64,000 nt of DNA from an uncultured Gemmatimonadaceae bacterium (GCA_963751275.1 CAVVTZ010000007.1:224001-288000), one strand, 5' to 3'; shown: positions 1 through 64,000, counted from the first letter of the stretch. Program-made: numbers and translations. The notes: generated by a model from the sequence alone, not told the origin.

Positions 1-1
1 T

Positions 2-1345
2 CGCGCGCAAGGCGCGCCCATCGACTACGCCGCGCTGCAGGACGAGACCGTCGAGGCGCTGCAGGAGTATCTCCGCATCAACACGACCAACCCGCCCGGG
101 AACGAGCTCGCCGCGGCCAGATTCCTGCAGGCGTTCCTGCAGAAGGAAGGGATCGAAGCGGAGATCCTCGATACCGCGGAGCTGGGACCGGGGCGCGCGA
201 ATCTCTACGCGCGCCTCAAGGGGAACGGCACGAAGCGCGCCGTTGCGCTCGTGAACCACATGGATGTCGTGCCCGCCGACCCGGCGACGTGGAAACAGCC
301 GCCCTTCTCCGGCGCGCTCGTGGACGGCGACGTCTGGGGCCGCGGCGCACTCGACATGAAAGGGATCGGCATCGTGCAGCTGATGACGATGGTCGCGATC
401 AAGCGCGCCGGCATCCCGCTCACGCGCGATCTGGTCTTCATCGGGAACGCCGACGAGGAATCCGATGGCTCGGGCGCGATCGTCTTCGTGGCGAAGCACA
501 AGGACAAGCTCGCCGACGTGGAGTTCCTGCTCACCGAGGGGGAAGGGACGCTCGTCGAGAACGGGAAGGTGAAGATGTTCGCGATCGGCGTCGGCGAGAA
601 ACGCCCGTACTGGATGACCCTCACCGTGCACGGCGTTCCGTCGCACGGTTCGGTGCCCACGCCGTACAATCCGGTGCCGAAGCTCGCGCAGGCGGTGGTG
701 CGCCTCGCGCAGTGGCAGACGCCGGTACACATGCTTCCCGCGGTGGACAACTATTTCAAGGCGCTCGCGACGCTCTACACGGGCCAGCAGCGCGCCTGGC
801 TGCTCAACGCTGCGAACGCACTGAAGGATCCCAAGGGGCGCGCCTTCATCCTCAGCGATCCGTACCGCAACGCGATCCTGCGGAACACGGTGGTGCCCAC
901 GGTGCTCAAGGGCTCGAACAAGACGAACATCATCCCCGGCGAGGCGAGCGCGGAGCTCGATATCCGCCTGCTGCCCGACCAGGACACCGCGGCGTTCCAC
1001 CGCGACCTCGATCGCGTGATCGGCGACACGAGCGTCCACAGCGCTGTGTTCGCCGAGGTGACGCCCGAGTATAGCGCGAGCATCAACACGGACATGGTGC
1101 GCGCCGTGGAGAAGGTGATCGGGCAGATGCTGCCCGGCGTCCCCGTCGCGACGCCGCTCGCGGCGGGCGCCACCGACCGGCCCACCTACGCCCAGGTCGG
1201 CATCCAGGCCTACGGCCTCGAGCCGTGGCTCGTGGAGATCACCGACGAGATGTCCGAGGTGCATGGCAACAACGAGCGCCTCTCGGTGAAGAACATCGGG
1301 TTCGGGCTCAAGTTGATGATCGGCGTCATCGAGGCGGTGCAGTAG
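2..1345 (+). CDS. M20/M25/M40 family metallopeptidase (5' end outside window)
   Basis: Frame 2 is open from the window edge (YLRINTTNPPGNE). Motifs HMDVVP, GRGALDMKG, DEE and C-terminal HGNNER. Confidence 0.92.
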   Translation, partial: RAQGAPIDYAALQDETVEALQEYLRINTTNPPGNELAAARFLQAFLQKEGIEAEILDTAELGPGRANLYARLKGNGTKRAVALVNHMDVVPADPATWKQPPFSGALVDGDVWGRGALDMKGIGIVQLMTMVAIKRAGIPLTRDLVFIGNADEESDGSGAIVFVAKHKDKLADVEFLLTEGEGTLVENGKVKMFAIGVGEKRPYWMTLTVHGVPSHGSVPTPYNPVPKLAQAVVRLAQWQTPVHMLPAVDNYFKALATLYTGQQRAWLLNAANALKDPKGRAFILSDPYRNAILRNTVVPTVLKGSNKTNIIPGEASAELDIRLLPDQDTAAFHRDLDRVIGDTSVHSAVFAEVTPEYSASINTDMVRAVEKVIGQMLPGVPVATPLAAGATDRPTYAQVGIQAYGLEPWLVEITDEMSEVHGNNERLSVKNIGFGLKLMIGVIEAVQ

Positions 1346-1638
1346 CGGGCCGGGACTACGGCGATGAGCCGGTGTGCTCCAACGGGGAATCCGCCGTCAT
1401 AGGGGCCGTGTGCGCCTCGGGCGCCGCGCCGCAGAGCGGAAAACGGGCGTTTCCCCTATGAGAAAACGGCCCGAAAACGGCCGGTCGGCTCATTTCCCCT
1501 CTGGGGCGGGCCCGGCCCCCCATGAGAAAACCGCATCTTCCCTATTGCGTTGTAGAGGGAGCGGCGTAGTATTTGGCGCGTCGGACCGGCGTTCCTTCGC
1601 CCGACGGCGAATCACTCACCACTCCGGAGAGGGCATCG

Positions 1639-1944
1639 ATGGCCACCAAGAAGAAGGCGAAGAAGAAGGTCGCGAAGAAGGCGGGCAAGAAGCGGAAGCC
1701 CAACGCAGCGTTCATGAAGCCGATGATGCCGGACGCCGCGCTCGGCGCCGTCGTCGGCAACAAGGCGATGCCCCGCACCCAGATCACGAAGAAGCTCTGG
1801 CAGTACATCAAGAAGCACAAACTGCAGGACAAGAAGAACCGCCGCATGATCAACGCGGACGACAAGATGCTGAAGGTGTTCAACGGCAAGAAGCAGGTCT
1901 CGATGTTCGAGATGACCAAGCTGGCCAGCAAGCACATGAAGTAG
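1639..1944 (+). CDS. Stand-alone SWIB/MDM2-domain protein with Lys-rich N-terminal tail
   Basis: GGAGAGG upstream of ATG 1639. NAAFMKP...PRTQITKKLWQYIKKHKLQD...INADDK...VF.GKKQVSMFEMTK is the bacterial SWIB signature. Confidence 0.92.
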   Translation: MATKKKAKKKVAKKAGKKRKPNAAFMKPMMPDAALGAVVGNKAMPRTQITKKLWQYIKKHKLQDKKNRRMINADDKMLKVFNGKKQVSMFEMTKLASKHMK

Positions 1945-1966
1945 TTCGCGACGACAGTCGCGTGCT

Positions 1967-2001
1967 CGACGGGGCGGCTCGCTCGCGGGCCGCCTTCGTT
2001 G
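1967..2001 (+). terminator. Probable intrinsic terminator after the SWIB gene
   Basis: Hairpin CGACGGGGCGGCTC...GGGCCGCCTTCGTTG followed by a T-enriched stretch. Confidence 0.5.
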
Positions 2002-2067
2002 TCTTCGCTCTTCGTGCTGCCGGGCGCTGTCCGCAGCGCCGAACGCCTCTCAACGCCCCGAGCCGCT

Positions 2068-2835
2068 GTGGCCGATCCCGCCCGTACCGCCGCCAAGAAG
2101 TCGCTGCCCAAGAAGCCGGACCCCCCGATGACGCCCGCGGCCGTCGCGCGCCTCATCCTCGAAGTGGTCGCGATCTGGGCCGTCGTCCACACGCTCCTCC
2201 TCGCCGGCTACCGCATCCCCAGCGGCAGCATGGAGCCCACGCTGCAGACGGGTGATTTCCTCTTCGTCACGCCGCTTCCCTACGGACCGCACATCCCGTT
2301 CACGCAGTGGAACCTGCCGGGATTCTCCGACCCGCCGCGCGGCAAGATCTCCGTCTACGATTCGCCGCCGCAGCACTGGACGCCCGAGACGCCGTTCTTC
2401 GACAAGAACGACTCGATGCTCACGGTGGTGAAGCGCATCGTGGCCACGCCCGGCGACACGATCTACATGCGCGCCGGCGTCCTCTACGTGAACGGTGTCG
2501 AAAGCCTGCCGCCGGTGGTCCCCGCGCCCGGACCGCAGCAGCCCGGCGAGACGAGCGTCGCCTTCGAGTGGCAGAAGAAGTTCACGGTCGCCGCCTCGCG
2601 CTTCGGCCCCGCCCCCGCGGTGCCCACGCACGATGACTGGGGCCCGCTCCTCGTGCCCGCCGGCCATTACTTCTCCCTCGGCGACAACCGCTACAACTCG
2701 ATCGACGCGCGCTACTACGGGTTCATCCCGCGCAAGAATTTCCGCGGCCGCCCGCTGTTCATCTATTTCTCCTTCGACGTCGACGATCTGCGCCTGCGCT
2801 GGCGCCGCCTATTGAAAGGTCTGTGGAACGCGTGA
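2068..2835 (+). CDS. lepB: Signal peptidase I
   Basis: N-terminal TM segment, PSGSMEPTL (Ser), VKRIV (Lys), GDNRYNSIDARYYG. Start uncertain (1999/2068). Confidence 0.93.
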   Translation: MADPARTAAKKSLPKKPDPPMTPAAVARLILEVVAIWAVVHTLLLAGYRIPSGSMEPTLQTGDFLFVTPLPYGPHIPFTQWNLPGFSDPPRGKISVYDSPPQHWTPETPFFDKNDSMLTVVKRIVATPGDTIYMRAGVLYVNGVESLPPVVPAPGPQQPGETSVAFEWQKKFTVAASRFGPAPAVPTHDDWGPLLVPAGHYFSLGDNRYNSIDARYYGFIPRKNFRGRPLFIYFSFDVDDLRLRWRRLLKGLWNA

Positions 2836-4176
2836 CGCCCGGCGACGGCGCGCCCCCCGCGCCGCGCGCCGCCAGCTTCGTCCGTGGCCTCTCGCTCGCC
2901 GGCGTCGTCGCGCTCATCGCCGGCAACATGCTCGGCACGTCGCTCTACACGCTGCCGGCCTCGCTCGCCCAGCAGGTCGGACCCATCGGCCTGCTCTCCT
3001 GGCTCATCACCGCCGCGGGCTTCTTCCTGCTCGCCATCCTCTACGGCTCGCTCGGCACGCGCTTCCCGCGCACCGGCGGACCATACGTCTTCGCGCGCGA
3101 AGCGTTCGGCGACTTCGCCGGATTCCAGACGGTGTGGATGTACTGGCTCAGCGCCGCCGTCGGGAACGCCGCGATCGTCACCGGCGGGATCGCGTACTTC
3201 ACACGGCTCTTCCCCGTGCTCAACGCGAGCCTCTGGTACCAGTTCTTCCTCGCCGAGGGGATCCTCTGGACGCTCTGCACGCTGAACGTGCTCGGCATCA
3301 AGATCGGCGCGCGCGTGCAGATGGCGATCCTGCTCTTCAGCCTCGTGCCGCTCACGCTCCTCGGCCTGGTGCTCTTCCACTTCGATCCAGCGAACCTCCA
3401 CCCCTTTGCGCCCAAGGGCATTGGCGCGCTCGCCACCGGGTCAGCGCTCCTCGTGTGGGCGTTCTCCGGCATCGAGTCGGCCACCGTGCCCGCCGAGGAG
3501 GTGGACCAGCCCGGCAAGATGATCCGCCTCGGCACGATGCTCGGCTTCGGCGTGGCCACGCTGGTCTTCTTCGTCTTCGCGCTGGCGGTGACGGGTGTGC
3601 TGCCGAACGATGTCGTCGCGTCCTCGGCGCATCCGCTGGAACTCGCGGCGCAGCAGGTGCTCGGCCCGCGCGCCGCCTTCTGGGTGAGCGTCGGCGCGGT
3701 GTTCGCCTCGCTCGGCGTGCTCAATGGCTGGACGCTCATGGTGGGACGCATCCCATTCAGCGCCGCCGAGGACGGCATCTTCTTCCGCGCCTTCGGCGAA
3801 CTCCATCCTCGCTTCGGCACGCCGCATGTGGCGCTCATCACCGGCACGATGGTCGCCGCGCTGCTCATTCCGCTCTACTTCGTGAAGGGCACGCTGCTGG
3901 ATGTCTTCACGCTGCTGATCCTGCTCGCCAATCTCGGCGCGCTCTTCCCGTACCTGTACAACTCCGCGGCCGCGCTGATGCTGGCGCGCCGGCCCGGCGG
4001 GGATTGGAGCCCGGCATTCCGCCTGCGCACTCAGGCGATCGCGCTGGTCTGCTTCCTCTTCATGCTGTGGGCCACGTACGGTGTCGGGCAGGAAGTGATC
4101 TTCTACGGGTTCCTGGTGATGATGGCGGGGGTGCCCCTGTACATTCTGGTTCAAGACCTCCGAACGGGCTCCGTAA
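2832..4176 (+). CDS. APC-family amino acid/polyamine permease (probable +1 frameshift near 4145)
   Basis: About 12 TMs, GNMLGTS, FPRTGGPY, WAFSGIE, HPRFGTP. Removing one T at ~4145 gives YIWFKTSERAP and a stop (TAA 4174-4176). Confidence 0.88.
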
Positions 4177-4238
4177 CCCGCGCGCCCCTGTTGCCCTGGC
4201 GCCCCTCCAGTCGTAGGAAATGGAGGAGGAATCGCGCC

Positions 4239-4520
4239 ATGAACGAGAAACAATTGATGGGGCTGGGCCTGGTCTTCGTCGTGCTCATGATCGTCGCGCT
4301 CTTCATCGCGTGGCGCCTGCAGCGCTTGGCCAAGCAGAAGGAGGACGCCGAGAAGCGCGCGGTGGTCGCCTTCGAACAGATGAACCTGCTCACCAAGCAG
4401 CTCCGCGAGCGCGCCACGAGCGGGACGGTCGCGTTGCCCCCCGAGTCGCTGCCTCCCGGCGAGCGGCTGCAGCAAATGTATCCGGGGCCGAAGCGCCAGA
4501 CCGGGGCGGCGGGTTCCTGA
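4239..4520 (+). CDS. Small single-TM protein with coiled coil
   Basis: Strong RBS GGAGGAGGA before ATG 4239; N-terminal hydrophobic helix. Fused to the permease in the ORF track only because of the frameshift. Confidence 0.7.
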   Translation: MNEKQLMGLGLVFVVLMIVALFIAWRLQRLAKQKEDAEKRAVVAFEQMNLLTKQLRERATSGTVALPPESLPPGERLQQMYPGPKRQTGAAGS

Positions 4521-4567
4521 CCCGTCCGGCCGCGCCGCACACCGGGCGTGGCGCGTTAGATTGAACT

Positions 4568-5110
4568 ATGAGCTTCTTCCCGCGCCATACGGAGACTCTC
4601 ACCGCGGAAGACGCGCTCCCGCGGCGCTTCGCGCACTCGCTCGCGGGCATGGCGGTCATCACAGCCGTGCTCGTGTATGGCTTTCGCCTGGTCGCCTTTC
4701 ACAACGGCGCCGGCCGATCATTGTTGCTGCTCTCCCTGGGCGTGCTCGGCCAGCTCGGCCTGCTGATCGCCGGCACCACGATCCACCTGGGCAGCCATCC
4801 GGTGCATCAATGGAAATGGCGCGCGCCGGTGTTCGCGCTGGTGGAGAGCCTCACGGCGATCACGATCAGCGCCATCCTCATCTTCTTCGGCGTGGAGATC
4901 ATCGGCGCCGAACACGCCGGCTGGGCCGACTGGACGACGCTCGCCTTTCGCACGGTGATCCTGCACACGGGCGCGATCGTCATCTTCGCGCTGATCCTGG
5001 GTTTCGTGGTGCAGCGCGTCCGCTACGCGATGCTCAAGCACGAAAACCGCGAGAGCACGGCGCAACTGATCCACGCCGACCACGTGAAGCAGGAAGAGTC
5101 CGCTTCCTGA
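4568..5110 (+). CDS. Hypothetical membrane protein (about 4 TM)
   Basis: Hydrophobic ORF with high-GC codon pattern, in an operon-like run. Confidence 0.75.
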   Translation: MSFFPRHTETLTAEDALPRRFAHSLAGMAVITAVLVYGFRLVAFHNGAGRSLLLLSLGVLGQLGLLIAGTTIHLGSHPVHQWKWRAPVFALVESLTAITISAILIFFGVEIIGAEHAGWADWTTLAFRTVILHTGAIVIFALILGFVVQRVRYAMLKHENRESTAQLIHADHVKQEESAS

Positions 5111-5135
5111 CGGCGCCGCGAGTATCTTTCCCCTT

Positions 5136-5501
5136 ATGCCGCGCAAGGACAAGCAGCTGATCGTCGTGGGCGACCGCGTGCTCATCGCCATTGAAGCGGG
5201 CGAGGAGCGCAGCAAGGTCGGCCTGTACCTGCCGCCGAGCGCCGTGGACACGCAGGCGGTGCAGGGCGGCCGCATCGTCGCGACGGGCCCGGGACTGCCG
5301 ATGCCGGATCCCGCCGACGCGAGCGAAGAACCCTGGCGCACGGCTGCGCGCGAGACGCGCTTCGTGCCGATGCAGGCGCGCGAAGGCGACTACGCGCTCT
5401 TCTTCCGCCGTGCCGCGGTGGAGATCTCCTTCGAGAACGACCGCTATCTCGTCGTCCCGCAGACCGCGATCCTCGCGCTCGTGCGCGGCGGCGCTCCATG
5501 A
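5136..5501 (+). CDS. GroES/Cpn10-family co-chaperone-like protein
   Basis: VVGDRVLI, SKVGLYLPP, GRIVATGPG, ILALV. No groEL adjacent. Confidence 0.85.
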   Translation: MPRKDKQLIVVGDRVLIAIEAGEERSKVGLYLPPSAVDTQAVQGGRIVATGPGLPMPDPADASEEPWRTAARETRFVPMQAREGDYALFFRRAAVEISFENDRYLVVPQTAILALVRGGAP

Positions 5502-5929
5502 GAGGGTTGCCCATGATGTACGACGAACGCTTCATCGCGCCGATGCGCGCGGAACTCACCCGCATCGGCATCACGGAACTGAAGACGCCGGCCGAGGTGG
5601 ACGGCGCGCTGAAGGATGCGCCCGGCACCACGCTGCTGGTGGTGAATTCGATGTGCGGCTGCGCCGCGCGCAACGCCCGTCCGGCGATCACGCTCGCGCT
5701 CGCGAACGCGAAGAAGCCCGCGAAACTGACGACGGTCTTCGCCGGCCAGGACGCCGAGGCGACGGAGCGCGCGCGGAGTTACATCACGGGCTACCGGCCG
5801 AGTTCGCCGAGCATCGCACTGCTGAAGGACGGGAAGGTCGCGTTCATGCTCGAGCGGAGCCAGATCGAAGGGCGGGATGCGGCATCCATCGCGGCGGATC
5901 TGACGGCGGCGTTCGAGGCCAACTGCTGA
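5498..5929 (+). CDS. BrxA/BrxB family bacilliredoxin
   Basis: PMRAELT, VVNSMCGCAA (CGC motif), LTTVFAGQD, PSSPSIALLKDG. Confidence 0.93.
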   Translation: MRGLPMMYDERFIAPMRAELTRIGITELKTPAEVDGALKDAPGTTLLVVNSMCGCAARNARPAITLALANAKKPAKLTTVFAGQDAEATERARSYITGYRPSSPSIALLKDGKVAFMLERSQIEGRDAASIAADLTAAFEANC

Positions 5930-5934
5930 CTTCG

Positions 5935-7215
5935 TCAGTTAGAGCTTCTCACCCATCTCGCGACTTCGCCCAGCGATGGCCGCTTCCCGTACATGAGCAG
6001 TCCTACCCGGTAGATCCTCGCCGCGAGCCACACGGCGCCGGCGCACGCGGCGAGCACCCCGAGCAGGGTGAGCGCCACCTCGAGCCACGGCACGCTGGTC
6101 ACGATCATGCGGAGCGGCATGATGATCGGCGCCGAGAAGGGGAGCCACGAGAGCACCTCGGCGGTGCGGCTCGATGGGTTCAGCAGGATCGTCTGCAGGA
6201 AGATCATCGGCGTGATCAGCAGCAGGATCACCGGGGTCGCGGCTTGCTGCGCGTCCTGCTCGTTGCTCACCATCGCGCCGACGGCCGCGAACAGCGACGA
6301 ATAGAAGATGTAGCCGAGCACGAAGAAGAGGACGAGCACGATCGCCGCGGCCAGGCTCACGTGCGGCAGCGGCGAGGCATTGGGCTTCGCGCCGAGCGCG
6401 AGCAGGATCGGGGCGCGGAACCTCGCCATGAGGACCAGGCTCGTGAACCAGACGATCTGCTGGGTGATGCCCACCGCGCCCACGCCGAGCACTTTGCCGG
6501 CGAGCAGCGTGTCCGTGGACACGCTCGACACCACCACCTCGGCCACGCGCGTGTTCTTCTCCTCGATCACGCCGCGCAGCACGGTCTGCCCATAGAGGAT
6601 GATCGACATGTAGAGCAGGAACGCCATGCCGAACCCGGCGAAGGCGTTCACCAATCCCGATCCGGCGCGCCCCTGCTCGGACAGCCGCTCGGTGACCAGC
6701 TGCGGCTTGAGCGCGGCGATCGCCGCGGCCTGCGCCGAATCCACATGCGCCTGCGCGAGCCGCGTGCGCAGCACGCTCTGGCGCACGACACCGGTGAGCG
6801 TCTCCATGTCGCCGATGGAGCTGGCGTTGCGGCCCGCGTACCGCGCCGAGTCGCCGGACATCGTGAAGTTGTCGAGCACGAGATAGCCGCGCGTCGCGTC
6901 GCGCACGACCTCGTGCGTGGCCGTGCTCTCGGCGCGCGTGAGCGTGTCGAGCGACACCACGCGCACCACCGGCAGGGGAGCGCCGAACGGACGCGGGATC
7001 GCGGCGGCCACGCGGTCGCCGAGCCCGGCGCCCGTGGCGTCGAGGATGACGATGTTCGCGACGTCCTCGGAGGCCTTGGTGCGCAGCGCGAGCAGCGGCG
7101 GGACGATGAGCAGTGCGCCGAAGAGCACGGGGCCGAAGATCGTCGCGAAGAGGAACCACTTGCTGCGCACACGCTCCATGTACTCGCGCGTGATCACCGC
7201 CCAGAGCTTAGCCAT
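5935..7215 (-). CDS. ABC-2 type transporter permease (NatB/YhaP-like)
   Basis: REYMERVR, large extracytoplasmic loop, VIEEKNTRVAE, multiple TMs, RIYRVGLLMYG. Confidence 0.9.
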   Translation of the reverse strand: MAKLWAVITREYMERVRSKWFLFATIFGPVLFGALLIVPPLLALRTKASEDVANIVILDATGAGLGDRVAAAIPRPFGAPLPVVRVVSLDTLTRAESTATHEVVRDATRGYLVLDNFTMSGDSARYAGRNASSIGDMETLTGVVRQSVLRTRLAQAHVDSAQAAAIAALKPQLVTERLSEQGRAGSGLVNAFAGFGMAFLLYMSIILYGQTVLRGVIEEKNTRVAEVVVSSVSTDTLLAGKVLGVGAVGITQQIVWFTSLVLMARFRAPILLALGAKPNASPLPHVSLAAAIVLVLFFVLGYIFYSSLFAAVGAMVSNEQDAQQAATPVILLLITPMIFLQTILLNPSSRTAEVLSWLPFSAPIIMPLRMIVTSVPWLEVALTLLGVLAACAGAVWLAARIYRVGLLMYGKRPSLGEVARWVRSSN

Positions 7216-8173
7216 GGCCGGTCACCCCCTCTTCCACGCCGGTGGCGCCCACCGCGTCGAGGAAGATCCGGTGGAGCGAAGGCTGCACGAGCTCGAAACG
7301 CTCGATGCCGACGCCCGCGTCCACGAGGCGCTGCAGGAGCCGTTGCGGGTCCGCCCCGCGCGCGAGCTCGATCTCCAGCGAGCGGTTCGAATCATCGGCG
7401 CGGGCGACGAGCGATGCGTCGGCGAGCACGGCGGCGGCCGCCTGCGCGCCGTTGCCGGAGAGGGAGAGCGCCACGAAGCGCCCGCCGTGCTGCGCCTTCA
7501 CGGCCGCGACGCCGCCATCCAGTACCTTCTCGCCGCGCGCGATGATGCACACGGCATCGCACATGCGCTCGGCGCTGTCCATGAGATGGGTGCTGAAGAT
7601 CACCGTGCGCCCCGCGTTGCGGAGATCGATCATGATGTCCTTCAGCGCCTGAGCGTTGATCGGGTCGAGCCCGCTGAACGGCTCGTCGAGGATCACGAGC
7701 TCGGGCTCGTGCAGCAGCGTGCCGATGAACTGCACTTTCTGCTGCATGCCGCGCGAGAGTTCATCGACCTTCGCGAGCCCCCAATCCTTGTCGGCGGTCT
7801 TGAGCTCCAGGCGCTCGAGCCACGTGGTGATCCGCCGGTCGGCCTCGTGGCGCGGCACGCCCTTGAGCGCGGCGAGGAACCGCAGCACGCGGCGCACTTG
7901 CATCTTCTTGTAGAGGCCGCGCTCCTCGGGCAGGTACCCGATCCGGTCGGTGCTGCCGAGTTCGTTATGCGCCTTGCCGAAGAGCTTGATCGATCCCTCG
8001 TCGGGCTCGATGATCTCGAGGATCATGCGGATGGTGGTCGTCTTCCCCGCGCCGTTCGGCCCAAGCAGGCCGTACACCGAACCGCGGGGCACCGTGAGCG
8101 ACAGGTCCTTCACGGCCGCGTGACCGGCGTAGCGCTTGACGACGTGCGAGATCTCGACGGCCGGATCGGGCAT
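7208..8173 (-). CDS. ABC transporter ATP-binding protein
   Basis: GPNGAGKTT, LSRGMQQK, ILDEPFSGLD. Confidence 0.95.
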   Translation of the reverse strand: MPDPAVEISHVVKRYAGHAAVKDLSLTVPRGSVYGLLGPNGAGKTTTIRMILEIIEPDEGSIKLFGKAHNELGSTDRIGYLPEERGLYKKMQVRRVLRFLAALKGVPRHEADRRITTWLERLELKTADKDWGLAKVDELSRGMQQKVQFIGTLLHEPELVILDEPFSGLDPINAQALKDIMIDLRNAGRTVIFSTHLMDSAERMCDAVCIIARGEKVLDGGVAAVKAQHGGRFVALSLSGNGAQAAAAVLADASLVARADDSNRSLEIELARGADPQRLLQRLVDAGVGIERFELVQPSLHRIFLDAVGATGVEEGVTGHG

Positions 8174-8180
8174 GCACGGC

Positions 8181-8323
8181 TCGGGATTCGGGATTCGGGA
8201 CTCGGGGACGACCAAAGCTACTCGCGCGACCGAGCGGCAGACAACGGCGTGGTCGGTTGCTCTCCGGTCGGTGCGTGGCGAACTTCTTCCACTCGCCCGC
8301 GAATCCCGAATCCCGAGTCCCGA
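8181..8323. repeat. Inverted pair of heptamer (GGGAYTC) tandem arrays
   Basis: TCGGGATTCGGGATTCGGGACTCGGG (8181-8206) faces GAATCCCGAATCCCGAGTCCCGA (8301-8323). Confidence 0.85.
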
Positions 8324-8329
8324 ACGCCA

Positions 8330-9260
8330 ATGCGACTGGTAGCGAGCGTGCTGCTCGGTCTTGCCCTCACGGCGAGTCGAGTTTCAGCCCAGGAGCTGAC
8401 CATCTTCAACGCCGACGCCCTCGGCGCGTCCTTGCGCGCCGCGGCCGACAGCTTCGCCGCGCGGGAGCACATCACGGTCGCGCAGGAGAATGCCGGCAGC
8501 CTCGAGACCGCGCGCAAACTCACCGAACTCGGGAAGATCCCGGACGTCATCGCGCTCGCGGACCGTGACGTGTTCCCGAAGCTGCTCATGCCGAGCTACG
8601 TGACGTGGTACGCGCTGTTCGCGCGCAATCGCATGGTGATCGCGTACAGTTCCAGGTCGCGCTTCGCCGCGGAGATGACCGCGCGGAATTGGCCATCGAT
8701 CCTTCTTCGCCCGGGCGTCGAGACCGGACGCGCGGATCCGGACCGCGATCCGAATGGCTACCGGACGTTGCTCGTGCTGCAACTCGCCGAGGGCTTCTAC
8801 CATCAGCCTGGATTCGCGGCGCAGCTGCTGGCCGCGATCCCCGTGCGGAACATCCGCCCGCACGCCATGGATCTCGTCGCGCTGCTCCAGTCCGGCGACC
8901 TCGATTACATTCTGGTCGTACGAGTCCGTGGCGCAGACCGCTTCGCTCTCGTATCTGACGCTGCCGCCAGAGATCGACCTCGGCGACCCCGCGGAGAGCG
9001 TGCGCTACGCCACGGTCTCGGTTCGCGTCGCCGGCAACACGCCGCACGATTCGGTGACGTTCCGCGGTGCGCCCATCGTGTTCGCGCTCTCCATTCCGTC
9101 AGGCGCGACGCACGCCGCGCTGGCGGCGCGCTTCGTCGCCTATCTCTTCTCGCCCGACGGCCAGCGGGTGCTCCGCGCGGCGAAGCTCGACGTACTCCTG
9201 CGGCCGGTGATCACCGGCGCCGGCGCGCCCGACGCCGTCGAGCGAGCGGCCGCGCCGTGA
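8330..9260 (+). CDS. wtpA: WtpA-type tungstate/molybdate ABC substrate-binding protein (frameshift ~8910)
   Basis: Signal peptide, AGSLETARKLTELGKIPDVIALAD, DPDRDPNGYR. After the shift: YESVA...LPPEIDLGDP...GAPIVFALSIP. Confidence 0.82.
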
Positions 9261-10058
9261 ACGGCACCCGCGCGACGCACCGCGCCGCCTCGGTGATCGC
9301 GGCGCTCGCCGGCTCGCTCTTCCTCCTGTTCCTGCTCGCGCCGCTCGCCCGGCTCGTCGTCGCAGGGGGGCCATCCGGCGCGGCGGGCCTCTTCACCGAC
9401 GCCGAGCTCCGCCGCTCTCTCGCCCTCACGGCGCTCACCGCCACCGCCGCGACGGTCCTCGGAATGCTCGGTGGTGCACCGCTCGCGTACCTCCTCGAGC
9501 GCCGCCGGTTCCGCGGCCGCTCGCTGCTGGCCGCACTGCTCGACCTGCCCCTGATCGTGCCGCACCCCGTGGCCGGCATGGCGTTGCTGCTCGTGCTCGG
9601 CCGGCAGAGTGCGGTGGGCGGCGCGCTGCTCGCGGCCGGTCTCCGCGTGGTGGGTTCGCCGGTGGGCATCATCTGCGGCGATGCTGTTCGTCTCGGCGCC
9701 GCTCTTCATCAGCGCGGCGCGCGAGGCATTCGGCGGCGTGAACGCGCGCTACGAGAACGTGGCGCGCACGCTCGGAGATCCGCCGTGGCGCGCCTTCCGC
9801 CGCGTGACGCTCCCGCTCGCGACGCGCGGGCTCATCGCCGCCGGCGTCGTGATGTGGGCGAGGGCGGTGAGCGAGTTCGGTGCGATCCTGGTGCTCACGT
9901 ACAACCCCAAGGTCGCGAGCGTGCTCAGCTACGACCGTTACTCGAGCTACGGACTCACCGAGGCGCTGCCGGTGGCGGCGATCCTCGTCCTGCTGGCGCT
10001 CGTGCCGCTCGTCGCCCTGCGCGCGCTGCGCCCCGAGCGCGGCGCGGTGGACGCATGA
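9257..10058 (+). CDS. wtpB: Mo/W ABC permease (frameshift ~9677)
   Basis: DLPLIVPHPVAG, then in the shifted frame YENVARTLG (EAA loop) and WARAVSEFGA. Confidence 0.85.
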
Positions 10059-11080
10059 TCGAAGCGAGGGGATTCGGCGCGCGGGCGGGCGCATTCGAGC
10101 TGCGCGACATCACCTTCACCGTGCCGCGCGGCGCGTACGGCGTGGTGATCGGACCGGCCGGCTCGGGCAAGACCACGCTCCTCGAAGCGATCGCCGGCAT
10201 CGTCCCCTCCGATGCCGGCTCGCTCCTGCTGGACGGCAAGGACAGCGCCGGCGCGCCGCCGGAGCGCCGCGGCATTGGGCTCGTCTACCAGCACGGCTAT
10301 CTCTTCCCGCACCTCTCGGTGGAAGCCAACATCGCGTACGGCGCGTCCGACCCCGCCTTCGCGCGCGCGATCGGCGAGCGGCTCGGCGCCGGCGCGCTCG
10401 CCGCGCGCGATGTGCGCACGCTCAGCGGCGGCGAACGCGCGATCGTCGCGATCGCGCGCGCCATTGCCGCGCGGCCGTCCATCCTGCTGCTCGACGAGCC
10501 GTTCAGCGCGCTCGACCCGCGGCGGCGCGCGCTGGTGCGCCGCGAGGTGCGCGCGCTCCACCGCGAACTCGGGTCCACGGCGCTCCAGGTGACGCACGAC
10601 TTCACCGAGGCCGGCCTGCTCGGCGATGTCGCGATCCTGCTCGATGCGGGCCGCGTGCTGCAGTGGGGACCACCGGACCGCGTATTCCGCGCGCCCGCCT
10701 CGCCGTACATTGCGGAGTTCCTTGGCGCCGAGAACGTGTTCGCGGGCGAGGTGCGCGCCGGCGCGGATGGCATCGAGTTCCGCGCCGGCGCGCTGACGTT
10801 CCACGCGGTGGGCGACGCGCCGGCGGGCGCGGGCCACGCGGTGATTCGCGCCGAAGAAGTGATGGTCGCGATGGAAGCGTCGGTGTCGTCCGTGCGCAAT
10901 CAGTTCCAGGGCCGGATCACGGAGCTCGCGTCGCTCGGGGCGCTCACGAGAGCGACCGTGGATGTGAATGGCGTTCCGTTGGTGGCCGTGCTCACAACGC
11001 GCTCGGCGCAGGATCTCGTTCTCTCGGAGGGACGGCTCGTATGGGTCTCATTCAAGGCCATGGCGGTGCATCTGTGTTGA
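10055..11080 (+). CDS. wtpC: Mo/W ABC ATPase with C-terminal TOBE domain
   Basis: GPAGSGKTT, LSGGE, LLDEP; C-terminal SSVRNQFQG...SFKAMAVHL. Confidence 0.88.
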   Translation: MIEARGFGARAGAFELRDITFTVPRGAYGVVIGPAGSGKTTLLEAIAGIVPSDAGSLLLDGKDSAGAPPERRGIGLVYQHGYLFPHLSVEANIAYGASDPAFARAIGERLGAGALAARDVRTLSGGERAIVAIARAIAARPSILLLDEPFSALDPRRRALVRREVRALHRELGSTALQVTHDFTEAGLLGDVAILLDAGRVLQWGPPDRVFRAPASPYIAEFLGAENVFAGEVRAGADGIEFRAGALTFHAVGDAPAGAGHAVIRAEEVMVAMEASVSSVRNQFQGRITELASLGALTRATVDVNGVPLVAVLTTRSAQDLVLSEGRLVWVSFKAMAVHLC

Positions 11081-11269
11081 CGTCCGCGCGCGGGGCGCTG
11101 GCCGCTTCGACGAAGCGCTGGTGAACTGGCTGCTGGGCGTTCCGTGACGAGCTGGCGCCAAGGACTGGCGCCGCTTTGGCGTTTAGGTTTGTTATGGGCA
11201 TACACCATAAGAGCGAAGCTGCGTCGGACGGTCCGGTTGGTCGGCGTTTCAGATCCAAACCAGCTTCTG

Positions 11270-11332
11270 TAATTGTTATCATTGTTATGATATATTATCA
11301 TAACGAATAGATATTATCATAAATAACCAATA
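11270..11332. promoter_or_regulatory. AT-rich operator/promoter region with 9-bp palindrome
   Basis: GTTATGATA-TAT-TATCATAAC (11284-11304) plus a repeated ATATTATCATAA (11311-11322), just upstream of the ATPase. Confidence 0.65.
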
Positions 11333-11348
11333 AGCAAGCCGGCGTTCC

Positions 11349-12545
11349 ATGGATCGAGCGAAGAACCCCTTTGCACCCGGCGCCGGGACCCGCCCTCCGG
11401 AACTGGCAGGCCGCGATCAGATCATCGAGGATGCGACGGTCGCGCTCAAGCGCGTTCTCGATGGCCGGCCCGCAAAGAGCCAGCTACTGCTCGGCCTTCG
11501 CGGGGTCGGCAAGACAGTCCTGCTGAACCGCATCGGCGAGATCGCCGAGGAGGAGAACTTCCTCACGGTGGTGCTGGAGGCGCCCGAGAGCCGGCGCCTG
11601 GCGGAAATGCTTGTTCCTCCGCTGCGCGCGACGCTATTCAAGCTCAGCGGTATTGCGCACGCTCGCGATCTGGCGAATCGGGGGATCCGCGTGCTGCGAT
11701 CGTTCGCAAGCGCGTTCAAGGTCAAGTACGGCGGAGCCGAGTTCAGCGTCGAAGCCGAGAGCGGCGTCGCGGACTCCGGCGACCTGGAATCCGATCTGCC
11801 CGCGCTGCTCGAAACGGTGGCGCGCGCCGCGAAGGCGGCCGGCCGCGGTGTGGCCATCCTCATCGACGAGGTCCAGTATCTCTCGCAGGCGGACCTGAGC
11901 GCGCTCATCGTCTCGATCCACCGGATCGCGCAACGTGATCTGCCGCTGCTCGTCTTCGGCGCGGGTCTTCCGCAGCTCGCGGGGTTGGTGGGCGAGGCGA
12001 AATCCTACGCGGAGCGGCTGTTCGACTTCCCGGATGTGGGTCCGCTGTCGCCAGCGGCGGCCGCGCAGGCGATCCGCCAGCCGCTCCTCGAAGAGGGCGC
12101 CGAGATCGAACCGGCCGCGCTGGCGCTCGTGGTGGAGCGCACGCAGCGCTATCCGTACTTCCTGCAGGAGTGGGGCTCGCAGGCGTGGAACGTCGCCGCC
12201 GCGTCGCCGATCACTTTCGCCGATGTCGAGCGCGCCACCGAGAATGCGCGGACCGCGCTGGACAACGGATTCTTCCGCGTTCGCTTCGACCGGCTCACGC
12301 CCAGGGAGCGCGACTACGTGCGCGCGATGGCGGAGCTGGGGCCCGGCTCGCACCGCTCGCCGGCGATCGCGGCGCTCCTCAAGCTGCACGTGACCGCGGC
12401 GGCGCCGATCCGGGGCGACCTGATTCGCAAAGGCATGATCTACAGCCCGGCCCGCGGCGACACGGCGTTCACGGTGCCGATGTTCGATGACTTCATGCGG
12501 CGGATGATGCCCGACTGGAAACCGCCGGCGCACCGCCGGCGCTGA
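11349..12545 (+). CDS. AAA+/STAND-like ATP-binding protein with probable C-terminal winged helix
   Basis: NPFAPGAG..PPELAGR, GLRGVGKT, ILIDEVQ, YPYFLQ, LIRKGMIYSP...FTVPMF. Confidence 0.88.
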   Translation: MDRAKNPFAPGAGTRPPELAGRDQIIEDATVALKRVLDGRPAKSQLLLGLRGVGKTVLLNRIGEIAEEENFLTVVLEAPESRRLAEMLVPPLRATLFKLSGIAHARDLANRGIRVLRSFASAFKVKYGGAEFSVEAESGVADSGDLESDLPALLETVARAAKAAGRGVAILIDEVQYLSQADLSALIVSIHRIAQRDLPLLVFGAGLPQLAGLVGEAKSYAERLFDFPDVGPLSPAAAAQAIRQPLLEEGAEIEPAALALVVERTQRYPYFLQEWGSQAWNVAAASPITFADVERATENARTALDNGFFRVRFDRLTPRERDYVRAMAELGPGSHRSPAIAALLKLHVTAAAPIRGDLIRKGMIYSPARGDTAFTVPMFDDFMRRMMPDWKPPAHRRR

Positions 12546-12839
12546 CTACAGCTTCTCGATCCCCTCGCGGCCGATGCCCGGCACCCACGGCAGGATCTCC
12601 CACTGCGCGATGCCGGCCTTGATGTAGGGATCGCCATCGCGCACGGCATTGAGCGCGGCCGACGCGCCCTCATCGGGCACGCGCAGGATCGCCGCGCCGC
12701 CGTGGCGCGGCTCGAAGGGTCCGGACACCAGCAGGATCCCCTTCGCCTTGAGCCCGCCGAGGTACGCGCGGTGCTCGTCCACCACCTTCAGGATCTCCTC
12801 GAGCGGCCGCCGGTAGCGGATGATCGCGATGGCATACAC
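12546..12839 (-). CDS. YciI family protein
   Basis: HRAYL...LLVSGPF...GDPY. Confidence 0.82.
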   Translation of the reverse strand: MYAIAIIRYRRPLEEILKVVDEHRAYLGGLKAKGILLVSGPFEPRHGGAAILRVPDEGASAALNAVRDGDPYIKAGIAQWEILPWVPGIGREGIEKL

Positions 12840-12841
12840 CG

Positions 12842-13288
12842 CTACTTGAGTTCTTCGGCGAGCGCTTCCGCGAGCGCGCCCCATGCCAGCAGCGCGCACT
12901 TGAGCCGCACCGGCAGCCGTGACACGCCGGCGAGCGCGCGCAGATCGCCGAGCGCCGCATCGCGCGCGGCCGCGTCATCGCCATGGACCATTTCCGTGAA
13001 ACGGCGCGCGAGGCGCTCCACCTGCTCGCGCGATTTCCCCTTGAGCTGCTGCGTCATCATCGACGCCGACGCCTGCGAGATGGCGCAGCCCTGGCCCGTG
13101 AACTTCACGTCGTGCACGGTGTCGCCGGCGAACTCGATCTGGAGCGTGATCTCGTCGCCGCATAGCGGGTTCTTCTTGTCCACCGACACGTTCGCGCACG
13201 GCAGCTCCCCGCGGTTCCGCGGGCGCCGGTAGTGGTCCAGCAGCACTTCCTGGTAGAGCGCGCTCAGCGCGTCGTCAGACGGAGGCAT
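12842..13288 (-). CDS. sufU: SufU (NifU-like) Fe-S assembly protein
   Basis: LYQEVLLDHY, NPLCGD, GCAISQASAS, RLKCALL. Confidence 0.93.
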   Translation of the reverse strand: MPPSDDALSALYQEVLLDHYRRPRNRGELPCANVSVDKKNPLCGDEITLQIEFAGDTVHDVKFTGQGCAISQASASMMTQQLKGKSREQVERLARRFTEMVHGDDAAARDAALGDLRALAGVSRLPVRLKCALLAWGALAEALAEELK

Positions 13289-14504
13289 GGCCGAAGAGTT
13301 CGAGTGCGGCGCGAAGGCCGCCGATCAGCGCATCCACATCCCGCTCGTCGTTGTACACCGAGAAAGATGCACGCGCCGTCGAGCCCACGCCAAGCCGGCG
13401 CATCAGCGGCTGCGCGCAGTGGTGCCCCGCGCGAATGCGATGCCCCGCGCATCCAGTATGGACGAAAGATCGTGCGGATGCACGTCCGCGAGCGTGAAGC
13501 TCACCACCGCGCCGCGCCCCGTGCCCGCGGGCGGACCGTACACCCGCACGCCCTCCACCGATGCCATCTGCCCGATCGCTCGCGACGCCAGCGCGCTGCC
13601 GTGCGCGTGCACCGCGTCCATGCCGAACGTCGCGAGATAGTCCGCCGCCGCGGCGAGCCCCACGGCGCCCTCCACGTTCGGCGTGCCCGCCTCGAACTTG
13701 TGCGGCAGCACGTTCCAGGTGCTGTGGTCATCGTGCACGAACTCGATCATGTCGCCGCCAGTCTTGTATGGCGGCATCGCCTCGAGCAGCGCGCGCCGGC
13801 CCACCAGCGCGCCCACGCCCATCGGGTCCGAACATCTTGTGCCCGCCGAAGGCGTAGAAGTCCACGCCGAGCGCGTCGATCGACACGGGCATGTGCGGCG
13901 CCGCCTGCGCGCCATCGCACACGCTGATCGCACCCGGCGCCGCCTCGCGCACCAAGGCGGCGATCTCGCGCACCGGGTTCACCGCGCCCAACACGTTCGA
14001 CACGTGATTGAACGCCACCACGCGCGTGCGCGCGGTCACCAGTCCGCGAAGCTGCTCGAGGTCCACGGAACCATCCGCGCCCAGCGGCGCGATCGTGAAC
14101 TCGGCGCCGCGCTCGAGCGCCAGCTGCTGCCAGGGGACGAAGTTGCCGTGATGCTCCGCCGCCGTCACGATGATCCGGTCGCCGGCGCGCACGTTGGCGC
14201 GCCCCCACGTGGCGGCCACGAGGTTCAGCGACTCGGTGCATTCCCCCGTGAAGAGGAACGTGTCGGGATCGGCCACGCCGAAGAAGCGCGCCAGCCGCTG
14301 GCGGGCGTTCCGGTACGCCGACGTCGCGCGCGCCGAGAGCGCGTATGCCCCGCGATGCGGGTTCGCGTAGTCGCGCGTGTAGAACTCGGCGATCGCGTCG
14401 AGCACCACGCGGGGCTTCTGTGATGTCGCCGCCGTGTCGAGGTACACGAGCGACGGATCCGCCGCGAGCAGCGGGAAATCCGACCGCGGCGCGAGCGCGC
14501 TCAT
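13275..14504 (-). CDS. sufS: SufS cysteine desulfurase (frameshifts ~13825 and ~13430)
   Basis: YLDTAATSQKP, DGAQ, GHKMFGP, FEAGTP, HPHD, RAGHHCAQP, spread across three frames. Confidence 0.9.
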
Positions 14505-14824
14505 GTGCGGCGCGGCCCCACGCAGATCATGCCGCCGATCACCATCACGCGATACACCGCGATCGGCTCCTCAGCGGGCGGATGCACCGGCGTGCCGGTG
14601 GTCAGGTCGAACTGCGCACCATGCCAGGCGCATTCGAGCCGGCCGCCGGGCAGCAGCGTGCCATTGTCGAGCGGGAATTCCTGGTGGGAACAGTGGCCGG
14701 CCACCGCGCGGATGGTGCCGCGGTCGTTGATCAGGCACACGTGCTCGCCGGCGGACGTTCGGGCGGCGAGCAGCGTACCGAGCGGCAGGTCATCCGCGGG
14801 CACCAGCGGCTCGTAGCCTTCCAT
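14501..14824 (-). CDS. Rieske-type ferredoxin
   Basis: CSH...CAWHG. Confidence 0.9.
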   Translation of the reverse strand: MEGYEPLVPADDLPLGTLLAARTSAGEHVCLINDRGTIRAVAGHCSHQEFPLDNGTLLPGGRLECAWHGAQFDLTTGTPVHPPAEEPIAVYRVMVIGGMICVGPRRT

Positions 14825-16140
14825 CAGGCGCCGGCTCCGGCCCCGGCGAATCGCGCGAGCGAGAGCGACTCGAGGCGGTCGCGCACCGGCGCGAGCTCGA
14901 TCGTCTCGATCACGTCGGCCGCGAACGCGTACGTGAGCAGCCGGCGCGACCGTCGGCGCCGATGCCGCGGCTCTCCAGATAGAACAGCGCCATCTCGTCG
15001 AGCCGGCCGACGGTCGCGCCGTGCGTGCACTTCACGTCGTCGGCGAAGATCTCGAGCTGCGGCTTGGTGTCCACCCGCGCGCGCTCGGAGAGCAGCAGGT
15101 TCGTCGTTGGTCTGCTTGCCGTCGGTCTTCTGCGCCTCGGGATGCGACGTACACCTTGCCGTTGAACACGCCGTGCGACGCGCCGTCGAGGATCCCCTTG
15201 TAGAGTTCGCGGCTGCGCAGCGGGCGCGAGGTGCTCGATGCACGTCTGATGGTCGACGTGCTGCGTGCCGTCGGTCATGTACAGGCCGTTGAGCGCGTCG
15301 CCGCATCCCGGCCCGGCGAGCTGCCGTGTAGATGTTCGTGCGCGAGAGCGCCGCGCCGCTCGCGAACGAGAAGGACTGGTAGTGGCTGTCGCGCCCCTGC
15401 ACGGCTTCCACCGTGGCGACGTGAAAGGCCCGCTCGCTCTCGCGCTGGATCTTGTAGTGTCGCAGCGTCGCGCCATTCGCCCACGTGCGATCTCCGTGAC
15501 TGCATTCGTGAGGTACGCGCGCCGCGCCGGTGGACACGTAGCTCTCCACCATCGCCGACCTGCGATCCGCGCTCCGCCACGATCAGGTTCCGCACATGCG
15601 CCGCGCCCTCGGCGGCGTTCGCATCGGCGAGAAGAGGAGATGCACCGGCGACGCCGCCTCGACGTTCGCGCCAATGTGCACCACGGCGCCGTCGTCCAGG
15701 AAGGCGGTGTTGAGGGCCGTGAACGGCGCGTTCTCCGCCTTGGCGATGCGGGTGAGGTGCCGTTCGAGCAGCTCCGGCGCTTCGCGCCACGCGCGCGGCA
15801 TGTCCATCACGCGCACGCCGGCGCTCGCGGTGCCGGTGGAGAGCTCGGCGCGGAAGCGGCCGTTCACGAACACCATCACCGGCCACGACGGGTCGAAGCG
15901 ATGCGCCGCGAGCGCCAGGGCATCCACCGTGGTCGCGACGCCGTGCAGCAGCCGGAACTCCGCCGCCGCGATCGGCGGCGGCGTTCGTGAAGTGCCAATC
16001 TTCGTTCTTCATCGTGGGGAAGCCGAGCGTCTCGAAGCGCGCGATCGCGGCGCGGCGCGCATCGCGCAGCCACGACGGCGCGGCGGCCCCGCCGTTCTTC
16101 GCGAACACCGCGTGCTGCTCGACGTAGTCCTGCACCGTCG

Positions 16141-16144
<4 letters not shown>
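14824..16144 (-). CDS. sufD: SufD (many frameshifts)
   Basis: Fragments [66 protein letters not shown]. Confidence 0.85.
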
Positions 16145-16894
<750 letters not shown>

Positions 16895-16922
16895 GGAATG
16901 CCTGTTCTAAGAAATGGTATGG

Positions 16923-17027
16923 CGCGGGACTCGGGACTCGGGACTCGCCGCGGGACGCGATAACACAGAGAGCGTGCTTTCGTCAGTTGTCGCGTCCCGC
17001 GGCGAGTCCCGAGCCCCGAGCCCCGCG
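16923..17027. repeat. 42-bp-arm palindrome containing GGGACTC heptamers, between sufB and sufC
   Basis: Arms 16923-16964 and 16986-17027, 3 mismatches. Confidence 0.9.
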
Positions 17028-17031
17028 TAGT

Positions 17032-18465
<1,434 letters not shown>

Positions 18466-18505
18466 ACGGGCTCCGGATCCGCGCACGCGTGGCGTTGGTG
18501 TCTTA

Positions 18506-18533
18506 AGCCTAGCGATTCTATCGGAATTGTCAA
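18506..18533 (-). promoter_or_regulatory. Putative sigma70 promoter of the suf operon
   Basis: Minus strand TTGACA-16 nt-TAGGCT, about 40 nt upstream of sufB. Confidence 0.6.
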
Positions 18534-18637
18534 CGTCGCAGCTTCGCGGACTTCCCCTGCGTAATGTCTTGCGGCGGAATGCGTTACGTGGATGGCGCCG
18601 GGTAAGGTGTTTCCTGACGCAGTGCGGCATTTCTCCC

Positions 18638-18666
18638 TTGCGCGCCATGCCGCACTGCGGTATAAT
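18638..18666 (+). promoter_or_regulatory. Putative sigma70 promoter of the phaR-like gene
   Basis: TTGCGC-17 nt-TATAAT, 6 nt before GTG 18673. Confidence 0.7.
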
Positions 18667-18672
18667 CCGCCT

Positions 18673-19140
18673 GTGAACACTCGCCACATCACCCGCTACG
18701 GGAGCCGCAAGCTGTACGACAGCTCCGCCCGGCAGTACGTGTCGCTCGATGACCTCGCGCGCCACGTACGGGCCGGGGAACACCTGCGGGTGATCGACAA
18801 GAAGACGGGGCACGATGTCACCGCCCAAACGCTCGCGCTGGTGCTGTACGAGCAGGCGCGCCAGGGCGAGCAGCTCCTCACGAGTGAACTGTTGCACGAC
18901 GTGATCCGCTCGGGGATCGGGCAGCTGCAGGAAAAGGTCGATGAGATCGTCACCGCCGGCGTCGATCGGGTGAAGCCGCTGCTCCATGCCCGCGAAGAGA
19001 TGGCGCGGCTGCGTGCCGGGATCGCGGGGATCGAGAAGTCGCTGAGGGAGTTCGCGAAGGAGACGAAGAGCGGACCTCGGCGCACAACTCCCGGCGCCCG
19101 GCAACGGCGGACGGCGAAACGCAGGAAACGGGAAGCCTAG
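18673..19140 (+). CDS. PhaR-like regulator (PHB_acc_N DNA-binding domain)
   Basis: [23 protein letters not shown]...[15 protein letters not shown]; basic C-terminal tail. Confidence 0.88.
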
Positions 19141-19208
19141 ATGATCCCGGTGATGTGACACAGGCACGCACTCGGGATGAACCACTTACCTGCTGAGAGG
19201 AACCAGTT

Positions 19209-19694
19209 ATGAAAAAGACCAACGCATTCGCACCCAAGGCGATCATCGCCAAGACGGCCGAGATGGCGCAGGAGCGCGCGCTGCAGGTGCAGGAGACGGC
19301 GCAGAACGTATGGTTCGCCGGACTGGGCGCGCTCGCGCTCGCCGAGGACCGCAGCGGCAAGCTGTTCAAGGAGCTGGTGAAGAAGGGCGAGGCCGTGGAT
19401 CTCAAGAACAAGAAGATCTTCAGCGGCATGGTGAAGGACGTCGAGGCCCGCATCGAGTTCGCGAAGGAGACCATGGTGGACGCGACCAGCGGCACGTACG
19501 AGAAGGTGAGCGGCGGCCTGGAGAACGGCATGGCGAGCGTGATGCACACGTTCGGCGTTCCCACCCGCAATGAGATCAAGACGCTGACCAAGAAGGTCGA
19601 CCTGCTCACGCAGAGCGTCGACAAGAAGTCCAAGCGGGCGATCAGCGCCGGCACCAAGCGGGTGCGTAAGGCGACCGCCGCCGCGCGCAGCTAG
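19209..19694 (+). CDS. Phasin family protein (PhaI/PhaF type)
   Basis: VWFAGLGAL...GKLFKELVKKGE and GVPTRNEI..L...VD.L; RBS GAGAGG. Confidence 0.85.
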   Translation: MKKTNAFAPKAIIAKTAEMAQERALQVQETAQNVWFAGLGALALAEDRSGKLFKELVKKGEAVDLKNKKIFSGMVKDVEARIEFAKETMVDATSGTYEKVSGGLENGMASVMHTFGVPTRNEIKTLTKKVDLLTQSVDKKSKRAISAGTKRVRKATAAARS

Positions 19695-19711
19695 CAACCG
19701 ACGGGAGCGAG

Positions 19712-20965
19712 ATGCGCCGCATGCGCCGGCACGCCAGCCGCAAGATCGGGCTGGCGCTTGCCGGCGGCGGTCCGGAGGGCGCCGTGTACGAGATCGGCGC
19801 CCTGCGGGCCCTCGAGGAAGCGCTGGACGGGATCGACTTCAATGATCTCGACAGCTATGTGGGGGTGAGCGCCGGCTCGTTCGTCGCCGCCCTCCTCGCG
19901 AACGACATCCCCATCTCGCAGCTCGTGCGGATGATCGTCACGCACGAGCCCGACGAGCAGCCTTTCCACTTCGAGAAGTTCTTCGCGCCGGCATACGGCG
20001 AGCTCGCGCGGCGCGGCCTCATGCTGCCCGGCCTCGTCGCGGAATCGATCCTGAAATTCGCACAGAAGCCCGGCGACCAGAGTCTGCGGGAGGCGTTCAC
20101 GCTGCTCGGCCGCGCGATCCCCGTTGGACTGTTCGACAACGATCCGATCCGCCGGTATCTCGAGCGGACCTTCGCGCGCAAGCACCGCACGAACGATTTC
20201 CGGAAGCTGCGCCGCAAACTGATCGTGGTCGCGGCGGATCTCGACTCCGGCCGGCCGATCCTGTTCGGCGGCAAGGGATGGGACCACGTGCCCATCTCGA
20301 AGGCCGTGCAGGCGAGCACGGCACTGCCCGGCCTCTATCCGCCGGTGCAGATCGATGGCTCCGATTGCGTGGACGGCGTGCTGCTGCGTACGGTGCACGC
20401 CTCGGTGGCGTTCGAGCAGGGCGTGGAACTGCTGCTGTGCGTGAACCCGATCGTGCCCACGGATGTCCGGCAGGCGGTGGGGCAGGGCCTCATGCCGAGC
20501 GGCATCCTCACGCGCCGCGGGCTGCCGTCGGTACTGTCACAGACGTTCCGTACGCTCATCCATTCGCGGCTGGAGGTGGGATTGTCGCGCTACGCGACGC
20601 ATTTCCCCGGCGCGGACCTCGTGCTCTTCGAGCCGGGGCGGGACGAGTACGCGATGTTCTTCTCGAACATGTTCAGCTTCTCGTCGCGGAAGGACGTGTG
20701 CGAGCTCGCGTACCGGCACACGCGCCGCGAGTTGTGGTCGCGCCGCCGCGTGCTCGAGCCGCTCTTCAAGAAGCACGGCGTGACGCTGCGGCTCGATGTG
20801 CTCAAGGACGAGACGCGCTCCGTGTGGGAGAGCGCCGGCGTGTCGACCAAGCGCCGCGCCAAGGTGTCCGCCAAGCTCCACCGCGCGCTGGCCGCGCTCG
20901 AGGACTCGGAGCGCTCCGTGAATGGCAAGCGGCGGCTCGGGCGCAAACGGAAGGTCGCGGTATAG
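19712..20965 (+). CDS. Patatin-like phospholipase/esterase
   Basis: LAGGGPEG, GVSAG nucleophile motif, ASTALPG, VDG. Confidence 0.92.
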   Translation: MRRMRRHASRKIGLALAGGGPEGAVYEIGALRALEEALDGIDFNDLDSYVGVSAGSFVAALLANDIPISQLVRMIVTHEPDEQPFHFEKFFAPAYGELARRGLMLPGLVAESILKFAQKPGDQSLREAFTLLGRAIPVGLFDNDPIRRYLERTFARKHRTNDFRKLRRKLIVVAADLDSGRPILFGGKGWDHVPISKAVQASTALPGLYPPVQIDGSDCVDGVLLRTVHASVAFEQGVELLLCVNPIVPTDVRQAVGQGLMPSGILTRRGLPSVLSQTFRTLIHSRLEVGLSRYATHFPGADLVLFEPGRDEYAMFFSNMFSFSSRKDVCELAYRHTRRELWSRRRVLEPLFKKHGVTLRLDVLKDETRSVWESAGVSTKRRAKVSAKLHRALAALEDSERSVNGKRRLGRKRKVAV

Positions 20966-21023
20966 GCTTCGCGCCCATGGTGGTCGAGTCCCGCGCACCC
21001 GCGCGACCATCACGGTTCAAGCT

Positions 21024-21200
21024 TTGAACGGATGAGACGGATGAATCCGGATGACACGGATCGCTCCCGCGGCGCGGGAGCTCTCCATTCTCCGGCACCC
21101 TTGTATCGCAGTATCCGCCAGATCCGTAAGCAGTTTGCGCGATGTCCTTTGGCGTGCGCATCGTGCCCGTTCACGCGGTCTCCGTCAGATCCGTTCCAAC
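21024..21200. repeat. Imperfect inverted array of 9-bp CGGATGA-type units between convergent genes
   Basis: ACGGATGAG-ACGGATGAA-TCCGGATGA-CACGGAT versus ATCCGCCAGATCCGT and TCCGTCAGATCCGTTC. Confidence 0.7.
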
Positions 21201-21230
21201 AGCTGTACCGCGATCTCCCCTTGCGGATCC

Positions 21231-22416
21231 CTACTTCCGCGGCGGCAACGGCCGGTCCTTCAGCCGCCAGATGAACTCGCCGCGGATCTCGCGCGCGCGC
21301 TCCTTCGGGATGCCGCGATAACCATACGGCGGTTTGCGCCACGCCCGGCAGAGCGAGAGGATCGGCCAGCCGAAGGGCAGGTAGTACCCGATCAGATCGA
21401 GGTCCCGCAGGAAGGCGTGCAGCCGGTTCTTCGGCGGCGCGCGGCGCGCGTCCCGCTCGTGGCGCACGAACGCCAATGGCCAGCCGAGCGGCACGATCTT
21501 CCAGAATTGCCCGCGCGCTTCCTTCATCTTCTTCCAGAGCGTGTCCACGCGGTACGGCTTGCGTCCGTGCAGCTGCACCAGCTCGTTCAGCTCCACCTGC
21601 ATCCGGTGCCGCACCTTCACGGCCACGGTGCGCAGCTTCTCCCGGTCGGGCTCCTCGAGATCGCCGCACTCCTCCTCGCGCACGAGCTTCGCCATGTCGA
21701 TGGGCTCGCCGACCACGAAGATGAGGTTCGCCGGCAGCGCCAGGTACCACATCCACGGGAAGATGATCGCGAGGATCCCGATCGGCAGCGGGAGGAACGG
21801 CACGGTGAACACCCGCTGCATGAACTTGTCGAGCGGCTTGAAGGGGAACCCGAACGGGTTGATCCACTCGGCGTTGATCATGTACACCGGCAGCACCGGC
21901 GTGCGGTTGCGCGCGCCGAGCAGCACGAAGCTCGTGCTGAAGCGCTGCAACTGATAGCGGCGGTGGAATCCCTTGCCGATGCCCGGCACGCCCTCGGGGA
22001 AATACAGCACCCGCTCCTTCCGCTTGAGCAGGATGTCGAAGTTGTCGAACAGCATGTCCACGCCGCCGCCGCGGCGCCAGAAATCATCCAGCCCGAATGG
22101 CCGCATCCACCATGCGAAGCTCAACTCCTTCTCGTACACCGTGCGCAGCTTCGACTCCTTCGTGTAGCCGTAGTGCTTCCAGAGCAGGCTGTCGAAGACG
22201 ATCGCGTCGAAGGGGAAGGCGTTGCCGCTGTGGTTACCGGCAAGGATCACGGGGCCGTGGTCGGGGATGTGCTCGAGCCCGAAGATCTGCGCGCGGAACC
22301 AGAATGTCGTTGATCGGCCCCATGACGTGCGCGCAGATGTCGTGCGCGAACGCGGGCTGGAACGGCTCCCATTCGTGCGTGGGCAGCGGCGGCGGCGCGG
22401 GGTCGTTGCGGCTCAT
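21231..22416 (-). CDS. Lysophospholipid/glycerolipid acyltransferase family protein (+1 frameshift ~22302)
   Basis: GLEHIP..GPVILAGNHSG...D, YFPEGVPGIGK, RYQLQRF, PVLPV. The N-terminal 60-aa ORF joins on removing one base. Confidence 0.82.
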
Positions 22417-22420
22417 CGCG

Positions 22421-24082
22421 CTACCGCCGCGTGGCGAGGATGAAGGCCAGCCCGAACAGCGGCGCCCAGGCGTACCACGGCGCGTGGAACGCGACGAGGA
22501 TCGCTCCGGCGACGAGGCACGCCCCCGCGATCAGCGTGCCGCGCAGTCCGGACAGCGGATTCTCCGCCGGCCGTTTGATCGACCGCTCGAGCACGCGCAC
22601 GCCGTCCGTCACGAGCGACGGCATCTTCAAGAGCGCATCCACGAGGTCCGGCGCGCCGCGCAGTTCCTCCTGGAAGAGCCGCACCGGGCTGAACTGCCCG
22701 ATGAACACCCGCCGCACGTGCGAGCGCGATTTCTCCGCCACGTCGAAGCCCGGCAGCAGCATGTGCCCCACGCTCTCGTACGTGATGAGCGACTTCACCA
22801 TCAGCACCAGCTCCACCGGGAAGTACATCCGGAACTGCGCGCCCTTGCTCACGCTCTCGAGCGTCAATTGCGCGAGCGAGAAACCCTCGAAGCTCGCCGC
22901 GCGCTTCCACCGCCCGGAGATCTCGGCCACTTCGCGGCGGAACCCTTCCGGATCGCCGCGGCGCCCGGGCTCGGCCACCGATGCGAGGTACCGCGCCGCG
23001 TTCTCCGCGTCGCCCATCACGAGCGAGTAGTAGTAATAGAGCAGCCCACGCCGGAGCTCGTTGTCGAGTCGACCGACCATGCCGAGATCGATGAAGCCCA
23101 CCTGCGGGCCCGGCAGCACCACGAGATTTCCGGGGTGGAGATCGGCGTGGAAGAAGCCGTCCTTGTAGATCATCTGGATGATCGAGCCCGTGCCGAGGTC
23201 CACGAGACGCTCGCGGTCCTCGAGCGGCAGCGCCTGCGCCCTCTTGGAGTCCGGTCGCTCGCCGTCCAGGAACTCCATGGTAAGCACGGTGCGCGAACTG
23301 TAGTCCCGGAAGATCGTGGGGAAGATGATGTCGGGCTGGTCCGCGAAGTTCGCGTGGAAGGTGTCGCAGTTGTCCGCTTCGCGGCGAAGATCGACTTCCT
23401 TCAGCGTGTAATCGCAGAATTCCTTGATGATCCGCTGCGGCTGGTAACGGCTGAAGAAGAGCTGCAGCGTGGCGCCCACTCCCCGAAGCAGCTTCGCGTC
23501 GGTGATCAGCGTCTCGCGGATGCCCGGCTTCACCATCTTGATCACGACGTCGTCGCCGTGGATGGTGGTGGCCCGGTGGATCTGCGCGATCGACGCGGAG
23601 CCGAGCGGCACCTCGTGCACGTCCGCGAACATCGCGGCGATCGGACGGTCGAGGCTCTTCTCCACCATCTCGCAGAACACCGGGTACGGCACGATCGGCA
23701 AACGGTCGAGCAGATTGCGCAGCTCGTCGGTGATCGGCTTGGGGAGGATGTCCTCGCGCAGGCTCAGGATCTGTCCGAGCTTGATGTACGTGGGGCCGAG
23801 CAGTTCGAGCCGCCGCCGCAACTGCACGGGGAACGGCTGGTCGCGCAGGTCGCGGCGGATGAACGGCCGCACGAGGAAGGCGCCTGTGCCGGCGATCGCG
23901 CGCAACAGATAGCGCGGATCACGCGCATCGCGCAGGCTGTGCGAGTACGAGACCAGTCCGCCCGCGAGCAGCGCGGTCGTCTGGTGCACGGTCACCACGA
24001 AGCGGCGCGCGAGGCTCGGCGCCCGCGTGTCCGTCATGAACGTGAAGCCCGGCGGCGCGCCCTCCGCCGCGGTCGCCGTCAT
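22421..24082 (-). CDS. AarF/ABC1/UbiB family atypical kinase
   Basis: LGPTYIKLGQ, LGSASIAQIH, VIKMVKP, FHADLHPGN, IDLGMVG, two C-terminal TMs. Confidence 0.94.
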   Translation of the reverse strand: MTATAAEGAPPGFTFMTDTRAPSLARRFVVTVHQTTALLAGGLVSYSHSLRDARDPRYLLRAIAGTGAFLVRPFIRRDLRDQPFPVQLRRRLELLGPTYIKLGQILSLREDILPKPITDELRNLLDRLPIVPYPVFCEMVEKSLDRPIAAMFADVHEVPLGSASIAQIHRATTIHGDDVVIKMVKPGIRETLITDAKLLRGVGATLQLFFSRYQPQRIIKEFCDYTLKEVDLRREADNCDTFHANFADQPDIIFPTIFRDYSSRTVLTMEFLDGERPDSKRAQALPLEDRERLVDLGTGSIIQMIYKDGFFHADLHPGNLVVLPGPQVGFIDLGMVGRLDNELRRGLLYYYYSLVMGDAENAARYLASVAEPGRRGDPEGFRREVAEISGRWKRAASFEGFSLAQLTLESVSKGAQFRMYFPVELVLMVKSLITYESVGHMLLPGFDVAEKSRSHVRRVFIGQFSPVRLFQEELRGAPDLVDALLKMPSLVTDGVRVLERSIKRPAENPLSGLRGTLIAGACLVAGAILVAFHAPWYAWAPLFGLAFILATRR

Positions 24083-24083
24083 G

Positions 24084-25631
24084 TCAGCGATTCCGCCCGT
24101 ACTTCTCGTGCGAGCTCACCCACTCGAGCGATGAGATCGCCGCGGCCAGCGAGATCTCGCCGGCGAGCACGACCCCGGCGATGATCTCGGCCAGCTTGTG
24201 CGCCTTCCCCTTGCCCACGCAGCCCAGGATCTCGAGGCACTCGCGCTGGGTGGGGAGCGCCGTGCCGCCGCCGTGCGTGGCGACGATGAGCGACGGGATG
24301 GTGATCGAGATGTACAGGTCGCGCGCCGGCGTCAGCTCCGAGTAGATGATGCCGGCGGCGCCCTCGGAGACGTTCGCCACGTCCTGCCCGGTGGCGATGA
24401 ACATCGCGGTGATGCCGTTCGCCGAGTGGAGCCCGTTGTTGTTGGCCCCGGAGAGCAGCGTGCCGACGTTCGCGACGCCGCCGTGATAGGTCAGGCTCTC
24501 CGGCTCCACCCGCAGTTCGCTCATCAGCACTTCGCGCGGGATCGTCGCCTCGGCCGTCACGCGCTTGCCGCGCGTGCGCATGACATTCACCTGCGAGGCT
24601 TTCTTGTCCGTGGCGAAATTCGATTCGAGGAAGAAGCGGCGGATCGTGGGCACCTGCTCCAGGATCCAGCTGCACGCGGCGAAGGTGGCGCGCCCCGTCA
24701 TGTTCTGCCCGGCGGCGTCGCCCGTGCTGAAGTTGAAGCGCAGGTACGCGAACTTGCTCGCGAGATAGATGTCGATGTAGAGCATCTTCGCGACGCTGGA
24801 GGTGGCCTCCGCCTCCTTCGCGATCTCCGGCAGATGCGCGTTCACCCACGTGCGGAACTCGCGCGCCTCGCGCGCGGAATCGAAGATGAACACCGGCGCG
24901 CGCTGCATGCAGTCGTCGCTCACCGTGCACGTCACGCCGCCCGACAGGTTGAGCACCTTCATGCCGCGGTTGTAACTCGCGACGAGCGTGCCCTCCGTGG
25001 TGGCGAGCGGGATGAGGAACTCGCCCTGCGCGTGCTCGCCGTGCACCATCAGCGGGCCGGCGAGGCCGAGCGGCACCTGCGCGACGCCAATGAAGTTCTC
25101 GATGTTCCCGCGCGTCAGCTCCGGATCGAACGACGGCTTGTTGACGTGCTTCAGATCCTTGCCGCTCGCCTTGGCGAGGAAGCGGTGCCGTTCGGTGATG
25201 ATCTTCGGCGAATAGTTGAGCGCCGCGTCCTTCTCGTACGGGATGGAGGTGCGCTTGGTCTGCGCATCGTGGAGCGCGTCCTTCACCGCGATCTCGAGCT
25301 CGCCGAAGCCGCTCGCTTCCACGAGCAGCTTGATCTCGTGCGACCCGTGCGTGAGCGGGCGCGCCTTGGCGTGCAGGTGCGCGATCTCCTTGAGCGGGAA
25401 GGGCACGGCCTGCTGCGGCGTCAGGTCCGCCGCTGCCATGTCGCGGCCGGCGCCGAACTGCACGCGCACGTTCTGGAGCGGCACCTCATCCCCATCCACG
25501 CGCAAGCGCACGAGACGCGTCAGCGTCACGTCGCTCAGCCGGTTGCGCAGGCTGAACGCGAATCCGTCAGCGGTGTTCTCCAGCGAACCGAAGGTGTACA
25601 ATTGCCGCAGCAGGAGCGAAGGGATCTTCAT
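24084..25631 (-). CDS. Class I HMG-CoA reductase with extra ~125-aa N-terminal domain
   Basis: NIENFIG, PLATTEGTLVAS, TGDAAGQNM, NFATDKK, TGQDVANV, GGGT, LAGEISL, C-terminal His. Confidence 0.92.
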   Translation of the reverse strand: MKIPSLLLRQLYTFGSLENTADGFAFSLRNRLSDVTLTRLVRLRVDGDEVPLQNVRVQFGAGRDMAAADLTPQQAVPFPLKEIAHLHAKARPLTHGSHEIKLLVEASGFGELEIAVKDALHDAQTKRTSIPYEKDAALNYSPKIITERHRFLAKASGKDLKHVNKPSFDPELTRGNIENFIGVAQVPLGLAGPLMVHGEHAQGEFLIPLATTEGTLVASYNRGMKVLNLSGGVTCTVSDDCMQRAPVFIFDSAREAREFRTWVNAHLPEIAKEAEATSSVAKMLYIDIYLASKFAYLRFNFSTGDAAGQNMTGRATFAACSWILEQVPTIRRFFLESNFATDKKASQVNVMRTRGKRVTAEATIPREVLMSELRVEPESLTYHGGVANVGTLLSGANNNGLHSANGITAMFIATGQDVANVSEGAAGIIYSELTPARDLYISITIPSLIVATHGGGTALPTQRECLEILGCVGKGKAHKLAEIIAGVVLAGEISLAAAISSLEWVSSHEKYGRNR

Positions 25632-25778
25632 GGGTCCGCGGACGGTCAGGTCGGCGGCCGCGAGACCCGAATGTGGGGGCGGCGCCGGACGGTGAGTATG
25701 GGCAGTCGCCCTACACGGTGCAGGGCGACTGCCGATACGCGTACGCTACCGTGCGACCCGCGAGCGGGGAAGAGCGCG

Positions 25779-26597
25779 CTACCGGAAGACCAGGTAGAGC
25801 ACCAGCAGGATGCTGGCGATCGCCGCGCCGATGAGCATCGGCATCAGCGGCAGGCGCCGCGAACCGTCCACCGGATATTTCCCGCCCTCCATCGTGACGG
25901 CGCGCTGCGCGAGCTGCGTGCTGCGGCGGCTGAACGCGTCGTCATCGTGGTCCTCGAACTGCACCGGGCGCACGCCCGGGGGCAGCGGCTGGCGCGTGAA
26001 GGTGAAGATCGTGTCGCCCACCTGGATCTGGTCACCCTCCACCAGGATCTTGGGGTCCTTCGCGGGCTGGTTGTTGATCTTCGTGCCGGACGAACCCATC
26101 GAGTAGATGACGAATTCGCCCGCTTCGCCGCGCACGTCCGCGTGGAAGCGCGACACGGTGGGATCCTTGAGCACGATGCTGCAGCCGATCTCGCGCCCGA
26201 TCTGCACGACGCGCTTGCGCAGCGTGTAGCCCTTTCGGCTCGAGGTGTCGATCAGGTGTGCATCGGCCGGCGGCTTCGCGGCGGCGGGGCGCGCCGTGGC
26301 GGCGTCCTTCAGGAAGACGAATCGCGCGTTGCCCGCCGCGATCACATCACCCGAATTGATCGGTGTGCCCGATGGCGGCACCTGCTTGCCGCTCACGACC
26401 ACCACATTCTGCGGCGACGCGGGCACGACGGCCCCCGTTCCATCGATCGATCCGCGGACCTTGAAATGCCGCGCCGCCAGGTCCAGTCCCGCGAGACGCC
26501 ACTCCGCCTGCGATCCGCTCCCGACCATCAACTCGCCGTTGAATTCGCGCGGGTTGCCATCGAGGTCGGGCTTTCCTTCGAGCTCAAGAACGGGCAT
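25779..26597 (-). CDS. FHA-domain protein (two FHA-like domains, C-terminal TM)
   Basis: IGRE...VSRFHA...SSGTKIN...LVEGDQIQVG; degenerate N-terminal copy. Confidence 0.87.
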   Translation of the reverse strand: MPVLELEGKPDLDGNPREFNGELMVGSGSQAEWRLAGLDLAARHFKVRGSIDGTGAVVPASPQNVVVVSGKQVPPSGTPINSGDVIAAGNARFVFLKDAATARPAAAKPPADAHLIDTSSRKGYTLRKRVVQIGREIGCSIVLKDPTVSRFHADVRGEAGEFVIYSMGSSGTKINNQPAKDPKILVEGDQIQVGDTIFTFTRQPLPPGVRPVQFEDHDDDAFSRRSTQLAQRAVTMEGGKYPVDGSRRLPLMPMLIGAAIASILLVLYLVFR

Positions 26598-26615
26598 TGG
26601 TCCTTACCAGGGAAG

Positions 26616-27623
26616 TCAGGTCGGCATGTCGGTCATCGCCCGGCGCAACAAGGCCGCCGCAAGCGTGACTTTATAGTAATTGTCGCGCAACGGCCGTGCA
26701 TCGTATAACGCGCGGTCGGCCAGGGTCGCAACATCTTCGGGGCCGATCCCGCCGCTCGCGACATCCTGTTCCACGGAATGATCCACCCGCCACGGACGCG
26801 GGGCGACGCCGCCGAGCACCAGCCGCACGTCGCCATCGGTGCGGCGAACGGCGGCGAGGCTCGCGAGCGCGAAGTCCCACGCGCCGCGCGCCATCACTTT
26901 CTCGTAACGCTGCCAGCCGCCGGCGCTTCCGGGCGCGAGCAGGATCGCGGCCACGATCTCACCGGGGGCGAGGACATTCTCGCGGGCCACACCGCTCGCC
27001 GGCAACGTGAAGAACGCGTCCAGCGGCACCTGTCGCGCGCCGGCCGCTCCCGCGATCTCCACCATCGCGTCGAGCGCCACGAGCGCGACGGCCGGATCGG
27101 ACGGGTGCACGACGAAGCACGGTCCGCCGCCGAGGATCGCGTGGTAGCGGTTCTCTCCCTGCTCCGCCGGGCAGCTATTGCCGCCGTTCTTGAGGCAGGA
27201 GACACCCTGCCGCAGGTACCAGCACCGCGGCCGCTGGCAGAGGTTCCCGCCGATCGTACCCATGTGACGCAGCGCCGTGGTGCCGACCGCTTCGCAGGCT
27301 TGCGCGAGCATCGGCCAATGCGCGCGCACGGTTGCGTGCGCGGCGATCGCGGCCAGGCGCGTGGCGCCACCAATGCGCAGACCGAGCGTGGCGTCGCCCT
27401 CGATGCCATCGAGGCGCCGGACGTGCCGCAGATCGACGAGCGCATCGGCCTGCTCGAGGTCTTCTTCGAGCGCGGTGAGCAGATCGGTGCCGCCGCCGAG
27501 CGGGCGCGCGCCCGCGAGCGCGAGCCGGTCGAGCGCGTCGCGCAGCGAATCAGGGCGGGAGTATGTGAGGTCCGAGAATGGGCACGGAGAGGCGGCGACT
27601 GTCGAAGAACGGTGCTTGAGCAT
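26616..27623 (-). CDS. XDH-family FAD-binding subunit, PaoB/YagS type (start uncertain)
   Basis: LGGGTDL, TIGGNLCQRPRCWY...CLKNGGNSC (4Fe-4S insert), HPSD, WDFALAS. Confidence 0.9.
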   Translation of the reverse strand: MLKHRSSTVAASPCPFSDLTYSRPDSLRDALDRLALAGARPLGGGTDLLTALEEDLEQADALVDLRHVRRLDGIEGDATLGLRIGGATRLAAIAAHATVRAHWPMLAQACEAVGTTALRHMGTIGGNLCQRPRCWYLRQGVSCLKNGGNSCPAEQGENRYHAILGGGPCFVVHPSDPAVALVALDAMVEIAGAAGARQVPLDAFFTLPASGVARENVLAPGEIVAAILLAPGSAGGWQRYEKVMARGAWDFALASLAAVRRTDGDVRLVLGGVAPRPWRVDHSVEQDVASGGIGPEDVATLADRALYDARPLRDNYYKVTLAAALLRRAMTDMPT

Positions 27624-27692
27624 ACCCTTGGTCGTCCCTTAATTCCAGAGCATCGCGCGCGCCGCGCGACTCCTTCCATTCGGATCTCCCGC

Positions 27693-28898
27693 ATGTCATT
27701 CGCGTTCCGCCGAATCGCCGTCGTCTCCGGGTGCGCCGTGGCGCTCGCGCTGGGCGCGTGTCCATCGAAGGGCGGTGACAAGGCGAACACGGCCACGACG
27801 GACACGCTCTCGAGCGCGCTCACGAAGGCGTCGGAGCATGACACGGTCGCGCGCGAGCAGCAGCTGCAGGCCGCGGATACCGCGACGATCGCGCGCGGCA
27901 CCGACACCACGGTCACGAACGCGAAGCCGGGCACGCTGCGCATCGCCTCGCTCGACCCGCTCGCCGACTCGATCTCCGACCGCATGGTGTTCTACGCGCT
28001 GATCCAGACGAAATTCGTCGCGGCCACGCGCGGCAAGCGCCTGCTCATGGACCTCGGCCGCTACGACGGGACGCTGAACGGCGCGAAACAGCGGAAGGCG
28101 TTCGAGGAGGCGGCGAAGGTGCTCTCGCCCGTGCACGCCGGCGACCGGTTCCTGCTGCACGGGCCGTGGGGCGCGGACTCGGCGACGGTGACCGGGTTCA
28201 CCGTGTGGAACGGCCGCATCGTCGCGACGCTCGCGCTCCCAGCGCTGATCGATTCCATGGCGCGCAGCGGGATGACACTCGTGGCGCTCGCGACGAAGAT
28301 CGAACCGGACACCGCGCACGCCGACAGCGCCGCGGCCGCTGCCGTGGTGGTGCCGGGAGCGGCGCCGGCGCCGGTCAAGGCGCCCACGGCGAACCCCGAT
28401 TCGATCGCGCTCCCCGATTCCGCGACGCTCGCCGCCGCGCTCGCCCCGGGCTGCAACCGCGATTCGATCTCGCTGGAGCTCGCACTGCGCGTGTCAGAGT
28501 TGGCCGACTCACTCACGGTGGTGCTCGAAGCGGACACCGCGAAACTCACCGACCGGCTCAAGAAGACGGTGAAGGTGCAGAAATCGCAGGCGATCGGATG
28601 CTTCGCGCACTGGCGCGTGATCCTCCTCGTGAACCAATCGGCCGGCGACTACGAATATGTCCACCAGATCGGCCTGCTCGTGGACACCGCTGGCGTCGCG
28701 GCACCGCTCAGCGTGCGCGACCTGCGATTCAAGGCGCACGAGGTGATCAAGGCGTTCGATGCGGACGGCGACGGCGTGGATGACCTCGCCGTGCGCGGCC
28801 ACGGCAACCGCATCGGCGCTACGGTCATCCTGCATTACGATCCGGCTAAACGGAGGCTGGAGTACGTCATGGAAGGATTCGCTTGGGAAGTATTCTGA
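27693..28898 (+). CDS. Hypothetical lipoprotein
   Basis: Lipobox-like LALGAC; DADGDGVDD Ca-binding-like motif near the C-terminus. Confidence 0.75.
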   Translation: MSFAFRRIAVVSGCAVALALGACPSKGGDKANTATTDTLSSALTKASEHDTVAREQQLQAADTATIARGTDTTVTNAKPGTLRIASLDPLADSISDRMVFYALIQTKFVAATRGKRLLMDLGRYDGTLNGAKQRKAFEEAAKVLSPVHAGDRFLLHGPWGADSATVTGFTVWNGRIVATLALPALIDSMARSGMTLVALATKIEPDTAHADSAAAAAVVVPGAAPAPVKAPTANPDSIALPDSATLAAALAPGCNRDSISLELALRVSELADSLTVVLEADTAKLTDRLKKTVKVQKSQAIGCFAHWRVILLVNQSAGDYEYVHQIGLLVDTAGVAAPLSVRDLRFKAHEVIKAFDADGDGVDDLAVRGHGNRIGATVILHYDPAKRRLEYVMEGFAWEVF

Positions 28899-28913
28899 CG
28901 GCGCGTCTAGGGC

Positions 28914-29042
28914 CTAGTACCGCTGTAACGGCGCGTCTGGGAGGCAGCGTGTGGTAGTGCAGGGCGGGAGTAGCTGCCGCCGCAACTCCCGCCCGGCCCT
29001 ACCACACGCTGCCTCCCAGACGCGCTCCTCAAGCGGTACTTG
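28914..29042. mobile_element. MITE/REP-like hairpin element, copy 1
   Basis: Ends CTAGTACCGCT...AGCGGTACTTG; 27-bp perfect internal inverted repeat; homologous to 54232-54380. Confidence 0.75.
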
Positions 29043-29066
29043 TCCCTACACGCGCCCCTCATAATT

Positions 29067-29378
29067 ATGACCATGACCGGTAAAGAACGCGCCGCCCTTC
29101 GCGCCGAGGCTCATCACCTGAAGGCTTCCGTGCACATCGGCCACCAGGGGCTCACCGTCGCGCTCCGCGATTCGCTCGACGACGCGCTGCGCACGCACGA
29201 GCTCGTGAAGGTGCAGCTCGTGAAACGCGCCGGGATCAGCACGAAGGAGGCGGCCAACGAACTCGCCGCCGCGCTCAGCGCGGACGTCGTGCAGGTGATC
29301 GGGCGCACGACCTCGCTCTATCGCGAGAACCCCGAGCTGGACCACAAGCGCGACAAGGCGCCGGCCTGGCGCCGCTGA
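29067..29378 (+). CDS. yhbY: YhbY/CRM RNA-binding protein
   Basis: LRAEAHHLK...IGHQG...HELVKV...VQVIGRT. Confidence 0.92.
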   Translation: MTMTGKERAALRAEAHHLKASVHIGHQGLTVALRDSLDDALRTHELVKVQLVKRAGISTKEAANELAAALSADVVQVIGRTTSLYRENPELDHKRDKAPAWRR

Positions 29379-29381
29379 CGG

Positions 29382-31688
29382 TCAGCCGCGGCTGATCGCG
29401 TCCAGCACGCGCCATGGCGCGAGCGGGATCTCGCGCACCTCGCAGCCCAGCGCATCGGCGACGGCGTTCGCGATCGCGGGTGCGGTGGGAATGATCGGCG
29501 GCTCGCCCACGCCCAGCACGCCGATGTGGTTCGCCACGGTATCGGCGCGCTCCACGAAGCGCGCGTCGATCGCGGGGATGTCGGCCAGGGTCGGGATCTT
29601 GTAGTCGTGCAGATTGCGGTTCATCTGCAGGCCGAGGGCGCGGTCCATCACGCGCTCCTCGAAGAGCGCGTAGCCGAGCCCCTGGATGATCCCGCCTTCG
29701 AGCTGGCTCCCCGCGAGCGCGGGATTCACGATGCGGCCGCAGCTGTGCGATGCGACGATCCGGATCACGCGCACGACGCCGGTCTCGGCGTTCACTTCCA
29801 CTTCCGCGAACTGCGCGCCGAAGGTGGCGAGCGAGGTGGCGGATGGGTTCGGCCCGCGCGTGCCGCGTCCGATGATCATCAGCTTGCCGAGCTTCTGGCC
29901 GATCTGCGCGAAGGTGATCGCGCGCTTCCTCCCGCGCACGCGCACGGACCCGTCGCGCGCCTCGAGGCGCTTCGCGGATACATCGAGCAATCCTGCGCAC
30001 GCATCGAGCAGCTGCCGCTTGGCGTCCTCCGCCGCCATGCGCACCGCCGGCCCCACCGAAGCGGTGGTCATCGAGCCCCACGAATTCCCGGTGTAGGGCG
30101 TGCGCTCCGTGTCGCCGAGGATGACGCGCACGTTGCCGAGCTTGGCGCCGAGCGCCTCGGCCGCGATCTGCGCGAGGATGGTGCGCGATCCGGTGCCGAG
30201 GTCCTGCGTGCCGGCGAGCACCTCGGCGGTGCCGTCGGGATTGAGGCGCACGAAAGCGTTGGCGGGCGGGCCGCCGCCGGCGCTCCACGTTTGCGCGGCC
30301 ATGCCGAATCCGCGGCGGATCGTGCCGGTGCGCTGCGGCTTGCGCTTCGCCCACTGGAACCGCCTCGCGCCGTCGCGGTAGCATTCCGCGAGCAGCGGCG
30401 ACGAGAAGCGCTTGCCGCTGCCCGGGTGCTTCTTCGCGACGTTCTTGAGGCGCAGTGCGAGGGGATCGATCCCCAGCGCGCGCGCGAGCTCATCCATCGC
30501 GCGCTCGAGCGCGAAGGCGCCCTCCACGTGGCCGGGCGCGCGGAAGCTCGCCATGGGCGATGTGTTCGTGAGCACGAAGCGCTCGCGCGTGCGCACGTTC
30601 GCGCAGGCGTAGAGGTCGTGATAGAAGCCGGCCGGCCCTTCGTCCACGCCGTTCGTGCCCATCGTGACATTGGCGTCGAGTGAGATCGCGACGAGACGCC
30701 CGTCCTTCGCGGCGCCCAGCGTCACGCGCTGCACCGTCGCGGGACGGTTGCCGGCGTCGCTCTGCTCGGCGGCGCGGTCGTTCACGCAGCGCACCGGCCG
30801 GCCGGCGGCGCGCGCGAGCAGGGCGGCGACGTACGCATTCGTGCTCGCGCCGGTCTTCGCGCCGAAGCCGCCGCCCATGTGGTCGAGCAGCACGCGCACG
30901 TGCGTGTGCTGCAGCTTGAACGCGCGCGCGAGATCGTCGCGCGTGTGGAAGATGCCCTGCGTGGACTCCCACACGGTGAGCCGCTCGCCGACCCACTCGG
31001 CGACCGCCGCGTGCGGCTCGAGCGCCGAGTGAAGCGCGGTGGGCGTGCGGTACTCCCGCGTGATGACGAGGTGGGCGGTCTTGAGCGCCTTCGCGGCGTT
31101 CCCGCGCTCGATGATGCGTGGATCCACGAGCAGGTTCCGCCCGCCGAGCACGCGCGGCGCGTTGGGGGCGAGCGCATCCTCGGCAGTCACCGCATGCGCC
31201 GCCCGCTCGTACTGCGCGACGATCGCGGCGAGCGCGCGGTGCGCGATGCGCGGCGTGTCGGCGCACACGGCGGCCACCGGCTGGCCGGCGTAGCGGATGT
31301 CGGGGGAGAAGAGGACGCCGCCCGGCGCGTCGATGGCGGGAATGCCGGCGCGCGATATCGCGCCGCGGACGCCGGGCATCGCGAGCGCGGGGGCGAGGTC
31401 GAGGTGCGTGAGCCGGCCGCGCGCGATGGGTGCGCGGAGGATCGCGGCGTGCAGCGTCCCGGCGGGTCGCGCATCCACCGTGTAACGCGCGCGGCCGGTG
31501 ACCTTGTCCGCGGCATCCACGCGGGTCGCGCGGCGCCCGACCACGGCGAGCTCGGCGCGATCGGTCCACGGCGCGGGCTCGAAGGCGGGGATCGCGACGA
31601 TCTTCGTCTCGATGCGCCCTTCCACCTCCACCGTGGTGGTGACGAAGCTTCCGGGCGCCGGCTTCTTCTTCGTCTTCTTAGCGGCCAC
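29382..31688 (-). CDS. XDH-family molybdopterin-binding subunit
   Basis: KVTGRARY, MGGGFGAK, FRAPG, QDLGTG, SQLEGG, GVGEPP. Confidence 0.94.
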   Translation of the reverse strand: MAAKKTKKKPAPGSFVTTTVEVEGRIETKIVAIPAFEPAPWTDRAELAVVGRRATRVDAADKVTGRARYTVDARPAGTLHAAILRAPIARGRLTHLDLAPALAMPGVRGAISRAGIPAIDAPGGVLFSPDIRYAGQPVAAVCADTPRIAHRALAAIVAQYERAAHAVTAEDALAPNAPRVLGGRNLLVDPRIIERGNAAKALKTAHLVITREYRTPTALHSALEPHAAVAEWVGERLTVWESTQGIFHTRDDLARAFKLQHTHVRVLLDHMGGGFGAKTGASTNAYVAALLARAAGRPVRCVNDRAAEQSDAGNRPATVQRVTLGAAKDGRLVAISLDANVTMGTNGVDEGPAGFYHDLYACANVRTRERFVLTNTSPMASFRAPGHVEGAFALERAMDELARALGIDPLALRLKNVAKKHPGSGKRFSSPLLAECYRDGARRFQWAKRKPQRTGTIRRGFGMAAQTWSAGGGPPANAFVRLNPDGTAEVLAGTQDLGTGSRTILAQIAAEALGAKLGNVRVILGDTERTPYTGNSWGSMTTASVGPAVRMAAEDAKRQLLDACAGLLDVSAKRLEARDGSVRVRGRKRAITFAQIGQKLGKLMIIGRGTRGPNPSATSLATFGAQFAEVEVNAETGVVRVIRIVASHSCGRIVNPALAGSQLEGGIIQGLGYALFEERVMDRALGLQMNRNLHDYKIPTLADIPAIDARFVERADTVANHIGVLGVGEPPIIPTAPAIANAVADALGCEVREIPLAPWRVLDAISRG

Positions 31689-32178
31689 GCTGCTCCCGCA
31701 TCGTGGCGGCAGCCGCGAGCACGGCGCGCCGGATCTTGGGGTACGCGCCGCAGCGGCAGAGGTTACCGCTCATCCAGCGCGTGACGTCATCTTCCGTGGG
31801 ATCCGGATTCCGCTCGAGCAGCGCGAGCGCGGCCATGATCTGGCCCGGCGTACACATGCCGCACTGGAGCGCATCGTGCTCGACGAACGCGGTTTGGAGC
31901 GGGTGGAGCTTGCCGCCGGCGGCGAGCCCCTCGATGGTGGCGACCTGGGCGCCCTCGCACGCGGCGGCGAGCGTGAGGCAGGCGTAGGCGGGATCGCCAT
32001 CGATGTGCACCGTGCAGGCGCCGCACTCGCCGCGGCCGCACACGTATTTCGTGCCGGTGAGGTCCAGGCGGCCGCGCAGAACGGCGAGCAACGTGTCGCC
32101 CGGCGCCGCGGCCACCTCGTGCGGCTGTCCGTTGATCGTGAGGCGCAGCGTGCCGGCCGCTGACTTCATCCGCGTCAT
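31678..32178 (-). CDS. XDH-family 2x[2Fe-2S] subunit
   Basis: CGRGECGAC...C, QCGMC, NLCRC; no Tat signal. Confidence 0.94.
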
Positions 32179-32253
32179 CCCCTGTCCCCGGGCGGGAAAT
32201 TCAATATTATTCTGCGTGGTCTAGCGAGCGGGTCGAGCAACTTCGAGGGAGAA

Positions 32254-32517
<264 letters not shown>

Positions 32518-32541
32518 ACGGCAGACTTGGACTTTAGACTT

Positions 32542-32592
32542 GGACTTTAGAAGGCGAACAGACGGCGGAAGGGCGAGAGCTCTCCGCCGTTT
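32542..32592. terminator. Probable terminator between convergent genes
   Basis: ACGGCGGA...TCCGCCGT hairpin followed by TT. Confidence 0.55.
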
Positions 32593-33549
32593 CTATTTGC
32601 GCTTCAGGACCTTGTCGGCGGCGGTGACGATGTTCGCGGCGAGCATGCCGTACTTCTTCATCAGGTCATCCGGCTTGCCGCTCTCGGCGTAGCGGTCGCC
32701 GAGGTCCACGAATTCCACGGGGCAGGGCGTGGTGGCGGCGAGGGACTGGCTGGCGGCGGAGCCGAGGCCGCCTGAGTGCATGTGCTCCTCGGCGACCACG
32801 ATGGCGCCGGTCTCCTTCGCGGCCCGCGAGAGCGCGTCGGCGTCGATCGGCTTGATCGTGTGCATGTCCAGCACGCGTGCTTCGATGCCGCGCGCGGACA
32901 GCTCGGCGGCGGCGAGCAGCGCCTGCGCCACGAGCAGGCCGTTGGCGACGATCGTGAGTGACTTGCCATCGCGAACCTGCAGCGCCTTGCCGAACGCGAA
33001 CTTCACTTCGGCGGAGTGGACGATGGGCGCCTTGGGACGGCCGAGGCGGAGATAGACCGGGCCTTTGTGCGCGGCGGCCGCGTGCACGGCGGCGCGCATG
33101 GTGTGCTCATCGCACGGGATGCAGACGATGAAGCCGGGAAGCGCGCAGGCGAGCGCGACGTCCTCCACCGATTGCTGCGACACGCCGTCCTCGCCGATCG
33201 AGATGCCGCCGTGCGAGCCCGCGACCTTCATGTTGATGTGCGGGTACGCCGCGCCCATGCGCAGCTGGTCGAATCCCTTGCAGAGCACGAACGCCGCGAA
33301 GCTGCTCACGAACGGGATCTTGCCGCACGACGCGAGGCCGCTCGCGACGCCGATCATGTTCGCTTCCTGGATGCCGATGTTGAAGAAGCGCTCCGGGTAG
33401 ACCTTGCCGAAGGTCCACGAGAAGGTGGACTTCGCGAGGTCGGCATCGATCGCGACGATGTCCTTGTTGACCTTCCCGAGTTCGAGCAGCGCGTCGCCGT
33501 AGGCTTCGCGGGTCGCCTTGCCGGTGGGCAGGTTCACGGGGGCGGTCAT
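32593..33549 (-). CDS. Transketolase C-terminal subunit
   Basis: DADLAKST, GIQEANM, GEDGVSQQ, GPVYLRL, TIKPID. Confidence 0.93.
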   Translation of the reverse strand: MTAPVNLPTGKATREAYGDALLELGKVNKDIVAIDADLAKSTFSWTFGKVYPERFFNIGIQEANMIGVASGLASCGKIPFVSSFAAFVLCKGFDQLRMGAAYPHINMKVAGSHGGISIGEDGVSQQSVEDVALACALPGFIVCIPCDEHTMRAAVHAAAAHKGPVYLRLGRPKAPIVHSAEVKFAFGKALQVRDGKSLTIVANGLLVAQALLAAAELSARGIEARVLDMHTIKPIDADALSRAAKETGAIVVAEEHMHSGGLGSAASQSLAATTPCPVEFVDLGDRYAESGKPDDLMKKYGMLAANIVTAADKVLKRK

Positions 33550-34382
33550 TCTCCGAGCTCCGCGAGGGCGATCTTCAACTGGTCCGGCGTGGGCGCCTTT
33601 CCATGGAATTCGTTGTTGTTCTCCATGAAGCTCACGCCTTTCCCCTTCACGGTGTGCGCGACGATGCAGCTGGGGCCGTCGCGGTGCGCCTTGGCGGTGG
33701 TGAGCGCGGCGATCACCGCCGCCAGATCGTGTCCGTCCACTTCCTGCGTGTGCCAGCCAAAATCCTTGAATTTGGCCGGCAGCGGCGCGAGGGAGTTGAT
33801 GTCCCGCACCTCGCCATCCAGCTGGTAGCGGTTCGAGTCGACGATCGCGGTGAGTGAACCGAGCTTGTAGTTGCCGGCGGTCATCGTCGCTTCCCACACC
33901 TGACCCTCCTGGCACTCGCCATCGCCCATCAGGACGTACGTGTGGTAGTCCTTGCCATCGAGGCGCGCGGCGATCGCGTGGCCGATGCCGATCGACAAAC
34001 CTTGTCCGAGCGACCCGGTGCTCGCTTCGATGCCCGGGGTCAGCCCCTGCACGGGGTGGCCCTGCATGCGGGAGTTCACCTGCCGCAGCGTCATGAGTTC
34101 GCTCACCGGGAAGTAGCCGCATTCGGCGAGCGCGGCATAGAGCGCCGGCACGCCGTGTCCCTTGCTCAGGATGAAACGGTCGCGGTCTGGCCACTCGGGG
34201 CGCTTCGCGTCGTGGCGCAGCAGGCCGCCGAAATAGAGCGCCGTGATGATCTCGACTTCGGAGAGCGAGCCGCCCGGATGACCGCTGTTCGCGGCCGCGA
34301 TCATCTTGAGGATATGGCGCCGCAGCGTACGCGCGGTGGTCTCGAGCTGCTGGATCGATGGCTGCTGGGCGACGGCGGACAT
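33546..34382 (-). CDS. Transketolase N-terminal (ThDP-binding) subunit
   Basis: SGHPGG, RDRFILSKGH, STGSLGQG, GDGECQEG...N. Confidence 0.95.
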   Translation of the reverse strand: MSAVAQQPSIQQLETTARTLRRHILKMIAAANSGHPGGSLSEVEIITALYFGGLLRHDAKRPEWPDRDRFILSKGHGVPALYAALAECGYFPVSELMTLRQVNSRMQGHPVQGLTPGIEASTGSLGQGLSIGIGHAIAARLDGKDYHTYVLMGDGECQEGQVWEATMTAGNYKLGSLTAIVDSNRYQLDGEVRDINSLAPLPAKFKDFGWHTQEVDGHDLAAVIAALTTAKAHRDGPSCIVAHTVKGKGVSFMENNNEFHGKAPTPDQLKIALAELGE

Positions 34383-34456
34383 TCGTGCGGGCGACGGGTG
34401 GGAGGGGAAGAAAGTGAATATATCCGCGGCGCACCGCGCGCGTCAGCGCCGGCGCG

Positions 34457-35623
34457 CTATCCGGAACCCGCCGTGGGACCGTCGATCTCGAAGCCGCCGC
34501 CGAGAGTGTCCTGCACGTACAGCATGCGCACCGGCACGATGATCGCGGCGAGCAATGGCACCGCCACGAGCATCCCCGAGAAGCCGAAGAGGATCGCCAT
34601 CAAGCCTTGCACCACGAGCGTCAGCGCCGGCGGGAGGTCCATGCCGCCCTGCATCAGCTTCGGGATGAGGACGTTGTTCTCCAGCTGCTGGATGATGATC
34701 GCCGCGAGGAGCACCCAGAGCGCCTTGCTGGGCGAATCGAGGAAGGCCATCGACACGGCGATCGCGCCGCTGAGGATCGGGCCGAGCGTGGGGATGAACT
34801 CGAGGAGTCCCGCGATGAGCGCCAGCGCGAAGGCCGCGTGTACGCCGATGATCCAGAAGGCGATGAAGCTCGTGACGCCGATCACGACCATCGCGATGAA
34901 CTGCGTCACGAGCCACTTGCGCAGCGTGCGCGCGGTGGCGGCCATCACCTCGTTCGCGCGAGGGCGCATCGCCGGCGGGAAGAGCGAGAGGAGGCCGCGG
35001 CGATACAGGTCCGCCTCTCCGCCCACATAGATGGCGAGCACGACCATCAGGCCGATGCTCGCGAGCACGGTCAAGGAGGCGCCGAGGATGTCGAAGAAGT
35101 ACTTGGTGGCGATGTTGAGGCCGTCGCTGATCTGCTGCGCGATGTCGACGCGCTTCCGGCGGCTCGCGCTGGCCGTCGTGGCGGTGTCCCCCGACACGGC
35201 CGCGGTCTGGTCGGCGATCAAAGTGCTCGCCACGCCGTTCGTGCGCTCGTTGAGCCACGCCTCCAGCCGGGAGAGCGATGCCGGCAGGTTGGCGCGGATC
35301 TCGGTGCTCTGCCGGATGAGCGTCGGTCCGACGTACGACGCGATCCCCGTCAGCACCCCGATGAACGTGAAGACAATGAGCGCGGCGGCGGCCATCCGCG
35401 GGATCCGGAAGCGGGCCTTCAGGGTCGTCGCGCCCGCCGAGACCGCGACGCCGAACAGCACCCCGAGGAAGACGAGCAGGATCACGTCGCTCGCGCGCCA
35501 GATCACCGCGAGCGCCGTCCCGAAGAGCGTGATCAAGCCGCAGGTGCGCAGGATGGCCGCGTTCGTCCAGCCGTCCGAACGCGGATGGATCGGCTGCGAA
35601 GAGCGATGGACGGGAGAGGACAT
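34457..35623 (-). CDS. AI-2E family transporter
   Basis: LEFIPTLGP, QQLENNVLIPK, GMLVAVP. Confidence 0.9.
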   Translation of the reverse strand: MSSPVHRSSQPIHPRSDGWTNAAILRTCGLITLFGTALAVIWRASDVILLVFLGVLFGVAVSAGATTLKARFRIPRMAAAALIVFTFIGVLTGIASYVGPTLIRQSTEIRANLPASLSRLEAWLNERTNGVASTLIADQTAAVSGDTATTASASRRKRVDIAQQISDGLNIATKYFFDILGASLTVLASIGLMVVLAIYVGGEADLYRRGLLSLFPPAMRPRANEVMAATARTLRKWLVTQFIAMVVIGVTSFIAFWIIGVHAAFALALIAGLLEFIPTLGPILSGAIAVSMAFLDSPSKALWVLLAAIIIQQLENNVLIPKLMQGGMDLPPALTLVVQGLMAILFGFSGMLVAVPLLAAIIVPVRMLYVQDTLGGGFEIDGPTAGSG

Positions 35624-35750
35624 GGACCGCCGTGGAGAGGTACGAGGAAGAACGCCGGACAGATGATGCACCCCGGCGCCGCGCTGCGGAAGCTTCCGCC
35701 GCGGCGGTCCTGGTGAGAGATTCGTCTTGAACGGCCATCCGAGGATCGCA

Positions 35751-36894
35751 TTGCCGCAGCGCATCAGCACGCTGGCGCCACTCTACATCGACACGCCCGA
35801 CGCCGCGGCGAAGTTCTTCGCGTCGCTCCCCGCGTCGGGCGCGATCGCGCTCGACACCGAGGGCGCGAGCTTCCACCGCTTCGTCGACCGCATCTACCTG
35901 CTCCAGGTGAGCGCGCCGGGCGTGACCGCCGTGCTCGATCCGCTCACGATCGGCGCGCCCACGCGCATGGGCGAACTGCTCCAGTCGCGCGCGGTGGAGG
36001 TGGTGCTGCACGACGCGGACTACGACCTCCGCCTGCTGCATCAGGACTACGGCTGGCACGCCAATCACATTCGACACGCGCGTCGCCGCGCAGCTGCTCG
36101 GCATCAAGGCCTTCGGGCTCGCCGCGCTGCTCGAGCGCTACTTCGGCGTCAAGCTCGACAAGAAGTTCCAGCGCGCCGACTGGTCGCTGCGCCCGCTCTC
36201 GAAAGGCATGCTCGAGTACGCCGCGCTCGACACCGCCTTCCTGCTGGACTTGAGCGACAAGATGCGTGCCGAGCTCGACCGCATGGGCCGCCTCTCGTGG
36301 GCCATGGAGGAGTTCGAGGGGCTCGAAGGCACGAAGTGGGAGCGCGAGGACCCGGCGCTCGCGTTCATGCGTATGAAGGGCGCGCGCGACCTGTCGCGCC
36401 GCGAGCTCGCGGTGTTCGGTGAAGTGGTCGCGTGGCGCAACACCGTGGCGAAAGAACTGGATCGCGCCACCTTCCGCGTGATGGGCAACGAAGTGCTGTT
36501 CGAACTGGCGAAACTGCAGCCGAAGTCGGCCGCGGAGCTGTCCGCGATCAAGGGGATGCCGCGCGGGATCGTCGAGCGGCGCGGGCGTGATCTGATCGAC
36601 GCCATCGCGCGGGGTATCGCGCTGCCCAAGGATGCGCTCCCGCGCTACCCGCGCCCGGCGCGCTGGGACAAGGACGCCGATTTCGACGAGCGCGTGAACC
36701 GGCTGCGCGGCGTGCGCGAGACCGCGGCCGCGAAACTCGATCTCGACCCGGGCGTGCTCGCATCGCGCGAACGCCTCGAGTCCATCGCGCGTGCGAAGCC
36801 GAAATCACTGGATGAACTGGCGGCGGTGCCCGGCATCAAGAAATGGCAAGCCGCCGTCCTCGGCGAGGCAGCGGTTCGCGCCGTGAAGAGCTAG
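35751..36894 (+). CDS. rnd: Ribonuclease D with HRDC domain (frameshift ~36070)
   Basis: ALDTEG, HDADYDL, (F)DTRVAAQLLG, DWSLRPL, YAALD, HRDC region. Confidence 0.87.
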
Positions 36895-37118
36895 GCAACC
36901 ACAACTGCTTGCACGCGGATCGCGCGGAAGTACGCGGAGCACGCGGATCGCCCTGCGAGGCGTGATGGTCCCGCGCTCGAGTGTCAGGTCTGTCTTCTTG
37001 TTGTTAACAGACAAGAATGGGGTGCCGGTCGACGCCCGCGGAACCATTACGCTCCGCGGAGCGATCTGCGGAATCCGCGTATTTCCGCGCGATCCGCGTG
37101 CAAGCAGTTGCGGTGGCT
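36895..37118. repeat. Long imperfect palindrome (CGCGGA units) between convergent genes
   Basis: Core arms 36902-36938 and 37074-37110 match 36/37; pairing extends about 35 bp further inward. Confidence 0.9.
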
Positions 37119-37126
37119 CTGAAAAG

Positions 37127-37447
37127 CTAGAACCCGAGATACGTCCTGATCCTCGGCTCGATGCGTTCCGGCGTCCAGGGCGGATCCCAGATCAAGTTCA
37201 CCGCGACCCCGGTCACGCCCTCGACGCCCTTCGCGGCTTCCTCGGCGCCGGTCATGATCTCGGGGCCCGACGGACAGCCCGGCGACGTGAGCGACATGTC
37301 GATCACGACGTCGCCGCCCGTGACGGTGATGCCGTAGACCAATCCGATGTCGATGATGTTCAGATTCAGCTCGGGGTCCTTCACGCGGCGCAGCGCGAGC
37401 CGGATCTGGTCCTCCGTCACGCCGGCCGGCGACGCGGGCGCGGTCAC
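37127..37447 (-). CDS. DUF59/SufT-PaaD metal-sulfur cluster assembly factor
   Basis: VKDPEL..NIIDIGLVY, LTSPGCP, WDPPW. Confidence 0.92.
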   Translation of the reverse strand: MTAPASPAGVTEDQIRLALRRVKDPELNLNIIDIGLVYGITVTGGDVVIDMSLTSPGCPSGPEIMTGAEEAAKGVEGVTGVAVNLIWDPPWTPERIEPRIRTYLGF

Positions 37448-38799
37448 TTCACCGCGGCCGCGACCGTCGTTGTGCTCTTGGTCGCGGACACGCTCTTGGC
37501 CGAGGTCTTCTTGCCCGAGCCCGACTTCCCCTTCGACGAAGCCGTGCGCGTGGCGTGGTGCGTGTGGTGCCGGCGCGGCGGGCGCGGATTCCAGCCGTGG
37601 CGCAGCTCGGAGCGATAGGAATCCGGCATCGCGAGGAGCTGATCGGGATCGTCGGTCACCGACACGGCGGCCGCGTCGGCGAGATCGGCGCGAATGTCGG
37701 CGATCGCCTTCGAACTCCCGCGCACTTTCGGTTTGTACACGCGGTTCGTGAGCAGGATGACGAACATCTCGCGTGTCGGGTCGATCCAGATCGACGTGCC
37801 GGTGAAGCCGACGTGGCCGAACGATCCGTCGCTGAGATAGCGACCCGATCCCCACTGGCCATCGGCCATCGCCCACCCGAGCGCGCGGCTGCCCGCGGCG
37901 CGCGTCGTGAACAGGCGCACCGCGGAATCACTCACGATGCGCACGCCGTCGTACACGCCGCCATTCAGCAGCATCTGCGAGAAGATGGCGAGATCGCTCG
38001 CGGTGCTGAACAGTCCCGCGTGCCCGGCGACCCCGCCGAGCGCCCACGCGTTCTCGTCGTGCACGACGCCGCGCACCATGTACCCGTCCTCGGGGTTGAG
38101 CGAGGTGGGCGCGATCTGCTTGCGCAGCGAATCCGCGGGACGGAAGAAGGTGTGCGTCATCCCGAGCGGCGCGAACACCCGCTCGTGCAGGTACACATCC
38201 AATCCCTGGCCGGTCACGCGCTCCACGACGAGGCCGAGCACGATCGCACCGAGATCGGAGTACACGTAGCAATCGCCCGGATGGCACACGAGCGGCACAT
38301 CCAGGACCACCGCGCGCGCCTCGATGGGATTGTGCGCCATCTTCCAGATGTCGCGATCAGCGGGCAGCCCCGAGCGATGCTCGAGCAACTCGCGGATGGT
38401 GACGCTGTCCTTGTCGCCGCCGGAGAACTCGGGGAGGTATTCACGCACCGGCTTGTCGAGCTCGATGCGGCCCTCGTCGTAGAGCAGCATGATGGCGGTG
38501 GTGGTGCCGACGACCTTCGTGAGCGACGCGAGATCGTAGATCGTCTCGGCCGGCTTCACCGGCGGGGATTTCGACCCCCACGAGATGCGGCCGAATCCCT
38601 TCTGCCAGACCATCGCGCCCTTGCGTCCCACGACGACGGCGGCGCCGGGATAGCCGCCGGCGTTGACGCCGCGCTTCACGATGCGGTCGATGGACTCCAG
38701 GCGCTTCGCGGACATGCCAACGCTCGCCGGACTCTTGACGGGGAGCCCGGGTGCAGGAAGTGCCGTGGTGCCGGCGATGAGCAGGGCGAGAAGGAACAC
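37444..38799 (-). CDS. Serine hydrolase (class C beta-lactamase/AmiE-like), secreted
   Basis: ASLTK (SxxK), YSD, GHAGLFS, GHVGFTG; basic tail. Confidence 0.9.
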   Translation of the reverse strand: MFLLALLIAGTTALPAPGLPVKSPASVGMSAKRLESIDRIVKRGVNAGGYPGAAVVVGRKGAMVWQKGFGRISWGSKSPPVKPAETIYDLASLTKVVGTTTAIMLLYDEGRIELDKPVREYLPEFSGGDKDSVTIRELLEHRSGLPADRDIWKMAHNPIEARAVVLDVPLVCHPGDCYVYSDLGAIVLGLVVERVTGQGLDVYLHERVFAPLGMTHTFFRPADSLRKQIAPTSLNPEDGYMVRGVVHDENAWALGGVAGHAGLFSTASDLAIFSQMLLNGGVYDGVRIVSDSAVRLFTTRAAGSRALGWAMADGQWGSGRYLSDGSFGHVGFTGTSIWIDPTREMFVILLTNRVYKPKVRGSSKAIADIRADLADAAAVSVTDDPDQLLAMPDSYRSELRHGWNPRPPRRHHTHHATRTASSKGKSGSGKKTSAKSVSATKSTTTVAAAVK

Positions 38800-38979
38800 A
38801 GGACTCCGAACGTCGGAGATGAGCGGCGATCGTTAAGACTAATGGTACGCACACTCAAGACGCTACGGGACAAGGCGTTGTAACAGCGCCCGGCTCCTGC
38901 GGGACGACCGTGTGCCTGCATCGTCTGCAGTGTGAGGCGCTGCGCCAGCGGGTCTCTCCCCCACCACGTCCAAGCGTGC

Positions 38980-40149
38980 ATGAGTGCTTCGAGCCGCAAG
39001 AATCAGGAGATCGAGTGCCTCCGGGGGATCGCGATCCTCGCCGTCTGGCTATCGCACGTCACCAACCTGACACAGGGCGCGCGGTATCTCCCACCGTGGC
39101 TCGCCGCCGGAGGCGACGGCGGAGTTCGTTTGTTCTTCGTGATCTCGGGATACGTGGTCGGGCGATCGCTGCTCAAGGACATGCCATCACGGACCGGTGA
39201 TCCGATTCCTTCCGAGCCCACCGGGCCGATCCTGGCTTCCTTCTATACGCGCCGGTTCTTTCGCATCGTGCCGATGGCCGTGATCGGCATCGCCGCGGCG
39301 TTCGCCCTGATCGATGGCTTCCGGGCGATCGGCAGCGATCATGTCGAGTACCTGCTCGCGGACGCGGGACAGATCGCGACGCTCCGCTTGAACTATGCGC
39401 TGGTGGCCACCGTCAATCACCATCCGCTCTCGTACTACTGGAGCTTGATGGTCGAAGAGCACTTCTATCTCGTGCTGCCCGCGTTCCTGCTACTCGTTTC
39501 GCGCAAGAATCTCAGAGTGGCGCTCCTCTGGGCGATCATCATCGCAGCCTCTCTGGCGCGGCCGTTCCTCGCTGGCGAACAGGATGTGGGAGCGGCGATG
39601 CGCACGATCGCCTATACCAGCCATTTCGCCGTCGACTTCCTGGCGGCCGGTGTGTTGGTGGCGTTGTGGGCGATCCCGGATGGTGTGAAGCAGTTGGACC
39701 GGCATCGGGTCCCGATCAGGGTCCTGGGAGTGGGGCTGATGCTCGTGATCTTCGGCCTCGGCCGGGCGGGCGCGAACCTGTTCACCTATGCCATGCCCCT
39801 CCTGCTCGCGGTCGCCGCGCTGCTCGTGCTGCTGGCCGCGATCGACCGGCAGTTACTCTTCCCGGCCGGCACCGCCGCGACAGTGCTGGGCTACATTGGC
39901 AGCCGATCGTACGGGATCTATCTGCTGCACTACCCGGTGCTCCTGAGCTTTCGCACGGTGCCATTCTTCGCGCTGCTTGGCTTGCGCGGCCGATCGCTTA
40001 TAGCGGTGGAACTCTTGTTCGTCGCGCTGATCACGGTCGCGCTGGCCGAGGTCTGTTACCGCGTCATTGAGCGGCCGTGCATCGCGCGCGGCGCCGTGTT
40101 GGCCGCGTCCATGCGAAGCCGGCCGAGCCCGGCGCACGCCGGGCTGTAA
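38980..40149 (+). CDS. Acyltransferase-3 family O-acyltransferase
   Basis: LRGIA, FFVISG, FYTRRFFRI, WSLMVEEHFY, SYGIYLLH. Confidence 0.9.
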   Translation: MSASSRKNQEIECLRGIAILAVWLSHVTNLTQGARYLPPWLAAGGDGGVRLFFVISGYVVGRSLLKDMPSRTGDPIPSEPTGPILASFYTRRFFRIVPMAVIGIAAAFALIDGFRAIGSDHVEYLLADAGQIATLRLNYALVATVNHHPLSYYWSLMVEEHFYLVLPAFLLLVSRKNLRVALLWAIIIAASLARPFLAGEQDVGAAMRTIAYTSHFAVDFLAAGVLVALWAIPDGVKQLDRHRVPIRVLGVGLMLVIFGLGRAGANLFTYAMPLLLAVAALLVLLAAIDRQLLFPAGTAATVLGYIGSRSYGIYLLHYPVLLSFRTVPFFALLGLRGRSLIAVELLFVALITVALAEVCYRVIERPCIARGAVLAASMRSRPSPAHAGL

Positions 40150-40236
40150 CGACGCGCGCCGCGTTCCGTAGGGAGGTCGCGGGATGCGGACTCAGGCAAC
40201 CCTGCGCCTTCCCACAGTGACCAACTGGACGAGCTC

Positions 40237-40812
40237 ATGGAACCGGACTCCATAACGATCCGCCGCGCCATCCACGGCGACGAGCGCGCCCTGCGCCAGC
40301 TCTGGACGCAGTATGCGCCGCACATCGATGCGGTGGTGCTCCGCTTCGCGGAGGACCGCGACCTGGCCGCGGACATCGCGCAGGACGTCTGGATCCAGAT
40401 CTTCCGCGCGCTGCCCACGTTCCGCGGCGATTCGCAGTTCAGCACGTGGGCGCACCGGATCGCGGTGAACCGCACGTTGAACGCGCTGCGCAAGGTGCGG
40501 CGGATGGGGAAGGTGGAAGTCGAGATCGAGGAGGACAGCGTGAGCGTGAGCGACGATCACGACCGCGGCTTCCTCGCGGAGTCGATCGAGCAGGCGGCGG
40601 CGCAATTGCCGCCGGGCGCGCGCACCGTCTGGACGCTGCACGACGTGGAAGGCTACACGCACGAAGACATTGCGACACAGCTGGGCATCACCGCAGGCGC
40701 ATCGAAATCACAACTGTTCAAGGCACGCGCGAAGCTTCGCCGGCTGCTCGCGCACCTGATGGATGACCCGATGCCGGCAGTGGGTTATGGACATGCCGCA
40801 CCTCAACGCTGA
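40237..40812 (+). CDS. ECF sigma factor
   Basis: DIAQDVW...FRGDSQFSTW.HRIAVN; EGYTHEDIA...SKSQLFKAR. Confidence 0.93.
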   Translation: MEPDSITIRRAIHGDERALRQLWTQYAPHIDAVVLRFAEDRDLAADIAQDVWIQIFRALPTFRGDSQFSTWAHRIAVNRTLNALRKVRRMGKVEVEIEEDSVSVSDDHDRGFLAESIEQAAAQLPPGARTVWTLHDVEGYTHEDIATQLGITAGASKSQLFKARAKLRRLLAHLMDDPMPAVGYGHAAPQR

Positions 40813-41518
40813 AGCGCTGGCCGCACTGGCCGACACCGAACCGACCGCGGCCGACGCGGAGCATCTCGCCGCGTGCGTCGCGTGCGCCCGCGAGGCCGCG
40901 GTGTACCGCGCCCTGCGCAACGCCGGCGCGCGCACCCGCGAAGCGGTGCTCGACGCGCCGCTCACATCGTGGGCGTCGCTCGCGCCCGCGCTCCGCGAAG
41001 CCGGCGTGATCCGCGACGGCGCCGCGCTCACGACGCGCCTCCGTCCGTGGATGCGCGCCGCCGCGATCGTCGTGATCGCCGCCGGCGCCATCGCGCTCGG
41101 CCGCTACACGGCGCCCGGCCAACGCCTCGATGTCGCGCAGATCTTCCCGTCATCGACGGGTTCGACCACGCCGGCGCAGCTCGCGTCGACGCGCGGCATC
41201 GTCGCGCTCGACGGCACGAAGATCGCGACGCTCACCGACGCGCTCACGGTGATGCAGCGCGCCGAACACGACTACCGCGTGGCGGCGGCGTTCATCGCGG
41301 CGCACGACAGTTCGTACGGCCGCGGCGACACCGATCGCTACCGCTCGCGGCTCGCCGCGCTCGACAAGGTGTCCGACGCCGCGTTGCAGGCGGTGAACGC
41401 ATCGCCCGATGATCCGATCCTCAACCAATACCTCCTCTCCGCGCGCAGCGCGCGGGAAGTGACGCTCCAGCAACTCGGCGGCACGCTTCCCGCGGGCGTC
41501 CGCCTCGCGAGCTACTAG
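40787..41518 (+). CDS. Probable zinc-finger anti-sigma factor, single TM
   Basis: H...HLAACVAC motif, TM helix, overlaps the sigma gene. Confidence 0.78.
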   Translation: MDMPHLNAEALAALADTEPTAADAEHLAACVACAREAAVYRALRNAGARTREAVLDAPLTSWASLAPALREAGVIRDGAALTTRLRPWMRAAAIVVIAAGAIALGRYTAPGQRLDVAQIFPSSTGSTTPAQLASTRGIVALDGTKIATLTDALTVMQRAEHDYRVAAAFIAAHDSSYGRGDTDRYRSRLAALDKVSDAALQAVNASPDDPILNQYLLSARSAREVTLQQLGGTLPAGVRLASY

Positions 41519-41524
41519 GGATCC

Positions 41525-42664
41525 ATGATGCGCTTCACCCGATCGATCGCGGTCCTGTCGTTGGCGGCGGCGCTCGCCGCGCCGGCATGGTCCCAGGAGG
41601 CGCCGCTGCCCGCGCCCACGCCCAAGGCCGCGCCCTGCGCGCAGTGCGCCGAGCTGGAGAAGATGCGCGCGCAGGAGCAGGTCCTGCGCGCCGACATGGA
41701 CAAGCGCTACGAGACGGCCATCGACGCGCGGGAAGCGATGCTCGAGAAGAACGATTCCGCGTCGCAGGCGGCGTACTATCAGGCGAGCACGCGCTACGAA
41801 GTTGCCAAGCGCACGTACGACCGGTTCGTGATGCGCATGATGAGCGTGGAGATCAGCGTGGCGCAGCGGCAAGCGATGAAGATCTACATGGATCCGATGA
41901 CGATCCGCGTGACGCCGCGCCCGCCATCCGGCTGGCTGGGCATCACTTTCTCCGGCTCGTTCACGACGTATTCGGACAGCGGCCGGCGCGTGATGCGGTT
42001 CAAGGAGTATCCGATGGTCGAGTCGGTGGAACCGGACTCGCCGGCCGAACGCGCGGGCGTGGAGTCGCAGGACCTCGTGCTGGCGCTCGCGGGCCGCGAC
42101 GTGCTGAAGGGAACGCCAACTTTTCAGGAACTGCTGCGCCCCGGCAACAAACTGACGTTGAAGCTCAAGCGCGGAAAGGCGACACTGGACCGTACGGTGC
42201 TGGTGGAGCCACGTCCTGACTCGTGGGCGCCGCAGGTGGAGATCATGCCCGACGCGCCGGGCATGGCGCCCGAGGCGCCCGAGGCGCCGGAACCGCCGGA
42301 GAGTCCGTCGGGCTACACGCCGTTGCCGCCGCGGCCGTGGCCGGCGCCGATGGCGAAAGGGATGGGCATGTCGTACAGCTTCTCCTACGACAACCTCACC
42401 ATCGCCGGCGCGCACGTGCAGCAGTTCGCCGCGCTCAAGGATTATTTCGGGGTCGATTCCGGCCTGCTCGTGCTGAGCGTCCTGCCCGGCACGCCGGCCG
42501 CGCGGGCCGGCCTGCGCGATGGCGACGTGATCACGCGCGCGAACGGCGCGACCGTCTCGAGCCCGGGGCAGTTCTCACAGCTCGTGCGGCGTGCGCGCGA
42601 CACGACGCTGACGCTCGACATCGTGCGCCAGAAGAAGAAGCAGACGGTGACGCTGAAGTGGTGA
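41525..42664 (+). CDS. Secreted double-PDZ protein without protease domain
   Basis: Signal peptide, GWLGI...SPAERAG, Pro-rich linker, TPAARAGLRDGDVI. Confidence 0.85.
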   Translation: MMRFTRSIAVLSLAAALAAPAWSQEAPLPAPTPKAAPCAQCAELEKMRAQEQVLRADMDKRYETAIDAREAMLEKNDSASQAAYYQASTRYEVAKRTYDRFVMRMMSVEISVAQRQAMKIYMDPMTIRVTPRPPSGWLGITFSGSFTTYSDSGRRVMRFKEYPMVESVEPDSPAERAGVESQDLVLALAGRDVLKGTPTFQELLRPGNKLTLKLKRGKATLDRTVLVEPRPDSWAPQVEIMPDAPGMAPEAPEAPEPPESPSGYTPLPPRPWPAPMAKGMGMSYSFSYDNLTIAGAHVQQFAALKDYFGVDSGLLVLSVLPGTPAARAGLRDGDVITRANGATVSSPGQFSQLVRRARDTTLTLDIVRQKKKQTVTLKW

Positions 42665-42670
42665 CGCCGC

Positions 42671-43492
42671 TCAGTTCTTGAGCGAGCCTGCCGGCAGGGA
42701 GTAGAGCAGCTTCATCGTCGCGCGGTCGGCGTCGGACAGTTCGCGCACGCGCACGCGCGCGGTCATGATGTTCATCGTGTCGGAGCTGTGATTGAGGCCC
42801 AGGAGGTGTCCCACCTCGTGGAGCGCGATCGCGTGGATCGCCTTCTCGTCCAGCGGCTCGCCGCCCGTGTGGTGCAGCGCGAGCATGATGCTCCCGTTCA
42901 CGATCCACCAGTTGCGATCGCGCGACCAGAGCGTGCGCCCGGTGATCTGCGTGTCGAACCGGTCGAGCCACCCGATCACGACGTCGGCGTCGGTGGAATC
43001 GCGCACGTACGTGAAGCGCATCGGCAGCCCGGTGAGCGCCCACGTCTCGAACGCCTCGTGCACCTGTTCGATGTAGTTCGGGTTCCAGTCCGGCTTGCCG
43101 GCGCCGTCCGCGACCCACACGCGCAGCGGATTGTCCAGGCGGTCGGGCCAGCGCGCGAGCCCCGAATCGCTCTCGGCGATGATCTCATCGAGGTACGTGC
43201 CCTTCTCGCCGAGCATCACGCGCCGGCGGATGTCCGCCACGTCGCGGTCGCCGGGAGCGGGCGCCACGGCGCCGGACGCCGCGCCGGCGACTCCCGAGTC
43301 CGGGGGCACGGCGACGGGCGCCGGCGCAACGGCCGCGGCGGCCGCCGCCGAGTCGTCGGGCAGCGGTGCGCTCGCCTTCATCCGCGCGGCTTCCTCAGCC
43401 TGCGTCTCCCGCATCTGGTCGATCGCCTGATAGGCGACGAATCCGATGATGGGGAACGCGAGGACGAGGGGCAGCGCGGTGGTGATCTTCAT
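42671..43492 (-). CDS. Matrixin (M10-like) metalloprotease
   Basis: HEVGHLLGLNH and Met-turn NIM. Confidence 0.9.
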   Translation of the reverse strand: MKITTALPLVLAFPIIGFVAYQAIDQMRETQAEEAARMKASAPLPDDSAAAAAAVAPAPVAVPPDSGVAGAASGAVAPAPGDRDVADIRRRVMLGEKGTYLDEIIAESDSGLARWPDRLDNPLRVWVADGAGKPDWNPNYIEQVHEAFETWALTGLPMRFTYVRDSTDADVVIGWLDRFDTQITGRTLWSRDRNWWIVNGSIMLALHHTGGEPLDEKAIHAIALHEVGHLLGLNHSSDTMNIMTARVRVRELSDADRATMKLLYSLPAGSLKN

Positions 43493-43566
43493 GTCGCGGT
43501 CACAGGGGGCAGAGTCGGGTCGCGGCGGGAGGGACCCCGCCATTCACTCTGACGAGCGAACCCCGC

Positions 43567-44595
43567 TCAACGTTCCGCGTTCCCCGAAAGGCGGCCCAGC
43601 GCCCAGGCGGCATGCGACCGCACCAGCGCTTCGGGGTCCTCTCGCTCCGCGCGCGCGAGCGGCGGCCGCGCACCCGGGCCCCCGCGGTTGCCGAGCGCCA
43701 CGGCGGCGTTGCGCGCGAGGCCGCGTCGTCCGGCGCGCGCCACCGCGGTGTCGCCGAAGCGCCGCTCGAACTGCGCGTCGGTGAGCGCGAGCAGCTCCGC
43801 CAGATCGGGCGCGATGTTCGCCTCGCGCGCGGCCACCGACGGGTCGCCCGCCGAGCTCGCGAATCGCTCGTTCCACGGGCACACGTCCTGGCACACATCG
43901 CAGCCGAAGGCGCGCTCGCCCAGCGCCTCGCGCAGCGCCTCCGGGATCGCGCCGCGCTGCTCGATCGTGAGGTACGAGATGCAGCGCGTGGCGTCGAGCA
44001 CACCGGGCTCGGGAAATGCCTTCGTGGGACAGGCGTCCAGACAGCGCGTGCAGCTCCCGCAATGCTCGGCGGCGAACGGCGCGTCGGCCGCGAGCGGCAG
44101 ATCGGTGAGCACGGTGCCGATCACGAAGAAGCTCCCCTTCCTCGGGTTGATCATCATGGTGTTCTTGCCGAACCAGCCGAGGCCGGCCTGTCGCGCGAGG
44201 TCGCGCTCGAGGATGGGCGCGGTGTCGGAATAGGCCTTCATCTTCACGGGGCGGCCGGCGTCGGCCGCGATGAGATGCCTTAGCTCGCGCAGCTTGTCGC
44301 GCATCACCGCGTGGTAGTCGCGGCCGCGCGCATACCGCGCGATCGGGCCGGCGGGCGTGCGGCCCCCATAGTCCAGGGTGACGACCACCGCCGAGCGCAT
44401 GCCGCGCGCGGGGCGGCGCGTGTCCCGCCGCCTGTCGGCCCAGCGTTTCAGGTAGTACATCTCTCCCGCATAACCGCGCTCGAGCCAGCGGTCGAAATGC
44501 GGAGCGGTGGGTGCGGGTCCGAGGGTCGCGATGCCGCAGAGGTCGAAGCCGAGCCCGTAGGCGTGCGCCTTGATCCGCGGCTCGAGGCGGGTCAC
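43567..44595 (-). CDS. queG: Epoxyqueuosine reductase
   Basis: IARYARGRDYH, DTAPILER, CGSCTRCLDACP, CISYLTIE, GCDVCQDVCPWN. Confidence 0.94.
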   Translation of the reverse strand: MTRLEPRIKAHAYGLGFDLCGIATLGPAPTAPHFDRWLERGYAGEMYYLKRWADRRRDTRRPARGMRSAVVVTLDYGGRTPAGPIARYARGRDYHAVMRDKLRELRHLIAADAGRPVKMKAYSDTAPILERDLARQAGLGWFGKNTMMINPRKGSFFVIGTVLTDLPLAADAPFAAEHCGSCTRCLDACPTKAFPEPGVLDATRCISYLTIEQRGAIPEALREALGERAFGCDVCQDVCPWNERFASSAGDPSVAAREANIAPDLAELLALTDAQFERRFGDTAVARAGRRGLARNAAVALGNRGGPGARPPLARAEREDPEALVRSHAAWALGRLSGNAER

Positions 44596-44855
44596 GGCCC
44601 GCGAACGGCCCAGCGCGCGTAGCGGATGATCTCGTCGGCGGTCGGGATCGCATCGGCGTCGCCGTACGCGGTGTACGTGCGCCAGCGGATGTACTCGCGC
44701 GCCGGCAGTGGGAGGAACGGTGCGCGATGCCACCATCCGCGGCGGCGGAAGCGCCACCCCGCGCGTACGAGGTCGCTCGCGAGCCGGGGGTTCACCAGCG
44801 CGCGGCCGGCGACGGTGAGCAGCGATCGGCTCCAGTTCCTTTGGGCGGCGGACAT
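44592..44855 (-). CDS. Hypothetical protein
   Basis: Overlaps the queG start; WW.RAPFLPLP..Y..WR..TAYG reads like a conserved small family. Confidence 0.7.
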   Translation of the reverse strand: MSAAQRNWSRSLLTVAGRALVNPRLASDLVRAGWRFRRRGWWHRAPFLPLPAREYIRWRTYTAYGDADAIPTADEIIRYARWAVRGP

Positions 44856-44877
44856 ACTCCAATCTTGCGGGTGCGCA

Positions 44878-45114
44878 GTGCTCTATCAACTCTTGTCTCT
44901 CACCGGGGCGGCGATCGTCCTCGTCGGATTCGCCGGTCTGCAGATGGGCCGGCTCGACCGGCGCAGCATCTGGTTCAACGCGCTGAATCTCGTGGGCTCG
45001 CTCTTCCTGCTCTGGGTGGCGGTGCATGACCGCCGCGCCGGGTTCATCGCGCTCGAGGCGATCTGGGCGCTGTTCTCGATCCCGCCGCTCGCGGTGCGGG
45101 CACGCGCTCCTTAG
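44878..45114 (+). CDS. Small 3-TM membrane protein (CBU_0592-like)
   Basis: GAAIVL.GF, LNLVGS, GFIALEAIW. Confidence 0.7.
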   Translation: MLYQLLSLTGAAIVLVGFAGLQMGRLDRRSIWFNALNLVGSLFLLWVAVHDRRAGFIALEAIWALFSIPPLAVRARAP

Positions 45115-45128
45115 CTTCCCACACCATC

Positions 45129-46109
45129 ATGGCAAAGAAGAAGACTGCCGCTAAACCGCGGGTGGGCCGCGTGGTCACGGCCATGGGCAAGAAGGCCGAC
45201 GTGCAGCACATCCCGGTCGCGGAGCAGGAGTCGCGCGCCGCGCTGCAGGAGCGCACGGAGGAGGGGCACATCAAGGCCGGCCGCACGCCGCCGTCGCGCA
45301 CGTCGGGTGCGCGCCACGCGGGCGCGGTGGAGCTCGCGGACACCGAGCGGCCGATCGACGACTCGATCCGCGACTATCTGCCGCCGCCCGTCACCGAGGA
45401 CGAGAAGCTTCTCGCCACCACGGCGCCGGGCCCCGACTTCACGCGCACGGATCCGTGGCGCGTGATGCGCATCATGTCGGAGTTCATCGAAGGCTTCGAC
45501 ACGCTCGCCGGCATCGACATGGGCGTCAGCATCTTCGGCTCGGCGCGCATCGGGCCGGATGACCCCGCGTACGCCGCGGCGCAGGAGACGGCGCGGCTGC
45601 TCGCCGTCGCCGGCTTCTCGATCATCACCGGGGCGGGGCCCGGCATCATGGAAGCGGCGAACAAGGGCGCGCGACTCGGCGGCGGGCGGTCCATCGGCTG
45701 CAACATCGAGTTGCCGTTCGAGCAGGGCGCCAACCCGTACGTCGATACCCTCATCAACTTCCGCTACTTCTTCGTCCGCAAGACGATGTTCGTGAAGTAC
45801 TCCTCGGCGTTCATCATCTTCCCGGGCGGCTTCGGCACGCTCGATGAATTGTTCGAGGCGCTCACGCTCATCCAGACCGGGAAGATCTACCATTTCCCGG
45901 TGGTGCTCTTCGGGCGGCGCTATTGGGCGGGACTCATCCGCTGGCTGCAATCGCGCGTGCTGCTCGAGCAGAAGATCTCCGCCGGCGACCTCGACCTCCT
46001 GCTCATGACCGACGATCCGGCGGAAGCGGCGAGCACCGTGATCGCCGCGCTCCAGACCCAGCGCAAGGCGCCGCCCAAGCGCCGCGCCACCGACATCCGC
46101 GAGAGCTGA
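45129..46109 (+). CDS. LOG/TIGR00730 family phosphoribohydrolase with N-terminal extension
   Basis: [30 protein letters not shown]. Confidence 0.93.
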
Positions 46110-46116
46110 CCGAACG

Positions 46117-47280
<1,164 letters not shown>

Positions 47281-47325
47281 CGACCAGTCGTTGGTCGTGA
47301 GCGTTCAGCACGACGACGGCGGACG

Positions 47326-48114
47326 TTAGCCGTCCTCGGCGCGGAGCGCCGAGCGGATGAGATTCCGGTTGGAGAGCTTGCCGCGCGAGATGACCCAGGT
47401 GAAGCCGTCGCGGCCGAGCAGGCGCTTCGTGATCGCGGGCACGGACATCCCAGTTGCGGCGAGACGGCGCGCTTCGCCGATGATCCCTTCCATCCAATCG
47501 GCCTTCGCGCGCAGCGTGCTCACCGGATCGTGCAGCGGCCCGCGGTGCGCGCAGAAGACGCGCTTGGGCGCGAGCGCGATCACGGCGTGGAGGCTGCGCA
47601 CGATGCCGTGCACATCTTCGGCGTCCTGCGCGAGCCGCATCTTCACGCTGAGGAACAGGTCGCCCGAGAAGATCGTCTCGCGCTCGGCGTCCCAGACGAC
47701 GTGGTGATCGGGCGTGTGCCCCGGGGTGGGCACGAGGCGAAGACCCGCGGGGTCGAAGCGCACTACGGGAGAGCGCAGCGCCGGCGGCGTCCCCCAATTG
47801 ATGCGCCGGTAGAGCCCGAGCGGCTTGCCGTTGCGAATGGCCGCGAGCGTCGCGTCGGATGCCGCGACCGGAACCCCGCCGCGCACGAGGAGCTCGAGGT
47901 TCCCCGCGTGATCCTCGTGCTGGTGCGTGACGAGCACGCCATTCGGCCGCGTGCCATCGAGCCATTTGGCCAAGTCATGCGCGACGGCGGGGAACCCGGT
48001 GTCCACGAGCATCCCGCGCGTGAGATACGCGCTCGCTTCGTATCCGAGGGCACGCGTGACCGAAGTCGACATGCGCAGTCGCGTGACATCGCCGAATCTC
48101 TCGATCGCGAGCAT
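47326..48114 (-). CDS. MBL-fold metallo-hydrolase
   Basis: THQHEDHAG, TPGHTPDH, SGD, CAH. Confidence 0.9.
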   Translation of the reverse strand: MLAIERFGDVTRLRMSTSVTRALGYEASAYLTRGMLVDTGFPAVAHDLAKWLDGTRPNGVLVTHQHEDHAGNLELLVRGGVPVAASDATLAAIRNGKPLGLYRRINWGTPPALRSPVVRFDPAGLRLVPTPGHTPDHHVVWDAERETIFSGDLFLSVKMRLAQDAEDVHGIVRSLHAVIALAPKRVFCAHRGPLHDPVSTLRAKADWMEGIIGEARRLAATGMSVPAITKRLLGRDGFTWVISRGKLSNRNLIRSALRAEDG

Positions 48115-48208
48115 GTAGTGAAAGGTAATTCGGGCAACTGCGTGAGTGGGTTGGTCCATCGCGCAGCGTCGCGAGGCCGACCGCGTCGGGACCGCCAGTG
48201 CGCTTACA

Positions 48209-48539
48209 CGCTTCGAGCCTCGCGCAACTGCGCGCGAGTCTCTCGCTACGCGCTCCGGCGGCCCTCTGCGGCCGGCCTCGCTCCGCCCACGAGGATCCCG
48301 AACCCCGGGGCAGTTTGCCCGCGATATTCCGCATGGGCGCGCCCCGCGAGATTCGGCGTCGAGCGGCTGCACATCCCGGCAGAAGGATCTTCGCGCGGGC
48401 TTGTCGCAGTTCGAGATCCCCAGGCGGGTGGCGCGCTCCCGAGCGCGGCCCCAGCGAAAAGCGAGAGACTCGCGCGTAGTGTGCGCGAGGCTCGAAGCGG
48501 TTTGAGCGTCGGCCGCTGCGAGGGAGTGCGCCACCCGCC
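48209..48539. repeat. Two interleaved inverted repeats upstream of greA
   Basis: 48209-48247 pairs with 48460-48499; 48423-48440 pairs with 48522-48539 (17/18). Confidence 0.8.
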
Positions 48540-48651
48540 GGAATCGCGCGAGAAGGGTAGACATCCCGCGCCCCCCATCCTACTATCCATACAACGCACC
48601 ACTGCGCCCGGCCTCATCGGCTGGGCGCTCCCATTTTCTACCAACGCGCGA

Positions 48652-49128
48652 ATGCTCGAAGCCCTGAAAGAGAAACTCGGCGCCGAAGTCGAGCGGCTCC
48701 AGCACGAATTGAACGTCGTCCTCCCGGCGGAGATCCGGCGCGCCGTGGAGCTCGGCGACCTGAAGGAGAACAGCGAATACAAGAGCGCCCTCGAGCGCCA
48801 GGCGTTCGTGCAGGCGCGCCTGGGGCAGCTGCGCAGCCGGCTCTCCAAGCTCTCGCAGATCGACCTGAGCCAGATCCCCACCGATCGCGTCGGCCTCGGC
48901 TCGCGCGTCGTGGTGGAGGATGTGAAGACGAGCGCGAACGAGGTGTACTTCCTCGTCTTCGGCGATTCCGTTGAGTTCGAGGACGGCCACGTCACGATGA
49001 GCTCCGTGATCGGGCTCGCGCTGCAGGGGAAATCCGTGGGCGACGTCGTGCTGCTGCGCCTGCCGAAGATGACGCGCTCGCTGAAGATCGTGGAACTGCA
49101 GACGATCCACGTCTCGCCGAAGGGCTGA
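48652..49128 (+). CDS. greA: GreA/GreB transcription elongation factor
   Basis: ELGDLKENSEY, VGLGSRV, IGLALQGKSVGD. Confidence 0.9.
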   Translation: MLEALKEKLGAEVERLQHELNVVLPAEIRRAVELGDLKENSEYKSALERQAFVQARLGQLRSRLSKLSQIDLSQIPTDRVGLGSRVVVEDVKTSANEVYFLVFGDSVEFEDGHVTMSSVIGLALQGKSVGDVVLLRLPKMTRSLKIVELQTIHVSPKG

Positions 49129-49129
49129 C

Positions 49130-50656
49130 CTACTCGATCCGGAAGATCCGCTCCACGTCGGCGGCGTAGCGCAGGACCTCGTCGCGCTCGCGCTCCGGCG
49201 TCCAGCCGAGCAGCGGCGCCATCACGTGCGCGACGGCGGGCGCCACCGAGCGGCCATGGTCGGCCGTCTCGAAAGCGAGCGGGATCCGCCGCACCAGCAC
49301 ATCGGACACTCTGAGCGCCATGCCGTGCGTGACGGCATCGCGCACCTGACCCCACACGTGGGTCAATCCGGGCGCGAGCGGAACGGCGCCGGGCCCATCG
49401 AAGCTGGACGTGAGGTCGCGGTCGCGCAGTTCCTTCGTGTCCGTGCGAGACCGGCGGACCTTCCGGCCGAGCATCTGTTGCGCGCGGTCCACGATCTGCG
49501 CGGCCATCAAGCGGTTCGTCGTAAGCTTCCCGCCGGTGACGGTGAGCATTCCCGGCGCGGTGAGGGTGATCGCGTGTTCGCGCGAAACGGCGGCCGTGGT
49601 CGCGGCGCTGCTCGCGACCAGGGGACGGATGCCCGCCCACGCTGAGACCACATCGCGCGCCTGGAGCGCCGCGTCGGGGGCGTAGTGGTTCACCGCCTCG
49701 AGCAGATAATCCACGTCGCCGCGCGTGGCGCGCACCTCATCCGGCGAGCCGTCGTAATCGGTGTCGGTGGTGCCGACGATCGTGAACTCTCGTGCGGGGA
49801 GGATGAACATCACGCGGCCGTCACGCGGATGCGTGATCGCGATCGCCTGTTCGTTGCCGACGCGCATGCGCGGCACCGCAATGTGCGCGCCCTTGGTGCC
49901 TCGAATGCCGGCCTTGGTCTTCGGGTCGGCCATCCGCTGCAGTGCATCCGTCCACGGACCGGTGGCGTTGATCACGCAGCGCGCGGCGGCGCGCACGACG
50001 CGGCCGGTGAACGCGCATTCGAGCTCCGCGCCGCGCACTTCGCCGCCCTCCACGATCAGCGACCGTACGCGCGCGTGGTTCGCCACGTAGGCACCGCTCT
50101 CCGCCGCGGCGCGTGCGTTCGCGAGTGTGAGCAGCGCGTCGTCGGTGTGCGCATCGAAGTAGGTGCCGCCGCCCACGAGATCATCCTGGCGCAAGCACGG
50201 CTCGAGCGTTTCGATCCCCGACGCGCTGAACATCCGGTGACGGCCAATGTTGCGGAAGATCGCGAGCGCGTCGTACAGCGTGAGCGCCGCGCGCAGCTTC
50301 CATGTGGGCACGCGTGCGCCTTTATATACCGGCCACGTGAAGCGCAGCGGCGTCACGAGGTGCGGCGCGATGCGCAGCAGCGTGCGCCGCTCGCGGCTCG
50401 CTTCGAACACGAGATGGAACTGCCCGTGCTCCAGGTAGCGCAGTCCGCCGTGCACGAGGCGCGAGCTCCGGCTCGACGTGCCGCTCGCGAAATCGTCGCG
50501 CTCCACGAGCGCAGTGCTCAAGCCCCGCATCGCGGCGTCGCGCGCCGTGGCCGCGCCGGTGATCCCGCCGCCCACGATGAGCACGTCCAGCTCGCCGGCG
50601 CCGATCTGGTCGAGCGAGGCGGCGCGCGACGCGGCGGAGAACTCGGTGCGGTTCAC
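49130..50656 (-). CDS. glpD: FAD-dependent glycerol-3-phosphate dehydrogenase
   Basis: GGGITG, GTSSRSSRLVHGGLRYL, NATGPW, GIRPL, GGKLTT. Confidence 0.93.
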   Translation of the reverse strand: MNRTEFSAASRAASLDQIGAGELDVLIVGGGITGAATARDAAMRGLSTALVERDDFASGTSSRSSRLVHGGLRYLEHGQFHLVFEASRERRTLLRIAPHLVTPLRFTWPVYKGARVPTWKLRAALTLYDALAIFRNIGRHRMFSASGIETLEPCLRQDDLVGGGTYFDAHTDDALLTLANARAAAESGAYVANHARVRSLIVEGGEVRGAELECAFTGRVVRAAARCVINATGPWTDALQRMADPKTKAGIRGTKGAHIAVPRMRVGNEQAIAITHPRDGRVMFILPAREFTIVGTTDTDYDGSPDEVRATRGDVDYLLEAVNHYAPDAALQARDVVSAWAGIRPLVASSAATTAAVSREHAITLTAPGMLTVTGGKLTTNRLMAAQIVDRAQQMLGRKVRRSRTDTKELRDRDLTSSFDGPGAVPLAPGLTHVWGQVRDAVTHGMALRVSDVLVRRIPLAFETADHGRSVAPAVAHVMAPLLGWTPERERDEVLRYAADVERIFRIE

Positions 50657-50746
50657 GAGGGGAACGCTATGTAGGAGATAGGGCGGGGGTCAATGCGGAT
50701 GTTTGCCGATTGGCAACGCCCGAGCGGGCCGTCTAAGTTTCCCCTC

Positions 50747-52045
50747 ATGTCAACATACGGGAACGGGCGGCGGGTCGCGATCGTTGCGGGCCTGCGCACG
50801 CCCTTCGCGCGTTCCGGCACCACGCTGCGCTCGGTGAGCGCCGAGGACCTCGGCCGCCGCGTCGTCTGCGAACTCATCGCCCGCACCGACCTCACCGGCC
50901 GCGAGATCGACATGCTCGTCTTCGGCACGGTCATCCCTTCCGTGCTCGCCCCGAACATCGCGCGCGAGATCGCGCTGAGCCCATCGCTCCCCAAGGGGAT
51001 CCAGGCGTACTCGGTGAGCCGCGCGTGCGCCAGCGCGAACCAGGCGATCACCGACGCGGCGGACCAGATCGCGCTCGGCCACGCCGACGTCGCGATCGCG
51101 GGCGGCGCCGAATCGCTCAGCAACGTGCCGATCCTGCATTCGCGCGGAATGTCCGACGTGCTCGTCGCCGCCTCCAAGGCGAAGACGCTCGGCGCGCGGC
51201 TCGGCGCGTTCACCCGGCTGCGCCCGAAGGACTTCATCCCGATCACGCCGGCGATCGCGGAAGCGACCACCGGCGAGACGATGGGGCAGAGCGCCGAGAA
51301 GATGGCGAAGATCAATCACATCCCGCGCGACGAGCAGGACCAGTTCGCGCTGCGGTCGCACCGCCTCGCCGCCGCGGGCACGCAGGACGGGCGGCTGACG
51401 CAGGAGATCATGCCCTTCTACGTGCCGCCGAAGTTCGAGAAATGGGAGACGAGCGACAACGGCATCCGCACCGACACGAGCCTCGAGCAGCTCGCGGCGC
51501 TCAAGCCGGTGTTCGACCGGAAGTACGGCAGCGTGACGGCGGGCAATTCCAGCCCACTCACCGACGGCGCCGCCTGCGTTCTCCTAATGAGCGAGGAGAA
51601 GGCGCACGCGCTCGGCTTCAAGCCGATCGCGTTCATCCGGAGCTATGCGTACGCGGCGCTCGACCCGGGCGAACAGCTGCTGCAAGCGCCGGTGCTCGCC
51701 GCGCCGGTGGCGCTGCAGCGCGCGGGGCTTTCGCTGGGCGATATCGATCTCGTGGAGATGCATGAGGCGTTCGCGGCGCAGGTGTTGAGCAACCTGCAGG
51801 GGTTCGAGAGCCAGGTGTGGGCTGAGCGTGCGGGCTTCTCGAAACCGGTGGGACGCGTGGACCGCTCGAAGCTCAACGTGATGGGCGGCTCGATCTCGAT
51901 CGGGCATCCGTTCGGCGCGACGGGCGCGCGCATCACGATGACCCTCGCGAACGAACTCTGGCGGCGCGGCTCACAATTCGGATTGCTCACGGTATGCGCC
52001 GCCGGCGGGCTCGGCTGCGCGATGGTCCTGGAGAACGCCTCATGA
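50747..52045 (+). CDS. fadI: 3-ketoacyl-CoA thiolase
   Basis: SRACAS, NSSPLTDGA, HEAFAAQ, GHPFGATG, CAAGG. Confidence 0.93.
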   Translation: MSTYGNGRRVAIVAGLRTPFARSGTTLRSVSAEDLGRRVVCELIARTDLTGREIDMLVFGTVIPSVLAPNIAREIALSPSLPKGIQAYSVSRACASANQAITDAADQIALGHADVAIAGGAESLSNVPILHSRGMSDVLVAASKAKTLGARLGAFTRLRPKDFIPITPAIAEATTGETMGQSAEKMAKINHIPRDEQDQFALRSHRLAAAGTQDGRLTQEIMPFYVPPKFEKWETSDNGIRTDTSLEQLAALKPVFDRKYGSVTAGNSSPLTDGAACVLLMSEEKAHALGFKPIAFIRSYAYAALDPGEQLLQAPVLAAPVALQRAGLSLGDIDLVEMHEAFAAQVLSNLQGFESQVWAERAGFSKPVGRVDRSKLNVMGGSISIGHPFGATGARITMTLANELWRRGSQFGLLTVCAAGGLGCAMVLENAS

Positions 52046-54222
52046 GCCCCGAGAAGATCTTCGCCGGCGGCGCACTGGGCGTGGAAGTCGAGGACGGCGT
52101 CGCGGTCATCACGTTCGATTTGCCCGGCGAGAGCGTGAACAAGTTCACCAGTGGCGTGGTGGACGAGTTCGCGTCGATCCTGGACCGGCTGCAGCGCGAC
52201 AACGACATCAAGGCGGCGGTGCTGATCTCCGGCAAGCCCGACATGTTCATCGCCGGCGCGGACATCGACCAGTTCCTCACCATCCGCATGGCGAGCGATG
52301 GCGAATCGATGAGCGCCGCGGGGCAGCTCATGATGGACCGGCTCGCGCGGATCCGCACGCCGATCGTGGTGGCGATCCATGGCGCGTGCATGGGCGGCGG
52401 CCTCGAGGCCGCGCTCGCGTGCGCGTACCGCATCTGCACCGATCATCCGAAAACAGTGCTCGCGCTGCCCGAGGTGATGCTCGGCCTCATTCCCGGCGCC
52501 GGCGGCACACAACGGCTGCCGCGCACGGTGGGACTGCGCAACGCGCTCGACATGATCCTCACCGGCAAGAACATCCGCGCGAAGAAAGCGCTGCAGATGG
52601 GGCTGGTGGATGAGATGGTGCACCCGGCGATCCTGCGCGAGATCGCCATCGACCGCGCGAAGAAGCTCGGCGCCGGCTCGATGAAACGCTCGCGCGGCGC
52701 GAAGTCCATCGGATTCATGGGCTGGGTGCTCGAGAAGAACCCGCTCGGGCGCGCGATCGTCTTCCGGCAGGCGCGTGCGAGCGTGATGGAGAAGACGCAC
52801 GGGAATTTCCCGGCGCCGCTCGCGGCCATCGAGGCGGTGCGCACCGGGCTCTCGCACGGCATGGCGCGCGGATTCCACGAGGAAGCGCGGCTGTTCGGCG
52901 AGATGTCGGTGACCGAGGCATGCAAGCAGCTGATCTTCCTCTTCTTCGCCACCACCGCGCTCAAGAAGGACCCTGGCACCGACGAGCCTGCCGAAGCACT
53001 GCCCGTCGCGAAGCTCGGTGTGCTTGGCGCGGGATTCATGGGCGCCGGCATCGCGAGCATCGCCGCGATGCAGAAGACCACCGTGCGCCTGAAGGACGCC
53101 ACGCTCGACCGCGTGGCGAAGGGGCTCAAGGCGGTCTCCGATGTGCTGCGCGAGCGGCTTACCAGGAAGCAGATCACGCGCCGCGAGTACGAGGACCAGA
53201 TGCTCCTCGTGGGCGGTACCGTGGACTACTCGGGATTCTCGAGCGTGGACCTCGTGATCGAAGCGGTGTTCGAGGACCTCACGCTCAAGCACAAGGTGCT
53301 GAAGGAGACGGAGGCGGTCATCCCGGCCGACGCGATCTACGCGTCGAACACGAGCACGATCCCGATCACGAAGATCGCCGAGGTGTCGAAGCGGCCGGAG
53401 CAGGTGCTCGGCATGCACTTCTTCAGTCCCGTGCACAAGATGCCGCTGCTCGAAGTGATCGTGACGCCGAAGACGTCGCCGGTCGCGACCGTTACCGCGG
53501 TCGCGTTCGGCAAGAAGCTCGGCAAGCACGTGATCGTCGTGCACGATGGGCCGGGCTTCTACACCACGCGCACGCTGTCGGCGTACATGAACGAGGCCGG
53601 CTATCTGCTGGACGAGGGCGTGTCGATCGATGCGCTCGATCACGCGATGGTGGACATGGGATTCCCAGTGGGCCCGATCACGCTGATGGATGAGGTGGGG
53701 CTCGACGTGGGCGGCAAGGTGGGGCAGGTGCTGTTCGATGCGTTCGGCGAACGAATGAAGCCGAGCGCGTCGCTCGCGCGCGTGGCCGCCGACGGCCGCA
53801 CGGGGCGCAAGGGCGGCAAGGGATTCTATCTCTACGAGAACGGCCGTAAGAAGGGCGTGGACCGGAGCGTGTACGCGCTGCTGCCCACGGGCGCGAACCG
53901 GGTGGAGATGGCGGCCGCCGAGATGCAGCAGCGGTGCATGCTCGCGCTGCTGAACGAAGCGGCGCGCTGTCTGGAGGACGGCATCCTCCGCTCTGCGCGC
54001 GATGGTGACGTGGGTGCGGTGTTCGGCATCGGGTTCCCGCCATTCCTCGGCGGACCGTTCCGGCACATCGATCATGAGGGCGTGGACAACATCGTGCGCC
54101 AGCTCGAGCTGCTGCACACGCGATTCTCGCCGCGCTTCGAGCCGTGCCGATTGCTCATCGGGATGGCCGAGACGCACACGCGATTCTACCCGGCGGAGGG
54201 GAATCCGCTGGGAACTGCGTAA
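52042..54222 (+). CDS. fadJ: Fatty-acid oxidation complex alpha subunit
   Basis: FIAGADI, GGGLE, PEVMLG (hydratase); GAGFMG, SNTS, GMHFFSP (dehydrogenase). Confidence 0.93.
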   Translation: MSPEKIFAGGALGVEVEDGVAVITFDLPGESVNKFTSGVVDEFASILDRLQRDNDIKAAVLISGKPDMFIAGADIDQFLTIRMASDGESMSAAGQLMMDRLARIRTPIVVAIHGACMGGGLEAALACAYRICTDHPKTVLALPEVMLGLIPGAGGTQRLPRTVGLRNALDMILTGKNIRAKKALQMGLVDEMVHPAILREIAIDRAKKLGAGSMKRSRGAKSIGFMGWVLEKNPLGRAIVFRQARASVMEKTHGNFPAPLAAIEAVRTGLSHGMARGFHEEARLFGEMSVTEACKQLIFLFFATTALKKDPGTDEPAEALPVAKLGVLGAGFMGAGIASIAAMQKTTVRLKDATLDRVAKGLKAVSDVLRERLTRKQITRREYEDQMLLVGGTVDYSGFSSVDLVIEAVFEDLTLKHKVLKETEAVIPADAIYASNTSTIPITKIAEVSKRPEQVLGMHFFSPVHKMPLLEVIVTPKTSPVATVTAVAFGKKLGKHVIVVHDGPGFYTTRTLSAYMNEAGYLLDEGVSIDALDHAMVDMGFPVGPITLMDEVGLDVGGKVGQVLFDAFGERMKPSASLARVAADGRTGRKGGKGFYLYENGRKKGVDRSVYALLPTGANRVEMAAAEMQQRCMLALLNEAARCLEDGILRSARDGDVGAVFGIGFPPFLGGPFRHIDHEGVDNIVRQLELLHTRFSPRFEPCRLLIGMAETHTRFYPAEGNPLGTA

Positions 54223-54231
54223 GAGCAGGGC

Positions 54232-54380
54232 CTAGTAACGCTGAAACGGCGCGTCTGGGAGGCAGCGTGTAGTACGGCGCGGCGGGAGTGGACCAACGAA
54301 CCACTCTCGCCTTCGCCATTCAACTCCCGCCCTGCCGTACCACACGCTGCCTCCCAGACGCGCCTCTCAAGCGGTACTAG
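54232..54380. mobile_element. MITE/REP-like hairpin element, copy 2
   Basis: CTAGTAACGCT...AGCGGTACTAG with the same internal stem as copy 1 and a longer loop. Confidence 0.78.
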
Positions 54381-54898
54381 TACCTATCTCGCAGTATTGC
54401 GAGGTGATGCCGCTCGTGTCCCGCGATGATGTACGCCAACGCGCGGACCGAGATCGCGTGCCCGCTCGCGTTGCCGGCGCGGGCCCAGGCCGCCTCATCG
54501 AAGCCGTTGAGCATCGCGATCGTCGACGCGCGTGCGGCCGCGAATTCCTCGAGCAGCTCATTCGTCGCGCGCGCGTCGAAGTTCCCCACCGGCACATAGG
54601 CGTTCTCGTCGAAGCCGGCCAACGCGGTGGTGTCGCCGCGGGCGATGCGCAGCGCGCGGTACGCGAAGATCCGCTCGGCGTCCGCCAGATGGCCGATCAC
54701 TTCCTTCGGGCTCCACTTACCGGGCGCGTAGCGCGACATCGCCCATGCGTCGCCGCGCGACTTGATGTACGCGACCGTGTCGGACAGCTGGTGCGCAATG
54801 TGGACTCGCACGTCGCCGTCGGGAACGAGCGCGATGTACTTGCCGTAGTACTCGAAGAACTCGCCGGCGGCGGGGCGGGAGGGGGCTGAAGTAGGCAT
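54377..54898 (-). CDS. DinB/YfiT family protein
   Basis: YAPGKWS.KEVIGHL.D.E, GHERHH. Confidence 0.9.
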   Translation of the reverse strand: MPTSAPSRPAAGEFFEYYGKYIALVPDGDVRVHIAHQLSDTVAYIKSRGDAWAMSRYAPGKWSPKEVIGHLADAERIFAYRALRIARGDTTALAGFDENAYVPVGNFDARATNELLEEFAAARASTIAMLNGFDEAAWARAGNASGHAISVRALAYIIAGHERHHLAILRDRY

Positions 54899-54923
54899 GA
54901 GCGGAATCTAGCCAAGTGACTGG

Positions 54924-55499
54924 TCAGCGCGTGCCGGGCACCGGCGCGCGAACGAGGACGACGGAATCCCCCGACCAGATGCCGGAATTCACGTGGTTCG
55001 CCAGGAACGCGCGCACCTTCGACGTGCTGTCCGTCAGCACGGCCCACATCCCCAGCGAATCGACGGTGATCTCCTTCGGGTGTGCGTCCGAGTATTTCTG
55101 CAGCCACGATGCGTCGATCCAATGGAGAACGATCCGGCCACGCGTTTGGCGGCCGAACAGGATCCCATGGATCGCGATCGCGTTCCACCGTTCGTCCGCC
55201 TTCGACGGCGTGACATCCGCGAAGACCAATCCGCCGATCCGCGTGAGGTGGAGCTCGTCATGCTGCACGACGCCGTCGCCATACGTGGTGACGAGATACT
55301 CCTTGCTCGACGGCACATCGGGGAATGCGCGCACGATCACGATCGAGTCCGCCACGACGGTGTCCGCGGCGCCCTGCCAGTGTCCCACGATCGTGGAATC
55401 GGCGATCTCGTTCGCGCTGGAGTAGATCGGATTCTCCGACCCCGTGCAATACAATCCGCGTGCCGAGAGCAGCACGATCGCGAGCGCTTGGTATCGCAT
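54924..55499 (-). CDS. Hypothetical exported/lipoprotein-like protein
   Basis: Signal-like N-terminus with Cys; SENPIY...IVGHW. Confidence 0.65.
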   Translation of the reverse strand: MRYQALAIVLLSARGLYCTGSENPIYSSANEIADSTIVGHWQGAADTVVADSIVIVRAFPDVPSSKEYLVTTYGDGVVQHDELHLTRIGGLVFADVTPSKADERWNAIAIHGILFGRQTRGRIVLHWIDASWLQKYSDAHPKEITVDSLGMWAVLTDSTSKVRAFLANHVNSGIWSGDSVVLVRAPVPGTR

Positions 55500-55602
55500 G
55501 GGCAATCTCCCGGGTCGGGGCGCCGCCCCATCGTCATGGCTGGCCGCGCACCTCTCCCGTGAATAGACTTTCACCCTCCCCCTGCCGCAAGCCGACGCCC
55601 CA

Positions 55603-57813
55603 ATGCGCCTTCGCATCCACTCCGCTCTGCTGCTTGCCCTCGCGCTGCCGCTCGCCGCGCAGCAGCCGGCCGCGCCCGATCTTTCCATTGAAAAGATCTT
55701 CGGCGGCGCCGATTTCAACGGCGCGAGCATGCCCGACATCCACTGGCTCCCCGATGGCAACGGCTGGGTGACGACGCGCCCCAACCCCGCCGGCGGCTCG
55801 GACATCGTGCGCATCGACGCCGCCACCGGCGCCGCCACGGTGCTCGCCGATGCCTCGCTGCTCGTGGATTCCGCGGGGAACCGCCTCGCGATCGAAGGCC
55901 TCACGCTCTCCGCCGACGCGTCGAAAGCGCTCATCTACCACAACAGCGTCCGCGTCTGGCGCGTGAACACGAAGGGCGTCTATCACGTCTTCGACTTCGC
56001 GACGAAGAAGCTCACGCCGCTCTCCACGAAGCCCGGCTACCAGATGTTCGCGAAGTTCTCACCCGACGCGAAGCACGCCGCCTTCGTGCGCGACAACAAT
56101 CTCTTCGTCGTCACCTTCGCCACCGGCGCCGAGCGCGCGCTCACGGCCGACGGGTCCAATACCATCATCAACGGCACGAGCGATTGGGTCTACGAAGAAG
56201 AGCTCGGGATCCGCGATGGATTCCGCTGGAGCCCCGACAGCAAGCGCATCGCCTTCTACCGCTTCGACCAGAGCCCCGTGCCGCTCTACCCGATCCTCGA
56301 CCAGCACGAGGTGCACGCGAAGACCATCAACATTCGGTACCCGCAGCCGGGCGATTCGAACTCCTTCGTGAAGGCCGGGGTGGTCGAGGTCTCCAATGGG
56401 CACATCGTCTGGATGCAGACGGAGAACGAGAACGACTACCTGGCGACGCTCGACTGGGTCGGCAGCGACTCGCTGTCCGTGCAGCGCCTCGCGCGCTGGC
56501 AGAATCGCATCGACCTGCTCATGGCGAGCGCCACCACCGGCCTCACGCGCCGCGTGCTGATCGAGACGGATTCCGCGTGGGTCGATGTCGATCGCGGCGC
56601 ACCCTACTGGCTCGCCGGCGGCAAGATGTTCCTCTGGCCGAGCGAGCGCAGTGGTTGGCGCCGATACTACCTGTACATGCGCGACGGCACGCCGGTGCGC
56701 GCGATCACCCCCAATGGCTCGGACGCGGTCGCGATTGACGGCATCCCGGCCACGCAAACGATGTTCATCACCGAGGCCGCGCCCAATGCGCTCGAGCGGC
56801 AGGTGTTCAGCTATGCGCTCACCCGCAAACCCGAGCGCGCGCGCGTGACCACCGAGCCCGGCACCCACGCGGCGAACGTCTCACCCAACGGCCGCTGGTT
56901 CATCGATATCCATTCCGCCGCCGGACTTCCCCCCTCGGCCACATTGCGCGACGCCGGCACGCTCGCCGCCAAGCGCGTGCTCGAGGGGAACGAGGCGCTG
57001 CGTGCCAATCTCGCGCGCCAAACGAAGCCGCAGACCTTCTTCCCGATCACGATGCCCGACGGCGTGCAGCTCAACGCCTTCCGCATCACCGCGCCGGATT
57101 TCGACAGCACCAAGCCGCACCCCGTGGTGATGTACGTCTACGGCGGGCCGAATTCGCAGACGGTGCAGAACACCTTCGGCGGCAAGCGCGAACTCTGGCA
57201 CCAGCTGCTCGCGAAGAAGGGATACGTCGTGGTGAGCGTCGATGGCCGCGGTACCGGCGCGCGCGGGTCGGCGTTCCGCCACGCCGTCTACATGAAACTC
57301 GGGCAGCTCGAATCGCAGGACCAGATCGACGCCGCCAAATGGATCGCCAAACAACCGTGGGCCGACGCGACGCGCATCGCGATCTGGGGATGGAGCGGCG
57401 GCGGCTACATGACCGCGCTCACCACCAGCCGCGGCGGCGGCGTGTTCAAGAGCGGGATCGCGGTGGCCCCGGTGATCGATTGGCGCCTGTACAATGACAT
57501 CTACACCGAGCGCTACATGCGGACGCCCGGTGCGAACCCCAATGGCTATACGAAGGGCGCGGTCATCCCGTACGTGGGCACGCTCGCGGCGCGCCTGCTC
57601 ATCGTGAGCGGTACGTCGGACGACAACGTGCATCCGCAGAACACATTCTGGATGGTGAATGCGCTCGAGGCTCGGGGGACGCAGTTCGAGATGATGATGT
57701 ACCCGGGACGCACGCACTCGATATCGGGAGGCAACACACAAGTGCACCTCTTTACCATGATGACCGACTTCCTGCAGCGCACGATCGGCCCCGACAACGC
57801 GGTGGCGAAGTGA
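55603..57813 (+). CDS. S9B dipeptidyl peptidase IV family
   Basis: Signal peptide, DWVYEEE, YGGP, GWSGGG, DDNVH, His in THSI. Confidence 0.95.
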   Translation: MRLRIHSALLLALALPLAAQQPAAPDLSIEKIFGGADFNGASMPDIHWLPDGNGWVTTRPNPAGGSDIVRIDAATGAATVLADASLLVDSAGNRLAIEGLTLSADASKALIYHNSVRVWRVNTKGVYHVFDFATKKLTPLSTKPGYQMFAKFSPDAKHAAFVRDNNLFVVTFATGAERALTADGSNTIINGTSDWVYEEELGIRDGFRWSPDSKRIAFYRFDQSPVPLYPILDQHEVHAKTINIRYPQPGDSNSFVKAGVVEVSNGHIVWMQTENENDYLATLDWVGSDSLSVQRLARWQNRIDLLMASATTGLTRRVLIETDSAWVDVDRGAPYWLAGGKMFLWPSERSGWRRYYLYMRDGTPVRAITPNGSDAVAIDGIPATQTMFITEAAPNALERQVFSYALTRKPERARVTTEPGTHAANVSPNGRWFIDIHSAAGLPPSATLRDAGTLAAKRVLEGNEALRANLARQTKPQTFFPITMPDGVQLNAFRITAPDFDSTKPHPVVMYVYGGPNSQTVQNTFGGKRELWHQLLAKKGYVVVSVDGRGTGARGSAFRHAVYMKLGQLESQDQIDAAKWIAKQPWADATRIAIWGWSGGGYMTALTTSRGGGVFKSGIAVAPVIDWRLYNDIYTERYMRTPGANPNGYTKGAVIPYVGTLAARLLIVSGTSDDNVHPQNTFWMVNALEARGTQFEMMMYPGRTHSISGGNTQVHLFTMMTDFLQRTIGPDNAVAK

Positions 57814-59474
57814 AGCGCGCGCTCGCACTCAGCGTCGCCACGCTGCTCGCGGCGTGCGGCGGATCCGCCGCAACCGGCAAGCCTGGCCCGTCGAGCACGC
57901 CGCAGACGCGCGCCGAGGCCACGAACTATGCGGAGACATCGCACTACGCCGACGTGATCGCTTTCCTCGATACGTTGCAGAAACAGGGCGTCCCCATGTA
58001 CCGCACCACGATCGGCACCAGCACCGAGGGGCGCGCGATCCCGATGGTGGTCCTCTCGCGGCCGGTGGTGCACACGCCCGCCGAAGCGCACGCACTGGGC
58101 CGGCCCATCGTGTACGTGCAGGCGAACATCCACGCGGGCGAGGTGGAAGGGAAAGAGGCGCTGCTCGCGCTCATCCGCGACATGGAGAAGGACGGCCACA
58201 AGAACGTGCTCGATTCGATCGTGCTGCTCGCGGTGCCCATCTACAACGCCGACGGCAACGAGAAGTGGGCGCCGCAGTCGGTGAATCGCACCGAGCAGAA
58301 CGGGCCCGATACCGTGGGGCAGCGCGCGAACGGGCAGGGGCTCGACCTCAATCGTGACTACGTGAAGGGCGAAGCGCCCGAGACGCGCGCATCGCTCGCC
58401 GTGCTCAACGCATGGGATCCGGATGTGTTCGTGGACCTGCACACCACCGATGGATCGTTCCACGGTTACGCGGTCACGTATGCGCCGTCGCTGAACCCGG
58501 CCGCGACCTTCGGCGGCCCGTACGCGCGTGATTCGATGCTCCCCGCCATCCAGAAGAACCTCAAGGCGAAGAACATCGCCACCTTCGACTACGGCAACTT
58601 CTCGCTCGACTACGGCAGCGACGTGAACGCCGACACGATCAAGCAGGGCTGGTACACGTACGATTCGCGCCCGCGTTTCGGCACCAACTATGTGGGGCTC
58701 CGCGGCCGCGTCGCGATCCTCGTGGAAGGCTACTCGCACGATCCCTTCGACCGGCGCGTGGCCACGATGTACGCGTTCGTGCAGCAGATCCTCTCGTACT
58801 CGGCCGCGCACGGCAAGCAGCTCACCGCGCTCTCCAAGCGCGCGGACTCGGCGGTGGTCGCCTGGGGTGCGTCGCCCGGCGCGTCGCCGGCGCTCGCGCT
58901 GCGCTCGACGCTCGCGCGCTCGCCCCTCGAGGAAGTCGTGATCTCCGAGGATCTCGTGACCACCGGCGACTCGTCGCTCACGCAGCCAGGCGTGCCGCGC
59001 GGACTCAAGCGCACCGGGCATTTCCGCTCGCAGATGATGCCCGTGTACGTCTCATTCGAGGCGACGCTCACGAAGAAGATGCCCTTCGCCTACGCGATCC
59101 CCGGCGGCGACAGCGCGGTGGTGCGCGTGCTCAAGATGCACGGCGTGCAGTTCGAGCCGCTCGCGAATCCGTGGCCGGTGCTCGTGCAGCGCTATGTGAT
59201 CGACAGCGTGCATCACGCCGCACGTCCCTTCCAGGGGCACCACGAAACAACCGTGTTCGGCACGTGGCGCGACACGCTCGCCACGCTCCCCGCCGGCACG
59301 GTGCTCGTGCGCAACGCGCAGCCGCTGGGTGTGGTCGCGTTCTACCTGCTGGAACCGGAGAGCGATGACGGGCTCGTGACGTGGAATTTCTTCGATGAAG
59401 CGATCGCGCCGGGCTTCACCTTCCCGGTGTGGCGCATTCCCGGCGCCGCCGGCGGATTGAACCAGCCCCTCTAG
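57810..59474 (+). CDS. M14 family metallocarboxypeptidase, lipoprotein
   Basis: LLAAC lipobox, IHAGE, DLNRD, DLH. Confidence 0.92.
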   Translation: MKRALALSVATLLAACGGSAATGKPGPSSTPQTRAEATNYAETSHYADVIAFLDTLQKQGVPMYRTTIGTSTEGRAIPMVVLSRPVVHTPAEAHALGRPIVYVQANIHAGEVEGKEALLALIRDMEKDGHKNVLDSIVLLAVPIYNADGNEKWAPQSVNRTEQNGPDTVGQRANGQGLDLNRDYVKGEAPETRASLAVLNAWDPDVFVDLHTTDGSFHGYAVTYAPSLNPAATFGGPYARDSMLPAIQKNLKAKNIATFDYGNFSLDYGSDVNADTIKQGWYTYDSRPRFGTNYVGLRGRVAILVEGYSHDPFDRRVATMYAFVQQILSYSAAHGKQLTALSKRADSAVVAWGASPGASPALALRSTLARSPLEEVVISEDLVTTGDSSLTQPGVPRGLKRTGHFRSQMMPVYVSFEATLTKKMPFAYAIPGGDSAVVRVLKMHGVQFEPLANPWPVLVQRYVIDSVHHAARPFQGHHETTVFGTWRDTLATLPAGTVLVRNAQPLGVVAFYLLEPESDDGLVTWNFFDEAIAPGFTFPVWRIPGAAGGLNQPL

Positions 59475-59526
59475 CCGTCTAGCTTCCGTGAGCCGCGCGC
59501 CACTCCCCGCCACCGTCACCGCCTGA

Positions 59527-60465
59527 ATGCTGCGCCAGACGTTCCTCTATCTGTCCAACCAGCCCACGATCTTCCGCTTCGTGCGGAACAACGGGCTCGC
59601 CAAGAAATTCGCGAACCGCTTCGTCGCCGGCGAGACGCTCGACACCGCGATCGAAGCGGTACGCGCGCTGAACAAGCAGAAGATCACCGCGTCGCTCGAT
59701 CTCCTTGGCGAGAGTGTGACGAACGAGATCGAAGCGCGCGCCGCGAGCGCGCAGTACCTCGAGATGCTCGACCGCATCCACAAGGAGAAGCTCGACGCCA
59801 ATGTGAGCGTGAAGCTCACGCAGATGGGCCTCGACATCTCGGAGTCGCTCTGCGTCGAGATCATGCGCGGCATCCTCGCGCGCGCGAAGCAGTATGGCAC
59901 CTTCGTGCGGCTCGACATGGAGTCGAGCGAGTACACCGAACGCACGCTCAAGATGTTCGAGGAGAAGCTCTATCCCGGCTTCCGGGCCGAAGTGGGGATC
60001 GTGCTGCAGAGCTATCTCTTCCGCACCGAGGCCGACGTGAAGAACGCGATCGCGCTCGGCGCGCGCGTGCGCATCTGCAAGGGCGCGTACAAGGAGCCGC
60101 CGAGCGTGGCGTACCCGCTCAAGGCCGACGTGGACGCGAATTACGTGCGCTGCATGCACCAGCTGATGAAGGAGGGGAACTACACCGGCATCGCGACGCA
60201 CGATGAGGCGATCATCGCCGAGGCGAAGCGGTACGCGAAGGAGCAGCTGATCGGCCCGGACCGGTACGAATTCCAGATGCTGTACGGCGTGCGGCGCGAC
60301 CTGCAGGAGGAGAACGTGCGCGAGGGGTACCGCATGCGCGTGTACGTGCCGTTCGGCACACAGTGGTATCCGTATCTCATGCGGCGGCTGGCGGAGCGTC
60401 CCGCGAATCTCGCGTTCATCACGGGCAGCGTGATGCGCGAAGCGTTCCGCCGGAAGAAGAAGTAG
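59527..60465 (+). CDS. Monofunctional proline dehydrogenase
   Basis: RFVAGE, SVKLT, DME, KGAY, ATHD, FQMLYG, YLMRRLAE. Confidence 0.95.
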   Translation: MLRQTFLYLSNQPTIFRFVRNNGLAKKFANRFVAGETLDTAIEAVRALNKQKITASLDLLGESVTNEIEARAASAQYLEMLDRIHKEKLDANVSVKLTQMGLDISESLCVEIMRGILARAKQYGTFVRLDMESSEYTERTLKMFEEKLYPGFRAEVGIVLQSYLFRTEADVKNAIALGARVRICKGAYKEPPSVAYPLKADVDANYVRCMHQLMKEGNYTGIATHDEAIIAEAKRYAKEQLIGPDRYEFQMLYGVRRDLQEENVREGYRMRVYVPFGTQWYPYLMRRLAERPANLAFITGSVMREAFRRKKK

Positions 60466-60468
60466 CGA

Positions 60469-60855
60469 GTGGGTCAGCATCTTCCGCCGGACCATTCGAA
60501 GGGCGACGACAGCACGATCGGCGGCTGGATGGCGGTGCACGACCGCCCCGCGGGGCTCGAGGGGAGCGACGGCCTCAGTTATACCGTGGAAATCGAGGTC
60601 GACGAGACCGAGGATCCGCGCGCGAGTTACGCCGCGTACTTCGTGTTCGTGCGCTGGAGCCGCGGCGAGCCGCGGGTGACCGGACATCGCGAAACCGATT
60701 ATCTGGCGCGCGCGCGCACCGAGGATGAGGCGCGCGCGATCGTGGGCGCGCTCAAGATCGAGGAAGCGAAGCGCCTGCTCGACCAGGCGATCGCGGACCG
60801 CGGGCCGGCGAACGACCTCCCGTACTGGGACATCGCGCGGGAGGGGGAGCAGTGA
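60469..60855 (+). CDS. Hypothetical protein
   Basis: Tightly packed in the operon; HDRPAG.EGSDG..Y. Confidence 0.75.
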   Translation: MGQHLPPDHSKGDDSTIGGWMAVHDRPAGLEGSDGLSYTVEIEVDETEDPRASYAAYFVFVRWSRGEPRVTGHRETDYLARARTEDEARAIVGALKIEEAKRLLDQAIADRGPANDLPYWDIAREGEQ

Positions 60856-61742
60856 GCGCAGTACCGGGGCGCGTGTTGAGTGGCACCGGTGGCGTGTGGC
60901 AGGTGCGCGATGCGGCGGGAGTGGTGCACGACGCGAGCATGCGGGGGCGGCTCAAGGATGCCGACGGATTGAAATTGTCCGTGGGCGATGAGGTGATGCT
61001 CGACCTCTCGACTTCGCCGGCGATATCAGAGATCCTGCCGCGACACTCGACGCTGGCGCGCCGCGCGCCGGGGAACAGGTACCAGTCTCGTGTGGTGGTG
61101 GCCAACGTCGATCAGGTGGTCGTTGTGTTCGCCGTGGTGAAGCCCGAGCCGCACCGGCGGATGCTCGACCGGTTCCTGGTGATCGCCGAGTCGAACGGGA
61201 TCCCCGCGCGGATCGTGATCAACAAGGTGGATCTGGATCCAAGGGCGGACGAACAGTTCGCGGACTACGAGAGGGCGGGGTACCCCGTGCACTACACGAG
61301 CGTGAAGAAGCGGCTCGGCCTCGAGGAGCTCGGCGCCGTGCTCGCGGGGCGGGTCTCGGCGCTCACGGGGCCGTCGGGAGTGGGGAAGTCATCGCTGATG
61401 AACGCGATCTATCCGGGATTGAATCTGCGGGTGGGCGAGATCAGCGAATCGGTGAACAAGGGCCGCCATACTACTGTGGGCGCGCTCATGTATCCGCTGC
61501 CGGACGGCGGCTATGTCGTCGACACGCCCGGACTGCGCGAAGTAGGCATCTGGGGCGTGGACGCGGCTGAACTCGCGCAGTGCTTTCCGGAATTCAGACC
61601 GGCGCTCGGCACGTGCAAGTTCAACGATTGCCGCCACATCAAGGAGCCAGGCTGCGCACTGCGGGCTCTCGTGGTGAGCGGAGGAGTAAGCGCCGAGCGG
61701 TACGACAGTTTCCTGCGGCTGCTCGAGGAGATCGCCGGTTAG
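60852..61742 (+). CDS. rsgA: Ribosome small subunit-dependent GTPase A
   Basis: NKVD, GPSGVGKS, GRHTT, DTPG, CKFNDCRH...GC. Confidence 0.96.
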   Translation: MSAVPGRVLSGTGGVWQVRDAAGVVHDASMRGRLKDADGLKLSVGDEVMLDLSTSPAISEILPRHSTLARRAPGNRYQSRVVVANVDQVVVVFAVVKPEPHRRMLDRFLVIAESNGIPARIVINKVDLDPRADEQFADYERAGYPVHYTSVKKRLGLEELGAVLAGRVSALTGPSGVGKSSLMNAIYPGLNLRVGEISESVNKGRHTTVGALMYPLPDGGYVVDTPGLREVGIWGVDAAELAQCFPEFRPALGTCKFNDCRHIKEPGCALRALVVSGGVSAERYDSFLRLLEEIAG

Positions 61743-62020
61743 CTTGCGGCCCTTTTCCGCCGCGCCACCAGCCAGCTGGGCGTGATCAGGATCGGCGGCA
61801 GGCAGCGGAACAAGAAGAGCCACAGCGCTGCGGCAATGATCGCGACAGTCGCGCCAAGATTGAAGCAATGGCCATTGATACCAAGCGCGACGGGCGCTGG
61901 CAGCGAGATGTTCACCGACGCGAACATGTTGGAGTGGTCGAATGCGTAGGCAGCGATCGCTAGCAGCGCTGTCCAACCGAGCCAGATCATCACGATCGTT
62001 CGCGTTCGCCAGCGTCGCAT
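61739..62020 (-). CDS. Small 2-TM hypothetical protein
   Basis: GAGGAAGG upstream of ATG 62020; two hydrophobic helices. Confidence 0.45.
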   Translation of the reverse strand: MRRWRTRTIVMIWLGWTALLAIAAYAFDHSNMFASVNISLPAPVALGINGHCFNLGATVAIIAAALWLFLFRCLPPILITPSWLVARRKRAAS

Positions 62021-62070
62021 GCCCTTCCTCCTCGATGCCCCCTGGCGCCGACTAGGAGATATAGTATCGA

Positions 62071-62886
62071 ATGCGTCCGTACAACTCGGTGCTCGTCCTC
62101 GGACTCCTCCCCGGCCTCGTCGTCGGCTGCGTCGACCACAAATCCAGTGCAAAGCGGCAGCCGGCCGTTGTGCGCGACTCCGTGACCGCGCCCGCGCAGC
62201 CCGTAACGCGCAAGAATCCGCCGACGGGCGTCGCACCGGGCCTCGTGACCGCACGCTTCGAGGATGAGATCGCGCGCCCGCCGCATCCGCCGGTGCGCAC
62301 CGCCGGCGGCGAGCCCGACGCGAACATCCCACAATCCACCGACCGGATTGCCGCGAGCTTGCGATCGCAGCTCGCCGAGAAGGGAGGGATCCAGTGGGAC
62401 CCGTCGCGCCCGCTGAATTGGGGGGATTTCCGCGCGCCGCCGCAGCCGCAAGGACGCGAGGCGGCGCTCTCGGAGGTGGGACAGATCTCGGGCTCCGGAT
62501 GTGACGGATCGCAATTCCAGTTCGGCGTGATCGCGGCGTTCATCCCGAGCGAATCGTGGGTGCGGCCGGAGGTCGTGGCGAATCCCATGCAGAGCGCCGT
62601 CGCGCTCGCGCATGAGCAGGTGCACTTCAACATCTCCGAGATCATCTCGCGTGAGCTGCGGCGCACGCTCGCGACGGTGGACCATCCGTGCCAGATGTCA
62701 GATTCCGATCGCGATGCACTTGGTGCCGCGGCGTTCAATGATGAGAAGAACACGCAACAGCGGTACGACGACGAGACGGCGCATGGATTGAACTCGGAGA
62801 CGCAGGCGCGATGGGCGGCGTGGTCGGTGCAGATGCTCGGGTCGTTGTCGGCGTACGCGGCGCCGTTCGGGAGCAGGAAGAACTAA
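62071..62886 (+). CDS. DUF922-like putative Zn-protease lipoprotein
   Basis: LVVGC lipobox, L.WGDFR, SWV, LAHEQVHFNI, YDDETAHG. Confidence 0.8.
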   Translation: MRPYNSVLVLGLLPGLVVGCVDHKSSAKRQPAVVRDSVTAPAQPVTRKNPPTGVAPGLVTARFEDEIARPPHPPVRTAGGEPDANIPQSTDRIAASLRSQLAEKGGIQWDPSRPLNWGDFRAPPQPQGREAALSEVGQISGSGCDGSQFQFGVIAAFIPSESWVRPEVVANPMQSAVALAHEQVHFNISEIISRELRRTLATVDHPCQMSDSDRDALGAAAFNDEKNTQQRYDDETAHGLNSETQARWAAWSVQMLGSLSAYAAPFGSRKN

Positions 62887-63882
62887 GACTCCCTGTTCGA
62901 ATCCGCGCCGCGAGTGCGGCGAGCGTTCCTCGATACGAGCAGGAAGCAGAAGGTTGTCCGAGATTTGTGCGATCTCGTCGGCGCGGCGCCATGCGTACTC
63001 AAGCGCGACTAATTCGCCCTCGACGCACGACGCTCCGTCTCGTCATGCAGGGCCATCTCGATCGCGAGTCGCTGCTCATACCCGAGGCGGCCGAGTTCGC
63101 CCTGTCTCTCAGTAAATTGGAACAGCGAATGCGGATTCTTGAAGAACTCCAGCTTTGCGACTGCCTGTCTCACCTGATCGGCAGTCCCTCGCCGCCACGT
63201 TCCATCGTGCGAAGAGCACGCCCGCGACTTGCCGATGCGGCGACCCGCTCAGTTCGAGGTGTCCGCCATCGGAGTCGATTGAGAGACGGACCCCGTTCGC
63301 TTCGTCCTCTGGCATTAGGCGTGCCGAGGCGACGTGGACACCGCGGATCAGAGGTGGTGCCGTTAGGGGTGGGCGCCTCCGCGAGGACCCTTCGCCGATC
63401 GCGCATAGTTTCGGAGCAACCTGCAAGCCGCCGACACCATATGCGTATCCGGCGAACGCGAGAAGCCCCCGCCGGTCAGTGCTGCGTATAGGCCCAGTCC
63501 CGCACCGACAGAAAGCACAGTCGCGATGTCCACCGCGGATGGCCGCGCGCTCTGGCGGAGACCGAGCGATCGCCGTCCGCCATGACGCAAACTCTGGCCT
63601 CAACGGCTTCCGATTCGTACCAACGAAGTGCCATCGCCCGCGCGCGTCAGGCCGATGTTTTCGGTGCTCACGCGCACCTTCGTACGCTCGAAGAGGCGCT
63701 CGGCTTCCTCCACGGCCTCCCATCGTTCCTCGAGTGGGGTGAGGTTCCATCGCGCGCAGTGCCCGCAGATCACCCAGAGGCGTCCCGCGCGGAGCGAACG
63801 CAAGGCGGCGACCCACCGTGAAATGCTCGATGACGTCGTTACGCCCGAGTTGGGCGTGACAGTAGAGGCAGGTCGCGTACAC
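62883..63882 (-). pseudogene. Hypothetical Zn-ribbon membrane protein broken by several frameshifts (pseudogene or read errors)
   Basis: Segments in different frames: MYATCLYC...VGRRLAF / GRLWVICGHCARWNLTPLEERWEA / ALEMALHDE / DEIAQISDNLL. End approximate. Confidence 0.6.
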
Positions 63883-64000
63883 ACGGGTGAGTATAGCCCG
63901 CGTTCATGGTGTCCGCCGAGGCAGACGGCGTGTGCCCGAATCGATGCTGTGCAAGTAGCGAGTCGACCGGCGTCCCCTTGCCAGCGCGGTGTGCATTTCG

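Follow-up and report, generated by a model that had tools for sequence, protein, structure and literature searches.

A conserved gene cluster of an uncultured Gemmatimonadaceae bacterium: a probable wax-ester lipid-body module with a PlsC-fold candidate wax synthase

The window, that is, the whole stretch of 64,000 nt analysed here, comes from an uncultured Gemmatimonadaceae bacterium (GCA_963751275.1 CAVVTZ010000007.1:224001-288000; source genome 83% complete), and the cluster at 18638..25631 raises the question of which storage lipid would be handled by a PhaR-like regulator, a phasin, a patatin, a supposed HMG-CoA reductase, an ABC1 kinase and an acyltransferase encoded side by side. A sequence-only reading had proposed two arms, one for synthesis and one for coat and mobilisation, that serve a storage lipid other than PHA, to be checked by a neighbourhood survey and by searches for phaC, WS/DGAT and MVA versus MEP genes. 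The proposal is supported, as both units are syntenic across phyla and no PHA synthase was found in the genomes searched (see below). We consider it probable (at about 0.6) that the cluster is a wax-ester lipid-body module in which a PlsC-fold acyltransferase stands in place of WS/DGAT. The observed basis of this reading consists of the gene content, the residue signature of the reductase (FcrA), the co-occurrence of the genes, the pattern of exclusion with WS/DGAT and the operator sequence.

In the proposed mechanism, FcrA would reduce a long-chain acyl-CoA to a fatty alcohol, an activity that is in print for a homologue, and the acyltransferase may join this alcohol to a second acyl-CoA, yielding a wax ester. 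The phasin is predicted to coat the droplet and the patatin to hydrolyse the stored esters, and the PhaR-like protein would repress phaR, phasin and patatin at a two-copy operator until it is sequestered by droplets. In the weakest step, the ABC1 ATPase might help to shuttle hydrophobic substrates or products between the membrane and the droplet.

Gene arrangement and promoter region

All six genes of the two convergent units described earlier are present according to Pfam matches: PF07879 (phaR-like), PF05597 (phasin) and PF01734 (patatin) on the plus strand, and PF00368 with PF25653 (reductase), PF03109 (ABC1) and PF01553 (acyltransferase) on the minus strand. The gaps of 1 and 4 bp given for the minus-strand unit are exact, and the units lie 265 bp apart, with no terminator found between them. 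The features are as follows.

18615..18629, no strand: PhaR-type operator copy 1, a 15-bp palindrome with core CGC-R-N-Y-GCG, in inverted repeat with copy 2
18638..18643, plus: predicted -35 box TTGCGC, spaced 17 bp from the -10 box; many relatives have TTGACA here
18648..18662, no strand: PhaR-type operator copy 2, within the promoter spacer
18661..18666, plus: predicted -10 box TATAAT, 6 nt upstream of the GTG start codon
18673..19140, plus: PhaR-like putative repressor, 155 aa (PF07879, E 1e-18)
19209..19694, plus: phasin of PF05597 type, 161 aa, predicted droplet coat (E 1e-24)
19712..20965, plus: patatin-like ester hydrolase, 417 aa, predicted mobilising lipase (PF01734, E 2e-25; motifs GGGPEG, GVSAG with S53, and DGV with D221)
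21231..22416, minus: PlsC/GPAT-fold acyltransferase, about 395 aa, frameshifted, candidate wax synthase (PF01553; H-x7-D motif; AlphaFold model of an orthologue; distribution complementary to WS/DGAT)
22304..22306, minus: one-base frameshift, probably an assembly error (related-strain contigs; homologous loci)
22421..24082, minus: ABC1/UbiB atypical kinase-ATPase, 553 aa (PF03109, E 8e-59; motifs)
24084..25631, minus: FcrA, putative class I HMGR-fold fatty acyl-CoA reductase, 515 aa (catalytic and FcrA-specific residues)
25272..25613, minus: N-terminal PF25653 domain of FcrA, residues 7-120 (E 4e-33), the Lad (long-chain alkyl carrier) domain of PMC11948995

Of 80 related loci, 18 combine the reductase, ABC1, patatin, phasin and phaR genes, and 15 have an acyltransferase in addition, counts that are affected by the many loci ending at contig edges; the arrangement is, therefore, not due to chance. 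Additionally, among 161 genomes of the phylum, an identical set of 16 carries a close FcrA, a phasin over the cut-off and the ABC1 orthologue. The presence of the six genes is confirmed, and their conservation as a single module extends over several phyla, as the neighbourhood survey of both units also found.

The region described earlier begins at 18638, a position that is the TTG of the predicted -35 box and is out of frame with the gene. Most likely, phaR starts at the in-frame GTG at 18673, and the predicted -10 box just upstream suggests that its transcript is likely to be leaderless. The -35 box matches the consensus at only three of six positions and was, consequently, not called by the promoter scan, which returned no sites. 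The two operator copies overlap the promoter of phaR, phasin and patatin, and a matrix derived solely from other loci ranked copies 1 and 2 as the best and second-best of 43 genome-wide matches. A phasin lies beside a PhaR-type regulator with a YGCRNYGCR operator that is predicted from sequence. Only the N-terminal DNA-binding domain was detected in the PhaR-like protein, followed by a basic tail in which no second Pfam domain was found, and its score is below the TIGR01848 cut-off. Upstream of fcrA, the operator was seen in only three loci out of 100; in each of these, phaR and fcrA are divergent and share a single intergenic region. Control by PhaR is accordingly not indicated for the synthesis arm.

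The closest described counterpart of this control region is AniA/PhaR of the PHB granules of S. meliloti (PMC12542648), which shares the PF07879 domain, the core YGCRNYGCR, the placement of an operator copy on either side of the -35 box and control of a phasin. By contrast, no PHA synthase was found here, the phasin belongs to the PF05597 type, transcription of the regulator is shared with phasin and patatin, and the N-terminal PhaR domain alone was detected.

The reductase and its likely product

The reductase keeps the catalytic residues of class I HMGR (E213, K343, D417 and H508) and carries the FcrA-specific residues E336, A387 and W504. The HMG carboxylate ligands of canonical HMGR, Ser684 and the pocket Lys (Lys735 in human numbering), are replaced by E336 and A387. 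Across the family, the four catalytic residues and E336 are kept in 85 of 85 aligned members with a residue there, a small residue (A/S/G) occupies position 387 in 85/85, and W504 is present in 84/85. These residues map, at an offset of 23-24, onto E236/K367/D441/H532/E360/G411/W528 of N. pharaonis FcrA, whose signature relative to HMGR is Ser684 to Glu, pocket Lys (there numbered Lys795) to a small residue and Leu862 to a bulky one (Trp) (PMC11948995). The N-terminal Lad domain of FcrA is also present (PF25653). Judged by its residues, the protein that had been identified as HMG-CoA reductase is instead the published FcrA, which Grossi et al. described as reducing fatty acyl-CoA to alcohol (ISME J 2025; PMC11948995).

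NADPH-dependent reduction of acyl-CoA of C14 or longer, with none on HMG-CoA, has been shown only for Pb-FcrA (PMC11948995), and the cluster FcrA likely also reduces long-chain acyl-CoA to alcohol. It is 65% identical to a Promineifilum sp. homologue and groups (clade support 99) with Promineifilum sp. L052, which shares its genus with Pb-FcrA (identity with the assayed protein is not established), apart from the HMGR of a Streptomyces mevalonate cluster. Of the two products suggested earlier, an alcohol or an isoprenoid precursor, the first agrees with the FcrA residues. The second is unsupported, and a mevalonate role is rejected, because the HMG ligands are replaced, HMG-CoA synthase is absent from the matches in the source genome (83% complete) and the MEP gene dxr is present there. 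HMG-CoA synthase was also not found in seven near-complete carriers (G002, G039 and five more). No FarA-type reductase (PF03015) was matched in five genomes, in a search where the positive control also gave no match.

The acyltransferase and its exchange with WS/DGAT

As the reductase step is already known from print, the novelty that is open lies in an acyltransferase replacing WS/DGAT. For an intact orthologue, the AlphaFold model (pLDDT 90) resembles PlsC/GPAT, the Foldseek matches including T. maritima PlsC (E 2e-5, 17% identity) and squash GPAT (2e-4, 12% identity), and a PDB sequence search with the alignment gave no match. The motif is NHSG-x3-P-x-D, in which H and D are shared by all 69 members and the H-x7-D spacing by 120 of 120 close homologues; the spacing in PlsC is x4. 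Both fold and His...Asp dyad place the protein among PlsC/GPAT (LPLAT) enzymes, and it matches PF01553 rather than the WS/DGAT models PF03007 and PF06974. Assignment to DGAT2/AWAT fails, since PF03982 is matched in one of 69 members (E 0.075) and there is no HPHG motif. In favour of the wax-ester reading, the nearest other Atlas family has PF03982 (DAGAT) in 91% of its members. A housekeeping PlsC is unlikely because further PF01553 genes exist elsewhere in the source genome and 151 of 161 phylum genomes are without the cluster enzyme. As to Rosetta-stone fusions, the partner in long homologues is PilZ, a TAtT-like domain or TruB, and not FcrA.

The reading frame (22416-21231) is shifted by one extra base at about 22304-22306. 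In each of four runs, the related-strain contigs are one base shorter at this site. Among 80 homologous loci, 77 read through it in a single frame, with a change of frame in none, and further genes of the source assembly are also frameshifted. The shift is probably an assembly error, and a true pseudogene in the source strain is unlikely. The sequence-only reading did not mention it.

Among the 16 phylum carriers, 10 have the acyltransferase, six a full-length WS/DGAT and none both, a clean split that reflects few events, as the six WS/DGAT genomes are one genus. In 85 FcrA genomes from several phyla (55 plus a held-out 30), 62 have WS/DGAT only, 18 the acyltransferase only, one both and four neither; the held-out 30 hold only two acyltransferase cases and four with neither enzyme. 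On the FcrA tree, about six of seven independent pairs are concordant and none discordant (sign-test p about 0.03). The two genes often occupy the same slot, directly after ABC1. Related FcrA genes adjoin WS/DGAT in 19 of 80 loci, and no WS/DGAT was seen in 80 loci anchored on the acyltransferase. The source genome gave no match to PF03007 or PF06974; the WS/DGAT positive control gave no match in the first search, and the PF06974 model matched 39 of 55 test genomes.

This exclusion and the shared slot make the acyltransferase a candidate for a new type of bacterial wax synthase. Because WS/DGAT is bifunctional, replacement alone leaves the fatty-alcohol acceptor unproven. We lean, with modest confidence, towards a second, unrelated class of wax synthase (PlsC-fold, H-x7-D) that would have been swapped repeatedly with WS/DGAT across Gemmatimonadota, Acidobacteriota, Calditrichota, KSB1 and Bacteroidota, inside a mobile FcrA-ABC1-phasin-patatin-PhaR cassette reusing the coat and control parts of PHA granules for wax droplets.

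Alternative explanations and related systems

Were the acyltransferase of DGAT type, the locus would serve neutral-lipid droplets of triacylglycerol or another non-wax ester, with the FcrA alcohol used elsewhere or as a minor acceptor. WS/DGAT enzymes also make triacylglycerol (PMC11948995), and DIESL/TMEM68, with a His-Asp dyad, is a DGAT (PMC10482677). Additionally, some distant homologues of the cluster enzyme (33-41% identity; FcrA in 2 of 25 loci) have weak PF03982 matches, and they often adjoin a phasin-like gene in a locus without FcrA. This explanation is, however, unlikely, as in 10 of 10 phylum genomes having the acyltransferase it occurs only with FcrA and with no other WS/DGAT-family candidate alcohol acyltransferase. 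It is quite improbable that ABC1 presents a quinol or prenol for acylation in a plastoglobule-like system, as slr2103 acts on plastoquinone. Cyanoglobules contain three ABC1 kinases along with slr2103, a DGAT2-like enzyme with a product since reassigned to acylated plastoquinone (PMC12223511), and ABC1 is the most constant partner here (55/80 FcrA loci; 44/55 close acyltransferase loci), but such a system leaves FcrA without a partner, and prenyl or quinone gene families are absent among the recurrent neighbours.

Ether (alkylglycerol) lipids made by FcrA and the PlsC-like enzyme would suit the GPAT/PlsC fold and have been proposed for some FcrA genomes, FcrA occurring with PlsC-like domains and AGPS in some taxa (PMC11948995). 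Exclusion with WS/DGAT and slot sharing would be unexpected for that pathway, however, and no AGPS-like family is among the recurrent neighbours. PF02913 was matched in five acyltransferase genomes, with matches in G183 and G105 and a frameshifted source-genome copy besides the four proteins scanned, and these four resemble GlcD or D-lactate dehydrogenase rather than AGPS by models not specific to AGPS. We regard the ether route as very improbable. That a classical PHA granule operon lies by accident beside a true mevalonate HMG-CoA reductase is suggested by Pfam and database names, and genes could be missing from the incomplete source genome, but this is hardly credible and already largely refuted. 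The HMG-binding residues are replaced, the exact co-occurrence is found in 16 of 161 genomes, and strong matches to HMG-CoA synthase (E below 1e-19) are confined to 4 of 54 genomes (14 at E 0.001), with no match in five near-complete carriers. PHA synthase was found in none of 55 FcrA genomes with PF07167 and none of 10 with TIGR01836 (control matched in Caulobacter), searches that covered 55 of the 85 FcrA genomes and a minority of the phylum carriers.

The wax-ester reading relates most directly to the pathway of FcrA and WS/DGAT (PMC11948995), which likewise has a class I HMGR-fold reductase with an N-terminal Lad domain, agrees in the catalytic and selectivity residues and has no mevalonate pathway; here, by contrast, the source genome has no WS/DGAT match and a PlsC-fold enzyme fills the slot. 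The main text of that paper does not mention phasin, patatin, AarF, ABC1 or Gemmatimonad, and in the literature, with partial coverage of subscription papers, no PlsC-type bacterial wax synthase, nor this system beyond that paper, was found. DGAT2/AWAT, DIESL and cyanobacterial slr2103 are likewise His-Asp acyltransferases forming neutral esters. In mammals, the DGAT2 homologue AWAT2 forms wax esters, WS/DGAT is listed as the bacterial subclade of wax synthases (PMC4694924), and the cluster's H-x7-D compares with H130/D136 in DIESL (PMC10482677) and HPHG in DGAT2/AWAT2 (PMC4694924).

Bacterial wax and fat storage is surveyed by counting WS/DGAT genes, by which 18 of the 85 FcrA genomes and 10 of the 16 phylum carriers would be non-producers despite a complete-looking module. 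The FcrA paper noted that fcrA is often without WS/DGAT (PMC11948995), and the acyltransferase offers a specific, cheaply testable candidate partner for part of this gap; if it proves to be a wax synthase, it would also be a new part for biotechnology. The results further indicate that phasin and PhaR are unreliable as PHA markers.

Finally, the cluster recalls plastoglobules and cyanoglobules, lipid droplets on which an ABC1 kinase is found together with a DGAT2-like acyltransferase, and differs from them in having no prenyl-lipid enzymes and a fatty-alcohol reductase as ABC1 partner (PMC12223511). It would tie an ABC1/UbiB kinase to a simple neutral-lipid pathway where its function could be dissected. 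The motifs of this protein (KLGQ, VVIK, HADLHPGN and DLG) are intact, and it ends in a C-terminal hydrophobic helix.

The six genes and the identity of the reductase

The six lipid-related genes lie on two strands where the sequence-only reading had placed them, with its spacing of 1 and 4 bp in the minus-strand unit:

18673 (most likely start, GTG), plus strand: PhaR-like gene, PF07879
19209-19694, plus strand: phasin, PF05597
19712-20965, plus strand: patatin
22416-21231, minus strand: acyltransferase, PF01553
24082-22421, minus strand: ABC1 kinase
25631-24084, minus strand: class I HMGR-like reductase with an additional PF25653 N-terminal domain (Lad)

Their NCBIfam matches all fall under the cut-offs, and the closest named homologues come from Gemmatimonadota.

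The reductase was aligned with human, plant and archaeal HMGR structures and 85 other family rows, one row being a partial second copy, hence a residue per column in 85 of 86 rows. The catalytic E213, K343, D417 and H508 are invariant, both HMG carboxylate ligands are substituted (Ser by E336 and Lys by Ala, Ser or Gly, each in 85/85), and W504 is found in 84/85. According to the accessible part of PMC11948995, these seven positions, offset by 23-24 residues, define the HMGR-fold fatty acyl-CoA reductase FcrA, and Pb-FcrA reduces acyl-CoA of C14 or longer with NADPH but does not reduce HMG-CoA. The window reductase shares 65% identity, and its group in the tree, with a Promineifilum sp. homologue. 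On sequence grounds it is FcrA, itself an already known enzyme. The earlier label of HMG-CoA reductase must thus be abandoned, as the HMG carboxylate ligands are replaced and a search for HMG-CoA synthase found none in the window's own genome (G000, 83% complete), where dxr is present. Nor was the synthase found in 5/5 near-complete carriers; among 54 carriers, 4 have a strong match and 14 any match.

Other reductase variants were also observed. A second HMGR-like clade, 38-43% identical, occurs in 6/60 genomes of the family (L087-L091, L097-L100; G053, G052, G038, G045, G013); it shares with FcrA the loss of the pocket Lys and a Glu in place of Ser684, and has Phe where FcrA has Trp. Its distinct neighbour genes, presumably encoding DUF3419/BtaA-like, membrane cytidylyltransferase/kinase-like and UbiA-like proteins, suggest that it serves a different alcohol-using lipid pathway. 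In locus L095 (G039:C1:4996600-5003400), a patatin faces a single run of genes made up of WS/DGAT, a separate Lad-domain gene, Lad-FcrA, a FadD-like ligase and ABC1. At L086/L096 (G002) the close FcrA match begins at residue 113-128 in an otherwise full cluster; G021, G185 and G204 probably have such late-starting copies too, which apparently lack the Lad domain. Finally, a divergent HMGR-like gene on a Sinorhizobium meliloti plasmid (L105, CP140923.1), within an acyl-CoA carboxylase / MmgE-PrpD cluster, has a remodelled active-site loop, and its protein probably acts on yet another substrate.

Conservation of the module and the acyltransferase slot

At least 579 relatives were confirmed, and among the best 80 loci, many of them cut by contig ends, the partners are ABC1 (55), phasin (24), patatin (22), phaR (22), WS/DGAT (19) and the PlsC-fold enzyme (9). 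The expectation that the two units would be syntenic elsewhere was borne out, since the five core genes are all present in 18/80 of these loci. The hosts of the loci include Acidobacteriota, Gemmatimonadota, Calditrichota, Chloroflexota and KSB1. Additionally, in a phylum sample of 161 genomes including G000 (159 near complete), an identical set of 16 carries FcrA (at least 61% identity), a phasin over the cut-off and an ABC1 orthologue; beyond these, a 39-43% FcrA homologue occurs in 4 and a phasin below the cut-off in 3. The six genes form one module.

Recurrent extra neighbours (L001-L080) are an ArsA/Get3-like ATPase pair (14/80), a GMC oxidoreductase (19/80), an acyl-CoA ligase (6/80) and an SCP2 protein (4/80); homologues of the GMC (47%) and ligase (40%) lie elsewhere in G000, and the ArsA pair has no match there. 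A hairpin with 21-bp arms (25696-25738) separates fcrA from an upstream FHA-domain gene (25779-26597), which is unmatched in 80/80 related loci and therefore lies outside the module.

The slot after ABC1 holds the PlsC-fold gene in the window and WS/DGAT in many relatives, and gene content indicates that the acyltransferase takes the place of WS/DGAT. The two occur together in none of the best 80 FcrA loci. Genome-wide, the first 55 FcrA genomes, picked with locus content already known, comprise 38 with WS only, 16 with acyltransferase only, 1 with both and 0 with neither; the remaining 30 comprise 24, 2, 0 and 4, respectively. Acyltransferase orthologues were called at E < 1e-50, a cut placed post hoc at a score gap (5e-53 to 6e-19; 4e-56 to 3e-23). 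Among the 16 phylum carriers, a set overlapping the FcrA genomes (G000, G002, apparently G066/G284), 10 from 5 genera have the acyltransferase and 6 from 1 genus have WS/DGAT; the other 145 phylum genomes have neither, the sole exception being a weak partial PF06974 match in G269. Four of the phylum genomes with neither enzyme carry the second HMGR-like clade.

On the FcrA gene tree (FastTree), the acyltransferase state requires 12 changes, and of 7 independent pairs on well-supported branches about 6 are concordant and none is discordant (p 0.03-0.06). When metagenome loci were instead gathered around the acyltransferase, the best 80 of 128 contained no WS/DGAT; among the 55 close loci, 44 carry ABC1 and 30 carry FcrA, and of the 25 distant loci only 2 carry FcrA. 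Through this swap, the idea of a second bacterial wax synthase class can be tested directly; a literature search on the gene combination or on PlsC-type bacterial wax synthases returned nothing beyond PMC11948995, whose supplement may bear on it. Distant homologues (metagenome L179-L204, 33-41% identity), Bacteroidota-like by Atlas clusters, often adjoin a short phasin-like gene, and L179 holds ligases, an SDR, a phasin-like gene, ABC1 and FcrA in one locus.

A candidate wax droplet and its alternatives

A-N-H-S-G-x3-P-x-D and PEGVPGIGKGF are invariant in 69 acyltransferase orthologues, and the H-x7-D spacing is kept in 120/120 close homologues. A sequence search found no solved relative; when an intact orthologue was modelled with AlphaFold (pLDDT 90), the structure resembled PlsC, GPAT and similar folds, with 12-17% identity. 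PF03982 (DAGAT) is the domain of the next Atlas family, but only 1/69 of the orthologues matches it, weakly. Four further PF01553 genes are present in G000. Related enzymes are described, in the accessible parts of the reports, as making neutral esters, namely DIESL (PMC10482677), AWAT2 (PMC4694924) and slr2103, whose product is contested (PMC12223511).

We give a probability of about 0.62 to the whole reading in which FcrA alcohol becomes a wax ester, stored in a phasin-coated droplet and hydrolysed by patatin. Acyl-CoA would be supplied (G000 has a FadD homologue at another site) and turned by FcrA into fatty alcohol, an activity shown for a homologue. The PlsC-fold enzyme would then form the wax ester, the phasin would coat the droplet, and the patatin, its motifs intact, would hydrolyse the ester. 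PhaR might sense droplets the way it senses PHB, and ABC1, whose kinase motifs are intact and which has a membrane anchor, could tentatively be assigned the handling of a hydrophobic substrate at the membrane-droplet interface.

That the product is instead triacylglycerol or another ester seems unlikely. A quinone ester is less probable again, and an ether lipid marginally more doubtful still. A set of PHA plus mevalonate genes is highly improbable: no PHA synthase was found with PF07167 in 55 FcrA genomes or with TIGR01836 in 10, and the non-PHA character proposed earlier stands.

The phaR upstream region and assembly quality

The following features precede phaR:

18615-18629 and 18648-18662: two copies of a predicted PhaR-type palindrome, either side of a weak -35 box
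6 nt ahead of GTG 18673: TATAAT

The window-derived pattern occurs in 40/52 phaR upstream regions, compared with 2.0 in shuffles, and a matrix made without the window ranks its two sites top among 43 genome-wide matches; on phaR regions the matrix finds 49/52, a partly circular count. Core and layout agree with the S. meliloti phaP1 and phaP2 sites, EMSA-verified according to the accessible part of PMC12542648. A site precedes fcrA in only 3/100 loci, too few to demonstrate that PhaR also governs the synthesis arm.

The acyltransferase reading frame shifts after ~37 codons, for which an assembly error is the likeliest explanation. Related-strain contigs, which are not from this organism's own reads, have one base fewer at 22304-22306 (4/4 runs); 77/80 homologous loci read through the spot in one frame and 0 change frame. 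A 91% identical protein is intact, and the assembly has further frameshifted genes. For instance, several frameshifts break the operon at 12842-18460, which we take from its translations to be a SUF iron-sulfur operon and which fits an error-prone assembly. In another genome (G260, L210:676-3144), a GlcD/YdiJ-like oxidase and thymidylate synthase share a single open frame, which may be a true fusion or an assembly artefact.
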